A DNA stretch of 64,000 nucleotides from assembly GCA_963836205.1 (NCBI GenBank), contig CAWIIV010000015.1:352001-416000 (forward strand). Reading direction: 5' to 3'. The position numbers and the translations under genes are program-made. The stretch comes from an uncultured Acidimicrobiia bacterium. Lineage in GTDB: Bacteria > Actinomycetota > Acidimicrobiia > Acidimicrobiales > AC-14. The notes below the pieces were generated by a model. The model was not told where the DNA came from. It did not search any database and saw only the letters and a list, made by a program, of their open reading frames with translations. Below, in pieces: positions 1 to 64,000 of this stretch. Within the stretch, counting starts at the first letter, position 1. Each line of letters begins with the position of its first letter.

Positions 1-68
1 AGGCCCGGCGTCATGAAGAGCACGAGCGCACACGACGCCAGCACCCACGCGGTATCTCCAGTGTCCAT
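1..68 (-). CDS. amtB: Ammonium transporter, N-terminal fragment (runs off the window)
   Basis: Reverse strand from ATG at 68 reads MDTGDTAWVLASCALVLFMTPG, the typical Amt N-terminus. A purine-rich RBS lies upstream. Confidence 0.85.
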   Translation of the reverse strand, partial: MDTGDTAWVLASCALVLFMTPG

Positions 69-125
69 CGTTGTCGATGCCCCTCCCCTGACGCCCCTTG
101 GTCGGAGGGACCGTATGCAACCAAG

Positions 126-163
126 CTGACACCATCGTTTCTCTCGTGTTAACGGCGTGTTGC
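126..163 (-). promoter_or_regulatory. GlnR-box-like array upstream of amtB
   Basis: Minus strand GCAAC-n6-TTAAC-n6-GAAAC-n6-GTCAG, with 11-bp periodicity matching the actinobacterial gTnAc-n6-GaAAc consensus. Confidence 0.65.
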
Positions 164-209
164 TTGTTCGGCGGGACTGACGGTGGGCCGCCACTAGCCT
201 GCCCCGGGG

Positions 210-1019
210 ATGACCTCCGACCCTCCTCCCGCGGGCCCGGGGCCCCGGTGGCCGGTGGCGCTCGTCACCGGGGCGTCGAGCGGCATCGGCGCCGCCTTCG
301 CCCGGAAGCTGGCGGCGGATGGCTCCGACCTGATCGTGGTCGCCCGCCGCCGCGATCGGCTGGAGGCGCTGGCCGCCGAACTGGCGTCGGCCTACGGGGT
401 GCGGGTGGAGACGTTGGCCGCCGACCTCACCGACGTCGTGGAGCTGGCGGTCGTCGAGGCCCGGCTGGCCGACCCCGAGCGGCCCGTCGACCTGCTGGTG
501 AACAACGCCGGGGCCGGCGGCCACGGGGCCTACGCGGCGCTGGCCGTCGATGACGTGGAGGGCATGGTCCGCCTCAACCTGCTGGCGCCGGTGCGGCTGA
601 CGTCGGCCGCGCTGCCGGCGATGGTGGCCCGGGGCTCGGGGGGGATCGTCAACGTGTCGTCGATCTCGGGCGAGCAACCGATTCCCTTCGTGGCCACGTA
701 CTCGGCCACCAAGGCGTTCCTCACCAGCCTGAGCGAGTCGGTGCACGAGGAGGTGCGGGGCCAGGGGGTCGCGGTGACGGCGGTGCTGCCCGGGTTCACC
801 CGCAGCGAGTTCCACGACCGGGCCGACATGGGCCGGGCCATCCCCAAGCCCTTCTGGATCACGAGCGAGGAGGTCGCCGCCGCCGGCCTGGCCGCGGTGG
901 CCCGGGGCCAGGCCATCTGCGTCCCCCGGTTCAGCTACCGGGTGCTGGTGGCCCTGGCCCGGCACGCCCCCCGAGGGCTGGTCCGGCGGGTGGCGGGGAT
1001 GGTCGGCCGGCGCACGTGA
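210..1019 (+). CDS. SDR family oxidoreductase
   Basis: TGASSGIG, NNAG and YSATK motifs. Confidence 0.93.
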   Translation: MTSDPPPAGPGPRWPVALVTGASSGIGAAFARKLAADGSDLIVVARRRDRLEALAAELASAYGVRVETLAADLTDVVELAVVEARLADPERPVDLLVNNAGAGGHGAYAALAVDDVEGMVRLNLLAPVRLTSAALPAMVARGSGGIVNVSSISGEQPIPFVATYSATKAFLTSLSESVHEEVRGQGVAVTAVLPGFTRSEFHDRADMGRAIPKPFWITSEEVAAAGLAAVARGQAICVPRFSYRVLVALARHAPRGLVRRVAGMVGRRT

Positions 1020-1546
1020 GCGCGGGCGTCGCCGTCCGGGCCGCCACCGAGGCCGACCTCGATCGGATGGTGGAGCTGTACTCGGCGGTCGCCGACGAGG
1101 GCCGGTGGATCGGTGCCGAGGGTCCCGTCGACGGTGACGAGCTCCGCCGGCGCTGGGGGGCGCGGGTGGCCAACGGGGAGGGCGTGCTCCTGGTGGCCGA
1201 GGCCGACGGAGGCGTCGGCGGCCTCGGCGGCCTCGTGGTCGGCCATGCCATCCTCGACCTGGCGGCCTACGGCGTGGCCTACCTGGGGATGCTTGTCGAC
1301 GGGGAGTGGCGGCGCCGGGGCGTCGGTGGCGCGCTGGTGGGGGCGGTGATCGACGCCGCCCGCGACCACGGCTGCCACAAGGTGTCGTTGCAGGTGTGGC
1401 CGCACAACGAGGGGGCCATCGCCCTCTACCGCAAGTTCGGGTTCGAGGAGGAAGGCGTTCTGCGGCGCCACTACCCCCGCCGCAACGGCGAGTTGTGGGA
1501 CGCAAAGGTGATGGGACTGTTGCTCAGCGGCGGAAAAGCAGGTTGA
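1016..1546 (+). CDS. GNAT N-acetyltransferase
   Basis: WRRRGVG motif A; NEGAIALYRKFGF. Confidence 0.9.
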   Translation: MSAGVAVRAATEADLDRMVELYSAVADEGRWIGAEGPVDGDELRRRWGARVANGEGVLLVAEADGGVGGLGGLVVGHAILDLAAYGVAYLGMLVDGEWRRRGVGGALVGAVIDAARDHGCHKVSLQVWPHNEGAIALYRKFGFEEEGVLRRHYPRRNGELWDAKVMGLLLSGGKAG

Positions 1547-1742
1547 GCACGATCGTGGCCACCACCGACAGGACGATCGACGTGGCGATCGGCACGTAGA
1601 CCCGGACGTTCTTCTTCCCGAACGCGAAGTCGCCCGGGAGGCGGCCGAGTCCCAGTCCGCCCGCGAGAACGAGGAGGAGGCCGGTGGCGGCCAAGATGAC
1701 GGCCGCCACCAGCAGGTACTTCCCGATCTGGGATACGTCCAT
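1524..1742 (-). CDS. DUF2905-like small membrane protein
   Basis: GRLPGDF...VYVPIATSIVLS motif; start re-assigned to ATG 1742. Confidence 0.8.
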   Translation of the reverse strand: MDVSQIGKYLLVAAVILAATGLLLVLAGGLGLGRLPGDFAFGKKNVRVYVPIATSIVLSVVATIVLNLLFRR

Positions 1743-1759
1743 CGTCGTGGCCGGCGGTG

Positions 1760-2278
1760 TCAGCCGAAGGTGACCCGGGTGCCGGCGGCCGCGGTGGCGC
1801 CGTTGCCCTCGGGCGTGTCGGCCGCCCGGGGGTTGGGCTTGCGGGGCGCCGACTTCTTGGCCGCCTCCAACTCGTCGCCGATCTCGCCCAGCCGCTTGCG
1901 CTTGAGCTCCTTGCGGACCTCGGGGAACAGGGTCTGCTCCTCCTCCTCCACGTGGTGACGCACGCTCTCGATGAGCACCATCATCTTGGCCCGGAACCGC
2001 TCCGCCTCGGGCGGCATGCCGTCGAGCTCGGAGAGCAGCCACTTGGCCACGTGGTGCTCCTCGAGGGCCTCGAGGACGTCGTCCTCGGCGTCGGGCATCT
2101 CCTTGCGGATCGCGGGATAGAGGACCTGCTCCTCGATGTGGGCGTGGACGGAGAGCTCCTCGATCACCTGGTCGGCGATCCTCCGGGCGTCCTGGGGCTT
2201 GCCCTCGGACTTCTCGAACTCCTTGAAGAGCTTCTCGACGGTCTTGTGGTCCTGCTTCAGTAGCGTGATTGCGTCCAT
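1760..2278 (-). CDS. Hemerythrin domain protein
   Basis: DAITLLKQDH, HAHIEEQVLYP, EEHH, HHVEEEE motifs. Confidence 0.9.
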   Translation of the reverse strand: MDAITLLKQDHKTVEKLFKEFEKSEGKPQDARRIADQVIEELSVHAHIEEQVLYPAIRKEMPDAEDDVLEALEEHHVAKWLLSELDGMPPEAERFRAKMMVLIESVRHHVEEEEQTLFPEVRKELKRKRLGEIGDELEAAKKSAPRKPNPRAADTPEGNGATAAAGTRVTFG

Positions 2279-2655
2279 GGACGGGTCATTCCCGCCACTC
2301 GACCGGCCCACACGACCAGCGGGATCTGGAGCGGGAGACGGAGCCAGGCCAGGACGGCGTTGGTGTCGATCGCCATCTGGACGTTGGCCGGGAACACGGC
2401 CACGAAGAGGACCGCGGCCGCGATCGCGCCCGGCCGCCGGGTGCGGGGGTGGGCGACGAGGGCGGCGCAGGCGATCTCGGCCACGCCGCTCCACCGGACC
2501 CAGAAGGCGGGATCGGCGAACACCGTGGGCACGATCCGCCGGTAGGGCCGGGGGATGACGAAGTGGGCGACGCCCGCGACGAGGAGGAGGCCGGCGAGGG
2601 CGTAGGCACTGGTATTGGTCGACGGCCGTGGCCGGCGAGGGAGGCGGTCGTCCAC
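2257..2655 (-). CDS. DoxX-like membrane protein
   Basis: AGVAHF, SGVAE, VFPANVQMA, RLPLQ motifs; start uncertain. Confidence 0.8.
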   Translation of the reverse strand: MDDRLPRRPRPSTNTSAYALAGLLLVAGVAHFVIPRPYRRIVPTVFADPAFWVRWSGVAEIACAALVAHPRTRRPGAIAAAVLFVAVFPANVQMAIDTNAVLAWLRLPLQIPLVVWAGRVAGMTRPWTQSRY

Positions 2656-2728
2656 ACCTGGTGTTCGGGGCTCGGGGGCCGGCGGTATGGGATCGGGTGT
2701 CGTGGGGGTGTCCGTAGACTCGTCGGGG

Positions 2729-3202
2729 ATGGTCCCGGGCGGACGGCGATGGCCAGCGTACGCGGCGGCGGCCTGGGCCTTCGTCTTCGCGGCGATGAGC
2801 TTCTCCTGGGCCCTCGGCGGCCGGCTGAGCATCGGGACCCAGGCGGTATCGATCCAGGAACAGGTCGACGACCCCGATTTCGTGGCCGTCCTGTGGGCGA
2901 CGGGTGTGCTGAAGGTGGTGGCAGGCGTGGTCGGGTTGGCGTTGGTCCGGCCCTTCGGACGCCGGGTCCCCCGGCGGGCGCTCCTGGTGCTGGCGGGTGG
3001 TACCGCGGTCCTACTCCTGCTCTACGGCGGCCTGGGTTGGTTGCAGGCCCTGCTGTGGGAGACCGGTGTCCAGGACATCCCCACCTCGGTCGGCCCCACC
3101 GCCGCCCGCTGGAAGCTCGTCTTCTGGGACCCGTTCTGGCTCCTCGGCGGCGTGCTGTTCCTCTGGGCGGTGCTGGAGTTTCGCCGGTCAGAACGCCAGT
3201 AG
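2729..3202 (+). CDS. DUF3995-like membrane protein
   Basis: Four hydrophobic helices; SFSWALGG and WDPFWLLGG. Confidence 0.7.
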   Translation: MVPGGRRWPAYAAAAWAFVFAAMSFSWALGGRLSIGTQAVSIQEQVDDPDFVAVLWATGVLKVVAGVVGLALVRPFGRRVPRRALLVLAGGTAVLLLLYGGLGWLQALLWETGVQDIPTSVGPTAARWKLVFWDPFWLLGGVLFLWAVLEFRRSERQ

Positions 3203-3748
3203 CTCGCCGACATCGATCGTCAGGCCGGGGATGAGGTCGGTTGCGAGCTGCTCGCCCGGTTCGAGGACGACGGGCTTGGCGTAGGCCCCGTCGGCGAGGC
3301 GGTAGACCTCGACCCGGTCGGCGTCGGGGTGGACGACCCAATACTCGGCGATGGCGAAGCGGGCGTAGAGCTCCCGCTTGCGCACCAGGTCGTGGCGGGG
3401 GACGGACAGCACCTCGGCCACGAGCGTCGGCGGTCCCTGGATGTTGGGCGCGGTGACCCGGTGGGCGTCTGCGTCGGACAGATAGACGACATCCGGTTGC
3501 ACGGTGACGGTGTCGGACAAAACGACGTCGCACGGGGCGACGAACACCCGTCCTCTCCCGGTGCGGCGGACGTGCTCGTAAAGGGCGAAGCCGAGTCGGA
3601 GGACGATGTCCTGGTGGCGGGTGGAGGGCACGGCCATCTCGAACAGCTCCCCGTCGATGAGCTCGAAGCGCCGGCCATCATCCGGGAGGGCCGCGTAGTC
3701 GGCGTACGTCAGCGTTCGGGGCTGCTCGACTGCCACGATCCCGAGCAT
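3188..3748 (-). CDS. Uma2 family (PD-(D/E)xK) endonuclease
   Basis: ELIDGEL, QPD, LVAEVLS, KRELYA, EYWVV motifs. Confidence 0.9.
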   Translation of the reverse strand: MLGIVAVEQPRTLTYADYAALPDDGRRFELIDGELFEMAVPSTRHQDIVLRLGFALYEHVRRTGRGRVFVAPCDVVLSDTVTVQPDVVYLSDADAHRVTAPNIQGPPTLVAEVLSVPRHDLVRKRELYARFAIAEYWVVHPDADRVEVYRLADGAYAKPVVLEPGEQLATDLIPGLTIDVGELLAF

Positions 3749-3812
3749 AGCGAACTCGTCACTTCTTGTCGTTTCACCACCTTTCCGTGTCTTTGTTGTA
3801 GAGTGAGACAGC

Positions 3813-3995
3813 ATGGAGGAGGACGGAACACCGTGGATTCTCCGGCGAGAGGCGGCCGCTCGTCTCGGCGTCGCGGCGCGGGAGCTGTACCGGCTCATCG
3901 AGGTCGGCGACCTGCCCGCGTACAAGGTGGGTCGCGACCTCCGGCTGCGGACCGCTGACCTCGACGCCTTCCGGGCCTCGCGTCCCGACGCGTAG
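3813..3995 (+). CDS. Excisionase-like HTH DNA-binding protein
   Basis: EAAARLGV...LYRLI..GDLPAYKVGRDLRL (HTH_17-like). Confidence 0.8.
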   Translation: MEEDGTPWILRREAAARLGVAARELYRLIEVGDLPAYKVGRDLRLRTADLDAFRASRPDA

Positions 3996-3997
3996 CC

Positions 3998-4192
3998 GTG
4001 CCCGAGAGGCCCGTCTTCCGGGCCGAAGTCCGCCTGAGCCGCGACGACGTGTTCGACATCGTCGCCCGGTGCGACGAGATCGTCGGCCACGCCGAGGCCA
4101 TCGGCGAGATGAGCATCGCCTTCGCCGCCGATTCGGTCGGCCAGTTCCTCCTCGGGCGGCTGATGGGAGACGTGGGCGGGCTCGACGGCTGA
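3998..4192 (+). CDS. Small acidic hypothetical protein
   Basis: Plausible codon usage; directly follows the HTH gene. Confidence 0.5.
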   Translation: MPERPVFRAEVRLSRDDVFDIVARCDEIVGHAEAIGEMSIAFAADSVGQFLLGRLMGDVGGLDG

Positions 4193-4203
4193 CGCGCCGG
4201 CGG

Positions 4204-7200
4204 TCAGCGGAAGTCGCGCGACCGGGTGGATCCGACGGCCAGCGAGAGGGCCTCGATCGACTCGGCGATGACGTTGGTGACGCCTTCGGCCCGTTCGAGG
4301 CGGCCCCGGATGAGGAGGGCGGGCGACGTCTGGGCCACCCGGCGGTAGGCGGCCCACACCCGAGAGTGGCAGATGACGTTGATCATGCCGGTCTCGTCCT
4401 CCAGGTTGACGAAGATGATGCCGGCGGCGGTGGCCGGCCGTTGGCGGTGGGTGACCAGGCCCCCGACCACCACCCGCCGTCCGGAGCGGACGCCGGCCAG
4501 GCCGGCGGCGCTGACCGCGCCCATCTCGTCGAGGCGGGGGCGGGCGAACTGCACCGGGTGGCGGTCGGCCGAGATCCCGGTCGACCACAGGTCGGCGGCC
4601 GCCACCTCGGGCTCGGTGAGCGCGGGCAGCGGCGGCGAGTCGGCACCCACGACCACGCCCGGCAGGCGGTCGGCGCCGCCCTGCACCACCGCTCCCGCCT
4701 CCCACAGGGCTTCCCGCCGGCCGCCGTCGCGCTCGAAGCAGCCGAACGCGCCCGCGGTGGCCAGGGCCTCCACTGCCGGCAACGGCGCGCCCGTGCGCCG
4801 GACGAGGTCGTCCATCGACGCGTACGGCCGCCGCTCGGCGATGCGCTCGGCGAGCGTGTCGCCCACGTTGCGCACCGACTCGATCCCCAGCCGCACCGCC
4901 ACCCCTCCCCCCTCCGAACTGGTGACACTTTTGGTGGCCCCAGGCACCAGATCCGTCACCGGTTCGGAGCGCCCTGCGAACTGGTGACGGATTTGGTCGT
5001 CCTGACCACCAAATCCGTCACCAGTTCGTTCGAGGGTGGCTTTGGTGGCGCTGCGGTTGACGTCGGGGCCCAAGACCGTCACGCCGTGGCGGCGGGCGTC
5101 GGCGACCAGGGAGTTGGGTGAGTAGAAGCCCATGGGCTGGGCGTTGAGGAGCGAGGCGCAGAAGGCGGCCGGGTAGTGCAACTTCATCCACGCCGATGCA
5201 TAGACGAGGTAGGCGAACGACACCGAGTGGCTCTCGGGGAAACCGAAGTTGGCGAACGCCGACAGCTTCTCGAAGATTGCGTCGGCGGTGGCGCCCACGA
5301 TCCCGTTGACCGCCATCCCCGAGTACAGCCGGCCCCGAAGCGCTTCCATCCGCTCGGTGCTGCGCTTCGACCCCATGGCCTGGCGCAGCTGGTCGGCATC
5401 GCCCGGCGAGAACCCGGCCACGTCGATGGCGATCTGCATCATCTGCTCCTGGAACAGCGGCACCCCCAGCGTCTTCTTCAGGGCCGGCTCGAGCAACGGA
5501 TGCAGATACGTGACCGGCTCCCGCCCGTTGCGGCGGCGGATGTAGGGATGCACCGACCCTCCCTGGATCGGCCCCGGCCGGATCAGGGCCACCTCCACCA
5601 CCAGGTCGTAGAACGTCCGAGGCCGCAGCCGGGGCAGGGTGGCCATCTGGGCCCGGCTCTCCACCTGGAACACACCCACCGAGTCGGCCCGGCACAGCAT
5701 CTCGTAGACGGCGTCCTCCTGGGGGATGGTGGCCAGGTCGGCGTCGATCCCGTGGACGTCGCGGATCAGGTCGAAGCCCAGGTGCAGGGCGGTGAGCATG
5801 CCCAGGCCGAGAAGGTCGATCTTGACCAGGCCCACCGCCGCGCAGTCGTCCTTGTCCCACTGGAGGACGCTCCGGTTCTCCATCCGGGCCCACTCCACCG
5901 GGCACACCTCCACCACCGGGCGGTCGCAGATCACCATCCCCCCGGAGTGGATGCCCAGGTGGCGGGGGAAGCCCTGGATCTGGCGGGCGAGGGCCATGAC
6001 CGGCTCGGGCACACCCACCTCGGCGGGGGTGGCCGAGAGCCGGTAGCCGTCGACCTGCTTCGACCAGGCGTCGAGGGCGCCCGGGGGATGGCCGAGGGCC
6101 CGGCCCATGTCGCGCACCGCCGACTTGGGCCGGTAGGTGATGACGTTGGCCACCTGGGCCGCGTTCTCCCGGCCATACCGCCCGTAGACGTACTGGATGG
6201 CCTCCTCCCGGCGGTCGTGCTCGATGTCGACGTCGATGTCGGGAGGGCCGTCGCGCTCGGGCGACAGGAAGCGCTCGAAGAGGAGCTTGAGCGCCACCGC
6301 GTCGGCGTTGGTGATCCCGAGGGCGTAGCAGACGGCGCTGTTGGCGGCCGAGCCCCGGCCCTGGCAGTAGATGTTGGACCGGCGGCAGAACTGGACGATG
6401 TCCCAGACGATGAGGAAGTAGCCGGGAAAGCCGAGGGCGTCGATCATGGCCAGCTCGTGCTCGATCTGGCGGTAGGCGCCGGGAACCCGCTCCGAGCCCG
6501 GCCCCGGCGGGCCGTACCGAACCTCGGCGCCCCGCAGGGTGAGCTCCCGCAGCCACGACATCTCGGTGTGTCCGGGCGGCACCGGGTAGTCGGGGAGATT
6601 GGGAGCCACCAGGCGCAGGTCGAAGGCGCACGCCCGGCCGATCTCGGCCGCCCGCTCGACCACGCCCGGGTAACGGGCGAAGCGGCGGGCCTGGTCGGCG
6701 CCCGAGCGCAGGCAGGCGGTGGCGGCGGCCGGCAGCCACCCGTCGAGGTCGTCGAGGGACCGGCGGGCCCGCACCGCGGCCAGGGCGGTGGCCAGGGGCC
6801 GGCGGGCGGCGGTGGCGTAGTGGACGTTGTTGGTGGCCACCACGTCGACCCGGGCCCGCATGGCCAGGGCCACCAGGGCGTCGTTGCGGGCCGAGTCGAG
6901 GGGGTCGCCGTGGTCCCACAGCTCGACGGCCACGTTTTCCCGCCCGAAGGCGTCGACCAGCCGGGCCAGCTCCCGGGCCGCGGCCGCGGGACCGCCGGCG
7001 ACCAGGGCGGCCGGCACGGTGCCCTTTCGGCAGCCGGTGAGCACCTGCCACCGCCCGCCGTGGGCCTCGGCCAGGTCGGCCAACGACGCCTTGGGCACGC
7101 CCTTCTCCCCCGCCGCCATGTGGGCCGCGCTGGCGGCCCGGCTCAGGCGGGCGTAGCCGTCGGGATCACGGGCCAGCACCACCAGGTGGCGGCCCTCGGG

Positions 7201-7605
7201 GTCGGCAATCCCCTGCTGCGAGCGGCGGGGGAGGTCGAGGGTGAGCTCGGTGCCGAAGACGGTGGGCACGCCCAGGGCGGTGGCCGCCTCCGCGAAGCGG
7301 ACGATGCCGTAGAAGCCGTCGTGGTCGGTGAGGGCGAGCGCCTCCAGTCCCAGGCGGGCCGCCTCCTCGGCCAGCTCCTCGGGATGGGAGGCGCCGTCGA
7401 GGAAGCTGAAGTTGGAGTGGCAGTGCAGCTCGGCGTAAGGCGTCGAACCTCGGTCCCGGCGCCGGCCCGGCGGCGGCGGCGGGGGGTCGTACGGCGCCCG
7501 CTTGTTGGACCAGGCCGGGCTGTCACCCCCGTCGGCGGTGGGCGGCCGCCCCGACAGCCGCCGCTCGAGCTCGGCCCACGGCAGCGGAGGATTCTCCCAA
7601 CCCAC
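4204..7605 (-). CDS. dnaE2: Error-prone DNA polymerase DnaE2 (ImuC)
   Basis: PHP YAELHCHSNFSFLDGAS, GRGSAANS, PPDIDVD and C-terminal SRDFR; start GTG (VGWENPP). Confidence 0.97.
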   Translation of the reverse strand: MGWENPPLPWAELERRLSGRPPTADGGDSPAWSNKRAPYDPPPPPPGRRRDRGSTPYAELHCHSNFSFLDGASHPEELAEEAARLGLEALALTDHDGFYGIVRFAEAATALGVPTVFGTELTLDLPRRSQQGIADPEGRHLVVLARDPDGYARLSRAASAAHMAAGEKGVPKASLADLAEAHGGRWQVLTGCRKGTVPAALVAGGPAAAARELARLVDAFGRENVAVELWDHGDPLDSARNDALVALAMRARVDVVATNNVHYATAARRPLATALAAVRARRSLDDLDGWLPAAATACLRSGADQARRFARYPGVVERAAEIGRACAFDLRLVAPNLPDYPVPPGHTEMSWLRELTLRGAEVRYGPPGPGSERVPGAYRQIEHELAMIDALGFPGYFLIVWDIVQFCRRSNIYCQGRGSAANSAVCYALGITNADAVALKLLFERFLSPERDGPPDIDVDIEHDRREEAIQYVYGRYGRENAAQVANVITYRPKSAVRDMGRALGHPPGALDAWSKQVDGYRLSATPAEVGVPEPVMALARQIQGFPRHLGIHSGGMVICDRPVVEVCPVEWARMENRSVLQWDKDDCAAVGLVKIDLLGLGMLTALHLGFDLIRDVHGIDADLATIPQEDAVYEMLCRADSVGVFQVESRAQMATLPRLRPRTFYDLVVEVALIRPGPIQGGSVHPYIRRRNGREPVTYLHPLLEPALKKTLGVPLFQEQMMQIAIDVAGFSPGDADQLRQAMGSKRSTERMEALRGRLYSGMAVNGIVGATADAIFEKLSAFANFGFPESHSVSFAYLVYASAWMKLHYPAAFCASLLNAQPMGFYSPNSLVADARRHGVTVLGPDVNRSATKATLERTGDGFGGQDDQIRHQFAGRSEPVTDLVPGATKSVTSSEGGGVAVRLGIESVRNVGDTLAERIAERRPYASMDDLVRRTGAPLPAVEALATAGAFGCFERDGGRREALWEAGAVVQGGADRLPGVVVGADSPPLPALTEPEVAAADLWSTGISADRHPVQFARPRLDEMGAVSAAGLAGVRSGRRVVVGGLVTHRQRPATAAGIIFVNLEDETGMINVICHSRVWAAYRRVAQTSPALLIRGRLERAEGVTNVIAESIEALSLAVGSTRSRDFR
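4912..5028. repeat. Two tandem ~52-58-bp palindromes inside dnaE2
   Basis: 4912-4969 has arms CTCCGAACTGGTGAC/GTCACCGGTTCGGAG. 4977-5028 has perfect 21-bp arms CGAACTGGTGACGGATTTGGT/ACCAAATCCGTCACCAGTTCG. Confidence 0.9.
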
Positions 7606-7620
7606 ATCCCACGACTGTAG

Positions 7621-7636
7621 ACGAACATACGTTCGA
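7621..7636. promoter_or_regulatory. LexA SOS box upstream of dnaE2
   Basis: ACGAAC-ATAC-GTTCGA matches the actinobacterial TCGAAC-N4-GTTCGA; 15 bp from the start codon. Confidence 0.9.
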
Positions 7637-7654
7637 CCACCACCGGGCCTCCGG

Positions 7655-8218
7655 CTATTGGACGCACTTCTCCTCGGTGTACACGACCGACGACACCTTC
7701 CACACCCCACCGAACTTGCGCAGCTCCACCCTGACCAGCATGGGTTCGGTGGCGGCGGGGATCACGACCTCACCCGTGGTCTTCGACACCGCGGTGCTCG
7801 AATCCAGCTGGCAGTCGGTGAAGGTGGCCTTGTTGCCGATGATCGTCACCCTTCCGGGGGAAAGCGTGGCCTGGCCTCGAATCTCGATCCCCCGCTCGGC
7901 GAAGTCGGCGACCGACCGAGGCAGGTCGGCCAGACGGGCGCCGGTGAAGTAGTCGGCGGGGTCGCCCGGCGGCCGGCCGCTGAGGAAGGCGTCGAAGACC
8001 GGCCAGTGCTCGGTGTACGCCCGCAGGACGGCGGCCGTCTCGTCGAACTGGTTGGCGGTCGGCGGCGACGGGCCCAGGGTGGTGGTGGCGGTGCCGTCGG
8101 CGGAGCTCGTGGTCGGGGCGAGGCTCGGCTTGGCGTCGTCACTGCGGCAACCGGCGACCCCGAACGCCAGGGCGAGGCTGAGGCCAAGGACGGGAGGGCG
8201 TCGGGGCATGCCCGCCAT
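7655..8218 (-). CDS. Hypothetical lipoprotein
   Basis: Signal peptide ending VAGC, then a Thr-rich linker. Confidence 0.7.
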   Translation of the reverse strand: MAGMPRRPPVLGLSLALAFGVAGCRSDDAKPSLAPTTSSADGTATTTLGPSPPTANQFDETAAVLRAYTEHWPVFDAFLSGRPPGDPADYFTGARLADLPRSVADFAERGIEIRGQATLSPGRVTIIGNKATFTDCQLDSSTAVSKTTGEVVIPAATEPMLVRVELRKFGGVWKVSSVVYTEEKCVQ

Positions 8219-8301
8219 TGTGGACGCTCACCTCGCCGAGCGCAGGGCCTCCACCTGCACCCGATCCGGGGCCCGGGGGACCCAGCGCTAGCGTCGCCGT
8301 T

Positions 8302-9200
8302 GTGAGCAAACCTCGGCGGTGGGTCGGAGTCCTCGCGTTGATGATCGTCAGCAGTAGCTGCACCGACAGCGGGTCGGACGGCGACTCGACAGCCGGTACG
8401 ACCCAGTCAACCAGCGGCGCGACGACGACCTCGGTCGTACGGCCGGTGGCGCCGCCCGGCCAGGTCATCGTCGCCCAACGGTTCCTGGTCGGCTGGTGGG
8501 ACGGAACGAGCTGGCACCGGCGAACCCAGATCGTCGGGAACCAGGGGATTCCGAGGTGCCCCTCGTCCTGGGCAGCCGCTACACGTTCGTATCCATCGAC
8601 GGACGTCGGATCTCGCGGAACCTGGGGAGGTCGACCTCGGAGTGCATCGGACCGGGCCCGGCCTTCGTCGAGGTACCCGACGACGTCGCCGAGATGGTCG
8701 GCATGGCCGAGGGTGTCGAGCCGCAGCCCCGCCCCGTCGATCAGATCGCGGCTGCACCCGCGCATCACGACTCGGTTCGAGTGTGGCTGGAAGGCGAGGG
8801 CATCGCCAGCCCCGAGGTGTCGATCGATCGGGTGACCAGGGCCGACATCGAGGGTGACGGCGTGGACGAGGTGCTGATCGAGGCGTCGCTCCACGCCGAC
8901 GAATCGTTGATCGCCCGCCCCGCCGGCGACTACTCAGTCGTGCTGCTCCGCCGCCTCAACCGGGGCGAGGTCGAGACGGTCGTGGTGAGCGGTGATGTCG
9001 TCACGGAGGACGAGGTGGGCGCCGAGCACTACGGCGGGTACCTCTACGCGTCACGACTCCTCGCCGTTGCCGACGTCGACGGTGACACGTGGCTCGAGGT
9101 GGTCGTCGGCATTCGGGAGTACGAGAGCACCGGGGTGGCGGTGTACGCCTGGGACGGGAAGGCCCTCGATGCCGTCCTGGCCGCCAACTGCGGGCCCTGA
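8302..9200 (+). CDS. Hypothetical lipoprotein, frameshifted near 8520-8560
   Basis: Signal ending SSSC in one frame. The acidic C-terminal part (DIEGDGVDE, DVDGD loops) is in the 8496..9200 frame. Confidence 0.6.
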
Positions 9201-9301
9201 CTGCCGCCAGCGGTCTGCGCTCGTGCCGGTTGAGCGGTGGTTGAGCGCCGGATGAGCGTGGTCCGGAGAATCGGCCTCGCCGACCGAGGAGAGGATCGCC
9301 G

Positions 9302-9925
9302 ATGGAAGACCGGATCCGCGTGTTCGTCTACGCCGGCGATCCCATCTCGGAGACGGGCATCGCCGGGCAGTTGCGGGGCCAGCCGGGGATCCACGTGGTG
9401 GCCGAGGCCGACGTCGACAGCGCCGCGGTCGCCATCGTCGTCACCGACGAGGTCGACGCCGACTCGAAGCGGGCCATCAAGGCCCTGCAGCGCAACGGCG
9501 TCCCCCGGGTCCTCGTGGTCGTCACCCGGGTCGACGACGCCGGGCTGTTGGCCGCCCTCGAGGTGGGCGCCTGCGGGATTCTCCGCCGGGCCGAGGCCCG
9601 ACCCGACCGCCTGGTGACCGCCATCCGGGCCGCCGTCGCCGGCGACGGCACTATGCCCCCCGACCTCCTGGGCCGGCTGCTCGACCAGGTCGGACGCCTC
9701 CAGCGCCAGGTGCTCGCGCCCCGGGGCCTCACCCTGGCCGGCCTGGCCGAGCGCGAGATCGAGGTGTTGCGGCTGATCGCCGACGGCCTCGACACCAGCG
9801 AGATCGCCAGCCGCCTGTGCTACTCGCAGCGGACGGTGAAGAACGTCATCCACGACGTCACCTCCCGCCTCCAGCTCCGCAACCGATCCCACGCCGTCGC
9901 CTACGCCATGCGCGAGGGCCTCGAT
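9302..9925 (+). CDS. NarL/LuxR-type response regulator of the CIS locus (read in frame into Pvc16 in this sequence)
   Basis: Atypical receiver domain plus LAEREIEVLRLIADG...TVKN...RNRSHAVAYAMREG HTH. Confidence 0.85.
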
Positions 9926-10654
9926 TTGATCGACGCCATCGACGAGGCCGTCCGCACGCTCATCCGGCGGGACGCCCTCAACGGCAGCGACATCGAAGTG
10001 GTGTTCGACGCCCCCACCCGCGACTGGGCCGCCCGCCGCAACGCCCCCACCGTCGACGTCTATCTCTACGACATCCGGGAGGACCTCCGGCGACGGGCGA
10101 ACGGCACGTCCGAGGTGCGCGACGCCTCCACCGGGTTCGTGGTCGGCCGCAACTCCCCGCCCCGCTACTTCAAGTTCTCCTACCTGGTGACGGCCTGGAC
10201 CCAGCGCCCGGAGGACGAGCACCGGCTCCTCTCCGCCCTCCTGACCTGCTTCCTCCGCTTCGCCGTCCTCCCCCCGGACGTCCTGCCGAGGAGCCTCGAC
10301 GGCTTCCGACCCCTGGTGGTCGGCATCGGCAGGCCTCCGGTCGACGACCGGCCGGTGTCGGACGTGTGGAGTGCCCTCGGCGGCGAGCTGAAACCGTCGC
10401 TCGACCTCACCGTCACCGCCGCCCTGGAACCGGCCAACCTGGCCGACGTCGAGATCGCCCCCCCGGTGTTGGAGCCCCGGATCCGGGTTGCGTCGGCGGA
10501 CGGGGCCGAGGACGGCCCGAGGGGCGCCAGTCGTCGCCGCCCGCGCCCCACGCCGCCACGGGCCGCCGTCACCGAGGAGGTCATCGGCGGGAGCACTGTG
10601 CAACCGGGGCGCACGCTCAGGATCCGCGACAGCTCGGTGCGGCCGCGGCCTTAA
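9926..10654 (+). CDS. Pvc16/Afp16 (DUF4255) tail terminator/cap protein
   Basis: TTG start; FDAPTRDW, VYLYDIRED, SYLVTAW, EDEHRLLS, WSALGGELKPSLDL. Confidence 0.9.
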   Translation: MIDAIDEAVRTLIRRDALNGSDIEVVFDAPTRDWAARRNAPTVDVYLYDIREDLRRRANGTSEVRDASTGFVVGRNSPPRYFKFSYLVTAWTQRPEDEHRLLSALLTCFLRFAVLPPDVLPRSLDGFRPLVVGIGRPPVDDRPVSDVWSALGGELKPSLDLTVTAALEPANLADVEIAPPVLEPRIRVASADGAEDGPRGASRRRPRPTPPRAAVTEEVIGGSTVQPGRTLRIRDSSVRPRP

Positions 10655-10658
10655 GGGG

Positions 10659-12326
10659 TCACCAGGACGGTGACGACCCGTTGTCGTCGGTGACCATGGT
10701 CTCGTCGGTGCCGTCGGCGGCCATCGTCCAGATGCGCCGCTGCCCGCCGCGGGCGCTCTCGAAGGCCAGATCCGAGCCCTCCTCCGACCAGGCGGGGGCC
10801 CCGTCGTACACGTTGGTGTCGGTGAGCTGCTGCAGCCCGGTGCCGTTGTCCTCCATGACCCAGACGTCGAAGTCGGCCACCCGGTCGCTCTCGAACGCGA
10901 TCTCACCCGTCCTCCCCCACGCCGGTCGGGCGTCCTGGGCCGGGTTGTTGGTGAGGAACGTGAAGTTGCCGCCGTCGTCGTCGACGATCGCGATCTCGGC
11001 GTTGGTGGGGGTGCGGAAGGCGGTGAGGGCGATGCGCCCGCCGTCGGGCGACCACGACGGGTCGGTGGCCTTGCCCACCTGGCCGGTGATCTGCTCCGGA
11101 TTGTCGCCGTCCGCGTCCATCACGAAGATCTGCAGCTCGCCCACGCTCGACGCCCACGCGATTCTCGTGCCGTCGGGCGACCAGGCCGGGGCCACGTCCT
11201 CGGCGTCGTCGTCGTCGGTCAGGTTCTCCTGGTCCGACCCGTCCACGTTCATGACGTAGACGTCGGTGTCGCCTCCGTCGTCGCGGACGAAGGCGATGCG
11301 CTCGCCGTCGGGGGACAGGGCGGGGTCGGTCTCGTCGTCGTCCTCGTCGGTCAGCTGGCGCAGGCCTTCGCCGTCGGGCTGGATGGCCCAGATGTCGCTG
11401 TCGGGGCCGTCCTCCAACGAGGCGAAGACGATGGGCCGCTCGGTGAAGGTGAGGGTGGTGGTGGTCGCCATCGAGGTCGACGTCGCCATCGAGGTGGACG
11501 TGCCGTTTCCCCCGCCGCCCCCGCGGGTGGTGTCGGGCCGGTCGTTGTCCGTCGTCTGGCTCGACCCGGTCGGATCGCCGTCGACGGGCTCGTCGTCCTG
11601 CTGCGTGAGGAGGAACAGGGCCGCGATCACCCCCAGGCCGAGCACCGCCATCGCCAGCTTCACCCACCCGGCGGCGATGACCGGCTTCTGCACCAACGTC
11701 CCGGCCGCCTTGATCGGCGGCGCCCCGCCGTGGTCGACCACCACCGTGTAAGGGCGGTTGCGGTTGGGGCCCCGGAGGAACCGGTTTCGGGGACGCAGCG
11801 ACACCTGGCTCGTCGCCTCCTGGCCCGGCGTGAGCGCCAGGGACGCGGGGTTGACCGACGCCACCAGGGCCTCGTCGGGGTCCTCCACCCGGAGCGACAC
11901 CGCCGCGGCCACGTTCCCGCCGTTGACCAGCCGGACCCGGGCCTTGGCCGAACCGCTCGTCTCGACCGTCTGGGGGACGAGGGTCGCGCCCAGCTCGGTG
12001 AAGGGGGCGACGTCGACCACGCCCTCCTCCACCACCGAGAAGCCGGGGTCCTCCTGCGACCGGACCCGTACGCCGAAGGGCTTGGCCCCGGCGCCGACCG
12101 CGGTCGACCGGGGCGGTTGGAAGCGGACCTCGACGGTGCCCTGCGCCCCCGGGTACAGGTTCAGGGTGGGGGGCTCGACCGTGGTCCACCCGCTGGTCTC
12201 GCCCACCACGTCGATGGTGAAGACGTCGACCAGGTTGCCGTCGTTGCGGACCCGCACCGAGGCCGTCGCCGTCGAACCCGGCGTCACGCCGACCCGCTCC
12301 GGGGTCAGCACCACCGACGCTCCCAT
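10659..12326 (-). CDS. CIS-associated membrane protein: N-terminal Ig-like (COG1470-type) domains, TM helix, C-terminal TolB/PD40 beta-propeller
   Basis: VRVRNDGNLVD...LNLYPG N-terminus, hydrophobic helix, repeated P(A/S)WSPDG. Confidence 0.8.
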   Translation of the reverse strand: MGASVVLTPERVGVTPGSTATASVRVRNDGNLVDVFTIDVVGETSGWTTVEPPTLNLYPGAQGTVEVRFQPPRSTAVGAGAKPFGVRVRSQEDPGFSVVEEGVVDVAPFTELGATLVPQTVETSGSAKARVRLVNGGNVAAAVSLRVEDPDEALVASVNPASLALTPGQEATSQVSLRPRNRFLRGPNRNRPYTVVVDHGGAPPIKAAGTLVQKPVIAAGWVKLAMAVLGLGVIAALFLLTQQDDEPVDGDPTGSSQTTDNDRPDTTRGGGGGNGTSTSMATSTSMATTTTLTFTERPIVFASLEDGPDSDIWAIQPDGEGLRQLTDEDDDETDPALSPDGERIAFVRDDGGDTDVYVMNVDGSDQENLTDDDDAEDVAPAWSPDGTRIAWASSVGELQIFVMDADGDNPEQITGQVGKATDPSWSPDGGRIALTAFRTPTNAEIAIVDDDGGNFTFLTNNPAQDARPAWGRTGEIAFESDRVADFDVWVMEDNGTGLQQLTDTNVYDGAPAWSEEGSDLAFESARGGQRRIWTMAADGTDETMVTDDNGSSPSW

Positions 12327-12434
12327 CGGCGGATCGTAACCCTTGGGTGTTGCCCGAAGGGGCCACGATGTCTGCCCCCGCGTGCACCCCGACGACCGCC
12401 TCCGTGGACTGGTCGGCTCGGTAGCTTGCGGGGG

Positions 12435-14525
12435 GTGAAAGCCGACGCGTCGGTCGGGCACCTCCTGGGTCGGCTGTCGGTGGTGGAGGCACGGGTCCGC
12501 ACGGGCGTGGCCCGGCGGCGGAGCGACGACCCCGATCCCGACGACCGCTTCCGGGGCCTCTACACGCCTGACGCCGAGGTCGACCGGCTCCTGGCCGGGA
12601 CCCGCCTGCCCCTCCGCCCGGCGGACCACGGGGACGACCTGCTGGCCGCGGTCGAGGCCACGGCCGACGTCGCCCAGGCCGACGGCGCCGACCTCCGCCT
12701 CCGCCGCCTGGCCCGGTCCTTCGACCTCACCGACCTCGACGCCGAGCTGCTCCTGGTCGCCCTTGCGCCCGACGTGGACCCCCGGTTCGAGCGCCTCTAC
12801 GGGTACCTGAACGACGACGTCTCCCGCCGCCGAGCCAGCATCGGCCTGGCCCTCGAGCTGTGCCGCGCCCTCGGGCCGGCCAGCGGCGGACGCAGCCGGC
12901 TCGGCCCCACCGCCCCCCTGGTGGAGAGCGGGCTGGTGGTGGTCGAGGACCAGGACCGCCCGTTCCTCACCCGGGCCCTGCGGGTGCCCGACCGCGTCGT
13001 CGCCCACCTCCTCGGCGACGACGCGCCCGACCCCCTGCTCCGCTCCGTTGCCATGGCCGACATCGACGCCGGGGTCGGCGACACGTCGGTCCTCGAACGG
13101 TCGATGGCGGCCGGCCACCGCCTCGTCTACGTCCGCCAGCCCAACGGTGGCGCCGGCTTCAGCTTGGCCGCGGCCGCCGCCCGGCGGATGGGCCTCGGCG
13201 TCCTCCTCGCCGACCTGACCCGGCTCGACGGGGGCGACGCGGACCTGGCGTTCCCCCGCCGGCTGGCCCGGGAGGCCCGCCTGCGAGGGTGCGTCGTCGT
13301 CGCCGGTCCGGTGGAGGCGGTCGCCGAGCGAACCGCTGGTCCATCCCTGGTCCGGGCCCTGGCCGACGCCCCCGTGCGGACCCTGGTCCTGACCGGGGGC
13401 CGCACGTGGGACCCGGCGTGGAGCCGCGACGACCCACTTGTGGTGGACGCGCCCGTGCCGACGACCCCCGAGCGCCGCCGCATCCTGGCGCGGGCCATCG
13501 GCGACGGGAACGGCGCCGGCCCCACCGACACCGACGACGACGCAATCGAGCGGGCATCCCAGTTCCGCCTCCCGCCCGAGCACCTCGACCGGGCCGCCCG
13601 CTCGGCCTCGGTCCGGGCCCGCGCCCACGGCCGGGCCGTGTCCGAGGACGACCTCCTGGGCGGGGTCCGGGCCCAGAACGGGGCCGGACTCGAACGCCTG
13701 GCCCGGCGGGTGGAGCCGGCGGTGGCGTGGAGCGACCTCGTCCTTCCCGCCCCCGTGTTCATCCAGATGCGGGAGTTGGTGGCGAGGGTCCGGCGCCGGG
13801 AGCGGGTGCTCGACGACTGGGGCCTCGGGCACGGGACCACCCGCAATCGCGGGATCAAGGCCCTGTTCGCGGGCGAGTCCGGCACCGGCAAGACGATGTC
13901 GGCCGAGGTCCTGGCGGGCGAGCTTGGCCTCGACCTGTACGTGATCGACCTGTCGACCGTCGTCGACAAGTACATCGGCGAGACGGAGAAGAACCTCGAC
14001 CGCATCTTCGCCGAGGCGGAGCGGGTGAACGGCGTCCTCCTCTTCGACGAGGCCGACGCCCTGTTCGGCAAGCGCTCCGACGTCCAGGACGCCCACGACC
14101 GCTACGCCAACGTCGAGACCGCCTACCTGCTCCAGCGGATGGACACCTTCGAGGGCCTGGCCGTGCTCACCACCAACCTGCGCAGCAACATCGACGACGC
14201 CTTCGCCCGCCGCCTCGACGTGATCGTCGACTTTCCCATGCCCGAGGACGTCGATCGGCGGCGGCTCTGGGAGCTCCACCTGGGCCCGTCGGTGCCCCGG
14301 GCGGACGACATGGACCTCGACTTCCTGGCCCGGTCGTTCCGGATCGCGGGGGGCAACATCCGCAACGTCGCCCTCGGCGCCGCCTACCTGGCCGCCGACG
14401 ACGACCGGGCGGTGTCGATGGTCGACCTCGTCCGGGCCACCGAGCGCGAGTACCGCAAGCTGGGCCGGCTGTGCGTGGAGTCCGAGTTCGGCCCGTATTT
14501 CGCCCTCGTCGCCGGCGCCCGGTAG
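12435..14525 (+). CDS. Pvc15/Afp15 AAA+ ATPase
   Basis: Walker A GESGTGKT, Walker [25 protein letters not shown]; N-terminal LYGYLNDD. Confidence 0.95.
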
Positions 14526-14532
14526 GCCCGCG

Positions 14533-17500
14533 GTGACGGAGGCGCGCGTGACCGACGACGCTCCTACCCTGTCCCCGATGGCACCGGAGACGGAGGCCCT
14601 GCGGCGCAGCCACCCGCCGACGCCCAGACCGGCTCGGCCCGGCGCGACCCACGGCCCGTGGGCGCCGGCGGCGGGGAACCGGGCGACCACGGCCCAGCTG
14701 TCCGGGTCGGCGCCGATGCACACCGGCGACGTGGTCGGGCTCCAGCGGACCGCAGGCAGCCGGGCGGTCTCGCAGCGGGTCACCGTCCAACGGGAGACCA
14801 CGGCCCTGGCCGTGCCGGCCCCCGAGCACGTCAACGTGGTCAAGGCGGTCCACGAGCTGCGGCGAGCCATCGACCAGACCGACACCGAGATGCGCGGCAG
14901 CTGGTTCTGGGGCAAGCACCCGGTGCACCCGGTGAAGTTCGACGTCGTCGACCGCGTGCTCACCAACCTCTCCCCCAGCCAGGTGCGCGCCATCGAAGCC
15001 GAGTACAAGTTGGAGGTCGGCCACAAGTTGCGCGACGACCTCCTTGGGTTCAGCCCCGACTACCTCAATCGCCCGGTGCCGTCCGAGCTCAATGCCGCCC
15101 AGCGCTACCGGGTCGCCGCCCTCCTGGAGGGCACCGCCCTCGAGCCGACTGGGGCGATCACCAGCGCCATGGCCGCCGGCGCAGTGCCGATCACGTGGAT
15201 CAACACCGGCGCCATCGGCCCGGGGGCGACGCTGACCGCGGTCCCCTCGATGCCGAAGACCAATCCCGACGGCTCACCGTCCGAGGAGCTATCGGATGCG
15301 GCCAAGGTCGTCCGCCGCAACCGGGCCGCGGCCGACGCCGCCCTGGTGAAGATCCTTCTCGACAAGAACGACGAGGCCAGCCGGAAGCAGCTCATGGTGA
15401 TGCTGCGCAAGAGCGCGGCCGACAACAGCTGGGTCTCGGCCCTCTACCTCTCCGAGTTCGGCAAGGACCTGAACGCCGCGGTCAGGGCGCTCCCGGAATG
15501 GTGGGAGCAGCGGGCGCTGGCCCTCATCCGGGGTGACTGGACCCAGGCCGACGCCTACGCCATCGTGCTCGTGCGGATCAAGATCGAGGAGGCCATGCCC
15601 GGCCTCGTGCTGCAGGACAACGACGACGTCAAGCCCAAGGTCCGAGCGCTCCTCGCCGAGCTCGAAGGCATCCTCGCCGGCATCAACCGGGAAGCGGCCG
15701 CGGGCGGGCTCGACACGGTGAAGGCCCTGCTCGCGGTCCGGCTTCCCGAGGCGGGCGAGGGCGGGCCGACGATCGACCAGATCCTGCGCAACTTCCTCGG
15801 ACCGGTCGAGGTGGCGGTCATCGACGCCATGGCCAAGGGCGACCCGGTGGAGGAGGCGGCCACTCGCCTCATCCGGCTCGAGTCGGCCAAGGACGTCAAG
15901 CCCGACGACGTCACGACCGTGCTCCGGGGCCTCCGCGGCCGGGCCGAGCAGGACGTCCGGGGCGAGCTCCGGGAGCGGGCGACGGAGCTGTCGAAGACCA
16001 CGCCCCCGCACGCGCTGGCCCAGGTGCTCGAATCGGTGACCTCCAGCGGGGAAAAGGCCGTCGAGAACCGGGCCCGCATCTACATCCACCGGTTCATCAA
16101 CCGGTTCGACGCCATCGGCAGGGCCACCGACCCCCCTTATCGTCAGTTTGCGGAAATCCTCGAGTCGTGGGGGAACGTCGACCACGAGATGGTCGACCAG
16201 CTCGTTCGCCGGGGGGGCACGCTCAAGCCGCTCGAGGAGCTCGAGTTCGCGATGTCGAGGAAGGAGCCCGATCTCGACACGGTCATCAACGTATTGCGGG
16301 GCCTGGCGCCGGCGGGGCGACGCAAGCTCGTGGCCGAGTACGACGCCGGGGCGGGCAAGGCCGGCCGACCCACCCTCTCCGAGTCGGTGAAAGGCAAGGT
16401 CGTGACCCTGGCCCAGACGAGCACCTTCATCAACGTCACCCAGTACACGCCTGGTGGGTCGCCGGCCGTCGCCAACCTGACGTACCAGAAGCCGCGGACC
16501 GACAAGGAAGCGTCGATCCAGGAGTTGATCGAGGAGCCCGATCGGGGTGGTCAGGCCGAGATCGGGTGGACGTACAAGTGGACCCGGGACACGTTCGAGC
16601 GGGCGATCGAGGCGGGCGGGGTCACCGGCAAGATCGCCGACACGGTCGGAGGCAAGCGTGAGGTCCGGGAGACGCTCGAGGACTCCCACCGGGCGCTCAC
16701 CGACGCCATCATCGAGTTCCGCAAGGCGGGGGAAGCGGGCGACAAGGCCGGCCAGATGGCCGCCATGCTCAAGGTGCGCGACGCCCGGGCGGCCATGTCG
16801 ACCGACAAGCAGGCGTTCATCGAGGCCACCGACGCCCTGCGGGCCGCCATCGCCAACGCCATCGCCATCGCCGTCGACATCGCCCTGACCGTCCTCGTCC
16901 CCGGCGTCGGCCACCTCGCGGGAGCCGCCCTGTCCCTCGCGGTGAACATCGGCACCAAGGCCGCCATCATGGGAGACCAGTACGACTGGGGGATGCTCAA
17001 GGCCGACCTGGTCGGATCGGCGATCGGGCTCGGCCTGGGCGCCCCGTCGCGGATGTTCGGCGAGGAGGCGGCGGGCATCGTCGGCCGGAAGCTCGCGGGC
17101 GCGGGCGACGAGCTCGGCTTCGCGGTGTCGGCCGAGGTGAAGGCGGGCGCCCAGAGGGTGGCCGGCCAGGCCTTCGAGGTGGCCGCCACGACGGTCGCCA
17201 CCAACGAGGCCCTCGGCCAGGACGCCACCGAGGGCATGCGAGACGCCTACGGCATCGCCCTCGCCAAGGGTGCCCTGGCCAGGCGCCGGGCGGCCGCCAA
17301 GGCCAAGGGCGCGGCGGGCGACGAGCCGGCGACCGGGGACCAGGCCCGGCGACGAGCCGACCACCCGTGCGACCGACGACGACACCACGACCGGTCGCCG
17401 GGGCCGGGCGGGCACCGGCGACGAGCCGACCACCCGGGCGACCGACGAGCCGGACGGGCCCCGAGCGGCCGACGCCGACGACACCGCCGACGTCCGAGGT

Positions 17501-19312
17501 CACCAAGCGGACCCCGATGGCCCTGGAGGAGGGCAAGCCAGTCCCCAAGACGCCCGAGGGCCACGTGCTCCAGATCGTGGGCGACAACGAGGTCGATGCG
17601 TGGCGGGCGTACAAGAAGGCCATCAACGCCGACCCCACCCGGGAGGTCGCCCTCCTCTACAACCATCGGCTGAAGCAGTGGGCGGTCGTGCAGGGCAACG
17701 AGAAGATGGTCCCGACGACCGCGGCCATGCGGAAGATTGGTTGGCAGACCAAGGACACCACGCTCGGCCGCCACAGCCACCCGGTCCGCGAGACGGGCGA
17801 CACGTCCGACCCGAACCTCGTGCCCAGTGGCCGCGGCGGCGACCTGCCGATCATCAAGGGCGACGCCAGCAAGGGGCCGGCGCAGGAGGGACCGCACTGG
17901 AGCGCCATCGACGTGGTGGTCGACGGCAAGCCGGAGCGCACGTGGGTGTTCTACGACCGCAAGAACGGCTACTTCACCATCTACTACCCCGACGCCGGCG
18001 TGCACGCCAGCCGCTCGTTCCCCAACGTCGAGGCGTACCACAAGTGGTTCAAGGACAAGTTCCACTTCGAGCCCGGGACGAAGCAGGCGGCGGGACAGGG
18101 ACCGGCCGCGACCACTCCTCCCGGCGGGGGCGGCGACGACGTCGGCGACAAGCGGACCACGACGAAGCCGGCGCCCGAGTCCGACGAGACGGCCCGTGAC
18201 GTCGGCGACACTCGTACAACAACTCGGCCGGCGCCCGAGTCCGACGAGACCGCCCGTGACGTCGGCGACCAGGCCGGACCGACGCACCAGGCCGGCGCCC
18301 GGAGTCGGACGAGACGGTCATCGAGATCGGCGACGAGCGCACCACGACCCGCCCTGTCCCCGAGTCCGAGGAGACGGCCCGGGACGTCGGCGACGAGCGA
18401 ACGACCACCCGCCGGGCGCCCGAGTCCGACGAGACGGTCCACGAGGTCGGCGACGATCGCACCACGACGAAGGCTGTCCCTGAGGATCTCAGTCAACTCA
18501 GTCCCGAGCGGTACTTCGACCCCGACAGCGACGATCCCAAGGGCGGGGCGGCACCCGCCGTTCACGTCCTCGACCCGAACCTCTGGCACCAGGTCGGCGA
18601 GATCACCGAGGGCAACAATCCCAACGTCATCCTCCAGGGACCCGACGGCAAGCTCTACCTGTTCAAGCCCGGTCCGGGCGAGACCGTGAACCCCTACGGC
18701 CCCGACGTCGGGATCGAGGTCGGCCAGCGCTACCGCCGGGCGCCGGCGGCCGCGATCGTCGCTCGCGCCCTGGGCTTCGACACGCCGAACACGGCGCTGG
18801 CCGAGTGGCACGGCGACCACGGTTCACTTCAGGAGTTCCGCCCCGACCTCGCGCCCGACCAGAAGAGCACCGACGTCGACCTGGCCCGGTTCAACCGGTC
18901 GCAGACCCGCAAGGATCTCGACGCCCTCGACTTCGTGCTCGGCAGCATGGACCGGCACGGGGGCAACTTCAAGATCGTCTACGACGGTGACAACCCGAAG
19001 CTGACCGTCTACGACAACGACAACGCCATCCCGCCGTCCGATGCTCGATTCTCGACGCCCGACCCCAGCCGGCTGGGCCCGGACGCGGGGCAGGTCGGAG
19101 ACCTCGCCGGAGCACCGCGGGCCGCATACCAACGGGAAGCGCCCCCCCAAGTGAGCGCCGAGATCGCCGAGAACCTGCGCAAGTTCGAGGCCAACTTCCC
19201 CGAAGCCGAGCTCCGCAAGTACCTCACCGCCCCCGAAGTCGCCGGCCTCCGAGCCCGCCTCGCCGACATCATCACCGAGATCAAAGTCGGGACGATCCAG
19301 GTCGTGCGGTGA
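14533..19312 (+). CDS. Giant putative CIS effector (annexin-like repeats, hydrophobic segment, JAB-like domain, 20-aa repeats, kinase domain), broken by frameshifts near 17350-17450 and 18270-18300
   Basis: ORFs 14533.., 17367.. and an open frame 18302..19312 join into one protein-like reading. N-terminal LQRTAGSRAV..VQR motif. Confidence 0.7.
18138..18485 (+). repeat. About six 60-bp coding repeats (DVGDxRTTTxPAPESDETAR)
   Basis: Repeated gacgtcggcgac...cccgagtccgacgagacg units. Confidence 0.85.
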
Positions 19313-19869
19313 CCCTCAGAGAGGGACGCGGGCCCTCGCCGCTCGCCGCAACGCCGAGACGGGCGATCCGGCACCTCGGAACGTCGGCGCCAGGTCCTCC
19401 TGGTGACTAGGAACGCCGTCGCGGTTCGCGTCGGATGGCAAGGTTGCTTCAGAACCCTCAATCCGTTTTGACCACTATTCTCGGCCCGCCGTCACGCATT
19501 GGCCCGGGATCGTCTCGGTAGCTGCCATCGGCGACCACGATCAGATCTCGCTGGACAGTGGCGCACCCTGCGGTTGAGGTCTAGTGTTGATGTCATCGTG
19601 CTGACGACCACGTTCGCCGCTCCACAGTGACCAGCGAACAGACCGTCGCGGTGTCAACGGACGGAATGGCTCAGACTCCTATGGTGGCCCCTCGGAAAAT
19701 GGCGGCGGTTCCTCGCCTAGAACTTGAGGCGAACGACCCCGCCTCCGACCTGAGGCCAAAACGGGCAAAGCCCATTCTGCCCCCCGACGCACATACCGAC
19801 GGAGGGTGCCGACGGGCCGGCACCGTTCGTGCTGGCGGCGGCGGCGGCGGCGGCGGCTACTGACTCTCG

Positions 19870-21027
19870 TTGACCTCGATAGACGCCGACGGCGGCGCAC
19901 TTGGCGCGAGCGGAGGCACGTCACCATCGTTCCGCCTCCATCGAAAACTCTCCGTGTATCAGCTCGCCACCTTTTGCGCCGTTTTGGGCTTTCTTGGACT
20001 TGCTCTTACTCTGCTTTTTGCTCCCGGGCTAGCCGTCACCCGCTTCACGAGCAATGGCGGAGATGTGCTCGTAGGAAAGGTCGGTCCCACCCAGGGGGTA
20101 ATCAGCAACCTGCTGTACACGCTGGGGACCTCTGCCCTCGGAGTCGGTCTGCTCGGGTTAACATACGAGGTCGTCATAAATGGGCCTCTACGTGAGTTCC
20201 GGAATTTGACAGAACTGACCAAAATTGACCAGGCTGCGTGTCGTATCGTGCACAGCGTGCTCGCCGACTCAGAGCTTATGGCTGAGGTCGGCCGCTCGAC
20301 CGCTGTCTTCAGTTTCGATCGGCGTCTTCGAGAGAAAATTGGTCATGAGACCAGCGCGGACTACCTTGTTCAGAAATTGACCGACCAATTAGAGTTGTCC
20401 GAAACGCGGGATAACCTGCGCATCGACTTTGCACTCGAACATCAAGTTAGCCAAGCCTCTCTGTCCCAGGAGTATTGGACTTCGGCTCGACCTGGTAAGG
20501 CCCTTCGATTCGTGCTGCGCATCTTTAGGAACCAGCAGCAGATAATACCTCTCCCGGTACGTAGCGACTATTGGGTCTATGACTACATCGTGCCACCCGG
20601 AGAAGACCCGGCCGGTGCACGGGACATGTTCAGAGTACCCAGGTTCTCTATTGGAGACGTTGAGACTGCCAATATTCCGCACGCCACCGTCACCGAGTAT
20701 CCGGAATATGACGAGGCGGTGATAGAGTTTCTTCCTCCGATTCCCCGTATTGCAGACAGATATAAGATCACATTTCAAGTTCTGCTGCCGCAGCCGGGAC
20801 CCGGCGAGTACGCGTACTTTGCTGCTAGCGCCTACACGAGGGCCGCGCGAATTTCGTGCGACTCAGCCAATACGGTTGGACTGGACGTGACCGTCATCGA
20901 CCTCCTACGGTCCTTCGCGACGCGGCGTATTGACCGCGAGCTGACCGCACGAGTCAAGGGTGTCGAAACAGCCGGCTGGATTGATCCCGAAGCGGCCGTG
21001 GTTTTTGCTGTCGGTCGGCGTACGTGA
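19870..21027 (+). CDS. Hypothetical protein with two N-terminal TM helices and a beta-rich C-terminal domain
   Basis: 385-aa ORF in lower-GC DNA; stop overlaps the next gene (GTGA). Confidence 0.7.
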   Translation: MTSIDADGGALGASGGTSPSFRLHRKLSVYQLATFCAVLGFLGLALTLLFAPGLAVTRFTSNGGDVLVGKVGPTQGVISNLLYTLGTSALGVGLLGLTYEVVINGPLREFRNLTELTKIDQAACRIVHSVLADSELMAEVGRSTAVFSFDRRLREKIGHETSADYLVQKLTDQLELSETRDNLRIDFALEHQVSQASLSQEYWTSARPGKALRFVLRIFRNQQQIIPLPVRSDYWVYDYIVPPGEDPAGARDMFRVPRFSIGDVETANIPHATVTEYPEYDEAVIEFLPPIPRIADRYKITFQVLLPQPGPGEYAYFAASAYTRAARISCDSANTVGLDVTVIDLLRSFATRRIDRELTARVKGVETAGWIDPEAAVVFAVGRRT

Positions 21028-21746
21028 AGACGGTAAGCAATCTAGTGGAAGCCTCCGCAATCGCCCGCTCCGGCGGGATCGCAGTGCTTAAACAGATAAA
21101 ACAGTCTATGCTCTCCGAGACCGTTCTTTCCGGCGACCTCGGTCCGCTCTTTACTCCTCTTTTCGGTCCTCCGCATATTGTCCCAGCGCCAGTCACTGAT
21201 CTCGTGTCCAAGGAAGACTCGCAGCGAACCACTAACTGGCACATAGATCAGAGCTTCGTGGATAAACCGCCCGAATGGAGCGCTCTGTACTGCGTGGACC
21301 CAGGGCACATTGAGGTCCCCACCGTCTTTTGCGATTCCCACCGCCTGTTCTTGAGCCTCTCTAATGGTTACAGAGAGATGCTTAGGGGGCTTGACGCGAC
21401 CCATTACGCCAGCTATCCAAGCATGGGAGTAAACGAAGCCGTGACATCTGCGACTCATCCCGTGGTTGTGGATGTAGAGACGGACCAGGATGGCGGCCCA
21501 GCCTTGTTCATTGCTCCAGCGACCGTAAACTCATTTGTGGGTTGGGAAAGCTGGGAGAGCCATCCCATCCTCGAGTACCTATTCGGCATGATGAATTGGC
21601 CGGAGTTCACGGAGGTTCATCACTGGGCGGCGGGCGACCTTTTGATTTGGCCAAGCCGGCGGTACCCCCATCGAGTGCTTCCCGCTCGTTCGACGGATAG
21701 TCGGCGACACCTACAACGAGCCATGGGACACTGGCGTTTCTCCTAA
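21024..21746 (+). CDS. TauD/TfdA family Fe(II)/2-oxoglutarate dioxygenase
   Basis: WHIDQSF (HxD), THPVV, HHWAAGDLLIW..R.YPHR. Confidence 0.85.
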   Translation: MKTVSNLVEASAIARSGGIAVLKQIKQSMLSETVLSGDLGPLFTPLFGPPHIVPAPVTDLVSKEDSQRTTNWHIDQSFVDKPPEWSALYCVDPGHIEVPTVFCDSHRLFLSLSNGYREMLRGLDATHYASYPSMGVNEAVTSATHPVVVDVETDQDGGPALFIAPATVNSFVGWESWESHPILEYLFGMMNWPEFTEVHHWAAGDLLIWPSRRYPHRVLPARSTDSRRHLQRAMGHWRFS

Positions 21747-21804
21747 GAAGCGCGTTTCTCCTAAGAACCAGAGACTACGACCACTGGAGCGAGTGCGGTT
21801 TGGC

Positions 21805-22371
21805 TCAGTGAGAGCGCATTCCGGTGACGATAGTGGAATCGCTGTCGGGCAGCTCTAGCTGCCACGCGATTTCGAAGCCGACTCTCTCGAAGAATGAAAT
21901 ATTGTTCACATTAGTGGCCTCCAGGTAGACAGGCCTTCCTATGAAGTCAGACATAGACATGCGATTGAGGAGATACTCAGTTCCGAATCCCTGACCCTGC
22001 GATGTTTGCAGCACCAACATGTAGAAAAGGTATATCGGTCTTTCGAGTACGGGCAGTCGTGAGCCAATTGTCGCCAGCGCGTTATGAAACTCCTGGCGCA
22101 ACGACTCATCTACGATCTCACTCAGCAGTATCGCTTGGAACTCTGCTATCTCGTTATCAGTTAGCATTAATGTTTCGTCAGTAACCCAGATTGCTCTAAC
22201 AGATCCAACAAGCTCCAGGTTCGTTTCACCACAGCGGGCAAGAATGAAGCTGAATACTCGTTCTAAGAAGCTGGAGCGGCGAAGCCTATCTGGACAAAGA
22301 GCTCTAAAGAATGGGTCGTCATGAAAACCCGTGATGAACTCCCGGGTGACGCTTGGCCTTTTCTCGTTCAT
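21805..22371 (-). CDS. GNAT N-acetyltransferase (lower GC)
   Basis: QGQGFGT, PVYLEAT, NISFFERVGF. Confidence 0.8.
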   Translation of the reverse strand: MNEKRPSVTREFITGFHDDPFFRALCPDRLRRSSFLERVFSFILARCGETNLELVGSVRAIWVTDETLMLTDNEIAEFQAILLSEIVDESLRQEFHNALATIGSRLPVLERPIYLFYMLVLQTSQGQGFGTEYLLNRMSMSDFIGRPVYLEATNVNNISFFERVGFEIAWQLELPDSDSTIVTGMRSH

Positions 22372-22841
22372 GTGAACGTAGTCGCCCCGACCTAACGGCT
22401 AGGAGGATCGCTAATTCGGCTCCTCCCGACCGTCGCCGAGAGCACACCACGACCTCGCCCTAGGAGTCTATCAATTGCCTTCGAAAAGGACACGTCCCAC
22501 GGGCAGCGTTGTCCCCCTGGTACAGGTTGACGCGAGAATCCGGCTCCGAGAGTCCTGCACTTCGCTGAGACTCCGAGTTCTCCCACGGGGTCCAACATTA
22601 ACGAGCACGACAGTGACATCAAAGCATCAGGATTGCATGCGAGGTAAGCGGCAGGTCTGCCCGCAGGGGGCGCCGTGGATCAGCAGTGGTGCCAGCCGCA
22701 CGCCACGGCGGGCCGGGAACGCGTGAACACAACGCCGATCACAGGTTCGGTCGTCATCGGAGTAGTGGGAGTTGCGCAGCGTTTGGGCCCAGAGCGCCGG
22801 CGTCACCCGTGCGGCTCCACCTCGCCCCGGATCCCTGGAAG

Positions 22842-23414
22842 TCACTCCGGCAGTTTGAGCTCGCCCTCTCCGGCCTCGGCGTGGCGGGGCACCGCCTTTT
22901 CGGCAGCGGTCTCGGCCTCCTGCTCGAAACGGTCTTCTGGGTCGCTGACCTGGATGCCGCCCGGAGCAGCCTTGCCATCCACCGGGCCCGTCTTTTGTTG
23001 GACGACGTGGGTCAGCTCGTGGGCGATGGTCTTTTGGCCGGCCGGGCTGCTCGGGTCGTAGCGGCCTGATCCGAAGACGATCTCGTTGCCGACGGTGTAG
23101 GCGTGGGCGCCCACGGCCGCGGCCGTCTCCGATGCCGGGCCGTTCGTGTGGAGGCGGACGTCCCCGAAATCGTGGCCCAATCGCGACTCCATATGGCCCC
23201 GTAGCGCCGCGTCCATCGGGCTGCCTCCACCGCGGCCGATGACGTCGAGGACGGGCGACGCCGGCTCCCCATTGGCCAGGAACTCGGTCGTCGCCTGGTT
23301 CCCGGCAGTGCGCTGGAGGTCCAATAGGCCCTCCCCCGGCGTCTGCCCCGGCGGGGAAACATCGGGGCGGTCATCGACATCGACGAACGACCAGTCCTCC
23401 GCGTAGCCGTGCAC
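22842..23414 (-). CDS. DUF4157 (eCIS core domain) protein
   Basis: MESRLGHDFGDVRLHT, AHAYTVG, AHELTHVVQQ, DRFEQEA; LQRTAGN motif. Confidence 0.93.
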   Translation of the reverse strand: MHGYAEDWSFVDVDDRPDVSPPGQTPGEGLLDLQRTAGNQATTEFLANGEPASPVLDVIGRGGGSPMDAALRGHMESRLGHDFGDVRLHTNGPASETAAAVGAHAYTVGNEIVFGSGRYDPSSPAGQKTIAHELTHVVQQKTGPVDGKAAPGGIQVSDPEDRFEQEAETAAEKAVPRHAEAGEGELKLPE

Positions 23415-23579
23415 GGGCTACATCCTCCGCGCCGCAGGCTCGGGCCTGGCAAGGACTTGTCGGATGCCCGAATGGGCAGGGCGTGCTGCCCCCCCGGCGG
23501 GCCGACTGGCGCTGTCGAGTCACCGGCACGGGCGCCACCCTTCTGGGCGAGATCTCCGCTCTGGCCCGAGGAGGCCCCT

Positions 23580-25091
23580 ATGCCTCAGTACCTGTCGCCC
23601 GGCGTCTACGTCGAGGAGGTCGAGTCCGGCTCCCGGCCCATCGAGGGCGTCGGCACCGCAGTCGCCGGGTTCGTCGGCCTTGCGTCCCGCGGGCCGGCCA
23701 ACGAGCCCAAGCTGATCACCAACTGGAGCCAGTTCACCCAGACGTTCGGGGACTTCACCGAGGGCACATTCCTGGCCCAGGCCGTCTACGGGTTCTTCCT
23801 CAACGGCGGGGGTAGCTGCTACGTCGTCCGCATCGAGGGCGACGGCGTGTCGCCCGTGGCTCGGGCCGAGCTCGGCAGCGGTGCCGACGGCAAGGTCGGC
23901 GCCTACCAGGTCACCGCCATCGAGCCCGGCGCGGCCGGCAACGACATCGCCGTCGAGGTCCAGCACGGCGACGACGAGGCCTTCAACCTGGTGGTCACCC
24001 GGGGCGACAAGACCGAGGAGTTCAGCGGGCTGAGCGTGAAGCGGGGCCGTCAGAACGCGGCCACCGTGGTCAACGCCCAGTCCCAGCTCATCCGGTTGGA
24101 GGCGGTGACCGACGGCAGCCCCATCGAGCGCCCTGCGGCAGGCCGCACCAGCTTGGCCGGCGGCGGTGCCAACTCCGCCGCCCGGCTGAGCGCGGAGGAC
24201 TACGTGGGCGACGCTGCCGATCGCACCGGCTTCGCCGGCCTGGAGGCGATCGACGAGGTCACCATGCTCGCCGTTCCCGATCTGATGGCGGCCTACCAGA
24301 AGGGGATGGTCGACCTCGACGGAGTGCAGGCGGTGCAGCTGGCGATGATCGCCCACTGCGAGCTCATGGGCGACCGGGTCGCGATCCTCGACCCTCCCCC
24401 CGGCCTCAACGCCCAGCAGGTCCACGAGTGGCGGGTGGAGAAGGTCGGCTACGACTCGAAGTACGCCACCCTCTACTGGCCGTGGGTCAAGGTCTTCGAC
24501 CCCGCCAACGGGCAGAACACACTCGTCCCGCCCAGCGGCTACGTGGCCGGGATCTGGGGCCGGAGCGACGACAGCCGGGGCGTGCACAAGGCGCCCGCCA
24601 ACGAGACCGTCCGCGGCGCCCTCGGCCTCGAGATCCAGATCACCAAGGGCGAGCACGACCTGCTCAACCCGGTCGGTATCAACTGCATCCGGGCGTTCCC
24701 GGGCCGGGGGATCAGGGTGTGGGGAGCGCGCACGCTGTCGAGCGACCCCGCGTGGAGGTACGTGAACATCCGCCGGCTGTTCAACTACCTGGAGGAGTCG
24801 ATCCTCGGCGGCACCCAGTGGGCCGTCTTCGAGCCCAACGACCGTGCCCTCTGGGCTCGGCTGCGGCGGTCGATCCAGGCCTTCCTCGTGACCGAGTGGC
24901 GCAAGGGCGCTCTGTTCGGGCTGACTCCGGACGAGGCCTTCTACGTGAAGTGCGACGACGAGACCAACCCTGCAGAGACCATCGACCTCGGCCAGGTGGT
25001 GTGCGAGATCGGCGTCGCCCCGGTGAAGCCGGCCGAGTTCGTGGTGTTCCGCCTCTCGCAGTACTCCGGCGGCGCCAGCCTCGTCGAATAG
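23580..25091 (+). CDS. Contractile tail sheath protein
   Basis: MPQYLSPGVYVEE, YWPW, RGVHKAPAN, WGARTL, VKPAEFV. Confidence 0.97.
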   Translation: MPQYLSPGVYVEEVESGSRPIEGVGTAVAGFVGLASRGPANEPKLITNWSQFTQTFGDFTEGTFLAQAVYGFFLNGGGSCYVVRIEGDGVSPVARAELGSGADGKVGAYQVTAIEPGAAGNDIAVEVQHGDDEAFNLVVTRGDKTEEFSGLSVKRGRQNAATVVNAQSQLIRLEAVTDGSPIERPAAGRTSLAGGGANSAARLSAEDYVGDAADRTGFAGLEAIDEVTMLAVPDLMAAYQKGMVDLDGVQAVQLAMIAHCELMGDRVAILDPPPGLNAQQVHEWRVEKVGYDSKYATLYWPWVKVFDPANGQNTLVPPSGYVAGIWGRSDDSRGVHKAPANETVRGALGLEIQITKGEHDLLNPVGINCIRAFPGRGIRVWGARTLSSDPAWRYVNIRRLFNYLEESILGGTQWAVFEPNDRALWARLRRSIQAFLVTEWRKGALFGLTPDEAFYVKCDDETNPAETIDLGQVVCEIGVAPVKPAEFVVFRLSQYSGGASLVE

Positions 25092-25138
25092 TCCGCCGCC
25101 CAAGAAGCCCCGCGTAAGCCCTCAGGAGGTACCCAGCC

Positions 25139-25585
25139 ATGGCTCTGGAAGCCAGCGACAGCGCCGTCGGCCACTCGTTCGGTCTCGAGTTCGACGGCAT
25201 CACCATCACCGAGATCTCCGAGGTGACCGGCCTCAAGATGGACCAGGACGTCATCGAGTACAAGCACAACACACCCGACGGCAAGTACCTGGTGAAGAAG
25301 CTGCCGGGCCGGCCCAAGCCGGGCGAGGTCACCCTGGTCCGGGGCCTGACGGGCGACAACAGCTTCGACACCTGGATCAAGAACTGCCAGTTCGGGCGCA
25401 TGGGCGACGCCCGCAAGGGTGGGGCCATCATCGTCTTCGACTTCGAGGGCAACCCCATCAAGCGCTATAACCTGGAGAACGCCTGGCCCAAGGGCCTCGA
25501 GGTGAGTGGGCTGAAGGCGGGCGACACGTCGGTGCTCACCGAGAAGCTCACCATCACCTACGAGGCGATGGCGCCCGAGGCATGA
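25139..25585 (+). CDS. Tail tube protein (gp19-like)
   Basis: FGLEFDG, KLPGRPKPGEVTLVRG, AWP. Confidence 0.93.
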   Translation: MALEASDSAVGHSFGLEFDGITITEISEVTGLKMDQDVIEYKHNTPDGKYLVKKLPGRPKPGEVTLVRGLTGDNSFDTWIKNCQFGRMGDARKGGAIIVFDFEGNPIKRYNLENAWPKGLEVSGLKAGDTSVLTEKLTITYEAMAPEA

Positions 25586-26022
25586 GAAGGGACGCCGGCG
25601 CCCAGGCCACCCGCGAGCGGCCGGCGGGCGAGGGCGGGGGCGGGGTCGAGGCGCTCAAGACCGAGTTCGAGTTCGAGTTGCCCCGCGGGTACGTCGACTC
25701 GACCGGTGCCCTGCACCGGCGAGGGTCGATGCGCCTGGCGACGGCGCGGGACGAGCTGCTCCCCCTCCACGACGACCGCGTCCGCCAGAACCCGGCCTAT
25801 CTCACCGTGGTACTACTGGCCCGGGTGGTGACCCGGTTGGGGACGCTCACCGACGTCCACGCCGGGGTCATGGAGAACCTCTTCGCCTCCGACCTGGCCT
25901 TTCTGCAGGATCTCTACCGCCGGGTCAACCAGGAGGGCCACACCCGGGCCGCGGTCACCTGCCCGTCGTGCAACCACCAGTTCGCCGTCGACGTGGCCGG
26001 TAGCCGCCTGGGGGAACCGTGA
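25582..26022 (+). CDS. CIS tail-assembly-chaperone-like protein
   Basis: TEFEFELPRGYVD, MRLATARDE, DLAFLQDLY, CPSC zinc motif. Confidence 0.85.
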   Translation: MRRDAGAQATRERPAGEGGGGVEALKTEFEFELPRGYVDSTGALHRRGSMRLATARDELLPLHDDRVRQNPAYLTVVLLARVVTRLGTLTDVHAGVMENLFASDLAFLQDLYRRVNQEGHTRAAVTCPSCNHQFAVDVAGSRLGEP

Positions 26023-26171
26023 CGTACGGGGCCGAACGGCTCTACGAGGAGGCCGCGTACGTCGCCTTCCACTTCCACTGGTCGCTCGACGACATCCTCG
26101 ACCTCGAGCACCACCTCCGTCGCCGGTTCGTCGGCGAGATCGAGCGCCTCCGGCAGCCAGGCGGGCGGTGA
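26019..26171 (+). CDS. DUF6760-like small CIS protein (absent from the ORF track)
   Basis: MTYGAERLYEEAAYVAFHFHWSLDDILDLEHHLRRRFVGEIERLRQPGGR*. Confidence 0.85.
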   Translation: MTYGAERLYEEAAYVAFHFHWSLDDILDLEHHLRRRFVGEIERLRQPGGR

Positions 26172-26176
26172 CGGCC

Positions 26177-28026
26177 GTGTGGCCCTTTCGTCGCCACCGG
26201 TCATCCGTCGCCTGGTGCGCAGGCGGGAACGCCCGGGGAGCCGGCCGTCCACCGGGCCGAGTGGCGCGGGCTGCCGCCGATCCAACGGATGGTGACGCCG
26301 GTGGCGGGCACGTTCGGGACCACGTTCCTTCGAGACGGGCCTCGACCTCCCGTCGGAGCCCGGCCCTCGTCGGGCCCCTGGGCCACTTCGTCGCACCCGA
26401 CGCAGCCGGCGGAACGTTCGAGGTGGCGGCGCGACCGGCAGGCCGACGCACCTTCCCGCCACCCGCCGGCCTGGTGATTCCTCCGAGCGACGGCGAGCCC
26501 GTGCGTGAGCTCGCCCCCACGCCGACGCCGGCTGCACCACCTGGGCCCACTGACGCTGGTCTCGGCGCCGCGTCCCGTGATGCTCCAACGTCAGGCTGCG
26601 CTCGATCCGACGCCTCCTCCGCCTCCTCCTCCGGGCACGGATGCGGTCGGGACGGTGGGCACGGAACCGAGTCGTCGGCTCGAACTGACTCGACGGCCCA
26701 CGCCACCGGCCGCGCCCCACGTCCCGCCGACGGCCGCGGCACCGGTCCCGAAACCGGCGGAAGCGCCACTGCGGCCGGGACTGGGACGGGCGTTGCCTCC
26801 GGGTGTGAGCCGCCTGCCGGTCGTCCAACGGGCGAGCGTGCCACCCGGGGAGGCGCCGGGGGCGACGCTCGGGGCGGCGGGTCGGCCGGTCCCACCGTCG
26901 CCGTCCGAATGGTCCGAGCCCCACTCCCCGGCAGGTACGCCACGTATGGGCGCGGCGGGGGCGCCCGCCCCTCCCGTGGATCCCGGCGACGCCGAGGTCG
27001 CCCCCCTGGTCGGGCTCCGCCGACTGCCGATCACCGAGCACCGCCCGCACGACGGGCCGGTGACCGACCGGGGCTTGCCGGCGGACACTTCGATGCCGCG
27101 CCTGACCTCGTTGGTGACCGCTCCCGATCCCCATGGCCGCCACTCGGAGATGGAACCTCTCACCGGCAACCATCCAGCGCGGCCCCGAGTGTGGCCGACG
27201 CCACCGTCGCTCCCCTGGTGGCCGACCGAGGCCTGCTCAGCCGCCGGCACCGCTCGTCTCGGGCGCAGGGTCAGGCTGGCCGGCACCGCCTCGGGCGTCG
27301 ACAACCCGAACGAAGGGCCGGAGTGGCCCCCCAGAGGGACCACTCGCGCCATCTGTTCGGGCCCGGGGCACGGCCGCCGAGTCGCCGACGGCGGACTCGT
27401 CGACGCGGTCCGGGGTGCCGCTGACCCTCCAGCGGATGCGGGATACCTCCACCCAGGCCACCCGTGCCGCCACCCGGCGGACGGATACGCCGGACGCAGG
27501 CGCAGTCGGTTTCGTGGACGCGGGCTCGGTTGCGGTGGCTGCGGGCCTGGCGCATCGGGCGCCGGACGGGTCGGTCGTCTTCGGGCCGCCCGTGACCGCC
27601 CGGCCGGGCCTCGGCCCAACCTCGCCGGCCGGCGCCGCCCCGAGCCGGCCGGCGCCGAGCAGGGCCGCCGGCCCGCCGCCGGTCGTGCAACGGGTGCTCG
27701 ACGACGCGGCGCCCCCCTCGACCGAGCCTCCCGCGCCCACGATGGCCGAGCCCAGGACCGAGGCGTTCGCCCCTCCGGCCGGTCCGGGCCCGGGTGGCCC
27801 GAACCCGGGCGTCCCGGCCCAGGAGACCCCCGCCCCCCCGACCCCCGCGGCCCCGACTCCGGCGACCCCCACGGCCGCCGCGACCGCGGCGGCCGCCATG
27901 TCCGACCGGGACGTCGACCGCCTCGCCCGCCGCCTGTACCCCCGGCTCCGGGACCACCTGCGGGGCGAGTTGCGACTCGACCGTGAACGGCTCGGGCGGG
28001 CGTCCGACCTGGGCCTGCGGAACTGA
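26177..28026 (+). CDS. Pro/Ala-rich low-complexity CIS protein (tape-measure position), with several frameshifts
   Basis: Starts MWPFRR and ends with DRLARRLYPRLRDHLRGELRLDRERLG, a C-terminus typical of actinobacterial CIS loci. Confidence 0.65.
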
Positions 28027-28029
28027 GCG

Positions 28030-28479
28030 ATGGCCGACTACGAGTCGTACCCGCCCACGACCGTCCACTTCAGCGTGGAGATCGACGACCAGGACCTGGG
28101 CGTGTTCACCGCCTGTGAGGGTCTCGGCTGCGAGGTCGTCATCGAGCAGCGGGCCGAGGGCGGGAACAACGCCTTCATGCACCAGTTCACGGGGCGGGTC
28201 AAGTACTCCAACGTCAAGCTCACCCGGCCCATCAACGGCGACTCGGCGAAGGTGGCGGCCTGGTTCGCCAAGCTGGCCGTCAACCAGGTCGAGCGACCGA
28301 CGGCCACCATCTCCGCCCTCGACCCCGACGGCCAAACCATCATCGCCAAGTGGGAGCTGCAGGAGGTCATACCGGTCCGTTGGCAGGGCCCGTCGTTCAA
28401 CATCGAGGGTCCCAAGGTGGCCACCGAGATGTTGGAGCTGGCCCACCACGGGTTCGGCCCGGGCGCGGCCGCGCCATGA
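28030..28479 (+). CDS. Second tube protein (Afp5-like)
   Basis: FTACEGLG, EGGNN, NVKLTRP, PVRWQGP, ELAHHG. Confidence 0.92.
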   Translation: MADYESYPPTTVHFSVEIDDQDLGVFTACEGLGCEVVIEQRAEGGNNAFMHQFTGRVKYSNVKLTRPINGDSAKVAAWFAKLAVNQVERPTATISALDPDGQTIIAKWELQEVIPVRWQGPSFNIEGPKVATEMLELAHHGFGPGAAAP

Positions 28480-29171
28480 GTCCCCCGACGAGGGCGACGA
28501 TCACCGTCACCACGCCCTCGGTGCAGCAGGGCCAGGCGAGCAAGGGCCCGACGGTGGAGACGTTCGAGGTGCAGTTCAACCCCAGCGAGTACGTCATCTC
28601 CAAGTCGGCGACGTGGGACCACAAGCCGTCGACCAGCGCCGCCAACACGACCATGCCCCAGTTCATGGGGGCCAACAGCGCCGAGCTGACCTTCGAGCTC
28701 TTCCTCGACGCGACCCAGACCAAGCCCGCCGACCTGGTCAAGACCGTCGACACCCTGTTCTTCTGTTGCTCGCCGCTGGTGAAGACCAAGCAGCAGAAGA
28801 AGCCGTCGGCCCCCTTCGTCGTGCTCGAGTGGGGCCAGCTCAAGTTCACCGGCAACGTCAAGAGCGTGGCCGCCAAGTACACCCTCTTCAACGAGAAGGG
28901 TGAGCCCCTCCGGGCCACCTGCAACGTCACCCTCCAGGAGCTGCCGACGGGCAAGCCCTTCACCAACCCCACCTCGGGCGGGCGGGAACCCACCACCAGT
29001 CACCGGGTGGTGGCCGGCGACACCCTGGCCTCGATCGCCTGGGCCGAGTACCAGGACCCCACCATGTGGCGACACGTGGCCGCGGCCAACGGCATCGACG
29101 ACCCCCTCCGCCTCCGGGAGGGGACGATGATCCTCGTCCCGTCCCCCGACGCCGACGACGAGGCCCGGTGA
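28476..29171 (+). CDS. Tube initiator with LysM domain (Afp7-like)
   Basis: QFNPSEY, NPTSGG, GDTLASIA..EYQDP..WR.VA.ANGIDDP. Confidence 0.92.
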   Translation: MSPPTRATITVTTPSVQQGQASKGPTVETFEVQFNPSEYVISKSATWDHKPSTSAANTTMPQFMGANSAELTFELFLDATQTKPADLVKTVDTLFFCCSPLVKTKQQKKPSAPFVVLEWGQLKFTGNVKSVAAKYTLFNEKGEPLRATCNVTLQELPTGKPFTNPTSGGREPTTSHRVVAGDTLASIAWAEYQDPTMWRHVAAANGIDDPLRLREGTMILVPSPDADDEAR

Positions 29172-29183
29172 CAGGGTGAGCCA

Positions 29184-30893
29184 GTGAGCCAGGCCCACAC
29201 GAGCAAGTTCGAGGTCTCGGTCGACGGCCGGCCGCTGCCCTCGCACCTCGACGCCGCCCTCCTCCGATTGACGGCGGAGAGCAGCGTGAAGCTGCCCGAC
29301 AGCTTCTCGCTCGCCTTCCGGGACCCCAATCGCGACGTGCTCGACGCGGCCAAGGTGAAGATCGGGTCGAAGGTCGACGTCCGGGTCTTCTCCGACAGCG
29401 CGCCCCAGGGTCAGAAGCTCGTGAGCGGCGAGGTCACCGCCCTGGAGGCGGAGCTCGACTCGGAGGCCACCACGACCGTCGTGAGGGGCCTCGACCTCTC
29501 CCACCGGCTGTTCCGCAACCGGGCCACCGAGACCTACACCAACGTCACCTATGCCGACGTCGCCGGCAAAGTGGCCCGCCGGGCCGGCCTGGAGACGGGG
29601 ATGATCGACGCGACCAAGACCGTCCACGACCACGTGTCGCAGGGCAACGTGACCGACTGGGACTTCCTCACCGGACTGGCCCGGGAGGTTGGATTTCACG
29701 TCGGGGTCGTCGACGGCAAGTTCGTGTTCCGCAAGCCGATCGACGCCGCCACCGGGCCCCAGGACGGCACCTACACGTCGCAGGACCCGCTCCAACTGGT
29801 GATGGGCAAGGACCTCCTGCGCTTCCGGGCCATCGTGCGGTCGAGCGAGCAGGTGGAGGAGGTGCAGGTCCGGGGGTGGGACATGCGCCAGAAGCGGGCC
29901 GTGGTGGGCACCGCCCCCGCGGCCACCGCCAGCGCGACCATCGGCACCACGCCCAAGGAGCTGGCCGGCCGGTTCGGCGGGCGGTCATACGTCGGCGTCG
30001 ACGTGCCCTATCACGAGCAGAGCGAGGTGGACGCGGCGGCCGCGGCCCTGGCCGAGGACATCGCCAGCTCCTTTGCCGAGTTCGAGGGTGTGGCGCGGGG
30101 CAACCCCCACATCCGGGCCGGGAGGGCGGTGAGCCTGTCTCTGGTGAAAGCGCCCTTCGACGGCCAGTACAGCGTGACCAGCAGCCGCCACACCTACGAC
30201 ACCGAGACGGGCTACACGGTGGCCTTCACCGTCAGCGGCAGCCAGGACCGGTCGCTCTACGGGCTGGTGGCCAACGGCTCGTCCCGCGGCATCAGGGGTG
30301 TCTGCACCGCCATCGTCACCGACGTCAACGACCCCGAGGGGATGTGCCGGGTCAAGCTCAAGTTCCCCTGGCTGTCGGAGAGCTACGTCAGCGACTGGGC
30401 CCGGACGGTGCAGCTGTGCGCGGGCCGGTCCCGCGGCGGCGTGATGCTCCCCGAGGTCAACGACGAGGTGCTCGTCGCCTTCGACCAGGGCGACCTGCGG
30501 CGGCCCTTTGTCCTTGGCGCCCTCCACAACGGGATGGACAAGCCCGAGCTCGGCGACGACCTCGTCGATCCATCGACGGGTGAGGTGCGGCGGCGGGGGT
30601 TCATCTCCAAGAAGGGCGGTGGCCTGGTCTTTCTCGACGACGACGGCCAGGAGGGCGTCACCCTGTTCACCGGCGACCACCAGCTGCGCCTCGCCCTCAA
30701 CAAGTCGGACACCACGATCAAGGTCGACAGCAACGGGAACGTGGAGATCACCGCGGCCAAGGACGTGACGATCAAGGCCGGCAACGCCCTGGCCCTGGAA
30801 GCGGGCGCGTCGATCCAGCTCAAGGCGGGCACCATCTCCATCGAGGGCAGCGGGCCGGTGTCCGTCAAGGGCCAGCCGGTCCGGCTGAATTAG
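29184..30893 (+). CDS. VgrG-like spike (Afp8)
   Basis: TDWDFL, DPEGMCRVKLKFPW, LPEVNDEVLVAF. Confidence 0.95.
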   Translation: MSQAHTSKFEVSVDGRPLPSHLDAALLRLTAESSVKLPDSFSLAFRDPNRDVLDAAKVKIGSKVDVRVFSDSAPQGQKLVSGEVTALEAELDSEATTTVVRGLDLSHRLFRNRATETYTNVTYADVAGKVARRAGLETGMIDATKTVHDHVSQGNVTDWDFLTGLAREVGFHVGVVDGKFVFRKPIDAATGPQDGTYTSQDPLQLVMGKDLLRFRAIVRSSEQVEEVQVRGWDMRQKRAVVGTAPAATASATIGTTPKELAGRFGGRSYVGVDVPYHEQSEVDAAAAALAEDIASSFAEFEGVARGNPHIRAGRAVSLSLVKAPFDGQYSVTSSRHTYDTETGYTVAFTVSGSQDRSLYGLVANGSSRGIRGVCTAIVTDVNDPEGMCRVKLKFPWLSESYVSDWARTVQLCAGRSRGGVMLPEVNDEVLVAFDQGDLRRPFVLGALHNGMDKPELGDDLVDPSTGEVRRRGFISKKGGGLVFLDDDGQEGVTLFTGDHQLRLALNKSDTTIKVDSNGNVEITAAKDVTIKAGNALALEAGASIQLKAGTISIEGSGPVSVKGQPVRLN

Positions 30894-30910
30894 GGCCAGG
30901 GACGCTGACG

Positions 30911-31306
30911 ATGCCGGGGCCGGCCGCAGTGCTGGGCGACAAGGTGACCGGGGTGTGCGGCACCCACCTGATACCGGGGGCGTTCGGGAGTCCTCAGCCC
31001 AGCCCGCCGGTGCCGTTCTCCGCCCCCCTGACCGTGGGGTTGGCCATGACCGTGCTCATCGGGGGCCAGCCGGCGGCGGTCGTGGGGTCGTCGGGCCTCA
31101 ACCTGCCGCCCCACGTCGGCCTGCATCCCACCGATCCCCATCTGGCCCCGCCCGTCCAGCAGGGCACGGTGGTGGCCGGTGTGCCCAACGTGCTGTTCGA
31201 AGGCCGGCCCGCGGCAGCGACCGGGTCGGCCTGCACCATCTGCTTCGGCCTGCCCGGCGCCCTCGTGGGGTCGGCGGCCACGGTCTTGATCGGAACGGGC
31301 GGATGA
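30911..31306 (+). CDS. PAAR-like spike tip
   Basis: VLIGGQPAA and VLFEGRPAA motifs. Confidence 0.85.
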   Translation: MPGPAAVLGDKVTGVCGTHLIPGAFGSPQPSPPVPFSAPLTVGLAMTVLIGGQPAAVVGSSGLNLPPHVGLHPTDPHLAPPVQQGTVVAGVPNVLFEGRPAAATGSACTICFGLPGALVGSAATVLIGTGG

Positions 31307-31704
31307 GCGACGACTTCATCGGGGCCGGGGTCGCGTTCCCTCTCCACACCGACGCCACCGGCGGCGTGGCCCTGGTGTCGCGCGACCGGGAGCTGCGGGA
31401 GGCCATCGCCATCATCCTGGGGACGGCGTTCGGCGAGCGGCCCATGCGGCCCCAGTTCGGGTGCGGGATCCACGACTACGTCTTCGCCCCCGCCAACGCC
31501 GCCACCGCCAGCCGCCTCGGGCACGAGGTCACCGAGGCCCTCGGCCGCTGGGAGCCGCGGATCGACGTGACCGGAGTGGACGTGTCGCTCGACGAGCGCC
31601 AGACGACCTTCTACATCGACATCAGCTACACCGTCCGCGCCACCAACGATCCCCGCAACCTCGTCTTCCCGTTCTACGTGATCCCGGCCGAGGAGACCCC
31701 GTGA
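31303..31704 (+). CDS. GPW/gp25 baseplate protein (Afp9)
   Basis: GERPMRPQFGC, WEPRI, NLVFPFY. Confidence 0.93.
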   Translation: MSDDFIGAGVAFPLHTDATGGVALVSRDRELREAIAIILGTAFGERPMRPQFGCGIHDYVFAPANAATASRLGHEVTEALGRWEPRIDVTGVDVSLDERQTTFYIDISYTVRATNDPRNLVFPFYVIPAEETP

Positions 31705-33650
31705 CGCTGCCCGCCCCCAACCTCGACGACCGCCGCTTCCAGGATCTGGTCGACGACGCCAAGCGGATGGTGCAACAGCGGTGCCCGGAGTGGACCGACC
31801 ACAACGTGTCCGACCCGGGCGTGACCCTCATCGAGACGTTCGCCTTCATGGTCGACCAGTTGCTCTACCGCCTGAACCGGGTGCCCGAGCTGAACTACCT
31901 GAAGTTCCTCGACCTCATCGGCGTCCGCCTGTTCCCGCCGGGACCGGCCCGGGCACCGGTGACCTTCTGGCTGTCGGCCCCGCAGTCGTCCACCGTCCAC
32001 ATCCCGGCCGGCACCGAGGTGGCGACGCTGCGGACGGAGGCGATCGAGGCCGTCGCCTTCGAGACCGCCGACGACCTCGAGATCCTGCCCACCACGGCCG
32101 ACCTGGTTGCCTCCGCCATCCAGCCCGGCCGCTACCGCCAGCACCGGGCCGCCCTCGACAGCGGGCAAAGCTTCTTCTGCTTCGACCAGGTGCCGAAGCC
32201 CGACGACGCCCTCCTCGTGGGACTGTCCCGGGCCGCGCCCCGCTGCATCGTCACCCTGCGGTTCGACTGCCAGGTGGAGGGCGTCGGCGTCGACCCCACC
32301 AACCCGCCGCTGGCGTGGGAGGCGTGGGACGGCGACGGGTGGGCTCCGTGCGAGGTGAGCCAGGACGACACCGGCGGCCTGAACCGTCCCGGCGACGTGG
32401 TCGTGCACCTGCCCGACAACCACCAGACGTCGGTGCTCGACGGCCGGGCCGCGGGGTGGCTGCGCTGCCGGGTGATCCCGGCCCTGGAGAACCAGCCGGT
32501 GTACAGCTCGTCGCCCCAGATCCGGCGGCTCGACGCGTTCACCGTCGGGGGCACGATCGCCGCGGTCAACGCCGAGGAGTTCACCGACGAGGCCCTGGGC
32601 GCATCCGAAGGGGTTCCCGGCCAGCAGTTCCAGCTCCAGCACCCGCCGGTGGTGCCCTTCGGCGACCCGCCGGTGCTCGAGGTGGCGGGCGTCGAGGGGT
32701 GGGACGAGTGGCGCCTGGTCGAGAGCTTCGCCGCCAGCGGGCCCGACGATCGCCATTTCGTCCTCGACGGGGGCCAGGGCCGGGTGGAGCTGGGGCCGGC
32801 CGTGCGGGAGGGCGACGGCACCCTCCGCCACTACGGCGCCGTCCCGCCCAAGGGGGCGCAGGTGCGGATCCGGTCGTACCGCAGCGGCGGAGGACGCACG
32901 GGGAACGTCGCCCGGGGGGCCATCAGCGTCCTGAAGTCGTCGATCCCCTACGTGGCCTCGGTGGAGAACCGGCGGGCGGCGCTGGGCGGCGTCGACGGCG
33001 AGTCGGTGGAGAGCGCCAAGGTGCGGGCGCCGATCCTGCTGCGGACGAGGGGGCGGGCGGTCACGGCCGAGGACTACGAGCAGCTGGCCCGGGAGGCGGC
33101 GCCGGAGGTGGCCCGGGTCCGCTGCGCGCTGACCGGGGAGGGGACCAACACGGCCGCCGTCCGGGTGCTGGTGGTGCCCGCTGCGCCCGAGGGCGACCTC
33201 GGCCAGCTGCGGATCGAGGACCTGGTGCCCGACGACCGGACCCTTGCCCGCGTCGCCGCCTACCTCGACGAACGCCGGGTGATCGGCACCCGGGTCGTGG
33301 TCGAGCCGCCCATGTACCTGGGCGTGACGGTGGTCGCCCGGCTGGTCGGGCGGGAGCGGGTGAGCGCCAAACAGCTCCACGACGACGCGCTGGCCGCCCT
33401 CTACGGCTACTTTTCTCCGATACGCGGTGGTCCCGACGGCACCGGGTGGCCGTTCGGGCGGTCGGTCCGGGCTGGGGAGGTCTACGGGGTGCTCCAGAGG
33501 GTGCGAGGCGTGGAGCTGGTGGAGGAAGCCCGGCTGTTCGGGGCCGACCCGGTGACGGGCGCCCGCGGGGTCGCCGCCGAGCGGCTCGACCTGCCCCGTT
33601 CCGCCCTCGTCTTCTCCTACCAGCACCAGCTCATGGTCTCCGAGGCCTGA
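31701..33650 (+). CDS. Baseplate J-like protein (Afp11)
   Basis: LPAPNLDDRRF, WTDHNVSDPG, RAVTAEDYE, GWPFGR. Confidence 0.95.
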   Translation: MTLPAPNLDDRRFQDLVDDAKRMVQQRCPEWTDHNVSDPGVTLIETFAFMVDQLLYRLNRVPELNYLKFLDLIGVRLFPPGPARAPVTFWLSAPQSSTVHIPAGTEVATLRTEAIEAVAFETADDLEILPTTADLVASAIQPGRYRQHRAALDSGQSFFCFDQVPKPDDALLVGLSRAAPRCIVTLRFDCQVEGVGVDPTNPPLAWEAWDGDGWAPCEVSQDDTGGLNRPGDVVVHLPDNHQTSVLDGRAAGWLRCRVIPALENQPVYSSSPQIRRLDAFTVGGTIAAVNAEEFTDEALGASEGVPGQQFQLQHPPVVPFGDPPVLEVAGVEGWDEWRLVESFAASGPDDRHFVLDGGQGRVELGPAVREGDGTLRHYGAVPPKGAQVRIRSYRSGGGRTGNVARGAISVLKSSIPYVASVENRRAALGGVDGESVESAKVRAPILLRTRGRAVTAEDYEQLAREAAPEVARVRCALTGEGTNTAAVRVLVVPAAPEGDLGQLRIEDLVPDDRTLARVAAYLDERRVIGTRVVVEPPMYLGVTVVARLVGRERVSAKQLHDDALAALYGYFSPIRGGPDGTGWPFGRSVRAGEVYGVLQRVRGVELVEEARLFGADPVTGARGVAAERLDLPRSALVFSYQHQLMVSEA

Positions 33651-33651
33651 C

Positions 33652-34191
33652 GTGCGCGGACTCGTCGACGGCCTCCCGTCGCCCCACCCGATCGGCGCCC
33701 TGCTCCCCGCCCTCTACCAGGAGGACGGGTTCGTGCAGCGGTTCACGTCCGGCCTCGACGAGGTCATCGCCCCCGCCCTGGCGGTCCTCGACAACCTGCC
33801 CTCCTACCTCGACCCGGTCCTCACGCCGGACGACTTCCTGCCCTGGCTGGCGGGGTGGGTCGGCATCGCCCTCGACGAGAACTGGCCCCTCGCCCGCCGC
33901 CGCCAGCTGGTGGCCCGGGCCGGCGACCTCTACCGGGCCCGGGGCACGGCGCGGGGCCTGTCCGAGCAGGTGGAGCTGCTCACCGGCTCGGCTCCCCGCA
34001 TCGAGGAGTCGGGCGGCACGGTGTGGTCGCCGACGCCGGGGGCTGCCCCGCCGGGCAAAGCGGTGGCCGAGCTGGTGGTGACGGTGCGCGAGGCCCCGGG
34101 CCAGCCCGTCGACCGCCGCCGCCTCGACTCGATCGTGCGCGACGCCAAGCCCGCGGCGGTCAGTCACCGCATCGAGGTGGTGCCCGCATGA
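33652..34191 (+). CDS. P2 gpI-like baseplate/tail protein
   Basis: LPALYQED, FLPWLAGW, RGTARGL, KPA. Confidence 0.9.
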   Translation: MRGLVDGLPSPHPIGALLPALYQEDGFVQRFTSGLDEVIAPALAVLDNLPSYLDPVLTPDDFLPWLAGWVGIALDENWPLARRRQLVARAGDLYRARGTARGLSEQVELLTGSAPRIEESGGTVWSPTPGAAPPGKAVAELVVTVREAPGQPVDRRRLDSIVRDAKPAAVSHRIEVVPA

Positions 34192-35378
34192 TCATGTGCA
34201 AGAACTGCCGTATCCCCTTCGAGGAGGGGGCCCAGTTCTGCGGCAACTGTGGCGGGTTCGTCGACTACGTGGGCGTGAGCGAGGAGTCCGCGGCCCGGGC
34301 GGCGGCGGCCGCGGGCGCGCCCGGCCCGACCGCGGGTGGAGAGGCGGCGCCCAGTCCCGACACCGCCCAGATGGCGATCGCGGTCTCGGCGGCCGACGAC
34401 GCCGAGCGCAGGGCGGTGGCGGAGGCCGAGGCCAAGGACAGGGAACAGGCCGAGGCGTTGGGCCGTGCGGCTGCTGCCGCGGCGGCGGAAGCGGCGGCCC
34501 GGGCCGCGGCCGCGGCGGAGGTCGACACCGAGGCCAAGGCGAGGGCGGAGGAGGAGGCGAGGGCTCAGGCCGCGGCCAAGGCCAAGGCCCAGGCCGAGGC
34601 GGAGGCGGCCGCCCGCGCCGCGGAGGCGTCCCGGCGGGCGGCGGCCATGATCGCCAAGCCCGCCCCGACCCCGACACCGCCGCCTCCGCCCCCGCCGCCG
34701 CCCCCGAGGCCAGACGCCGGTCCCGCCCCGACGCCCGTGCAGCCGGGCGAGGTGGCCTGTGGCAACTGTGGTGCCGGCAACCCACCGAGCCGGACGTTCT
34801 GCCGCCAGTGCGGCACCGAGCTCCGCCCCGCGGCCGTGGTGCCGATCGCGGCGGCGAAGGCTCCCAGGGGAGGGTTCTGGGGGAAGTGGAAGGTGCCGAT
34901 CATCGGGGCGGTGATCGTCGCCCTGGTGCTCGGGTTCGTCCTCACGCGCGACGACGCCGCGGACGACATTCCCGACCTGCCCGACCTGCTGACGACGCAG
35001 CCCACGCGGCCGACGACATCGTCCGTGCAGCCGACGTCGGAGGTGGTGACCGTCGAGGCCAACGTGCCCTTCGTCGACACCGGCATCGAGCTCAAGGTGG
35101 GCGACCGTGTCGAGATCATCGCCCGGGGCGAGGCCGAGAGCGGCGGTGGGCCGTCGGGACCGGAGGGCGACCCCAATCCCGACTACCGGCCGGCCAGCGT
35201 CATCGACGGCGGCCACAACGCCCTGATCGCCAAGATCGGCCTCCGGGGCGACCCCTTCCTCGTCGCCGAACGGCTGACGTTCGATGCCGAGGAGGCGGGC
35301 ACCCTGTTCCTGGGCGTCAACGACACGGGCGTCGACAACAACGCGGGCGCCTACGTAGCCGACATCACGGTCTCGTAG
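34188..35378 (+). CDS. Zinc-ribbon / TM / LecA(PA-IL)-like domain protein ending the CIS operon
   Basis: Two CxxC..FCxxCG ribbons, Ala/Pro linker, TM helix, then DTGIEL..GD.VEI.A.G...ALIAKIG..PF...GTLFLGVND..DNNAGAY. Confidence 0.75.
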   Translation: MIMCKNCRIPFEEGAQFCGNCGGFVDYVGVSEESAARAAAAAGAPGPTAGGEAAPSPDTAQMAIAVSAADDAERRAVAEAEAKDREQAEALGRAAAAAAAEAAARAAAAAEVDTEAKARAEEEARAQAAAKAKAQAEAEAAARAAEASRRAAAMIAKPAPTPTPPPPPPPPPPRPDAGPAPTPVQPGEVACGNCGAGNPPSRTFCRQCGTELRPAAVVPIAAAKAPRGGFWGKWKVPIIGAVIVALVLGFVLTRDDAADDIPDLPDLLTTQPTRPTTSSVQPTSEVVTVEANVPFVDTGIELKVGDRVEIIARGEAESGGGPSGPEGDPNPDYRPASVIDGGHNALIAKIGLRGDPFLVAERLTFDAEEAGTLFLGVNDTGVDNNAGAYVADITVS

Positions 35379-35388
35379 GGTCGGGACC

Positions 35389-36882
35389 GTGGGCCGCAGG
35401 GAGAGGGATGAGCCGGAGGAGCTGCCGATCCTCCTCGACCCGGCGTCGAGCGACGAGTACCGCCCGCTGCCGCTGTCACCGGTCATCCGGGAGGCCCGCC
35501 GCCGGGCGTGGGCCCAGGCGGCCGACAACGCCCGCCGCGTCGGGATGTCCCGCCGCGACTTCCTGCGCACCTCCATGGGCGCGGCCACCGTCCTCCTGAC
35601 CCTCAACGCGTGCAGCAAGGAGGAGGCGGCCGACCGGGGGGCCCGGCCGGGCAGCACGTTCGCGGTGCCGAAAGAGGCGGGAGTCGACCCCGAGGCGGCC
35701 AACTCGGTGCTCGACGGCGACCTGCCGGTGATCGACGCCCAGAGCCACTTCCTCGACTTCGACCTGTCCCAGCCCCTCGACCCGGGTTTCTTCGGGTCCG
35801 ACTTCCCCCAGGCCATGTGCGGGGCCGACGACCCCCGGGCCTGCTTCGGCATCGACCGCTTCGTCGACACCCTGTACTTCCGCAGCGAGACGGCGGCGGC
35901 GGTGCTGTCGGCCGTGCCCGCGCCCGACGCCCGCACGGGCGAGCTGAGCATCGAGGTCATGGCCCGGGCCCGGGAGCGGATCAACCAGAGCATCGGTCCC
36001 GGCCGCCTGCTCGTCCACGGCCTCATCGTCCCCACCGGCCGGCCGTTGTCGGTCGCCCTCGACGACCTCGAAGCCATCGCCCAGACCTACAAGGTCGACG
36101 GATGGAAGGCGTACACCACCAACACCCAGGGGTGGCGGCTCGACGACGCCGACCTCGAGGGCCGGCAGGTGGGCATGGCGTCGCTGCAGAAGATCGTCGA
36201 GCTCGGGATTCCCCGCATCGCGATCCACAAGGGGATCTCCGGCGGCGACAAGTGGGCTTCCCCCGACGACATCGGCCCCGCGGCCAAGGCGTTCCCCGAG
36301 GTGAAGTTCGCGGTGTACCACTCGGGCTGGGAGCCGGGTGTGACCGAGGGCCCGTTCACGCCCGACACCGCCGACCAGGGCTCGAACCGGCTGGTCGCAT
36401 CACTGCGCAAGGCGGGCATCGGCCCCGGGCAGAACGTCTACGCCGAGCTCGGGACCACGTGGTTCAACATGATGCGCTCGCCCGACGAGGCCGCCCACCT
36501 GCTGGGCAAGCTCCTCCTGGCGGTGGGCGAGGACCGCATCCTGTGGGGCACCGACTCCATCTGGTACGGCTCGCCCCAGGGCCAGATCGACGCCTTCCGC
36601 ACCTTCGACATCTCACCCGAGTTCCAGGAGCGGTTCGGGTACCCGGCCCTCACCGACGCCATCCGGGGCAAGATCTTCGCCCGCAACGTGGCCGAGTACT
36701 ACGGGCTCGACCTGGCCACGATCGCCAAGCGGCCCCGGCCCGCGGGCTCGGCCGACACGACGACCACCTCGACGTCACCGCCCCGCCCGGCGACGACCGA
36801 GGAGACCACCACCACCCATCACGACACCACCACCACCGACCACGACTTCGACACCACGACGTCGACCACCGAACCGGACTAA
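35389..36882 (+). CDS. Amidohydrolase family protein with Tat-like motif
   Basis: SRRDFLR, IDAQSH, IAIHKG, YHSG, LWGTDSIWYG. Confidence 0.85.
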   Translation: MGRRERDEPEELPILLDPASSDEYRPLPLSPVIREARRRAWAQAADNARRVGMSRRDFLRTSMGAATVLLTLNACSKEEAADRGARPGSTFAVPKEAGVDPEAANSVLDGDLPVIDAQSHFLDFDLSQPLDPGFFGSDFPQAMCGADDPRACFGIDRFVDTLYFRSETAAAVLSAVPAPDARTGELSIEVMARARERINQSIGPGRLLVHGLIVPTGRPLSVALDDLEAIAQTYKVDGWKAYTTNTQGWRLDDADLEGRQVGMASLQKIVELGIPRIAIHKGISGGDKWASPDDIGPAAKAFPEVKFAVYHSGWEPGVTEGPFTPDTADQGSNRLVASLRKAGIGPGQNVYAELGTTWFNMMRSPDEAAHLLGKLLLAVGEDRILWGTDSIWYGSPQGQIDAFRTFDISPEFQERFGYPALTDAIRGKIFARNVAEYYGLDLATIAKRPRPAGSADTTTTSTSPPRPATTEETTTTHHDTTTTDHDFDTTTSTTEPD

Positions 36883-37166
36883 CTCTCCGCGGGGCCACCT
36901 GCGGGACGCGGTCCGCCCTCCGGTTCGGCCACGGCCGCCGATATCGCCTCCGTCGATCGCAAGGGCGTGGCAGCGAGTCTCCGCTGCCGGCCGTCTCCTC
37001 GTCGTCATCACCACGCGAGGGGTGCGACGAAATGGTCCGCCGGAGCAAGCGTGCACGTGTTCACAGACTCCGAGCACAAGGATCACGTCCACGTTGGCTC
37101 CAAGAGGAACCCTCCGGCCTAAGCAATTATCAACGACCTGGAACCTCAAACAGGTCTGATGTTTTC

Positions 37167-38603
37167 GGCTCTCCTGACCCAAGTGTGGATGGGATCGGAG
37201 CCGGCAGGCGTGTAAGTGGCTGGCTGAGCAGGTCTTCCGGTATCCGCGTGACGCGCACGGGCCGGGCCAAGGTTCACGGACTTCTCACACCCCTGAACCG
37301 GGAGGTCCTCAACCCGTGCGCGTCACCACCGCATTCAAGCGCCTCCTTCGGCTCGACGACGTCAACGTCGTCGCCGTGGAGTTCCTGACCACGATCGTGA
37401 TCGTCACCGTGGCCCTGCGCCGGCGGCGGCTGGTCTGCCCCCATTGCGGGTTCAAGACCCGGTTCCGCTACGACACCCGGCCGGCGCCGTCGTGGTGGCG
37501 CCACCTCGACCTGGGCACCTGGCGGCTGGAGGTCCGGGCCAGCCTGCGCCGTCTTCGTTGCCCCGACCACGGCGTGGTGGTGGAGGCCGTCCCCTTCGCC
37601 CGGCCGGGGGCGAACCTCACCCGGGACCTCGACGACCTGCTGGCGTGGCTGGCGACGAGGATGGACCGCACGGCGGTCGCTCGTCTGTGCCGGGTGTCGT
37701 GGCGGACGGTGGGACGGGCCTGCGAACGGGTGGTGGCGAGCGAGCTCGACGACCATCGCCTCGACGGCCTGTTCCGCATCGGGGTCGACGAGATCTCCTG
37801 GCGCAAGCACCACCGCTACCTGACGCTGGTGGTCGACCACGACCGGGGCAGGGTCGTCTGGGGAGCCAAAGGCAAGGACGCCACGACCCTCGACGCCTTC
37901 TTCGACGAGCTCGGGCCGGAGCGATCGTCCCAGCTCAGCGCCATTTCCATGGATCTGGGCCCGGCCTACCTCAAGAGCGTCAAGGCCGAGGGACACGCTC
38001 CCCAGGCCATCGTGTGCGCCGATCCGTTCCACCTCGTGTGCCTGGTGGGCGACGCTCTCGACGAGGTCCGCCGGGACCTGTGGAACCAGCTGCGCCGGCT
38101 TCCCGACGACCGCTGGGCCAAGGACTTCAAGGGAGCCCGGTGGGCCCTGCTGAAGAACCCCGAGGACCTGACCACCACCCAGGCCGCCCAGCGCAAGCGC
38201 ATCCGACGCAACCGGGGCGGGATGTGGCGGGCCTATGAGATGAAGGAGCAGTTCCGGGCCATCCTGGCCGGCGACCTCACCCGCGACGAGGCGGGCGAGC
38301 TTCTCGACCGGTGGTGCGCCCGAGCCCAGAGATCGCGGCTGGCGCCGTTCGTCAAGGTGGCCAAGACCATGCGCCAGCGTCGGGAGATGATCCTCAACGC
38401 CGTCGAGCACGGGATCTCCAACGGCCGGGTGGAGGGCTTCAACACCAAGGTCCGCCTCATCATCCGCAGGGCGTACGGGTTCCATTCCGCCGACGCGGCC
38501 CTGGCCCTCGTCATGCTCGCTGCCGGGCCCATCGACATCAAGCTGCCGCACGAGCGGGTGGTCTGGAAAGAGGCGTCCTGATCCACATCGTGTCAGAGAA
38601 CCC
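37167..38603 (+). mobile_element. ISL3 family insertion sequence
   Basis: Imperfect terminal IRs GGCTCTCCTGACCCAAGTGTGGAT and revcomp GGGTTCTCTGACACGATGTGGAT flank the transposase. Confidence 0.85.
37316..38581 (+). CDS. ISL3 family transposase
   Basis: CPHCG zinc finger, IGVDE, SMD, DPFH, SNGRVEGFNTK...RAYGF. Confidence 0.95.
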   Translation: MRVTTAFKRLLRLDDVNVVAVEFLTTIVIVTVALRRRRLVCPHCGFKTRFRYDTRPAPSWWRHLDLGTWRLEVRASLRRLRCPDHGVVVEAVPFARPGANLTRDLDDLLAWLATRMDRTAVARLCRVSWRTVGRACERVVASELDDHRLDGLFRIGVDEISWRKHHRYLTLVVDHDRGRVVWGAKGKDATTLDAFFDELGPERSSQLSAISMDLGPAYLKSVKAEGHAPQAIVCADPFHLVCLVGDALDEVRRDLWNQLRRLPDDRWAKDFKGARWALLKNPEDLTTTQAAQRKRIRRNRGGMWRAYEMKEQFRAILAGDLTRDEAGELLDRWCARAQRSRLAPFVKVAKTMRQRREMILNAVEHGISNGRVEGFNTKVRLIIRRAYGFHSADAALALVMLAAGPIDIKLPHERVVWKEAS

Positions 38604-38671
38604 TCTGGTGGTTTCTTCCATGGATATTCGTGTACACTCAGGCTCTACATGCATATCCATGGGAGTACACC

Positions 38672-39205
38672 GTGATCAAGGTGGAGATTCGCTACGAGGG
38701 CACGCCGGCCGAAATTCGGGAGTACGAGCGGCTCGGGGAACCTGGGGGTCTGCCTCAAGCACCAGGCGAGGCGCACAACAACGAACTGGCGCCCGAGCTC
38801 TCACGGTTCCTTCAGCGTGTGAGCCACCGCAGCCTTGTGGGCGATTGGCTCCGCTGGGCACTCACGTTCGAGGTGTCCCTCTCAGGCTACGCGGGCGCTG
38901 GCGCCGCGCCGCAGCCGCGCCGGCTCATCACGGCGCGAATCGGACGGGGCGGCGGCGGGAACGAGCTCGACTACGTGCGGCTCTACACGGAGGGCTACCC
39001 AGCGACGATCGCCGTCCTGTATCGCAGCGGACGGCTAACGCTCCTGCTTGGACCCGACGCCGCAGGAGGACAGAACCACGTCCATGTCCGCGATGTTCGG
39101 GACCCTCACAAGGTGTTCGTCGAGCTGACTTCGAGTGAGGCTCTCGAGGAGGCTAAGGAACTCTTCGGCCGGACCGTCAGGTCGCGTTACGGACAGGGAC
39201 CGTGA
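38672..39205 (+). CDS. Hypothetical protein
   Basis: Open frame with GGAG RBS before GTG 38672; family not recognised. Confidence 0.55.
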   Translation: MIKVEIRYEGTPAEIREYERLGEPGGLPQAPGEAHNNELAPELSRFLQRVSHRSLVGDWLRWALTFEVSLSGYAGAGAAPQPRRLITARIGRGGGGNELDYVRLYTEGYPATIAVLYRSGRLTLLLGPDAAGGQNHVHVRDVRDPHKVFVELTSSEALEEAKELFGRTVRSRYGQGP

Positions 39206-39241
39206 TCCTGAGAACGCGCTCAAGCCGGCACCGGTAATCTG

Positions 39242-39433
39242 GTGTTCGTGGCCCATCACGCTCCGGATCTGCCCGCCGGCCCCGCCATCGTGGTGACGAA
39301 CGCCGACGAGGACTGCTCACCGCCGGCATTCCGCGCCCTGCTCGACGAGCTGTTCGCAAGCCCCGAGCCGGAGCTCGAGAGCATCGGTGCCGCTGAAGCA
39401 CTCAGAGAGCTGCGCGTCGACGCCGGCGCGTGA
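39242..39433 (+). CDS. Putative VapB-like antitoxin (start uncertain)
   Basis: Small acidic ORF overlapping the start of the PIN gene. Confidence 0.5.
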   Translation: MFVAHHAPDLPAGPAIVVTNADEDCSPPAFRALLDELFASPEPELESIGAAEALRELRVDAGA

Positions 39434-39846
39434 GCGCAGTCGTCATCGATGCCTCCGCTGGCGCCGAGATCGTCGCCGACACGCGCCGTGGACGGGCGCT
39501 CGCCCAACTACTGCCTACCGACGCCGAGGGCTGGGTTCCCGAGCACTTCTATGCCGAGGTGCTCGCCGTCCTTCGGCGCCGGCTCCTGATCGAGGAGGCA
39601 ATCAGCGATCCCCAGGCCGCCGCGGCCGTCGCTCGGCTTTGCGCCTGGCACCTCCACTGCGCCTCGATCGCACCGCTGGTCAGCGCCGCCTGGGCCTACC
39701 GGCACAACATGACCGCCGCCGACGCCTTCTACGTCGCTCTGTCCGAACAGCTCGGCGCCGACCTTCTCACCGATGACCATCGCCTGGCTGACAGCCCCAC
39801 GTTCCCGCGCGCCGTCCGCGTGCTCCGGCTGGCCGCCAGGTCCTGA
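39430..39846 (+). CDS. vapC: VapC PIN-domain toxin
   Basis: VIDASA, PEHFYAEV, NMTAADAFYVAL, LLTDDHRL. Confidence 0.9.
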   Translation: MSAVVIDASAGAEIVADTRRGRALAQLLPTDAEGWVPEHFYAEVLAVLRRRLLIEEAISDPQAAAAVARLCAWHLHCASIAPLVSAAWAYRHNMTAADAFYVALSEQLGADLLTDDHRLADSPTFPRAVRVLRLAARS

Positions 39847-40010
39847 CCCTCCTCCGCGGGCGCCGTGGGGGGCCGCCAGCCGACCGCATCGGCGCCCTCC
39901 TGGCTGCCTGGCTGGTCAAGGGCAAGTCTTCCCTACCAGTGAACCCTCCAGAAACTTTTCAGCCCTTATCATGTACTTCCAGGGACAAAGCCCGGAGTCG
40001 GGCGCGCCGT

Positions 40011-40331
40011 TCAAACGACCTGAACCGCGTCCTTGAGCGCCACAGGTAGCTTCCCCGGAAAGGAGATGACGAGGTGCCGGTGCAAGGCCGTCGCGACCCT
40101 GGCGAGGGTGTCGATCCGGTTCCGAGCTCCGCCGCCTTCCTCGAGCCGGGAGATCACGGACTGGGTTGTTCCCATCCGCTGGGCGAGCTCTCGCTGGCTC
40201 AGGCCGGCCTCGGTCCGCAGGTCGTGGATGAGCTGCCCGAGCGCGAGGTCGCGCTCCACCTCGACGCGGGTCTCGGTCGAGGGGGCCGGTCGCTTGTTCT
40301 TGACGTCGTCCCAGCGGGAGTAGTTGGCCAT
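40011..40331 (-). CDS. XRE HTH antitoxin (HigA-like)
   Basis: GLSQRELAQRMGTTQSVISRLE. Confidence 0.88.
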   Translation of the reverse strand: MANYSRWDDVKNKRPAPSTETRVEVERDLALGQLIHDLRTEAGLSQRELAQRMGTTQSVISRLEEGGGARNRIDTLARVATALHRHLVISFPGKLPVALKDAVQVV

Positions 40332-40342
40332 CGTCGTCTCCT

Positions 40343-40666
40343 TCAGGGGTTCTCGCGGGCACACGCGGCGGCCACACGACGGGCTCGTGCGATCTCGTGT
40401 CGTTCGTTGTTGCGTTGCTTCCGGAACGTGGTCAGGATCACGATCCGCTGGTTAGTGGTGAAGCGATAGGTGATGCGTCGCGCCGTGGGACCGAGCGAGA
40501 AGCGAAGCTCGAACAGGCCGTCACCCACGCTCCTCGACATCGGCATTCGAGCGTCGGCGCCGAGCACGGCGAGCCGATCCCCCACGACGACCGTCCGCTC
40601 CCACTCCGGTTGCGGGAGCGAATCCAACCAATCGGCGACCTCATCGTGCAGCTCGATCTCGGCGAC
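40343..40666 (-). CDS. RelE/HigB (Gp49-like) toxin; 5' end lacks an in-frame start, possibly a frameshift
   Basis: EIELHDEVADWLDSL..., GDGLFELR, RITY, LTTFRKQ. Confidence 0.8.
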   Translation of the reverse strand, partial: VAEIELHDEVADWLDSLPQPEWERTVVVGDRLAVLGADARMPMSRSVGDGLFELRFSLGPTARRITYRFTTNQRIVILTTFRKQRNNERHEIARARRVAAACARENP

Positions 40667-41007
40667 CGGTCAATGATCGCATGCACACGATCATCGCACA
40701 AGAGCGATCATCACAAGCCGTGCCCTCGGCTCGATCCCGCAGCTCAGCCCCCGCCTCAGAAGGTAGGCGCAGCGCAGGAGTCTCCTGCGGCCGTCCTGCC
40801 CCGCTCATGTCGACGCGATGCACGGCGGGCCTCAACCGCAGCCGCCCGAAACAGCAGACACCTGCTGGGGCGATCGGGCAGAACTGGCTGCCCTCCGTTT
40901 TCAAGCCGCCCGGTGTACCGTCCTACGGCCGGCCGCAGGGACGTCCGACGTCTCGTCCGACCGGATCCTCATGTCAGCGACGCGAGGCCAAGGGGTGGCG
41001 CGGCGTC

Positions 41008-43894
<2,887 letters not shown>

Positions 43895-43918
43895 CTCGCG
43901 GGAGGGCCGGACCGAGCG

Positions 43919-43953
43919 GGTGACCCGGGCGCGGGGCGGGCGTCCCGGGTCAC
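43919..43953. terminator. GC-rich hairpin after the BTAD regulator
   Basis: GGTGACCCGGG...CCCGGGTCACC inverted repeat; no U-tract. Confidence 0.4.
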
Positions 43954-44235
43954 CGGACGAGGCGTGCGGGGAGGCCGGGGAGACAGATCGGCAGCCACCG
44001 CGGTTCGCCTCGTCGGGGCTACCGGGGCGGAGGAGACCGTTCCCCTCCAGATCGAGCAGACCTCACACGTCCTCCTCTCAGCGAGCGAGCGACCGGTACG
44101 AGGCGAGTGTGCGCCGAACCGTCGCGGGACTCGATGAGGCATTCGGATCATTGCCTCAGGCAGCGAAGACCGGTGCTGCGTATCGTCGCTGGGTAGGGCG
44201 GATATCGTCCGATGGACGAGAGGAAGGTTGGGACG

Positions 44236-44829
44236 ATGAGGGCGAGGAACTTCAAGATCAAGAGAACGGCGGGGGCACTGCTGGCCGGTGTGGTCGGCAT
44301 GCTGGCGGCGGCGATGTTGACCGCGGCTCCCGGTGCCGCGCAGACCGGCCTGACCAGCGGCGATGCGGTCGCCGCCGACGGCTCCACCGCGTCGGGCACC
44401 GCGTTCGCCGCCGACAACTCGACCGCGTCGGGCGACGCCACCGCCATCCACGATTCGACCGCGTCGGGCACCGCCGTCGCCGTCGACGGCTCCACCGCGT
44501 CGGGATGCGCCCAGGCGTTCGACGACTCCACCGCGTCCGGCAGCGCCATCGCCGTCGGTGGCTCCACCGCGTCCGGCGGGAGCGGGGTGTGCCCGGCGGA
44601 GGCCACGCCGACCGTCCCCACCACCGTCGGCCCATCCGAGACCACGGTCCCCACCACCGCGCCCCCGGCGACGACTCCTCCCGCCACCACCGGGACCACG
44701 CCGGTGTTGGCCCGCACCGGGTCGAGCGTGCTCGCCGTCGCCGCCACCGGCATCGTCGTGGCCCTCGCCGGCGGGCTGCTCCTCGGCTACGCGTCGCGGC
44801 GGTGGCCGGTGGCCTTCTACGGCTGGTAG
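44236..44829 (+). CDS. Secreted repeat protein with LAxTG sortase-type anchor
   Basis: Signal peptide, 6x12-aa GxAxAxxxSTAS repeats, Thr/Pro linker, LARTG + TM + RR. Confidence 0.8.
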   Translation: MRARNFKIKRTAGALLAGVVGMLAAAMLTAAPGAAQTGLTSGDAVAADGSTASGTAFAADNSTASGDATAIHDSTASGTAVAVDGSTASGCAQAFDDSTASGSAIAVGGSTASGGSGVCPAEATPTVPTTVGPSETTVPTTAPPATTPPATTGTTPVLARTGSSVLAVAATGIVVALAGGLLLGYASRRWPVAFYGW

Positions 44830-44835
44830 CGGGCG

Positions 44836-46623
44836 TCAGTCATAGGTGGCCTCCACCGCCCACCGGCCACCTTCGACCACCAGCAGGTAGGCGGCGCCGT
44901 CGGCGGTGACGACCTGGGTGCGAGCCCGGCGGCGGTGGGCCGCCGGGTCCCACCATCGCTCGTCGACCGGCCACGGCCCGGCCCACGCCACCACGTCGGC
45001 CGGCGGCCGTCCCGCGACCGCCACCCGGGCGGGCGGGGCCGACACCGTCGCCCGGCCGGTGACCGCCACCACCCGGCCGGCGCCGTCGAGCACCTCCACC
45101 GGCGGGGGGACGGGGTGGACGGTGGCCGGTGCCGGCGGGGGGATTCGACCCGGCCACGGGGGGACGACGGCCGTTCCCTCGGCGAACTGAGGGTTCGGCG
45201 GCGGCGAGGGAGCGTCGCCCCACGGGACCAGGCGGGCCTGCTCCCACGGCCCTCGGCCCCCGGCGAGAGTGGCGGTGACCACCGACTCGGGACCGAGGAC
45301 GCCCTGCACCCGGGCCAGAGCCCGGGCGGCCCGCTCGGCGGCGGCCCGGTCGCCGCCCCAGAAGCCCAGTTGGCGACCATCGTCAGGCCCCACCTCGTCG
45401 GGCGTGAGGCGGAGGAGCACCAGTCCGCCGGTGGGGACGTCGGCGGCGGCCCCCCGCCCGGCCAGCCAGCCGTCGACCTGCCACCGCACCCGTTCGGCGA
45501 GGGCGGCCGGGGTGAGGCCGCCGTCGTGCCGCCATCGGCGGGCCAGCCACTCCCCGTGCTCGGTCTCGGCCTCCACCAGCACCCGGGTGGCGGCCAGGCC
45601 CCGGGTGGCCAGGGCCAGGTGGAGCTGCTCGGCCAGCGACCGGGCCAGGAAGGCCACCGTCTCCAACCGGTCGGCGGGCGGATCGATGGCGGCGGTGACG
45701 GCCAGGTCGGGGGGAGGGGTGCGGGCCGCGACCGGGCGTTCGTCGAGGCCCCGCGCCCGCCGGCAGGCGCCCGCCCCCTCGGTGCCGAACCGGGCCAGCA
45801 CCGCCGGCAGGGGCAGGGCGGCCAGGTCGCCCACGGTGCGGATGCCGAGGCGGACGAGGAGGTCGGCCCGGTCGGTGTCGCCGGTCGTGGCCGCCGCCAC
45901 CGGGAACCCGGCCAGGAACGCCCGGCTCCCGCCGCGGGGCACCACCACCGGCCCGCCGGACGACGTGGACGACAGGGCGGCCAGCTCGGCCGCCAGCCGG
46001 CCGTCGGCCACCCCCACCCGGCAGCGGGGGGCACCGGCCGCAATCCCCGCCAGGACCCCGTCGACCGCCGCGGCCACCTTCGCCGCCAGTGACGCGTCGC
46101 CGCCGAAATAACGGGACGGGCCCCGGGTGGCGAAGGCGCACACCCCCGGACGCACGATCTCCACCCCCGGCGTGAACGCCTCGACGGCGGCCACCACCGG
46201 CTCGAACGCCCGGGCGTCGCGGCCGGGGTCGTCGGCCACCACGACCACCTGCGGGCAACGGGACTCGGCCTGCCGCCGACGCAACCCTCGCTCCACGCCC
46301 TCGGCCCGGGCTGCCTCCGAGCACGCCACCACCCGGTTGGCGAAGACCACCGCCACCTTCGCCGCGCCCAACCGAAGACGGTCACCAGTTGCCAGGTGAC
46401 CCGACGCCCCCACCGGGGCCTCTCCCAACTGGTGACGGTTTTGGGGGTCAGGGCCACCGAAAACGTCACCAGTTGCGAGATGATCCGACGCCCCCACCGG
46501 GGCCTCTCCCAACTGGTGACAGTTTTGGGGGTCAGGGCCACCGAAAACGTCACCAGTTGCCAGGTGGCCCGACGCCACCACCGGCCAGTCGGGACAGTGC
46601 ACGACCAGCAGGCGTTCAGTCAC
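44836..46623 (-). CDS. imuB: ImuB, Y-family DNA polymerase-like protein
   Basis: CPDWP N-terminus, GLRRRQAESRCP, LGIRTVGDLAAL, WAGPWPVDERWW, EATYD end. Confidence 0.93.
   Translation of the reverse strand: MTERLLVVHCPDWPVVASGHLATGDVFGGPDPQNCHQLGEAPVGASDHLATGDVFGGPDPQNRHQLGEAPVGASGHLATGDRLRLGAAKVAVVFANRVVACSEAARAEGVERGLRRRQAESRCPQVVVVADDPGRDARAFEPVVAAVEAFTPGVEIVRPGVCAFATRGPSRYFGGDASLAAKVAAAVDGVLAGIAAGAPRCRVGVADGRLAAELAALSSTSSGGPVVVPRGGSRAFLAGFPVAAATTGDTDRADLLVRLGIRTVGDLAALPLPAVLARFGTEGAGACRRARGLDERPVAARTPPPDLAVTAAIDPPADRLETVAFLARSLAEQLHLALATRGLAATRVLVEAETEHGEWLARRWRHDGGLTPAALAERVRWQVDGWLAGRGAAADVPTGGLVLLRLTPDEVGPDDGRQLGFWGGDRAAAERAARALARVQGVLGPESVVTATLAGGRGPWEQARLVPWGDAPSPPPNPQFAEGTAVVPPWPGRIPPPAPATVHPVPPPVEVLDGAGRVVAVTGRATVSAPPARVAVAGRPPADVVAWAGPWPVDERWWDPAAHRRRARTQVVTADGAAYLLVVEGGRWAVEATYD
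46381..46576. repeat. 84-bp tandem repeats containing ~50-bp palindromes inside imuB
   Basis: gtcaccagttgc recurs at 46381, 46465 and 46549; palindromes at 46426-46475 and 46510-46559. Confidence 0.92.
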
Positions 46624-46626
46624 GGG

Positions 46627-47382
46627 TCACCCGACCTCCTGGAAGCCGACGTCACTGCCGCCGACGCCGTCACTTCCGGCAGGGGCCACCGACGCCACCG
46701 CGCCCATCGGATCCGGCAGCCAGAGCAACGCCCGCCGCTCTCGGGACGCCGCCCCCCGACCGCCACCCACCACTTCCACCCGCCGGGCCCGCAGGCGCCC
46801 GTGCCCCGGCCCCGGACCGACCCACTCCGAGCGGACCACCGCCAGCCGGATGTCGGCCGCCTCCGGCCAACCCCCCGCAGCCACCACCAGCACCGACCCC
46901 CGCTCCCGGGCCCGGGCCGCCAGCCGCCGGGCGTCGGCCGGCCGCACCGAACCCGAGCCCGAGCCCGACCCCGACGGCGGCCAGGCCAGGACCACGTCGA
47001 GGGCGTCGAGGAGGGTGGCCACCACCCACGCCCACCCCCCGGGGCCGGTGGCCGACGGATCCGGCGCCGGCACCAGGGGAAACCGCTCGAGGACGATGCC
47101 GAGCTCGGCCGCCGCCACCAGGCCCAACGCGGGCCGGCCCACCGCCCCGCACCACGACCCCGACGCCGACGCGGCCGCGGCCAGGGCCAACGCCAACGAC
47201 GACGACCCCTCCACCGCCACGACCGATCCCCGCCGCAGCCCCCGCTCGGGCAGCAACGGCTGGAGGGCGGCCAGCACCGGCAGCCGCTGGTCGGCCGCCA
47301 AGGACACCGGCGCCGCCCGCTCCACCAACACGCCCGGGATGGCCGGCTTCCCCATCGCGAGCTCCCGGGCGGCCACGACCAT
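46627..47382 (-). CDS. imuA: ImuA'-like RecA-fold protein
   Basis: GLRRGSVV, SLALAL, AAAELGI.LER, RRLAARARERG; directly upstream of imuB. Confidence 0.88.
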   Translation of the reverse strand: MVVAARELAMGKPAIPGVLVERAAPVSLAADQRLPVLAALQPLLPERGLRRGSVVAVEGSSSLALALAAAASASGSWCGAVGRPALGLVAAAELGIVLERFPLVPAPDPSATGPGGWAWVVATLLDALDVVLAWPPSGSGSGSGSVRPADARRLAARARERGSVLVVAAGGWPEAADIRLAVVRSEWVGPGPGHGRLRARRVEVVGGGRGAASRERRALLWLPDPMGAVASVAPAGSDGVGGSDVGFQEVG

Positions 47383-47413
47383 GCCCCACTGTAGGTGAGG
47401 CCAGGGCCAGTGG

Positions 47414-47429
47414 TCGAATGTATGTTCGT
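47414..47429. promoter_or_regulatory. LexA SOS box upstream of imuA
   Basis: TCGAAT-GTAT-GTTCGT (revcomp ACGAACATACATTCGA), 15/16 identical to the dnaE2 box. Confidence 0.85.
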
Positions 47430-47528
47430 CTCTTTCGGGGCCCGCCGGGAAACGGGTTGGGACCCTTGCCGCGCCCCGGGGGACCTTCGCCTCTGGGACC
47501 ACGACCCCGCGTTCACGATGCTGGCACC

Positions 47529-48933
47529 ATGTACAGCCCCAACCCGACCTCCTCCCGGCGCGACAGCCTGTCCGCCTTCTCCGTGGGCCTCGCCGCCCTC
47601 GCCCTGCTCACCGCCATGGTGGCGGTCGGCTTCGGCGTCCGGGCGGTGGACGAGAACGGCACCGACGTCGTCGCCGGCGGGCAGACGAGCACCGCCCCCG
47701 CCACCGCGTCCGTCGACCTCACCGAGTTCGACATCCCGACCACCTCCGTCGCCGTCGGCGGCTCCCTCCACGTGACCAACACCGGCGCCACCGCCCACAA
47801 CCTGGTGGTCGACGAGATCGGCGTCGCCACCGACGAGCTCGGCTCGGGTGCCAGCCAGCACCTCGCCCTCACCGGCGTCGCCGCCGGCACCTACACCATG
47901 TTCTGCTCGATCCCCGGCCACCGTGAGGCCGGCATGCAGGCCAAGCTCACCGTCGCCGGCACCCCGGCCGCCACCGGGCGGCGACCACCGCCGGACAAGC
48001 CAGCGACGCCCCGTCACACGAGGGCATGGACTACCAGGCCATGACCCAGGCCATGCTCGAGACCATGGGCCAGTTCCCGGCCTCGACCGAGGGCGTCGGC
48101 AACACCGACCTCCAGCCGACCGAGGTCACCGCCGACGGCGTGAAGGTGTTCGACCTGGTCGCCGCCATCACCAAGTAGGAGCGGGCCCCGGGCGACGTGG
48201 TCGACGCCTGGAGCTACAACGGCGTGGTTCCCGCCCCGTCCATCCACCTCCAGGTGGGCGACCGAGCCCAGTTCCGCCTCCGCAACGACCTCCCCATCGC
48301 AACCGACCTCCACCTGCACGGCCTCAACGTCGAGAACCGGTTCGACGGGATCGCCCCGCTCACCCAGCCCCTGATCGAGCCGGGCGCCACCTTCACCTAC
48401 GAGTACACCGCCGACGAGGTGTCGGTGGCCATGTACCACCCCCACTTCCACTCCCAGGTGGGCCTGCCCAACGGGATGTTCGGCACCATCTTCGTGGGCC
48501 AGGTGCCGATCCCCCAGGGTCGCACCATCGGCGGAGAGGTGGTCCCCGCCGACATGCAGATCGCCCAGGACTTCCCCATGGTCCTCAACGACGCGGGCGT
48601 GATCGGCTACAGCTCAACGGCAAGAGCTTCCCCGCCACCGCCCCCATCGTGGCCGGCACCGGCCAGTGGGTGCTCTTCCACTACTTCAACGAGGGCACCC
48701 AGATCCACCCGATGCACCTCCACCAGTTCGACCAGATCGTGATCGCCAAGGACGGGTTCACCCTCGACCAGCCCTACGTCGCCGACACCCTCAACGTGGC
48801 TCCCGGCGAGCGGTACTCGGTGCTCGTCAACCTGGACAAGGCCGGCACCTGGGTCTGGCACTGCCACATCCTTCCCCACGTCGAGGACGAGGACGGGATG
48901 TTCGGGATGGTCACCGCGGTGGTCGTCCAGTAG
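47529..48933 (+). pseudogene. Cupredoxin + two-domain multicopper oxidase, interrupted by frameshifts (~47980, ~48610) and an in-frame TAG at 48176
   Basis: FCSIPGHREAGM; HLHG, MYHPH; HPMHLH, WHCHILPH..GM. Confidence 0.75.
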
Positions 48934-48993
48934 TCGCCCCCCGAAAATCGCCGCAGCGGGCGGGTCACGGGGCAGGACGTACAGTCCTGCCTC

Positions 48994-49806
48994 GTGACGA
49001 CACGTGATGCCGACCGCTGGCGGGTGCCACCGGGCACGACCGTCGACCTCACCGCCATCGATCCCGGCAGCACCGACGGGATGCCGGCGAAGGACAGGGC
49101 GGCCGTGGTCGTGCCCGACCTCCACGACCGGCTCCGCAGCCTCCAGGAACGGCTCTTCGCCGAGCACCGGCAGTCGCTGCTGATCGTCCTCCAGGCGATC
49201 GACGCCGGCGGCAAGGACGGGACGATCAAGCACCTCTTCGGCGGCCTCAACCCGGCCGGCGCCCAGGTGGTGTCGTTCGGCGTGCCGTCGGAGGACGAGC
49301 TCGCCCACGACTTCCTGTGGCGGGTCCACCAGCGCACGCCGGCCAAGGGCAACGTGGTGGTGTTCAACCGCTCGCACTACGAGGACGTCCTCGTGGTTCG
49401 CGTGAAGGACCTGGTCCCGGAGGAGGTGTGGCGTCCCCGCTACAAGCTCATCAACCACTTCGAGGCCAACCTGGCCGCGGCCGGGACCACGATCGTGAAG
49501 GTCTTCCTCCACATCTCCAAGGAGGAGCAGGCCGAGCGCTTCCGCGATCGCCTCGACGACCCCACCAAGTGCTGGAAGTTCCGGGTCGGCGACCTCGACG
49601 ACCGGGCCCGGTGGGACGACTACCGCCAGGCGTTCGAGGAGGCCATCACCCGCACGTCGACCGAGCAGGCGCCGTGGTACGTGGTGCCCGCCGACCATAA
49701 GTGGTACCGCAACTGGGCCGTCAACCGCATCGTGGTGGAAACCCTGGAGGCGATGGACCCCCGCTACCCGCCCTGCGACGAGCTCAAGGGCGTCGTGATC
49801 AGCTAG
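48994..49806 (+). CDS. ppk2: PPK2 family polyphosphate:nucleotide phosphotransferase
   Basis: DAGGKDG, FNRSHYEDV, APWYVVPADHKWYR. Confidence 0.95.
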   Translation: MTTRDADRWRVPPGTTVDLTAIDPGSTDGMPAKDRAAVVVPDLHDRLRSLQERLFAEHRQSLLIVLQAIDAGGKDGTIKHLFGGLNPAGAQVVSFGVPSEDELAHDFLWRVHQRTPAKGNVVVFNRSHYEDVLVVRVKDLVPEEVWRPRYKLINHFEANLAAAGTTIVKVFLHISKEEQAERFRDRLDDPTKCWKFRVGDLDDRARWDDYRQAFEEAITRTSTEQAPWYVVPADHKWYRNWAVNRIVVETLEAMDPRYPPCDELKGVVIS

Positions 49807-49833
49807 ACGGGCTGGATCAGCTGGACGGCTGGA

Positions 49834-50160
49834 TCAGCTGGACGGGCCGGCCATGGGGTCGACGACCTCGACGCCCTCCCGGTAGTACGTGAACAGGTCG
49901 CGGATGATGTCGCCCATGCCCTCGGTGTCGGCGCCCGCCTTGAGGTCGACGGTGACCATGTTGGAGTAGATGTGGACGCCCTCCACCCCGCCGGCGGCGA
50001 ACAGGCGGCGGGCCAGCTCGTCGACCGGCTTGTCGCGGGTGGCGTCGGACGCGGTCTTGAACCGCTCGTGGCCCATCCCCGACAGGCTGCGGTTGAGCTC
50101 GAAGATGGCGACATCGGGGCGGACCGACGGCTTCCTGGTGACGGTGATCAGCTGGCCCAT
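49834..50160 (-). CDS. Hypothetical protein (NifU N-terminal scaffold-like)
   Basis: FELNRSLSG, LARRLF..GGVEGVHIYSNMVTV. Confidence 0.65.
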   Translation of the reverse strand: MGQLITVTRKPSVRPDVAIFELNRSLSGMGHERFKTASDATRDKPVDELARRLFAAGGVEGVHIYSNMVTVDLKAGADTEGMGDIIRDLFTYYREGVEVVDPMAGPSS

Positions 50161-50250
50161 GCGGCCTGGACACTACTCACCGCCGGCACCCCCCATCGAC
50201 GCCGGATCGAAGACACGGCCCCCGGGAGCCCGCTGGGTACGATTCGGCCC

Positions 50251-51465
50251 GTGTCCGAACGGGAGCCGGTGCCGGTCCGCACCATCATGGCCACCATCGG
50301 GCTGGTTCTGGCCACCGCCCTCGGCATCTGGCTGATCCAGAAGGTCGCCCACACCCTCGCCCTGCTCGTCGTCTCCGCCTTCTTCGCCACCGTGCTCACG
50401 CCGGCGGTCGACCTCGTCAAGCGCACGCTCCACGTCAAGCGGGGACAGGCCACGGGCATCGTCTTCCTCCTTCTCCTCCTGACCCTGGCCGGGCTGATGT
50501 ACGCCTTCATCCGTCCCCTCGTCGACCAGACCACGGAGGCGGTCGACAAGTTCCCGCAGTACCTGAGCGACGCCCAGAAGGGCCAGGGACCGCTGGGCGG
50601 CCTGGTCCGCAAGTACGACCTCGAACGCCGCTACGAGGAGAACAAGGACAAGATCTCCGACGCCCTGAGCAAGTCGAGCAGCCGCCTGGTCGACTACGCC
50701 AGCAAGGCCTTCGCCGGCATCCTCTCCCTGCTCACGGTGCTGGTGCTGACGGTGATGATGGTGCTCTACGGCCCCGACCTGCTGAGCAGCGGCCTGGGGG
50801 CGCTCTCGCCACCAAAACGCGACCGGGTCAAGGCGGTGGCGGCCGACTGCGCCAAGGCCCTCACCGGCTACGTCATGGGCAACCTGCTCATCAGCGTGGT
50901 CGCGGGCTCGCTCACCTTCGTCGCCCTGTGGGTCTTCGGCGTGCCGTTCAAGGGGGTCCTCGCCCTGTGGACCGCTTTCGCCGACCTCATCCCCCTGGTG
51001 GGCGCCACCCTCGGCGCCATCCCCACCATCGGCGTCGCCTTCCTCCACTCGGTGCCCGCCGGGATCGGGATGCTGGTCTTCTACACGATCTACCAGCAGT
51101 TCGAGAACCACGTCCTCCAGCCCCAAATAATGTCCAAGACGGTGCAGATCAACCAGCTGTTCGTGCTGGTCAGCGTGCTCTTGGGGGTGGAGGTGTTCGG
51201 CATCCTGGGCGCGCTTCTGGCCATCCCCGCGGCGGGCGTGATCTCGGTGGTCGTCCGCGACCTGTGGGACAACCGCCGGGGCCGGTTCAAGGAGGAGCCC
51301 ACCATCGGCGAGGACGAGATCCCGGTCGACACCGCCATCGCCCACGAGGAGGCGGAGGAGGACCGGGAGGCGGAGGAGGAACGGGCGGCCGATGCCGACG
51401 ACCAGGACGACCCGGCGCCGACCCCGTCCCCGAGTGGCCCCGGCCCCGAACCGGGAGCCGACTGA
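50251..51465 (+). CDS. AI-2E family transporter
   Basis: LIPLVGA, YQQFENHVLQP, GALLAIP; multiple TM helices. Confidence 0.92.
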   Translation: MSEREPVPVRTIMATIGLVLATALGIWLIQKVAHTLALLVVSAFFATVLTPAVDLVKRTLHVKRGQATGIVFLLLLLTLAGLMYAFIRPLVDQTTEAVDKFPQYLSDAQKGQGPLGGLVRKYDLERRYEENKDKISDALSKSSSRLVDYASKAFAGILSLLTVLVLTVMMVLYGPDLLSSGLGALSPPKRDRVKAVAADCAKALTGYVMGNLLISVVAGSLTFVALWVFGVPFKGVLALWTAFADLIPLVGATLGAIPTIGVAFLHSVPAGIGMLVFYTIYQQFENHVLQPQIMSKTVQINQLFVLVSVLLGVEVFGILGALLAIPAAGVISVVVRDLWDNRRGRFKEEPTIGEDEIPVDTAIAHEEAEEDREAEEERAADADDQDDPAPTPSPSGPGPEPGAD

Positions 51466-52676
51466 TGCCCTCCGAGGTGGTGGAGGTCGAGGGCCACATC
51501 ATCGACTCGCTGATCCTGGCCAAGATCCTCGACGTGATCCTCGACGCGGGGGCCGACTACCGCCTGCTCGACTTCGACATCGGACGCACCAACACCGACG
51601 CCAGCCGGGCCCGCTTCGAGGTCACCGCCGACGACGACGACCTGCTGGGCGCGCTCCTCGACGAGCTCCACATCCACGGGGCCAACCGGGTGGTCACCGG
51701 CGACGCCGTCACCACCTTCGCCGACACCCCGGGCGTCCTGCCCGAGGGCTTCTACTCCACCACCAACCTGGCCACCGAGGTCCGCCTGCACGGGCGGTGG
51801 GTGCCGGTGGTCAACCCGGAGATGGACTGCGGGCTCGTGGTGCGCCCCGACGGGCAGGTCCGCACCATCCCCATGCACCGGGTGGTGGTGGGCGACGCCA
51901 TCGTGGTGGGCGCCGACGGGGTGCGGGTACGTCCCATGTCGCGTCCCCGCGGCCCGAGCCCGTTCGAGTTCATGAACTCCGACGTGTCCTCGGAGAAGCC
52001 CAAGGAGCTGCTGGTGTCCCAGGTGGCCGAGCGCATACGCCTGGCCCGGGCCGCGGGAGGCAAGATCCTCGCCGTGTGCGGGCCGGCGGTCGTCCACACC
52101 GGCGCCGCCCCCGACCTGGCCCGCCTGGTGCGGGGCGGGTGGGTCGACGTCCTCTTCGCCGGCAACGGCTTCGCCACCCACGACATCGAGTCCAACGTGC
52201 TGGGCACGTCGCTCGGCGTGCCCCTCGTCGGCACCCTGCCCCTGGAGGGGTCCCACAGCAACCACCTGCGGGTGATCAACGAGGTCCGTCGGCGGGGGTC
52301 GATCGCGGCTGCGGTGGCCGACGGGTTCATCCCCGGGGGCGTGATGTACGAGTGCGTGCGCCTGGGCATTCCCTTCGTGCTGGCCGGCTCGGTGCGCGAC
52401 GACGGTCCCCTCCCCGACGTCAAGACCGACATGGTGGAGGCGGCCGACGCCATGCGCGAGCTGGTTCCGGGGGTGACGGTGGCGCTCATGCTGGCGTCGA
52501 CCCTCCACGCCATCGCCACCGGCAACATGCTGCCTGCGGGGGTGGAGACATTCTGCGTCGACATCAACCAGGCGGTGGTCACCAAGCTCGCCGACCGGGG
52601 CAGCCACCAGGCGCTGGGGATCGTCACCGATGCCGGCCTGTTCCTCCACAGCCTGGCCGACCACCTCACCCCTTGA
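51465..52676 (+). CDS. TIGR00300 family (ArgZ/AgrE C-terminal, ornithine cyclodeaminase-like)
   Basis: GHIIDS, PEGFYSTTN, VSSEKPK, AGSVRDDGPLP, TKLADRGS. Confidence 0.9.
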   Translation: MPSEVVEVEGHIIDSLILAKILDVILDAGADYRLLDFDIGRTNTDASRARFEVTADDDDLLGALLDELHIHGANRVVTGDAVTTFADTPGVLPEGFYSTTNLATEVRLHGRWVPVVNPEMDCGLVVRPDGQVRTIPMHRVVVGDAIVVGADGVRVRPMSRPRGPSPFEFMNSDVSSEKPKELLVSQVAERIRLARAAGGKILAVCGPAVVHTGAAPDLARLVRGGWVDVLFAGNGFATHDIESNVLGTSLGVPLVGTLPLEGSHSNHLRVINEVRRRGSIAAAVADGFIPGGVMYECVRLGIPFVLAGSVRDDGPLPDVKTDMVEAADAMRELVPGVTVALMLASTLHAIATGNMLPAGVETFCVDINQAVVTKLADRGSHQALGIVTDAGLFLHSLADHLTP

Positions 52677-52689
52677 CCGCCGGACCCCT

Positions 52690-53559
52690 GTGACGGCCCT
52701 CGCCTGGGGCCGGCGGTTCCTCATGTGCCCGCCGGTGCACTTCGGCGTCCTCTACGAGATCAACCCGTGGATGCACCGCGAGGTCCGGGTCGACGTCGAC
52801 CGCACCCGGGAGCAGTGGGACGGCCTGGTCGCCAACCTGGAGGCGGCGGGGGCGGAGGTCGAGGTCATGGAGCCCCAGCCCGACCTGCCCGACCTTGTCT
52901 TCACCGCCAACGCCGGCACCCTCAACCACGAGGTCTTCGTCCCCAGCCGCTTCCGCCACCCCGAGCGCCAGCCCGAGGTCCCCCACTTCGTGGACTGGTT
53001 CGAGCAGGCCGGCTATCAGGTGCGCCGGCTCCCGGAGGACGTGTCGCACGAGGGGGCGGGCGACACCCTGCCCTTCCGGGACGTGTTCCTCTCCGGCTAC
53101 CGCTACCGCTCCGACGCCGGCGCCCACGGGCCCCTGTCCCGGCTGATCGGGGCGCCGGTGCGTCCCATCGAGCTGGCCGACCCCCGCTGCTACCACCTCG
53201 ACCTCACCTTCTGTCCCCTCGACGACCGCCGGGCGCTGGTCGCCCGCCACTTCTGGGACGCCTACGGGCGCAAGGTGGTCGACGCCCTGGTGCCCGAGCC
53301 GTTCGCCCTGGAGGACGACGAGGTGCTGGCCTTCTGCGCCAACTCGGTGGTGGTGGGCACCACCGTGATCATGCCGTCGTGCCCGCCCCGGGTCGGCCGC
53401 CAGCTGGAGGCGTGGGGCTTCGACGTGGTCGTGTCGCCGGTGGACGAGTTCCAGAAGGGGGGCGGCGCCTGCCGCTGCCTCACGCTCGCGTTGGATGTCG
53501 CGGTGGGATCGGCGGACCGCGAACGCACCCGTGGGTCCTGGGTCGGAAAGGGGCGCTAG
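52690..53559 (+). CDS. Amidinotransferase/DDAH family (arginine dihydrolase-like)
   Basis: YEINPWM, PDLVFTANAG, EGAGD, YHLD, GGGACRCLTL. Confidence 0.9.
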   Translation: MTALAWGRRFLMCPPVHFGVLYEINPWMHREVRVDVDRTREQWDGLVANLEAAGAEVEVMEPQPDLPDLVFTANAGTLNHEVFVPSRFRHPERQPEVPHFVDWFEQAGYQVRRLPEDVSHEGAGDTLPFRDVFLSGYRYRSDAGAHGPLSRLIGAPVRPIELADPRCYHLDLTFCPLDDRRALVARHFWDAYGRKVVDALVPEPFALEDDEVLAFCANSVVVGTTVIMPSCPPRVGRQLEAWGFDVVVSPVDEFQKGGGACRCLTLALDVAVGSADRERTRGSWVGKGR

Positions 53560-54183
53560 GCGCCCCTTTTCATACCCAGGAAGGGTGGCGGCGGTGCGTC
53601 CAGCCGGGTCGTCACCTCCACCAGCGACGGGCGGCGGGGTGGCTCGCTGAACCCGAAAAGCAGCGGCGGCGTCAGCGGGCCGACGGAACCCAGGTCGAGG
53701 CCGCCGAGGGTGGCCCGGGCTGCCGTCACCGGCCGGTACCGCGACGCCTGATACCACTCCCGCACGCCGGAGGGGCTCACACCGTAGGCCTCGACGTGCA
53801 GCAAGCGGCGGGCGATCGGTGCCTCCAGGTACCGGGTGAACCACCGCGGCCGGCGGCGTGGGGCAGGGATGGGCCAGCCGCGGCCGGCCTCGAGATGAAG
53901 TTCGAGTCCGAGGTCGGGAGCGTGCAGGTCGAGGCCGTGGCCATCCGCCTGCACGACGAGCGGGGTCACGAGCACCCGGTCGAAGGCGTAGACGGCGGAC
54001 ACGAAGCCGGCCACGGCCTGCGTCGGCGCCGCCAGCCACCGCTCGCCGGTGGAGCGTCGCCCACATGAGGTCGTCCATCGGACCGAGCGGCCCCGACCGC
54101 CAGTGCCCGACCACGAACCGGTCGCCGGAGGCAAAGCCGGCGCTGGCGATCACGCCGACGAGCAAAGGACGCGGACGAGTCAA
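53556..54183 (-). CDS. Conserved hypothetical protein, frameshifted near 54060
   Basis: GFASGDRFVVGHW in one frame; ERWLAAP...FGFSEPP in another. Confidence 0.6.
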
Positions 54184-54224
54184 GGACCCGGACGAGCCAA
54201 GGACGCGGACGAGCCAAGGACGCC
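54157..54224. repeat. Four 17-bp tandem repeats
   Basis: GACGAG(C/T)(A/C)AAGGAC(G/C)C(G/C) x4. Confidence 0.85.
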
Positions 54225-54448
54225 TACGAGGACGTGTCGACCCGATCCCGTGCCCGCTGCCGGTTCCTCGATGCCACCCGCCAGATGGCGACCGCGAACG
54301 CCACCGACACGACCGCCAGGGCCACGTGGACCACCTTGAAGGCGGTGTCCCGGGTCTCGTCGCCCAGGATGTTGCGGATCCGGGTGACCCAGATGAACAG
54401 GGTCCAGGCGGCGGCGGACTTCAGGAGGATGGCGTCGCGGCGGCTCAC
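54224..54448 (-). CDS. Small membrane protein (SCO4848-like)
   Basis: WTLFIWVTRIRNI, FKVVH; two TM helices. Confidence 0.7.
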   Translation of the reverse strand: MSRRDAILLKSAAAWTLFIWVTRIRNILGDETRDTAFKVVHVALAVVSVAFAVAIWRVASRNRQRARDRVDTSS

Positions 54449-54519
54449 GCCCCGACCGTACCGAAGCCAGTGCCCGATGGACGACTCCGGGCTACAGTCG
54501 CCCTCCCCGAGCGACGGCG

Positions 54520-56394
54520 GTGGCGATGTCCGAGAAGCAGCTCGACCAATCCTCCTCCTACGACCTCGGCCCCGATCCGGCCGAGTGCGACATGGTCATG
54601 AAGGGCGGCATCGCCAGCGGGGTCGTCTACCCCGGGGCCGCCTGCCGGCTGGCCGTGAAGTACCGCCTCCGCCGGCTCGGTGGGACGTCGGCCGGCGCCA
54701 TCGCCGCCACCTTCGCCGCCGCCGCCGAGCGGGGCCGAAGCGCCGGCCCCGAGGGCGGGTTCGTGGCCCTCAACGCCATCCCCCAGGAGATCGGCGGCTC
54801 GCTGGCCAAGATGTTCCAGGCGTCCGCCGGCGGTCGACCAGCGTTCACGCTGCTCCTGGCCTGGGTCGACCCCGGCCGGACGACGGTCGGCTTCGTGGGC
54901 CGGGTGATCGGCGCACTGGTCCACCCGTTCTCGTTGCTCTGCGGACTGGTGGTGGCGGCGGTGGTCGCAGCCATCGGCGCGGGCTACACGATGGTCGTGA
55001 GTGACACCGACGCGGTCGGGGGGCTCCTGGCCTGGCTGCCGGCGGCCGTGGTCACCGGGGTGTTGGCAACGGTCGTCGTCGGCGCCATCCGGCTGGTCCG
55101 GGGGACGCTGCGGGCCCTCGACGCCAACGGCTTCGGCCTGTGCGACGGCCACACCACCGATCCCGCCGTCGACCACCCGCCCCTCACCGACTGGATGGCC
55201 GACGCCCTCGACCGCATCGCCGCCATCTCCCCGGCCCCGGCCCGGCCCGCGGGCACGCCGCTGACCTTCGGCGACCTCTGGGGCGAGGCCGCCTCCGCCG
55301 CCTACCGGGAGGCCATGCCCGACATCCACGACGGCGAGGCGTCGACGCTCTCGCTCATCGCCCGGCAGTCCCTGGCCAAGGCCCGCGACGTCGACGTGGT
55401 GGTGCTCACGACCAACCTCTCCCACGGCCGGCCCTACCGCTTCCCCTTCTCCCTCCAGGTCTTCTACTGGTGCCCGACGTGCTTCGCCCAGTACTTCCCC
55501 GAGCGAGTGGTCGACCACCTGCGGGCCACCGGCGCGGTGACCACACCGTCCGACGACCCCGGCGACGGCGACCGCAAGGTGGAGCTGCTCTGCCCTCGGC
55601 ATCCCGGCGTGCGCCTCTGGTACCTGCCGCGGGCGGTCGACCTCCCGGTGGTCATGGCCGCCCGCCTCAGCCTCAGCTTCCCGGGGCTGCTCAGCACCGT
55701 CCCGTTCCACGCCGTCGACTTCGCCACCACCGAGGGCAACGTGAAGGTGAAGACGGCCTGGTTCTCCGACGGCGGGATCGCCAGCAACTTCCCCATCCAC
55801 TTCTTCGACCAGCTGCTGCCCACCCGGCCCACGTTCGGCATCAACCTCACCGACGTCCACCCCGACAGCCCCGACCTCGTCTGGCGGCCTCGGGACGACC
55901 GGGCCTCGGGGCTCCTACCCCCGCACCGGACCATCACGTCCACCTTCGGGTTCGTCGGCGCGCTGGTCGACACCCTGCAGAACTGGGTCGACAACATGCA
56001 GATCACCACCCCCGGGTTCAACAAGCGGGTGGCCAACGTCCGTCAGCGGGAGGACGAGGGCGGCCTGAACCTGAAGATGTCGCCGCAGACGATCACCGAC
56101 CTGTCGGACCGGGGCAAGGCCGCCGCCGCCCTGTTCGACAACTTCGACTTCGACCGCCACCGGGTGGTTCGCTACCGGATCGCCATGGCCGGCCTCGACG
56201 AGGTGTTCGACGCCATGCAGGAGCCCTACCCCGCCTACCGGCCGGTTCTCAAAGCAGGCAAGGTGACGGACAAGCTCCTCGGCACCAGCGACGGATTGAT
56301 GGAGCTGACCGCCACCTGGGGCGAGATCGGGCATCCCGCCCAGGTCGGCGCGCCCAAGCCCCAACCCGAGCTCCGCCTCCTGCCGAGGCAGTAA
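54520..56394 (+). CDS. Patatin-like phospholipase with internal TM segments
   Basis: KGGIASG, GTSAG, FSDGG. Confidence 0.9.
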   Translation: MAMSEKQLDQSSSYDLGPDPAECDMVMKGGIASGVVYPGAACRLAVKYRLRRLGGTSAGAIAATFAAAAERGRSAGPEGGFVALNAIPQEIGGSLAKMFQASAGGRPAFTLLLAWVDPGRTTVGFVGRVIGALVHPFSLLCGLVVAAVVAAIGAGYTMVVSDTDAVGGLLAWLPAAVVTGVLATVVVGAIRLVRGTLRALDANGFGLCDGHTTDPAVDHPPLTDWMADALDRIAAISPAPARPAGTPLTFGDLWGEAASAAYREAMPDIHDGEASTLSLIARQSLAKARDVDVVVLTTNLSHGRPYRFPFSLQVFYWCPTCFAQYFPERVVDHLRATGAVTTPSDDPGDGDRKVELLCPRHPGVRLWYLPRAVDLPVVMAARLSLSFPGLLSTVPFHAVDFATTEGNVKVKTAWFSDGGIASNFPIHFFDQLLPTRPTFGINLTDVHPDSPDLVWRPRDDRASGLLPPHRTITSTFGFVGALVDTLQNWVDNMQITTPGFNKRVANVRQREDEGGLNLKMSPQTITDLSDRGKAAAALFDNFDFDRHRVVRYRIAMAGLDEVFDAMQEPYPAYRPVLKAGKVTDKLLGTSDGLMELTATWGEIGHPAQVGAPKPQPELRLLPRQ

Positions 56395-56778
56395 CGGTGG
56401 AGGCGCCGTTCGAGTCTCTCGGGGGCGTCACCCGCGCTGCCGCCGAGGTGACGAGCTGGTCGGGGCCGGCGGGTGCGGTCACCCGGGGGATGGCGTGGTC
56501 GGCGCTCGCGATCGGCGTCCTCGACGTGGTCGAGAACTGCTGCCTGCTGGCCGAGCTGCGTCACGCCGAGGACCCAGCGACCTGGGCCGGCTGGCGAAGT
56601 CGGCCAAGGGCGCAGCCCAGGTCAAGTTCGCCCTGCTCGGGGTGGGCGGCGGATGGCTGTTCCTGGTCGTTGCCCCCGTTGTCGTCTTCCACCGGGGCTA
56701 GAGGCTCCAGCCGGACCAACGGCGGGGTGCCAGCCTCATCCCTGGCCGGTGATCCAGGGCGTCGTCGGTCGTGGCCTC

Positions 56779-57456
56779 CTACCAGAGCGTGGGCTGGGGC
56801 AGCTCGCGGACGAGGCGGGGGACGCCGGGCCACGGGAGGTGGTCCATGAACACCCAGGCCCGGCGGTGGATCGAGGTCGGTCCCCAGGCGGCCAGGGCGG
56901 CCTTGTGGCGGGGGCATGGGTAGCCCTTGTTGAGGTCGAAGTCGTAGCCGGGGAAGTGCTCGGCCTCGGCCCGCATGATGCGGTCGCGGGTGACCTTGGC
57001 CAGCACCGACGCCGTCGCGATCGACAGGCAGGAGGCGTCGCCCCGGACGATGCGGGTGACGTGGCCGCCGCCGACGAAGTCCCACCGGCCGTCGACCAGG
57101 ATGGCGTCGGGCGCAGCCGTCAGCCCGAGTCCCTCGAAGGCCCGGCGGGCGGCCAGCTTCTGGGCGGCCGACATCCCCAGGTCGTCGCACTCCTGCTGGC
57201 TGGCGTGGCCGACGGCCCACGTCTGGCACCACGCCGCAACCTTGGGGAAGAGCCGCTCCCGCTCGGGCTCGGTGAGCATCTTGGAGTCGCGGACCTTGTA
57301 CACCCGCCGGTCGCGGGGGAGCACCGCCGCCCCGACCGAGATCGGTCCCGCCCACGAGCCCCGCCCGACCTCGTCGACGCCCACCACCACCGCGGCCCCG
57401 GAGTCCCACAACGCCCGCTCCACACCCAGGCTGGGCACGGTTCGGGCAGCGGCCAT
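56779..57456 (-). CDS. rnhB: Ribonuclease HII
   Basis: GVDEVGRG, RDSK, LVDG, ASVLAKVTRD, NKGYP. Confidence 0.95.
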   Translation of the reverse strand: MAAARTVPSLGVERALWDSGAAVVVGVDEVGRGSWAGPISVGAAVLPRDRRVYKVRDSKMLTEPERERLFPKVAAWCQTWAVGHASQQECDDLGMSAAQKLAARRAFEGLGLTAAPDAILVDGRWDFVGGGHVTRIVRGDASCLSIATASVLAKVTRDRIMRAEAEHFPGYDFDLNKGYPCPRHKAALAAWGPTSIHRRAWVFMDHLPWPGVPRLVRELPQPTLW

Positions 57457-57518
57457 CGAATGCCGACGGTACTTCGCGACCTGGGATGATGCGAGGACGC
57501 AAAAGCGTTGGAAACGTC

Positions 57519-57776
57519 ATGAAAGGTGATCGAGTAGAGATCGTGATCGACGCGGGCGGCGAGACCCGCACCTACAACGTGGAGGCGACGCGGGCGGGCC
57601 GGAAGGTCGACGTCCGCACCGGGCGGGGATTGGTCGAAGTCACCGAGGTGACCCGGGGCGGCACCCCGGTGCGCACCGCCCGGTTCATGGCCAGCCGGGT
57701 TCTCGCCCTGGTCGAACACCCGGCGTCCCAACGGGCCGAGCCCGACGACCAGAAACCCCTGGCTTCCGTCGCGTGA
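57519..57776 (+). CDS. Small conserved hypothetical protein
   Basis: MKGDRVEIVIDAG...RVLALVEHPA; good codon usage. Confidence 0.65.
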   Translation: MKGDRVEIVIDAGGETRTYNVEATRAGRKVDVRTGRGLVEVTEVTRGGTPVRTARFMASRVLALVEHPASQRAEPDDQKPLASVA

Positions 57777-58279
57777 CCGGCCACCACCTGGCCCAGTGCA
57801 ACGTCTCACGACTGCTGGCGCCGCTCGACGCGCCGCAGCTGGCCGACTTCGTCGCCGCCCTCGGGCCGGTCAACGCCCTCGCCGACGACGCCCCCGGCTT
57901 CGTGTGGCGGCTACAGGACGACGACGGCGTCGCCACGTCGATCCGGGCCTTCGTCGACGAGTCGGTGATCCTGAACCTGAGCGTCTGGGAGTCGGCCGAG
58001 GCCCTGGCCGACTTCGCCTACCGGTCCGGCCACCGTGACGTCATGCGCCGGCGGCGGGAGTGGTTCGTGCCCATGGACGAGGCCCAGCTCGTCCTGTGGT
58101 GGGTCCCCGCCGGGCATGTTCCCGACGTCGCCGAGGCCAAGGACCGCCTCGAGCTCCTCCGTCGGGTCGGCCCGTCCCCCGCCGCCTTCACGTTGCGCGC
58201 CCTCTACCCGGTCGGCGCCACCGAGCCCGTCTCCCTGGTCCGCCCGCCGGGGAGCGTCACCCTCGGTCGAAACGGCTGA
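57773..58279 (+). CDS. DUF3291 domain protein
   Basis: HLAQCN, PGFVWRLQ, NLSVWES, VLWWVPAGH. Confidence 0.9.
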   Translation: MTGHHLAQCNVSRLLAPLDAPQLADFVAALGPVNALADDAPGFVWRLQDDDGVATSIRAFVDESVILNLSVWESAEALADFAYRSGHRDVMRRRREWFVPMDEAQLVLWWVPAGHVPDVAEAKDRLELLRRVGPSPAAFTLRALYPVGATEPVSLVRPPGSVTLGRNG

Positions 58280-59483
58280 CCGTCTCCACGTGGAAGGTGT
58301 GGGGGAAGGCGTCGACCATCGCCACCGACCCCAGGCGATAGCCGGCGGCGGCGAGGAGGGCGACGTCGCGCCCGAGTGACGCGGGGTCGCAGCTCACCAG
58401 CACCAGGCGGGGGGCGCCCAGGGCGGTGAGCGCCGCCACGCCGGGACGGCCGAGTCCGGGACGGGACGGGTCGGCCACCACCACCTCGATGCGGCCTGCC
58501 CGCTTGCCGGTGGGACGCCACCGGCCCACCTCCGACACCACCACCTTGGCGTCGAGATCGGCCAGGTTGACCCGGGCGTCGGCCGCCGCCCCCCGGTCGC
58601 TCTCCACCGCCGTCACCCGCGCCCCCCGGGCCGCACCGAGGGCAGAGGCGAACAGGCCCACGCCGGCGTAGGCGTCGACCAGATGGCCGCCACCGCCGCC
58701 GCCGGCCGGCAGCGACTCGCCCACCGCGTCCGACACCGCGGCCACCAGACCCTCGGCCGCCACCGGGCCCGGTTGGAAGAACGACGCCGCCGACACCCGG
58801 AACCGCCGACCGGCCACGTCCTCGTGGACGAACGCCTGGCGGCCGTCGTCGTGGGTCACGACGACGACGTCCGCCGGCACCCGCACGTCCGCCGCCCCGG
58901 TGCGGACCTGCACCAGCCGTTCCCCCGACGCCACCCCCACCCGCAGCAGCACCTCGCCCGCGCCCGGGAAGCGCCCGTCGACCACCAGTTCCTCGAGCAA
59001 CGGGTCGACGGCCAGGCAGGCGTCGGTGGCGACGGCCCCGGCGGCATCGTCGCTCCCCCGGTGGCGGTGGCCGGCCCGGCCGTCGTCGGTCACCGCCAGG
59101 CGGACGGTGGTGCGCAGGGCCGGCCCGTCGAGGGCCACGATCGAGGGCGTCGGGGGATCGGCCAGGCGCCCGATGCGGCGGAGGGCGTCGACCACGATCC
59201 CGGCCTTGAGGCGGACCTGGGCGTCGGGCGCCACGTGCTGCCACGTGCAGCCGCCGCAGCCGGCGGCGAGGGCCACGCACGGGGGTGACACCCGGTCCGG
59301 CGACGCCTCCAGCACGTCCACCGCCACCGCCCGGGCGAAGTCCTTGCGCTCCTCGGTGAGCCGGACCCGCACCCGCTCCCCCGGCAGGGCCCCGTCCACG
59401 AAGACCACCCGGCCGCCGTCCTCCCGGGCCAGGGCGGCTCCGCCCGCGACCATGCCCGTGGGGACGAGGACGAGGTCGGTCAC
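58257..59483 (-). CDS. TRAM-domain RNA (uracil-5)-methyltransferase (RlmD-like)
   Basis: GALPGE, CGGC, SFFQ, DAYAGVG, VSCDP, DAFPHTFHVE. Confidence 0.9.
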   Translation of the reverse strand: MTDLVLVPTGMVAGGAALAREDGGRVVFVDGALPGERVRVRLTEERKDFARAVAVDVLEASPDRVSPPCVALAAGCGGCTWQHVAPDAQVRLKAGIVVDALRRIGRLADPPTPSIVALDGPALRTTVRLAVTDDGRAGHRHRGSDDAAGAVATDACLAVDPLLEELVVDGRFPGAGEVLLRVGVASGERLVQVRTGAADVRVPADVVVVTHDDGRQAFVHEDVAGRRFRVSAASFFQPGPVAAEGLVAAVSDAVGESLPAGGGGGGHLVDAYAGVGLFASALGAARGARVTAVESDRGAAADARVNLADLDAKVVVSEVGRWRPTGKRAGRIEVVVADPSRPGLGRPGVAALTALGAPRLVLVSCDPASLGRDVALLAAAGYRLGSVAMVDAFPHTFHVETVSRFDRG

Positions 59484-59962
59484 TCCTCCAGCTTGGACCC
59501 ACCCGGCTCGGGGGGCGACTCGCCGTCGCGCAGCTGCTGCTCCCGGCGCCGGAGCTCGTCCTCCCGGCGCTGCAGGTCGGCCTCCCGCTCCTTGCGGGCC
59601 TGGTCCGCCTCCCGCCGCCGCAGCTGCTCCTCCCGGAGATGGAGCTGGGCCTGCTCCTCGCGCTCCCGCACGATCGGGCTGAGGCCGTCGAGGTCGACAC
59701 CGAAGTTGGGCTGGTCCTCGGGGCCGAGCGGGCGGTTGGGCGGCCGGTACCCGGGATCCCCGATGCGGAACGATGCCTTCTCCGGGCGACCGGCGACGAG
59801 CCAGATGATCGAGCCGACGTCGGGGAGGAAGACCACGATCGCCAGCCACAGCAGCTTGGGCAGGTGGCGGACCCGCGACTCGTCGGTGGTGATCACGTCG
59901 ACGATGCAATAGAGCCAGAGGGCGAGGAGGAACAGGCCCACCGCACCACGAGCAGCCAGCAT
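59480..59962 (-). CDS. PLDc N-terminal domain membrane protein
   Basis: LWLYCIVDV, LPKLLWL, GSIIWL..GRP; coiled-coil tail. Confidence 0.8.
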   Translation of the reverse strand: MLAARGAVGLFLLALWLYCIVDVITTDESRVRHLPKLLWLAIVVFLPDVGSIIWLVAGRPEKASFRIGDPGYRPPNRPLGPEDQPNFGVDLDGLSPIVREREEQAQLHLREEQLRRREADQARKEREADLQRREDELRRREQQLRDGESPPEPGGSKLEE

Positions 59963-60028
59963 GGGACCCCCTCAGGTTCGCCGTCGCCGTGACGCCAGGC
60001 AGGTAGATCGCCCGCCGGGGGCGCTCCG

Positions 60029-61046
60029 TTACAGCAGGCGCACGCCCGGCGGCCCGCTCCACCACCCGGCCGATGGCCACGAACCCGGCCGCGGCCAGTC
60101 CCGGGTCGGCGGCGGCCGACGGGGACACCGAGGCCAGCAGTCCCCCCGAGGTCTGGGGGTCGTAGGCCAGGGCCTCCATGGCCGCCGGTGCCGACGAGAC
60201 CACCCGGTCCTGGAGGTGGACCCGGTTGCGGGCGTCGCCGCCGGTGCGGACGCCGGCCTCGGCCGCGGCCAGGGCGCCGGCGTAGAGGGGCAGGACCGAG
60301 GTGTCGACCTCCAACACCGCACCCGACCGCTCCGCCATCTCCCACGCGTGGCCGAGCAGCCCGAAACCGGTGACGTCGGTGACCGCGTGCGGCGGGTCGA
60401 CCAGGGCGGACAGGGCCTCGGCCGCCCCCCGGTTGAGCCGGCGCATGACGGCGATGGCGGCGGCCTTGTCGTCGGCCCCGCCGCCCGCCAGGAGGATCCC
60501 GGTGCCGACGGGCTTGGAGAGCAGCAGGATGTCGCCGGGACGGGCGCCGGCCTTGGTCCAGATCCGGTCGGGGTGCACCAGGCCCTGCACCGCCAGCCCG
60601 AAGATGGGCTCCTCCGAGCGGATGGTGTGGCCGCCGGCCACCGTCCCCCCGGCCTCGGTGACAACCGCCGCGGCCGCGGCCAGGATGGCCGCCACCGCCT
60701 CCACCGGCATGCGCTCGGGGAAGGCGGAGATGTTGAGGGCGAGCACCACCCGCCCGCCCATGGCGAAGACGTCACTGCACGCGTTGGCGGCGGCGATGGC
60801 CCCGAAGTCGGACGGGTCGTCGACCAGGGGCGGGAAGAAGTCGGTGGTCGACACGAGGGCGGCGTCGTCGGACAGGCGGTAGACGGCGGCGTCGTCGAAG
60901 GGCGCCAGGCCGACGATGAGTGCCGGGTCGGCGCCGTCGGCCGCGGCCAACGCCCGGACCAGGCCGGCGAGCGGCGCCGCCCCCCACTTGGCCGCGCAGC
61001 CGCCGCACGTCGTCCACTCGGTGAGCTTGATGTGGAGTGCGGTCAC
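60029..61046 (-). CDS. selD: Selenide, water dikinase (Cys form); last codons frameshifted
   Basis: CGGCAAK, DDAAVY, DFFPP, GGHT, TDVTGFGLLGH, DPQTSGGLL. Confidence 0.93.
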
Positions 61047-61453
61047 CTCTCCACCCGGGCGATGTTCCCCGCCTCGGACGGGTCGGGGTCGGTGCTGAGG
61101 AAGGCGTCCACGATCTCCTTGGCCACGGTCGGCGAGGTGAGGCGCAGCCCGACTGCGAGCACGTTGGCGTCGTTCCACCGGCGGGCGCCACGGGCCGTCT
61201 CGGCGTCGGTGCACAGGGCGGCGCGCACGCCGGCCACCTTGTTGGCCGCCATCGACACGCCCGTACCGGTCCAGCAGCACACGACGCCGCGGTCGGCCCG
61301 GCCCGCGGCCACCGACGCGCCGACGGTGCGGCCGATGTCAGGCCAGGGCTCGTCCTCCAGTCGCACGACGACCTCGTGACCGCCCTCGGCCAGGAGCCCG
61401 ATGATCTGGTCGGTCAGCGGGGTCCGCTCGTCGGTGCCGAAGGCGATACGCAT
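61043..61453 (-). CDS. rpiB: RpiB/LacA/LacB sugar-phosphate isomerase
   Basis: CWTGTGVSMAANKVAGVRAA, WNDANVL. Confidence 0.88.
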   Translation of the reverse strand: MRIAFGTDERTPLTDQIIGLLAEGGHEVVVRLEDEPWPDIGRTVGASVAAGRADRGVVCCWTGTGVSMAANKVAGVRAALCTDAETARGARRWNDANVLAVGLRLTSPTVAKEIVDAFLSTDPDPSEAGNIARVER

Positions 61454-61497
61454 CACGGCGACCATACGGCCATCCGGAGCCCCTTGCGGACCGGTGG

Positions 61498-61866
61498 CTA
61501 CTCCTCGTCCCGGTGGACGAGGTCGGGGGCGAAGGCGGGCAGGCAGACGGCGATGTACTCGGCGCCGTCGGGATCGGGCGTGGAGTACCGGACCCACTCC
61601 CCCGCCGCGACAGCCACCGCCTGGCCCGCGGTCACGTCGAGGTCGTTGCCGTCGGCGCTGGTCACCCGCAGGCGGCCGGCGAGCACCACCGTGAACTCGT
61701 CGAACTCGGGCGTCTGGCCCGGCTCGACCCATCCGCCGGGCGAGCGCATGTGGGCGACGCTGATCGTCGGGTGGCCGCTGTTGACCCGGCCGACGTACTC
61801 GTCGATGACCTTGGGCTTGTTCCCCACCGCCTCGACGCGGGTCGGGGACGGGATCAGGGTGGGCAC
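61498..61866 (-). CDS. Cupin domain protein
   Basis: KVIDEYVG, EPGQTPEFDE, WVRYSTP. Confidence 0.85.
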   Translation of the reverse strand: MPTLIPSPTRVEAVGNKPKVIDEYVGRVNSGHPTISVAHMRSPGGWVEPGQTPEFDEFTVVLAGRLRVTSADGNDLDVTAGQAVAVAAGEWVRYSTPDPDGAEYIAVCLPAFAPDLVHRDEE

Positions 61867-61897
61867 GCCGGCGATCGTAGGGGCGCGTCGACCCTTC

Positions 61898-61938
61898 GTT
61901 GTGCAGTTGTGCGGGCTAGACCGACGTAACTGCACAAC
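61898..61938. repeat. Intergenic palindrome
   Basis: GTTGTGCAGTT...AACTGCACAAC between divergent genes. Confidence 0.7.
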
Positions 61939-61992
61939 AAACGCCCGAGGCATCCCCCGTTTGGCGGATGGCCCCGCGTAGCCTTGACAGCC

Positions 61993-64000
61993 GTGGCCCG
62001 GACCGTCGCCGTCGTCCCCCACACCCATTGGGACCGGGAGTGGTACCAACCCTTCCAGGCCTTCCGCCTGCGGTTGGTGGAGGTGCTCGACGACGTCCTC
62101 GACCGGCTCGAAGCCGATCCCTCGATCACCCACTTCCTCCTCGACGGGCAGATGGCCGTGGTCGACGACTACCTCGCCCTCCGGCCTGAGGCCGAGCCCC
62201 GCCTGCGCCGGCTGGCGGCGGCCGGGCGCATCGCCGTGGGCCCGTGGTACGTCCTCCCCGACGAGTTCCTCGTCTCCGGCGAGACCCTCGTCCGCAACCT
62301 CCAGATGGGCCTGGAGCGGGCGGCCGCCTTCGGGGGAGCGATGGCCGTGGGCTACCTGCCCGACATGTTCGGCCACGTGGCCCAGATGCCCCAGCTCCTC
62401 CGCCAGGCCGGCTTCGACCACGCGGTGGTGTGGCGGGGCGTCCCGGCCGCAGTCAACCGCACCGCCTTCTGGTGGCGGGGGCCGGACGGGTCGGGCGTGC
62501 GGGCCGAGTACCTCCCGGTGGGCTACGGCAACGGCGCCGCCGTCCCCGACGACGCCAAGGCCCTGGTCGAGCGCATCCGGGCCCACGAGATCGAGTTGGG
62601 AGCGCTCCTCCCGGCCGACGCCCCGCTCCTATGGATGAACGGCGGCGACCACCAGCGGCTCCAGCCCCACATCGGCCGGGTGGTGGCCGAGGCCGACGAC
62701 CTCACCGACGACCACCACCTCGCGGTGACGTCGCTCCCCGCCTACCTGGCCGCCTCGTCGGTGGTCGGCCTGCCCACGTGGACGGGCGAGCTGCGCTCGG
62801 GGGCGAGGGCCAACCTCCTCATGGGGGTGGCCTCCAACCGGGTCGACGTCAAGCAGGCCGCGGCCCGCGCCGAGCGGGCCCTCGAACGCCTGGCCGAGCC
62901 CCTCGCCGCCCTCTTCGACGACATCTGGCCGGCGGCCCCTCTCCGGGTGGCGTGGACCGGGATCGTGCGCAACGCGGCGCACGACTCGGTCTGCGCCTGC
63001 TCGGCCGACGCCGTCGTCGCCGCCGTCCTCACCCGGTACGCGGAGGCAACCCACGTGGCCGAGGCGGTCACCGCCCGCGCCCTCTCCGCCCTCGGCCAGT
63101 CGATGACGGTCAAGGGTCAGGTCGTCGTCAACCCGTCGCCCCGGGCCCGCGGCGGGCTGGTCGAGCTCGTGCTCCCGGGCGTCGGCGACGTCGAGGGGGG
63201 ACAGGTGGTCGCCGCCCGCACCGGCTCCGCCACCGAACGGGTCGTCAACGGGGGCCAGCTCGGGATACTCCTCGCCCAGGTCGCCAACGACGAGGCCGTC
63301 TGGGGCGGCGCCATCGTCGGGGTCGACGTGGCCGACGACGAGTCCGGCCTCGACGTGGTCCTCCGCACCGGCCCCAAGCCGCCCACGCCCGACCCGGCCC
63401 AGGCGTCGACCCTGGCCGGCCTCTACGCCCGGGCCGGCGCCCGCCGGCGGGAGCCCGTACATGTGCGCATCGAGCACGAGCCCTACCGGCGGGTCCTGGT
63501 GCGCGCCGACGACGTGCCCGGGTTCGGCTGGAAGGCGTGGACACCCGCCGATCCTCCGTCGAACGTGGCCCCGGTGAGCGCCAGCCGGGCGGCCCCCGAC
63601 GACGGTTTCATGCTGGCCAACGGGCTGATCACCGTGACGGTCGACCCCGCCGACGGCACGTTCTCAATCGACGGGCTGCGTGGCCTCGATCTCCTCGTCG
63701 ACGACGCCGACGCCGGCGACACCTACAACTACTCGCCCCCCGACGGCGACATCGCCATCGATGCCCCCACGTCGGTCACGGTCGGCATCCACGAGCACGG
63801 GCCTCTCCGGGCCAGCCTCCGGGTGGTGCGCACCTTCGACTGGCCCGAGCGCCTGGAGGGGAAAGAACGGGCCGGCTCCCGGGCGGTGGAGGTGTCGACC
63901 CGGGTCGAGCTGCGGGCCGGCGAGCGCCTGGTGCGGGTCACCACCACCCTCGACAACCCCTGCCGCGACCACCGCCTGCGGGCGTGGTTCCCCCTGCCGA
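61993..64000 (+). CDS. GH38 alpha-mannosidase-like protein (runs off the window; absent from the ORF track)
   Basis: VARTVAVVPHTHWDREWY, FLLDGQ, GYLPDMFGH, HDSVCACS. Confidence 0.92.
   Translation, partial: MARTVAVVPHTHWDREWYQPFQAFRLRLVEVLDDVLDRLEADPSITHFLLDGQMAVVDDYLALRPEAEPRLRRLAAAGRIAVGPWYVLPDEFLVSGETLVRNLQMGLERAAAFGGAMAVGYLPDMFGHVAQMPQLLRQAGFDHAVVWRGVPAAVNRTAFWWRGPDGSGVRAEYLPVGYGNGAAVPDDAKALVERIRAHEIELGALLPADAPLLWMNGGDHQRLQPHIGRVVAEADDLTDDHHLAVTSLPAYLAASSVVGLPTWTGELRSGARANLLMGVASNRVDVKQAAARAERALERLAEPLAALFDDIWPAAPLRVAWTGIVRNAAHDSVCACSADAVVAAVLTRYAEATHVAEAVTARALSALGQSMTVKGQVVVNPSPRARGGLVELVLPGVGDVEGGQVVAARTGSATERVVNGGQLGILLAQVANDEAVWGGAIVGVDVADDESGLDVVLRTGPKPPTPDPAQASTLAGLYARAGARRREPVHVRIEHEPYRRVLVRADDVPGFGWKAWTPADPPSNVAPVSASRAAPDDGFMLANGLITVTVDPADGTFSIDGLRGLDLLVDDADAGDTYNYSPPDGDIAIDAPTSVTVGIHEHGPLRASLRVVRTFDWPERLEGKERAGSRAVEVSTRVELRAGERLVRVTTTLDNPCRDHRLRAWFPLP

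What the first reader, a model, noticed from the sequence alone, without database searches (positions are those of the whole stretch)
4912..5028. In-frame palindromic element inside dnaE2, same family as the one in imuB
Seen: two ~55-bp hairpins (one with perfect 21-bp arms) add about 39 codons (TGDGFGGQDDQIRHQFAG...KSVTSS) between ATLE and AVRLG without breaking the frame. The reverse complement AACTGGTGACGGATTTGGTGGTCAGGACGACCAAATCCGTCACCAGTT closely matches the imuB copies 41 kb away. I saw no other full copy in the window. Known: Rickettsia palindromic elements insert in frame into genes. Inference: a REP/MITE-like element found here in two partners of the SOS mutasome, giving both a similar TGDxFGGxDxQxxHQ peptide. 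It could be tolerated selfish DNA or an RNA/DNA-structure control on mutagenesis.
Basis: partly seen in the sequence, partly recalled or inferred. Interest (0 to 1): 0.75.

Follow-up and report, generated by a model that had tools for sequence, protein, structure and literature searches.

The report
Palindromic repeats inside SOS mutagenesis genes
A small palindromic repeat that litters this soil actinobacterium's genome also sits, in frame, inside two genes for damage-induced mutagenesis, and related bacteria show other such repeats in the same two genes, a bias noted before for one of them and still unexplained.

Summary
Two 48-bp palindromes (window 4917-4964 and 4979-5026) add about 40 codons to dnaE2 between ATLE and AVRLG without breaking the frame. 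imuB carries two full copies and one partial copy.

The element is not special to these genes. It is a REP-like family (CGAACYGGTGAC...GTCACCRGTTCG) with about 145 copies in 97 arrays in this 4.05-Mb Acidimicrobiia genome. Most copies lie 2-35 nt after stop codons. I found no RAYT, no GTAG tag, no target-site duplication and no Rfam match.

Only 5-6 of the 97 arrays are inside coding sequence: dnaE2, imuB, a PKS, a methyltransferase, an ABC-ABC junction and the uvrC tail. The refuting condition "randomly spread in many CDSs" is therefore not met.

The bias repeats in relatives. The same DnaE2 loop holds this family in 7 genomes and two unrelated palindrome families in three others. ImuB holds three families at three sites.

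Di Nocera et al. 2013 already reported in-frame REPs in dnaE2 and other repair genes. This is therefore a new family and lineage of a known kind, with imuB and the many-family convergence added.

Best reading: tolerated selfish DNA in disordered surface loops of LexA-boxed genes, which I infer to be rarely expressed. A regulatory role is untested. Interest 0.5.

The parts
4900..5028 (-). In-frame insert in dnaE2 (codons 895-937 of the 1168-codon ORF), made of two palindromic units
   Evidence: The alignment to Taq Pol III alpha jumps from query 888/chain 877 to query 937/chain 885. The AF2 fragment model has pLDDT below 50 for model residues 110-143, between strands 103-106 and 148-151.
4979..5026 (.). 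Element copy b, 48-nt palindrome with near-perfect arms
4917..4964 (.). Element copy a, 48-nt palindrome, less perfect, read in the other open frame (PVT...VTSS)
4204..7605 (-). dnaE2 coding sequence. The likely true start is the GTG at VGWENPP; the database protein P0003 has 1133 aa.
7621..7636 (.). LexA-type box ACGAACATACGTTCGA, 16 nt upstream of the likely dnaE2 start
   Evidence: The LexA consensus used is recalled knowledge.
44836..46623 (-). imuB coding sequence (595 aa, IMS domain)
46370..46571 (-). In-frame insert in the imuB N-terminal loop: 84-nt units, two full palindromes (46427-46474 and 46511-46558) and a truncated third (arm at 46381-46390)
46627..47382 (-). imuA'-like ORF directly upstream of imuB. 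It has no Pfam hit and is named by position only.
47414..47429 (.). LexA-type box (2 mismatches to TCGAAC-N4-GTTCGA) upstream of the imuA'-like ORF

Best explanation
The hairpins are copies of a lineage-specific, non-autonomous REP-like palindromic repeat.

Anatomy of the element:
- The core is 48 bp, with invariant 10-bp terminal inverted repeats AACYGGTGAC / GTCACCRGTT.
- It is usually flanked by C-S / S-G.
- The interior is variable but hairpin-prone.

Where it lives: its normal home is the 3' intergenic space just behind stop codons, often as tandem arrays of 60-63-nt units.

The dnaE2 and imuB copies: these are the rare survivors inside genes.
- They sit at the tips of surface loops: the beta-hairpin before the HhH motif of DnaE2, and the loop after the CPDWPVVA strand of ImuB.
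- They are read through in one of the two frames that the element keeps open on both strands.
- They add a disordered peptide.

How they change (inferred): the inserts change by unit duplication or loss and by replacement of their interior, while the frame is kept.

Why they persist (inferred): the elements have no dedicated function in mutagenesis. I take these genes to be dispensable. Both have LexA-type boxes, so I infer they are mostly silent. They also have permissive loops, so a strong hairpin costs little there.

Status of each step:
- Shown: the excess of such inserts in the mutasome genes is real.
- Not shown: whether that excess comes from tolerance or from an insertion bias.
For: Family and abundance:
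- 149 pattern hits, 145 kept, against 0-1 in the reversed genome. They form 97 arrays: 61 single, 28 double, 5 triple, 2 fourfold and 1 fivefold.
- Unit spacing is mostly 60-63 nt (32 of 48 spacings).

Placement:
- Flanking genes are unidirectional for 63 arrays, convergent for 26 and divergent for 8.
- Most of the 115 gene 3' ends that face an array stop 2-35 nt before it. In 5 cases the element's own TGA is the stop codon.

Conservation:
- Arm positions 1-10 are at least 96% conserved in 100 distinct copies, apart from the Y at position 4.
- Inner-stem pairing is only slightly above shuffled partners.

Reading frames:
- Two frames are open in 285 and 276 of 290 strand-readings. The third is open in 14 of 290.
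- 102 of 145 copies have a length divisible by 3.

Permissive loops:
- The DnaE2 loop is 3-9 residues long in the shortest orthologs.
- It maps to a 7-residue stretch of Taq Pol III alpha.
- The insert is predicted disordered between two confident strands.
- The ImuB loop is short in G002, G003, G006 and G016.

Copy number and kind at the same DnaE2 site differ among genomes: 2 units in G000, G002, G003 and G007; 3 in G001; 4 in G004; 1 in G016.

Turnover: G000 and G002 inserts share only 16 of 28 inner nt, where flanking third codon positions are 81.5% identical (P=0.0025).

Distribution: 45-198 pattern hits per strand in each of the 8 genomes of the genus, fewer in 9 other genomes of the same family-level group, and none in the 16 genomes from the other family-level groups of the order that were searched.

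Other hosts are unrelated genes:
- G000: a PKS linker, a Methyltransf_28 protein and an ABC-ABC junction.
- G002: a DSHCT helicase and a FolB-HPPK junction.
Against: The excess in the mutasome genes is too strong for plain neutral scatter.
- In G000, 2 of the 4-6 intragenic arrays lie in 0.17% of the coding DNA (P about 2-4e-5; post hoc).
- In G034, two different low-copy families each have one copy in dnaE2 or imuB. One family has 7 copies and the other about 12 palindromes.
- In G007, the only exact copy of another family lies in imuB.

Tolerance alone does not explain why other dispensable genes with loops are spared.

No expression data were available: no RNA holder was listed. 'Silent, so cheap' is therefore inferred from the LexA-like boxes and from recalled knowledge.

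No mobilising enzyme was identified, so the mode of spread is unknown.
Confidence: 0.6

Rival explanations
1. Insertion bias. The palindromes integrate into single-stranded or strongly transcribed DNA at times of stress. LexA-regulated genes that are strongly induced at that moment (imuA'B, dnaE2) are hit more often, and selection then keeps only in-frame loop insertions. This rival concerns the cause of the excess and is compatible with the element being selfish.
For: - Five unrelated palindrome families occupy the two genes in different lineages.
- Three of them occupy the very same DnaE2 loop.
- Both operons have LexA-type boxes.
- No target-site duplication was found, which is compatible with a single-strand mechanism.
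- PMC3733652 (abstract, section 15 and Additional file 3 read) lists REPs in dnaE2 of four other species and in uvrA/B/D, recBCD and polA.
Against: - Arrays as a whole are not enriched near LexA-like boxes: 6 of 26 against about 6.5 expected.
- The other intragenic hosts (PKS, methyltransferase, FolB-HPPK, helicase) are not known SOS genes.
- Use of the same loop is equally explained by that loop being the only permissive site.
- No transposase was found.
Confidence: 0.15
2. Cis-acting brake. The very stable hairpins inside the mRNA or DNA lower transcription, translation or mRNA life of the mutasome genes, and are kept by selection to limit mutagenesis.
For: - The insert folds at -103.5 kcal/mol, z = -9.95.
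- DNA folds have z of -4 or lower for the inserts of 8 of 29 orthologs.
- Palindromy is kept although the interior turns over.
- Intergenic copies sit where terminators or 3' stabilisers sit.
Against: - Presence is patchy among close relatives. imuB is empty in G002, G003, G006 and G016. DnaE2 has only a short loop in G019, which has 59-61 copies elsewhere in its genome.
- Many orthologs have long non-palindromic loops.
- The same element sits in unrelated genes.
- There is no expression evidence.
Confidence: 0.12
3. Contingency switch. Gain or loss of 60-63-nt units, most of which are not multiples of three, reversibly breaks the frame of dnaE2 or imuB. This would turn induced mutagenesis off and on within a population.
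For: - The dnaE2 units are 62 nt apart.
- Copy number differs among species.
- In G001 the elements put the imuB N-terminus out of frame, with an in-frame TGA.
Against: - All 29 DnaE2 loop regions that were read are open across the site.
- The imuB unit is 84 nt, which preserves the frame.
- The G001 case may be an assembly error in a draft with 6% contamination.
- No within-population length variants of this strain were seen.
Confidence: 0.05
4. Pure coincidence. An abundant repeat happens to lie in two functionally linked genes.
For: About 145 copies give many chances. The pairing was noticed post hoc.
Against: - P is about 2-4e-5 in G000.
- The pattern repeats with other families in G034, G011, G001, G003, G005 and G007.
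- It also repeats in print for dnaE2 (PMC3733652).
Confidence: 0.03

Closest known systems
Intragenic REPs of Di Nocera et al. 2013 (GTAG- and CGTC-tagged palindromic repeats; PMC3733652)
   Same: - Short palindromic repeats that are mostly extragenic and lie near gene 3' ends.
- A minority sit in frame in ORFs, many of them in DNA synthesis and repair genes.
- Additional file 3 (read) lists dnaE2 of O. terrae, S. wittichii, R. palustris and E. litoralis.
- The CGTC class has no dedicated transposase.
   Different: - The sequence family is different and the palindrome is longer: 48 bp with arms of about 21 bp, against stems of 8-9 bp.
- There is no GTAG tag.
- The phylum (Actinomycetota, class Acidimicrobiia) does not occur as a word in that paper: 0 occurrences of 'Actinobacteria'.
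- imuB and uvrC are not in its list.
- The DnaE2 site differs from the four sites listed there.
Rickettsia palindromic elements (RPE)
   Same: Palindromic repeats that insert in frame into protein genes and are translated as extra surface segments (recalled, and as cited in PMC3733652).
   Different: - RPEs are longer.
- RPE-1 is recalled to lie largely inside genes. Here 91-92 of 97 arrays are intergenic.
- Sequence relatedness was not tested; the hosts belong to different phyla.
REPIN-RAYT systems
   Same: High-copy hairpin repeats, vertically inherited within a clade, extragenic, with no target duplication.
   Different: - No Y1_Tnp (RAYT) gene was found in G000 or in any of the 8 genomes of the genus.
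- There is no GTAG motif.
- Each unit is one long palindrome rather than two inverted short REPs.
MITEs
   Same: Conserved terminal inverted repeats, a non-coding interior, many copies.
   Different: - No target-site duplication for k = 2-5 at five boundary offsets.
- No longer element bounded by the same ends was noticed among the 30 exact orphan arms. No dedicated search for such a parent was run.
MIRU-type tandem units of mycobacteria (recalled)
   Same: Tandem arrays of 50-100-bp units between genes of an operon, sometimes open-reading through the junction. Here these are the ABC-ABC and FolB-HPPK junctions and the uvrC tail.
   Different: As I recall, MIRUs are not palindromes. This was not tested here.

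Membership tests
REP / REPIN-RAYT | High-copy short palindrome, mainly extragenic, close to gene 3' ends | tested here: met
   145 copies in 97 arrays. 89 of 97 arrays lie between unidirectional or convergent genes, mostly 2-35 nt after a stop codon.
REP / REPIN-RAYT | Conserved GTAG tetranucleotide at one end | tested here: not met
   The consensus of 100 distinct copies with 10-nt flanks has no GTAG. The conserved ends are C-S-AACYGGTGAC.
REP / REPIN-RAYT | A RAYT (Y1_Tnp, PF01797) gene in the genome | tested here: not met
   0 of 1 genomes and 0 of 8 genomes of the genus. The control search found it in 6 of 14 known genomes. The drafts are 66-95% complete, so absence is not proven.
CGTC-type REP (PMC3733652) | CGTC at one end, stem of 8-9 bp, loop of 4-5 nt, short CCA-like tail, often head-to-head dimers | tested here: not met
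   CGTC does occur inside the right arm of many copies: position 11 is G in 68 of 100. The geometry, however, is one 48-bp palindrome with conserved 10-bp ends, not an 8-9-bp stem.
CGTC-type REP (PMC3733652) | No dedicated transposase | tested here: inconclusive
   No RAYT was found. Other transposase families were not screened.
MITE | Terminal inverted repeats | tested here: met
   Arm positions 1-10 pair in 80-100% of 100 distinct copies (96-100% apart from position 4) and are nearly invariant in sequence.
MITE | Target-site duplication | tested here: not met
   In 61 single-copy arrays, direct-repeat matches never clearly exceed the shuffled controls for k = 2-5 at five boundary offsets.
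MITE | Parent insertion sequence with the same ends | tested here: inconclusive
   Only 14 and 16 exact orphan arms were found, mostly truncated copies or chance matches. No dedicated search for arm pairs 0.5-4 kb apart was run.
In-frame palindromic elements (RPE-like behaviour) | Insertion keeps the host ORF open and falls in a variable surface segment | tested here: met
In-frame palindromic elements (RPE-like behaviour) | The inserted peptide is expressed | not testable with these tools
   No RNA holder was listed, and there are no proteomic data.
DnaE2 / ImuB SOS mutasome genes (the hosts) | DnaE-type domain set; Y-family-like ImuB; LexA-type operator | tested here: met
   - Pfam finds PHP, DNA_pol3_alpha, finger, HHH_6 and OB in P0001, and IMS in P0002.
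- A second DnaE at 36% identity lies on contig C25, the presumed replicative copy.
- LexA-like boxes lie at 7621-7636 and 47414-47429.
- The imuA'-like ORF has no Pfam hit.

The most novel reading that the evidence does not exclude
The palindromes are not passengers but part of how these bacteria handle induced mutagenesis.

In this reading, hairpin repeats of any family are repeatedly recruited into imuB and dnaE2 for one of two reasons:
- as built-in brakes, where stable mRNA or DNA hairpins throttle expression of the error-prone polymerase; or
- as slippage-prone switches that let a population toggle its mutasome on and off.

Alternatively, the mutasome genes are preferred landing sites because the repeats move exactly when these genes are induced. 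That would tie repeat spread to the SOS response.
Probability: 0.2. Interest if true: 0.8.

Novelty: new member of a known kind. Interest (0 to 1): 0.5.

Why it matters
In-frame REPs in DNA-repair genes, dnaE2 among them, were reported in 2013 and never explained.

This case adds three things:
- A new phylum and a new repeat family.
- imuB as a second mutasome host.
- Convergence: five unrelated palindrome families occupy the two genes, and three of them occupy one and the same DnaE2 loop.

This makes the bias hard to dismiss as chance. It also gives a concrete set of natural alleles (empty, 1, 2, 3 or 4 units) with which tolerance, targeting and regulation could be told apart.

It further shows how selfish palindromes lengthen protein loops. 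Several orthologs carry long non-palindromic loops at the same site, which may be decayed inserts.

Tried and rejected
- **Rfam** on 4700-5250: only two sub-threshold matches, mir-1295 at 30.2 bits (cut-off 100) and BLi_r0872 at 19.5 bits (cut-off 61). I take both as chance.
- **Peptide census in the protein database**, using the insert alone (residues 893-937): only the window's own protein passed E<=0.001 among 35 candidates, so it gave no list of host proteins.
- **Earlier scan notes:** none by place or by sequence.
- **Sequencing runs:** no RNA holder listed, and no run holds more than 0.17 of the words. Laying four soil or rhizosphere runs mostly recovered conserved dnaE parts of other organisms. 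One 712-nt contig of run X2 has 70 other letters in place of 4899-5030, which agrees only weakly with variability at the site. No unit-number variants of this strain were seen.
- **Special kinship of the dnaE2 and imuB copies:** rejected.
- **Strong compensatory covariation in the inner stem:** my first impression was not borne out. Pairing is only slightly above shuffled partners.
- **General link of arrays to LexA boxes:** rejected; 6 of 26 boxes against about 6.5 expected.
- **C15:158389**, first flagged as intragenic: it lies upstream of the LytB domain and was dropped as probably intergenic.
- **Four pattern hits** (C1:11656, C8:167336, C24:184451, C25:40442) were dropped by eye as not family-like before all counts.
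- **G002 census:** covers only 50 arrays taken from the 100 listed of 122 matches. 22 matches were not listed.
- **Literature:** three searches. Only PMC3733652 holds both 'dnaE2' and 'repetitive extragenic palindromic'. None of the 12 papers listed joins an Acidimicrobiia term with a REP term. This does not prove that nothing is in print.
Full report
**1. Observation**

The region 4910-5028 holds two direct copies of a 57-nt unit, 79% alike and 62 nt apart. Each copy is itself an inverted repeat. Arms 4977-5001 / 5004-5028 are 25 nt and 96% complementary. Arms 4912-4936 / 4945-4969 are 25 nt and 80% complementary.

The minus-strand ORF 4204-7710 reads through them as ATLE-RTGDGFGGQDDQIRHQFAGRSEPVTDLVPGATKSVTSSEGGGV-AVRLG. 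Pfam finds the PHP, DNA_pol3_alpha, finger, HHH_6 and OB domains in it. A second DnaE at 36% identity lies on another contig. The window gene is therefore the DnaE2-type copy. Its likely start is the GTG at VGWENPP, since the database protein has 1133 aa.

The same arm-gap-arm pattern occurs twice more in the window, at 46429-46472 and 46513-46556. These copies lie inside imuB (44836-46623, minus strand; IMS domain). Two 84-nt units and a truncated third follow the conserved N-terminal strand LLVVHCPDWPVVA.

Shuffled controls gave no matches.

**2. What the element is**

The window lies in a 4.05-Mb draft of 25 contigs with 71-72% G+C, 88.6% complete.

*Census.* I allowed up to 2 mismatches in each 10-nt arm. 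The pattern AACTGGTGAC-N22-30-GTCACCAGTT then occurs 149 times, against 0-1 times in the reversed genome. I dropped four hits by eye as not family-like. The remaining 145 copies form 97 arrays: 61 single, 28 double, 5 triple, 2 fourfold and 1 fivefold. Unit spacing is mostly 60-63 nt (32 of 48 spacings).

*Conservation.* In 100 distinct 48-nt copies, arm positions 1-10 are nearly invariant, with position 4 being Y. The base before the arm is C in 88. The inner stem pairs only slightly more often than shuffled partners would. Conservation therefore lies in the ends, as for a protein-recognised repeat, rather than in a covarying RNA.

*Tests against known classes.*
- Rfam has no family above threshold.
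- No Y1_Tnp/RAYT gene was found in this genome or in any of the 8 genomes of the genus. The control search found it in 6 of 14 known genomes.
- There is no target-site duplication.
- I noticed no longer element with the same ends among the orphan arms.

*Placement.* Flanking genes are unidirectional for 63 arrays, convergent for 26 and divergent for 8. Most of the 115 gene 3' ends that face an array stop 2-35 nt before it. In five cases the TGA of the arm (AAC-YGG-TGA) is itself the stop codon. This is the placement described for REPs (PMC3733652, section 15 read).

*Distribution.*
All 80 listed rows are MAGs labelled Acidimicrobiia, Acidimicrobiales, Actinomycetota or Microthrixaceae.
- Among 40 relatives, a looser pattern gives 45-198 hits per strand in each genome of the genus.
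- It gives 59-61 hits in G019, 29-30 in G016 and 10 or fewer in 7 other genomes of the same family-level group.
- It gives none in the 16 genomes of other family-level groups.
- Interiors differ between lineages (for example ACAACCGCGCC...GGCGCGGTTGT in G016), while the ends stay the same.

**3. Coding versus intergenic copies**

I used third-position G+C as the coding signal; dnaE2 itself gives 0.73/0.52/0.92 for codon positions 1/2/3. By this test only a handful of arrays lie in a continuous frame with coding signal on both sides:
- dnaE2
- imuB
- a polyketide synthase, between the KS extension and the AT domain (RTGDGSGGHGPRNRHQL)
- a Methyltransf_28 protein (RTGDGFGGQDPENRHQF)
- a junction that joins two ABC_tran ORFs in frame

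One further copy forms the last 22 codons of uvrC. One flagged array upstream of a LytB domain is probably intergenic, and I dropped it.

That makes 5-6 of 97 arrays intragenic, where about 87 would be expected from 90% coding density. The element keeps two of its three frames open on both strands (285 and 276 of 290 readings). 102 of 145 copies are divisible by three. The frame filter alone therefore cannot explain the scarcity in genes. Selection or placement keeps the element out of genes.

As a second sample I took G002 (95% complete). I examined 50 arrays taken from the 100 listed of its 122 matches. Four are intragenic: dnaE2, the same methyltransferase site, a DSHCT-domain helicase and a FolB-HPPK junction.

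**4. The mutasome bias is real and repeats**

In G000, 2 of the 4-6 intragenic arrays fall in the roughly 6 kb of imuA'-like, imuB and dnaE2. That is 0.17% of the coding DNA, giving P about 2-4e-5. The question was posed post hoc, so replication in relatives matters more.

*The DnaE2 loop.* I could read the loop between ATLE and AVRLG in 29 of 30 ortholog loci.
- It is 3-9 residues long in the shortest orthologs.
- It holds the AACYGGTGAC family in G000, G002, G003 and G007 (2 units each), G001 (3 units), G004 (4 units) and G016 (1 unit).
- It holds a different palindrome, CGAGGMAATA...TATTKCCTCG, in G034 and G005. G034 belongs to another family-level group and has 7 copies of this palindrome in its genome; G005 has only this one exact copy.
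- It holds a third palindrome, with arm CTTGTCGCGCTCAACCACC, in G011. There the arm gives 61 hits against 9 in the control.
- DNA folding gives z of -4 or lower for 8 of the 29 inserts. Several other long loops are not palindromic.

*ImuB.*
- The N-terminal loop holds the family in G000, G001, G004, G005 and G007.
- That loop is empty in G002, G003, G006 and G016.
- A second site, near residue 395, holds a 39-nt palindrome family TTGGCGCG-N23-CGCGCCAA in G001, G003, G005 and G007. Exact genome copies number 13, 9, 5 and 1. In G007 the only exact copy is the one in imuB.
- In G034 a third site, near residue 192, holds a perfect 24-bp-arm palindrome of yet another family, with about 12 palindromes in that genome.

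G034 thus repeats the whole pattern: both mutasome genes are hit, in frame, by two local low-copy families.

*In print.* Di Nocera et al. 2013 (PMC3733652) already state that intragenic REPs often lie in DNA synthesis and repair genes. I read the abstract, section 15 and Additional file 3. They list dnaE2 of four species, at other positions. Their list has no imuB or uvrC entry.

**5. Structure of the host sites**

The alignment to Taq Pol III alpha jumps from query 888/chain 877 to query 937/chain 885. I built an AlphaFold2 model of residues 790-1010 from a 27-row alignment (A1; unpublished genomes left out). It puts confident strands at model residues 103-106 and 148-151. Residues 110-143 have pLDDT below 50 and no secondary structure. 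The insert is therefore a disordered excursion at the tip of the beta-hairpin that precedes the HhH motif.

**6. Dynamics**

The dnaE2 and imuB copies are not each other's closest relatives: 41/48 identical, rank 8 of 100.

Between G000 and G002 the flanking dnaE2 is 91.8% identical, and 81.5% identical at third codon positions. The inner 28 nt of the inserts share only 16 positions (P=0.0025). The two G002 units are nearly identical to each other. The site and the frame are kept while the content is replaced or homogenised.

In G001 the elements put the imuB N-terminus out of frame. This is either a natural null allele or an assembly error.

**7. Regulation context**

LexA-type boxes lie 16 nt upstream of the likely dnaE2 start (7621-7636, 1 mismatch) and upstream of the imuA'-like ORF (47414-47429, 2 mismatches). 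The consensus I used is recalled.

Genome-wide there are 26 exact CGAAC-N4-GTTCG boxes, against 6 in the reversed control. Only 6 of the 26 have an array within 6 kb, where about 6.5 are expected. The family as a whole is not tied to the LexA regulon.

As RNA the insert folds at -103.5 kcal/mol (z = -9.95).

**8. Verdict**

The best-supported reading is selfish REP-like DNA, tolerated in disordered loops of genes that I take to be dispensable and, from their LexA-type boxes, mostly silent (confidence 0.6).

The excess in imuB and dnaE2 is real. Its cause remains open: tolerance, stress-timed targeting, or selection for a brake or a switch.

The kind is known; the family, the lineage, the imuB host and the many-family convergence are new.

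Unpublished genomes (G008, G009, G015, G017, G021, G023) appear only as rows in the counts. No main claim rests on them.

Noticed in passing
G000:C24:282051-282097 (outside the window): One element forms the last 22 codons of uvrC. Its frame ends in a TGA that overlaps the GTG of the next gene. This is a third DNA-repair gene touched by the family.
   Followed up: partly
G000:C6:152576-152810 (outside the window): A three-unit array sits right after the stop of a YebC-like gene. It lies 64 nt from an exact LexA-type box in front of ruvC-ruvA-ruvB, so it could insulate the SOS operon from read-through.
   Followed up: partly
G000:C6:646043-646182; L175 (G002:C1:178946-180400): Elements lie between adjacent genes with no stop codon left, so two ORFs are joined in frame: ABC_tran + ABC_tran in G000, and FolB + HPPK in G002.
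   Followed up: partly
L051 (G034:C82), imuB near residue 192: A perfect 24-bp-arm palindrome of another family (about 12 palindromes in G034) is inserted in frame, followed by a Gly/Ala-rich stretch.
   Followed up: partly
L044 (G001:C27), imuB N-terminus: Two elements shift the frame by +1 and bring a TGA in frame. This is either a natural imuB null or an assembly error.
   Followed up: no
G000, several contigs: There are other small palindrome families: GGGCATGAAAAGGGGCGCC... (about 7 copies), TTCTGGAGCAAAAACGACA... (about 7 copies) and GTGTGCAGTTATGTGGGATATACCGACATAACTGCACA (4 copies). An 18-nt tandem array lies at C6:66289-66400.
   Followed up: no
window 44212-44829 (+): An ORF next to imuB encodes a signal-peptide-like start, many STASG repeats and a C-terminal LARTG plus hydrophobic tail. 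It looks like a sortase-anchored repeat protein. Its composition was not checked.
   Followed up: no
G016 and G011 loci: In G016 and G011, imuB lies directly upstream of dnaE2. In G000 and G002 the two genes are about 41-44 kb apart, so the cassette was split in this genus.
   Followed up: no
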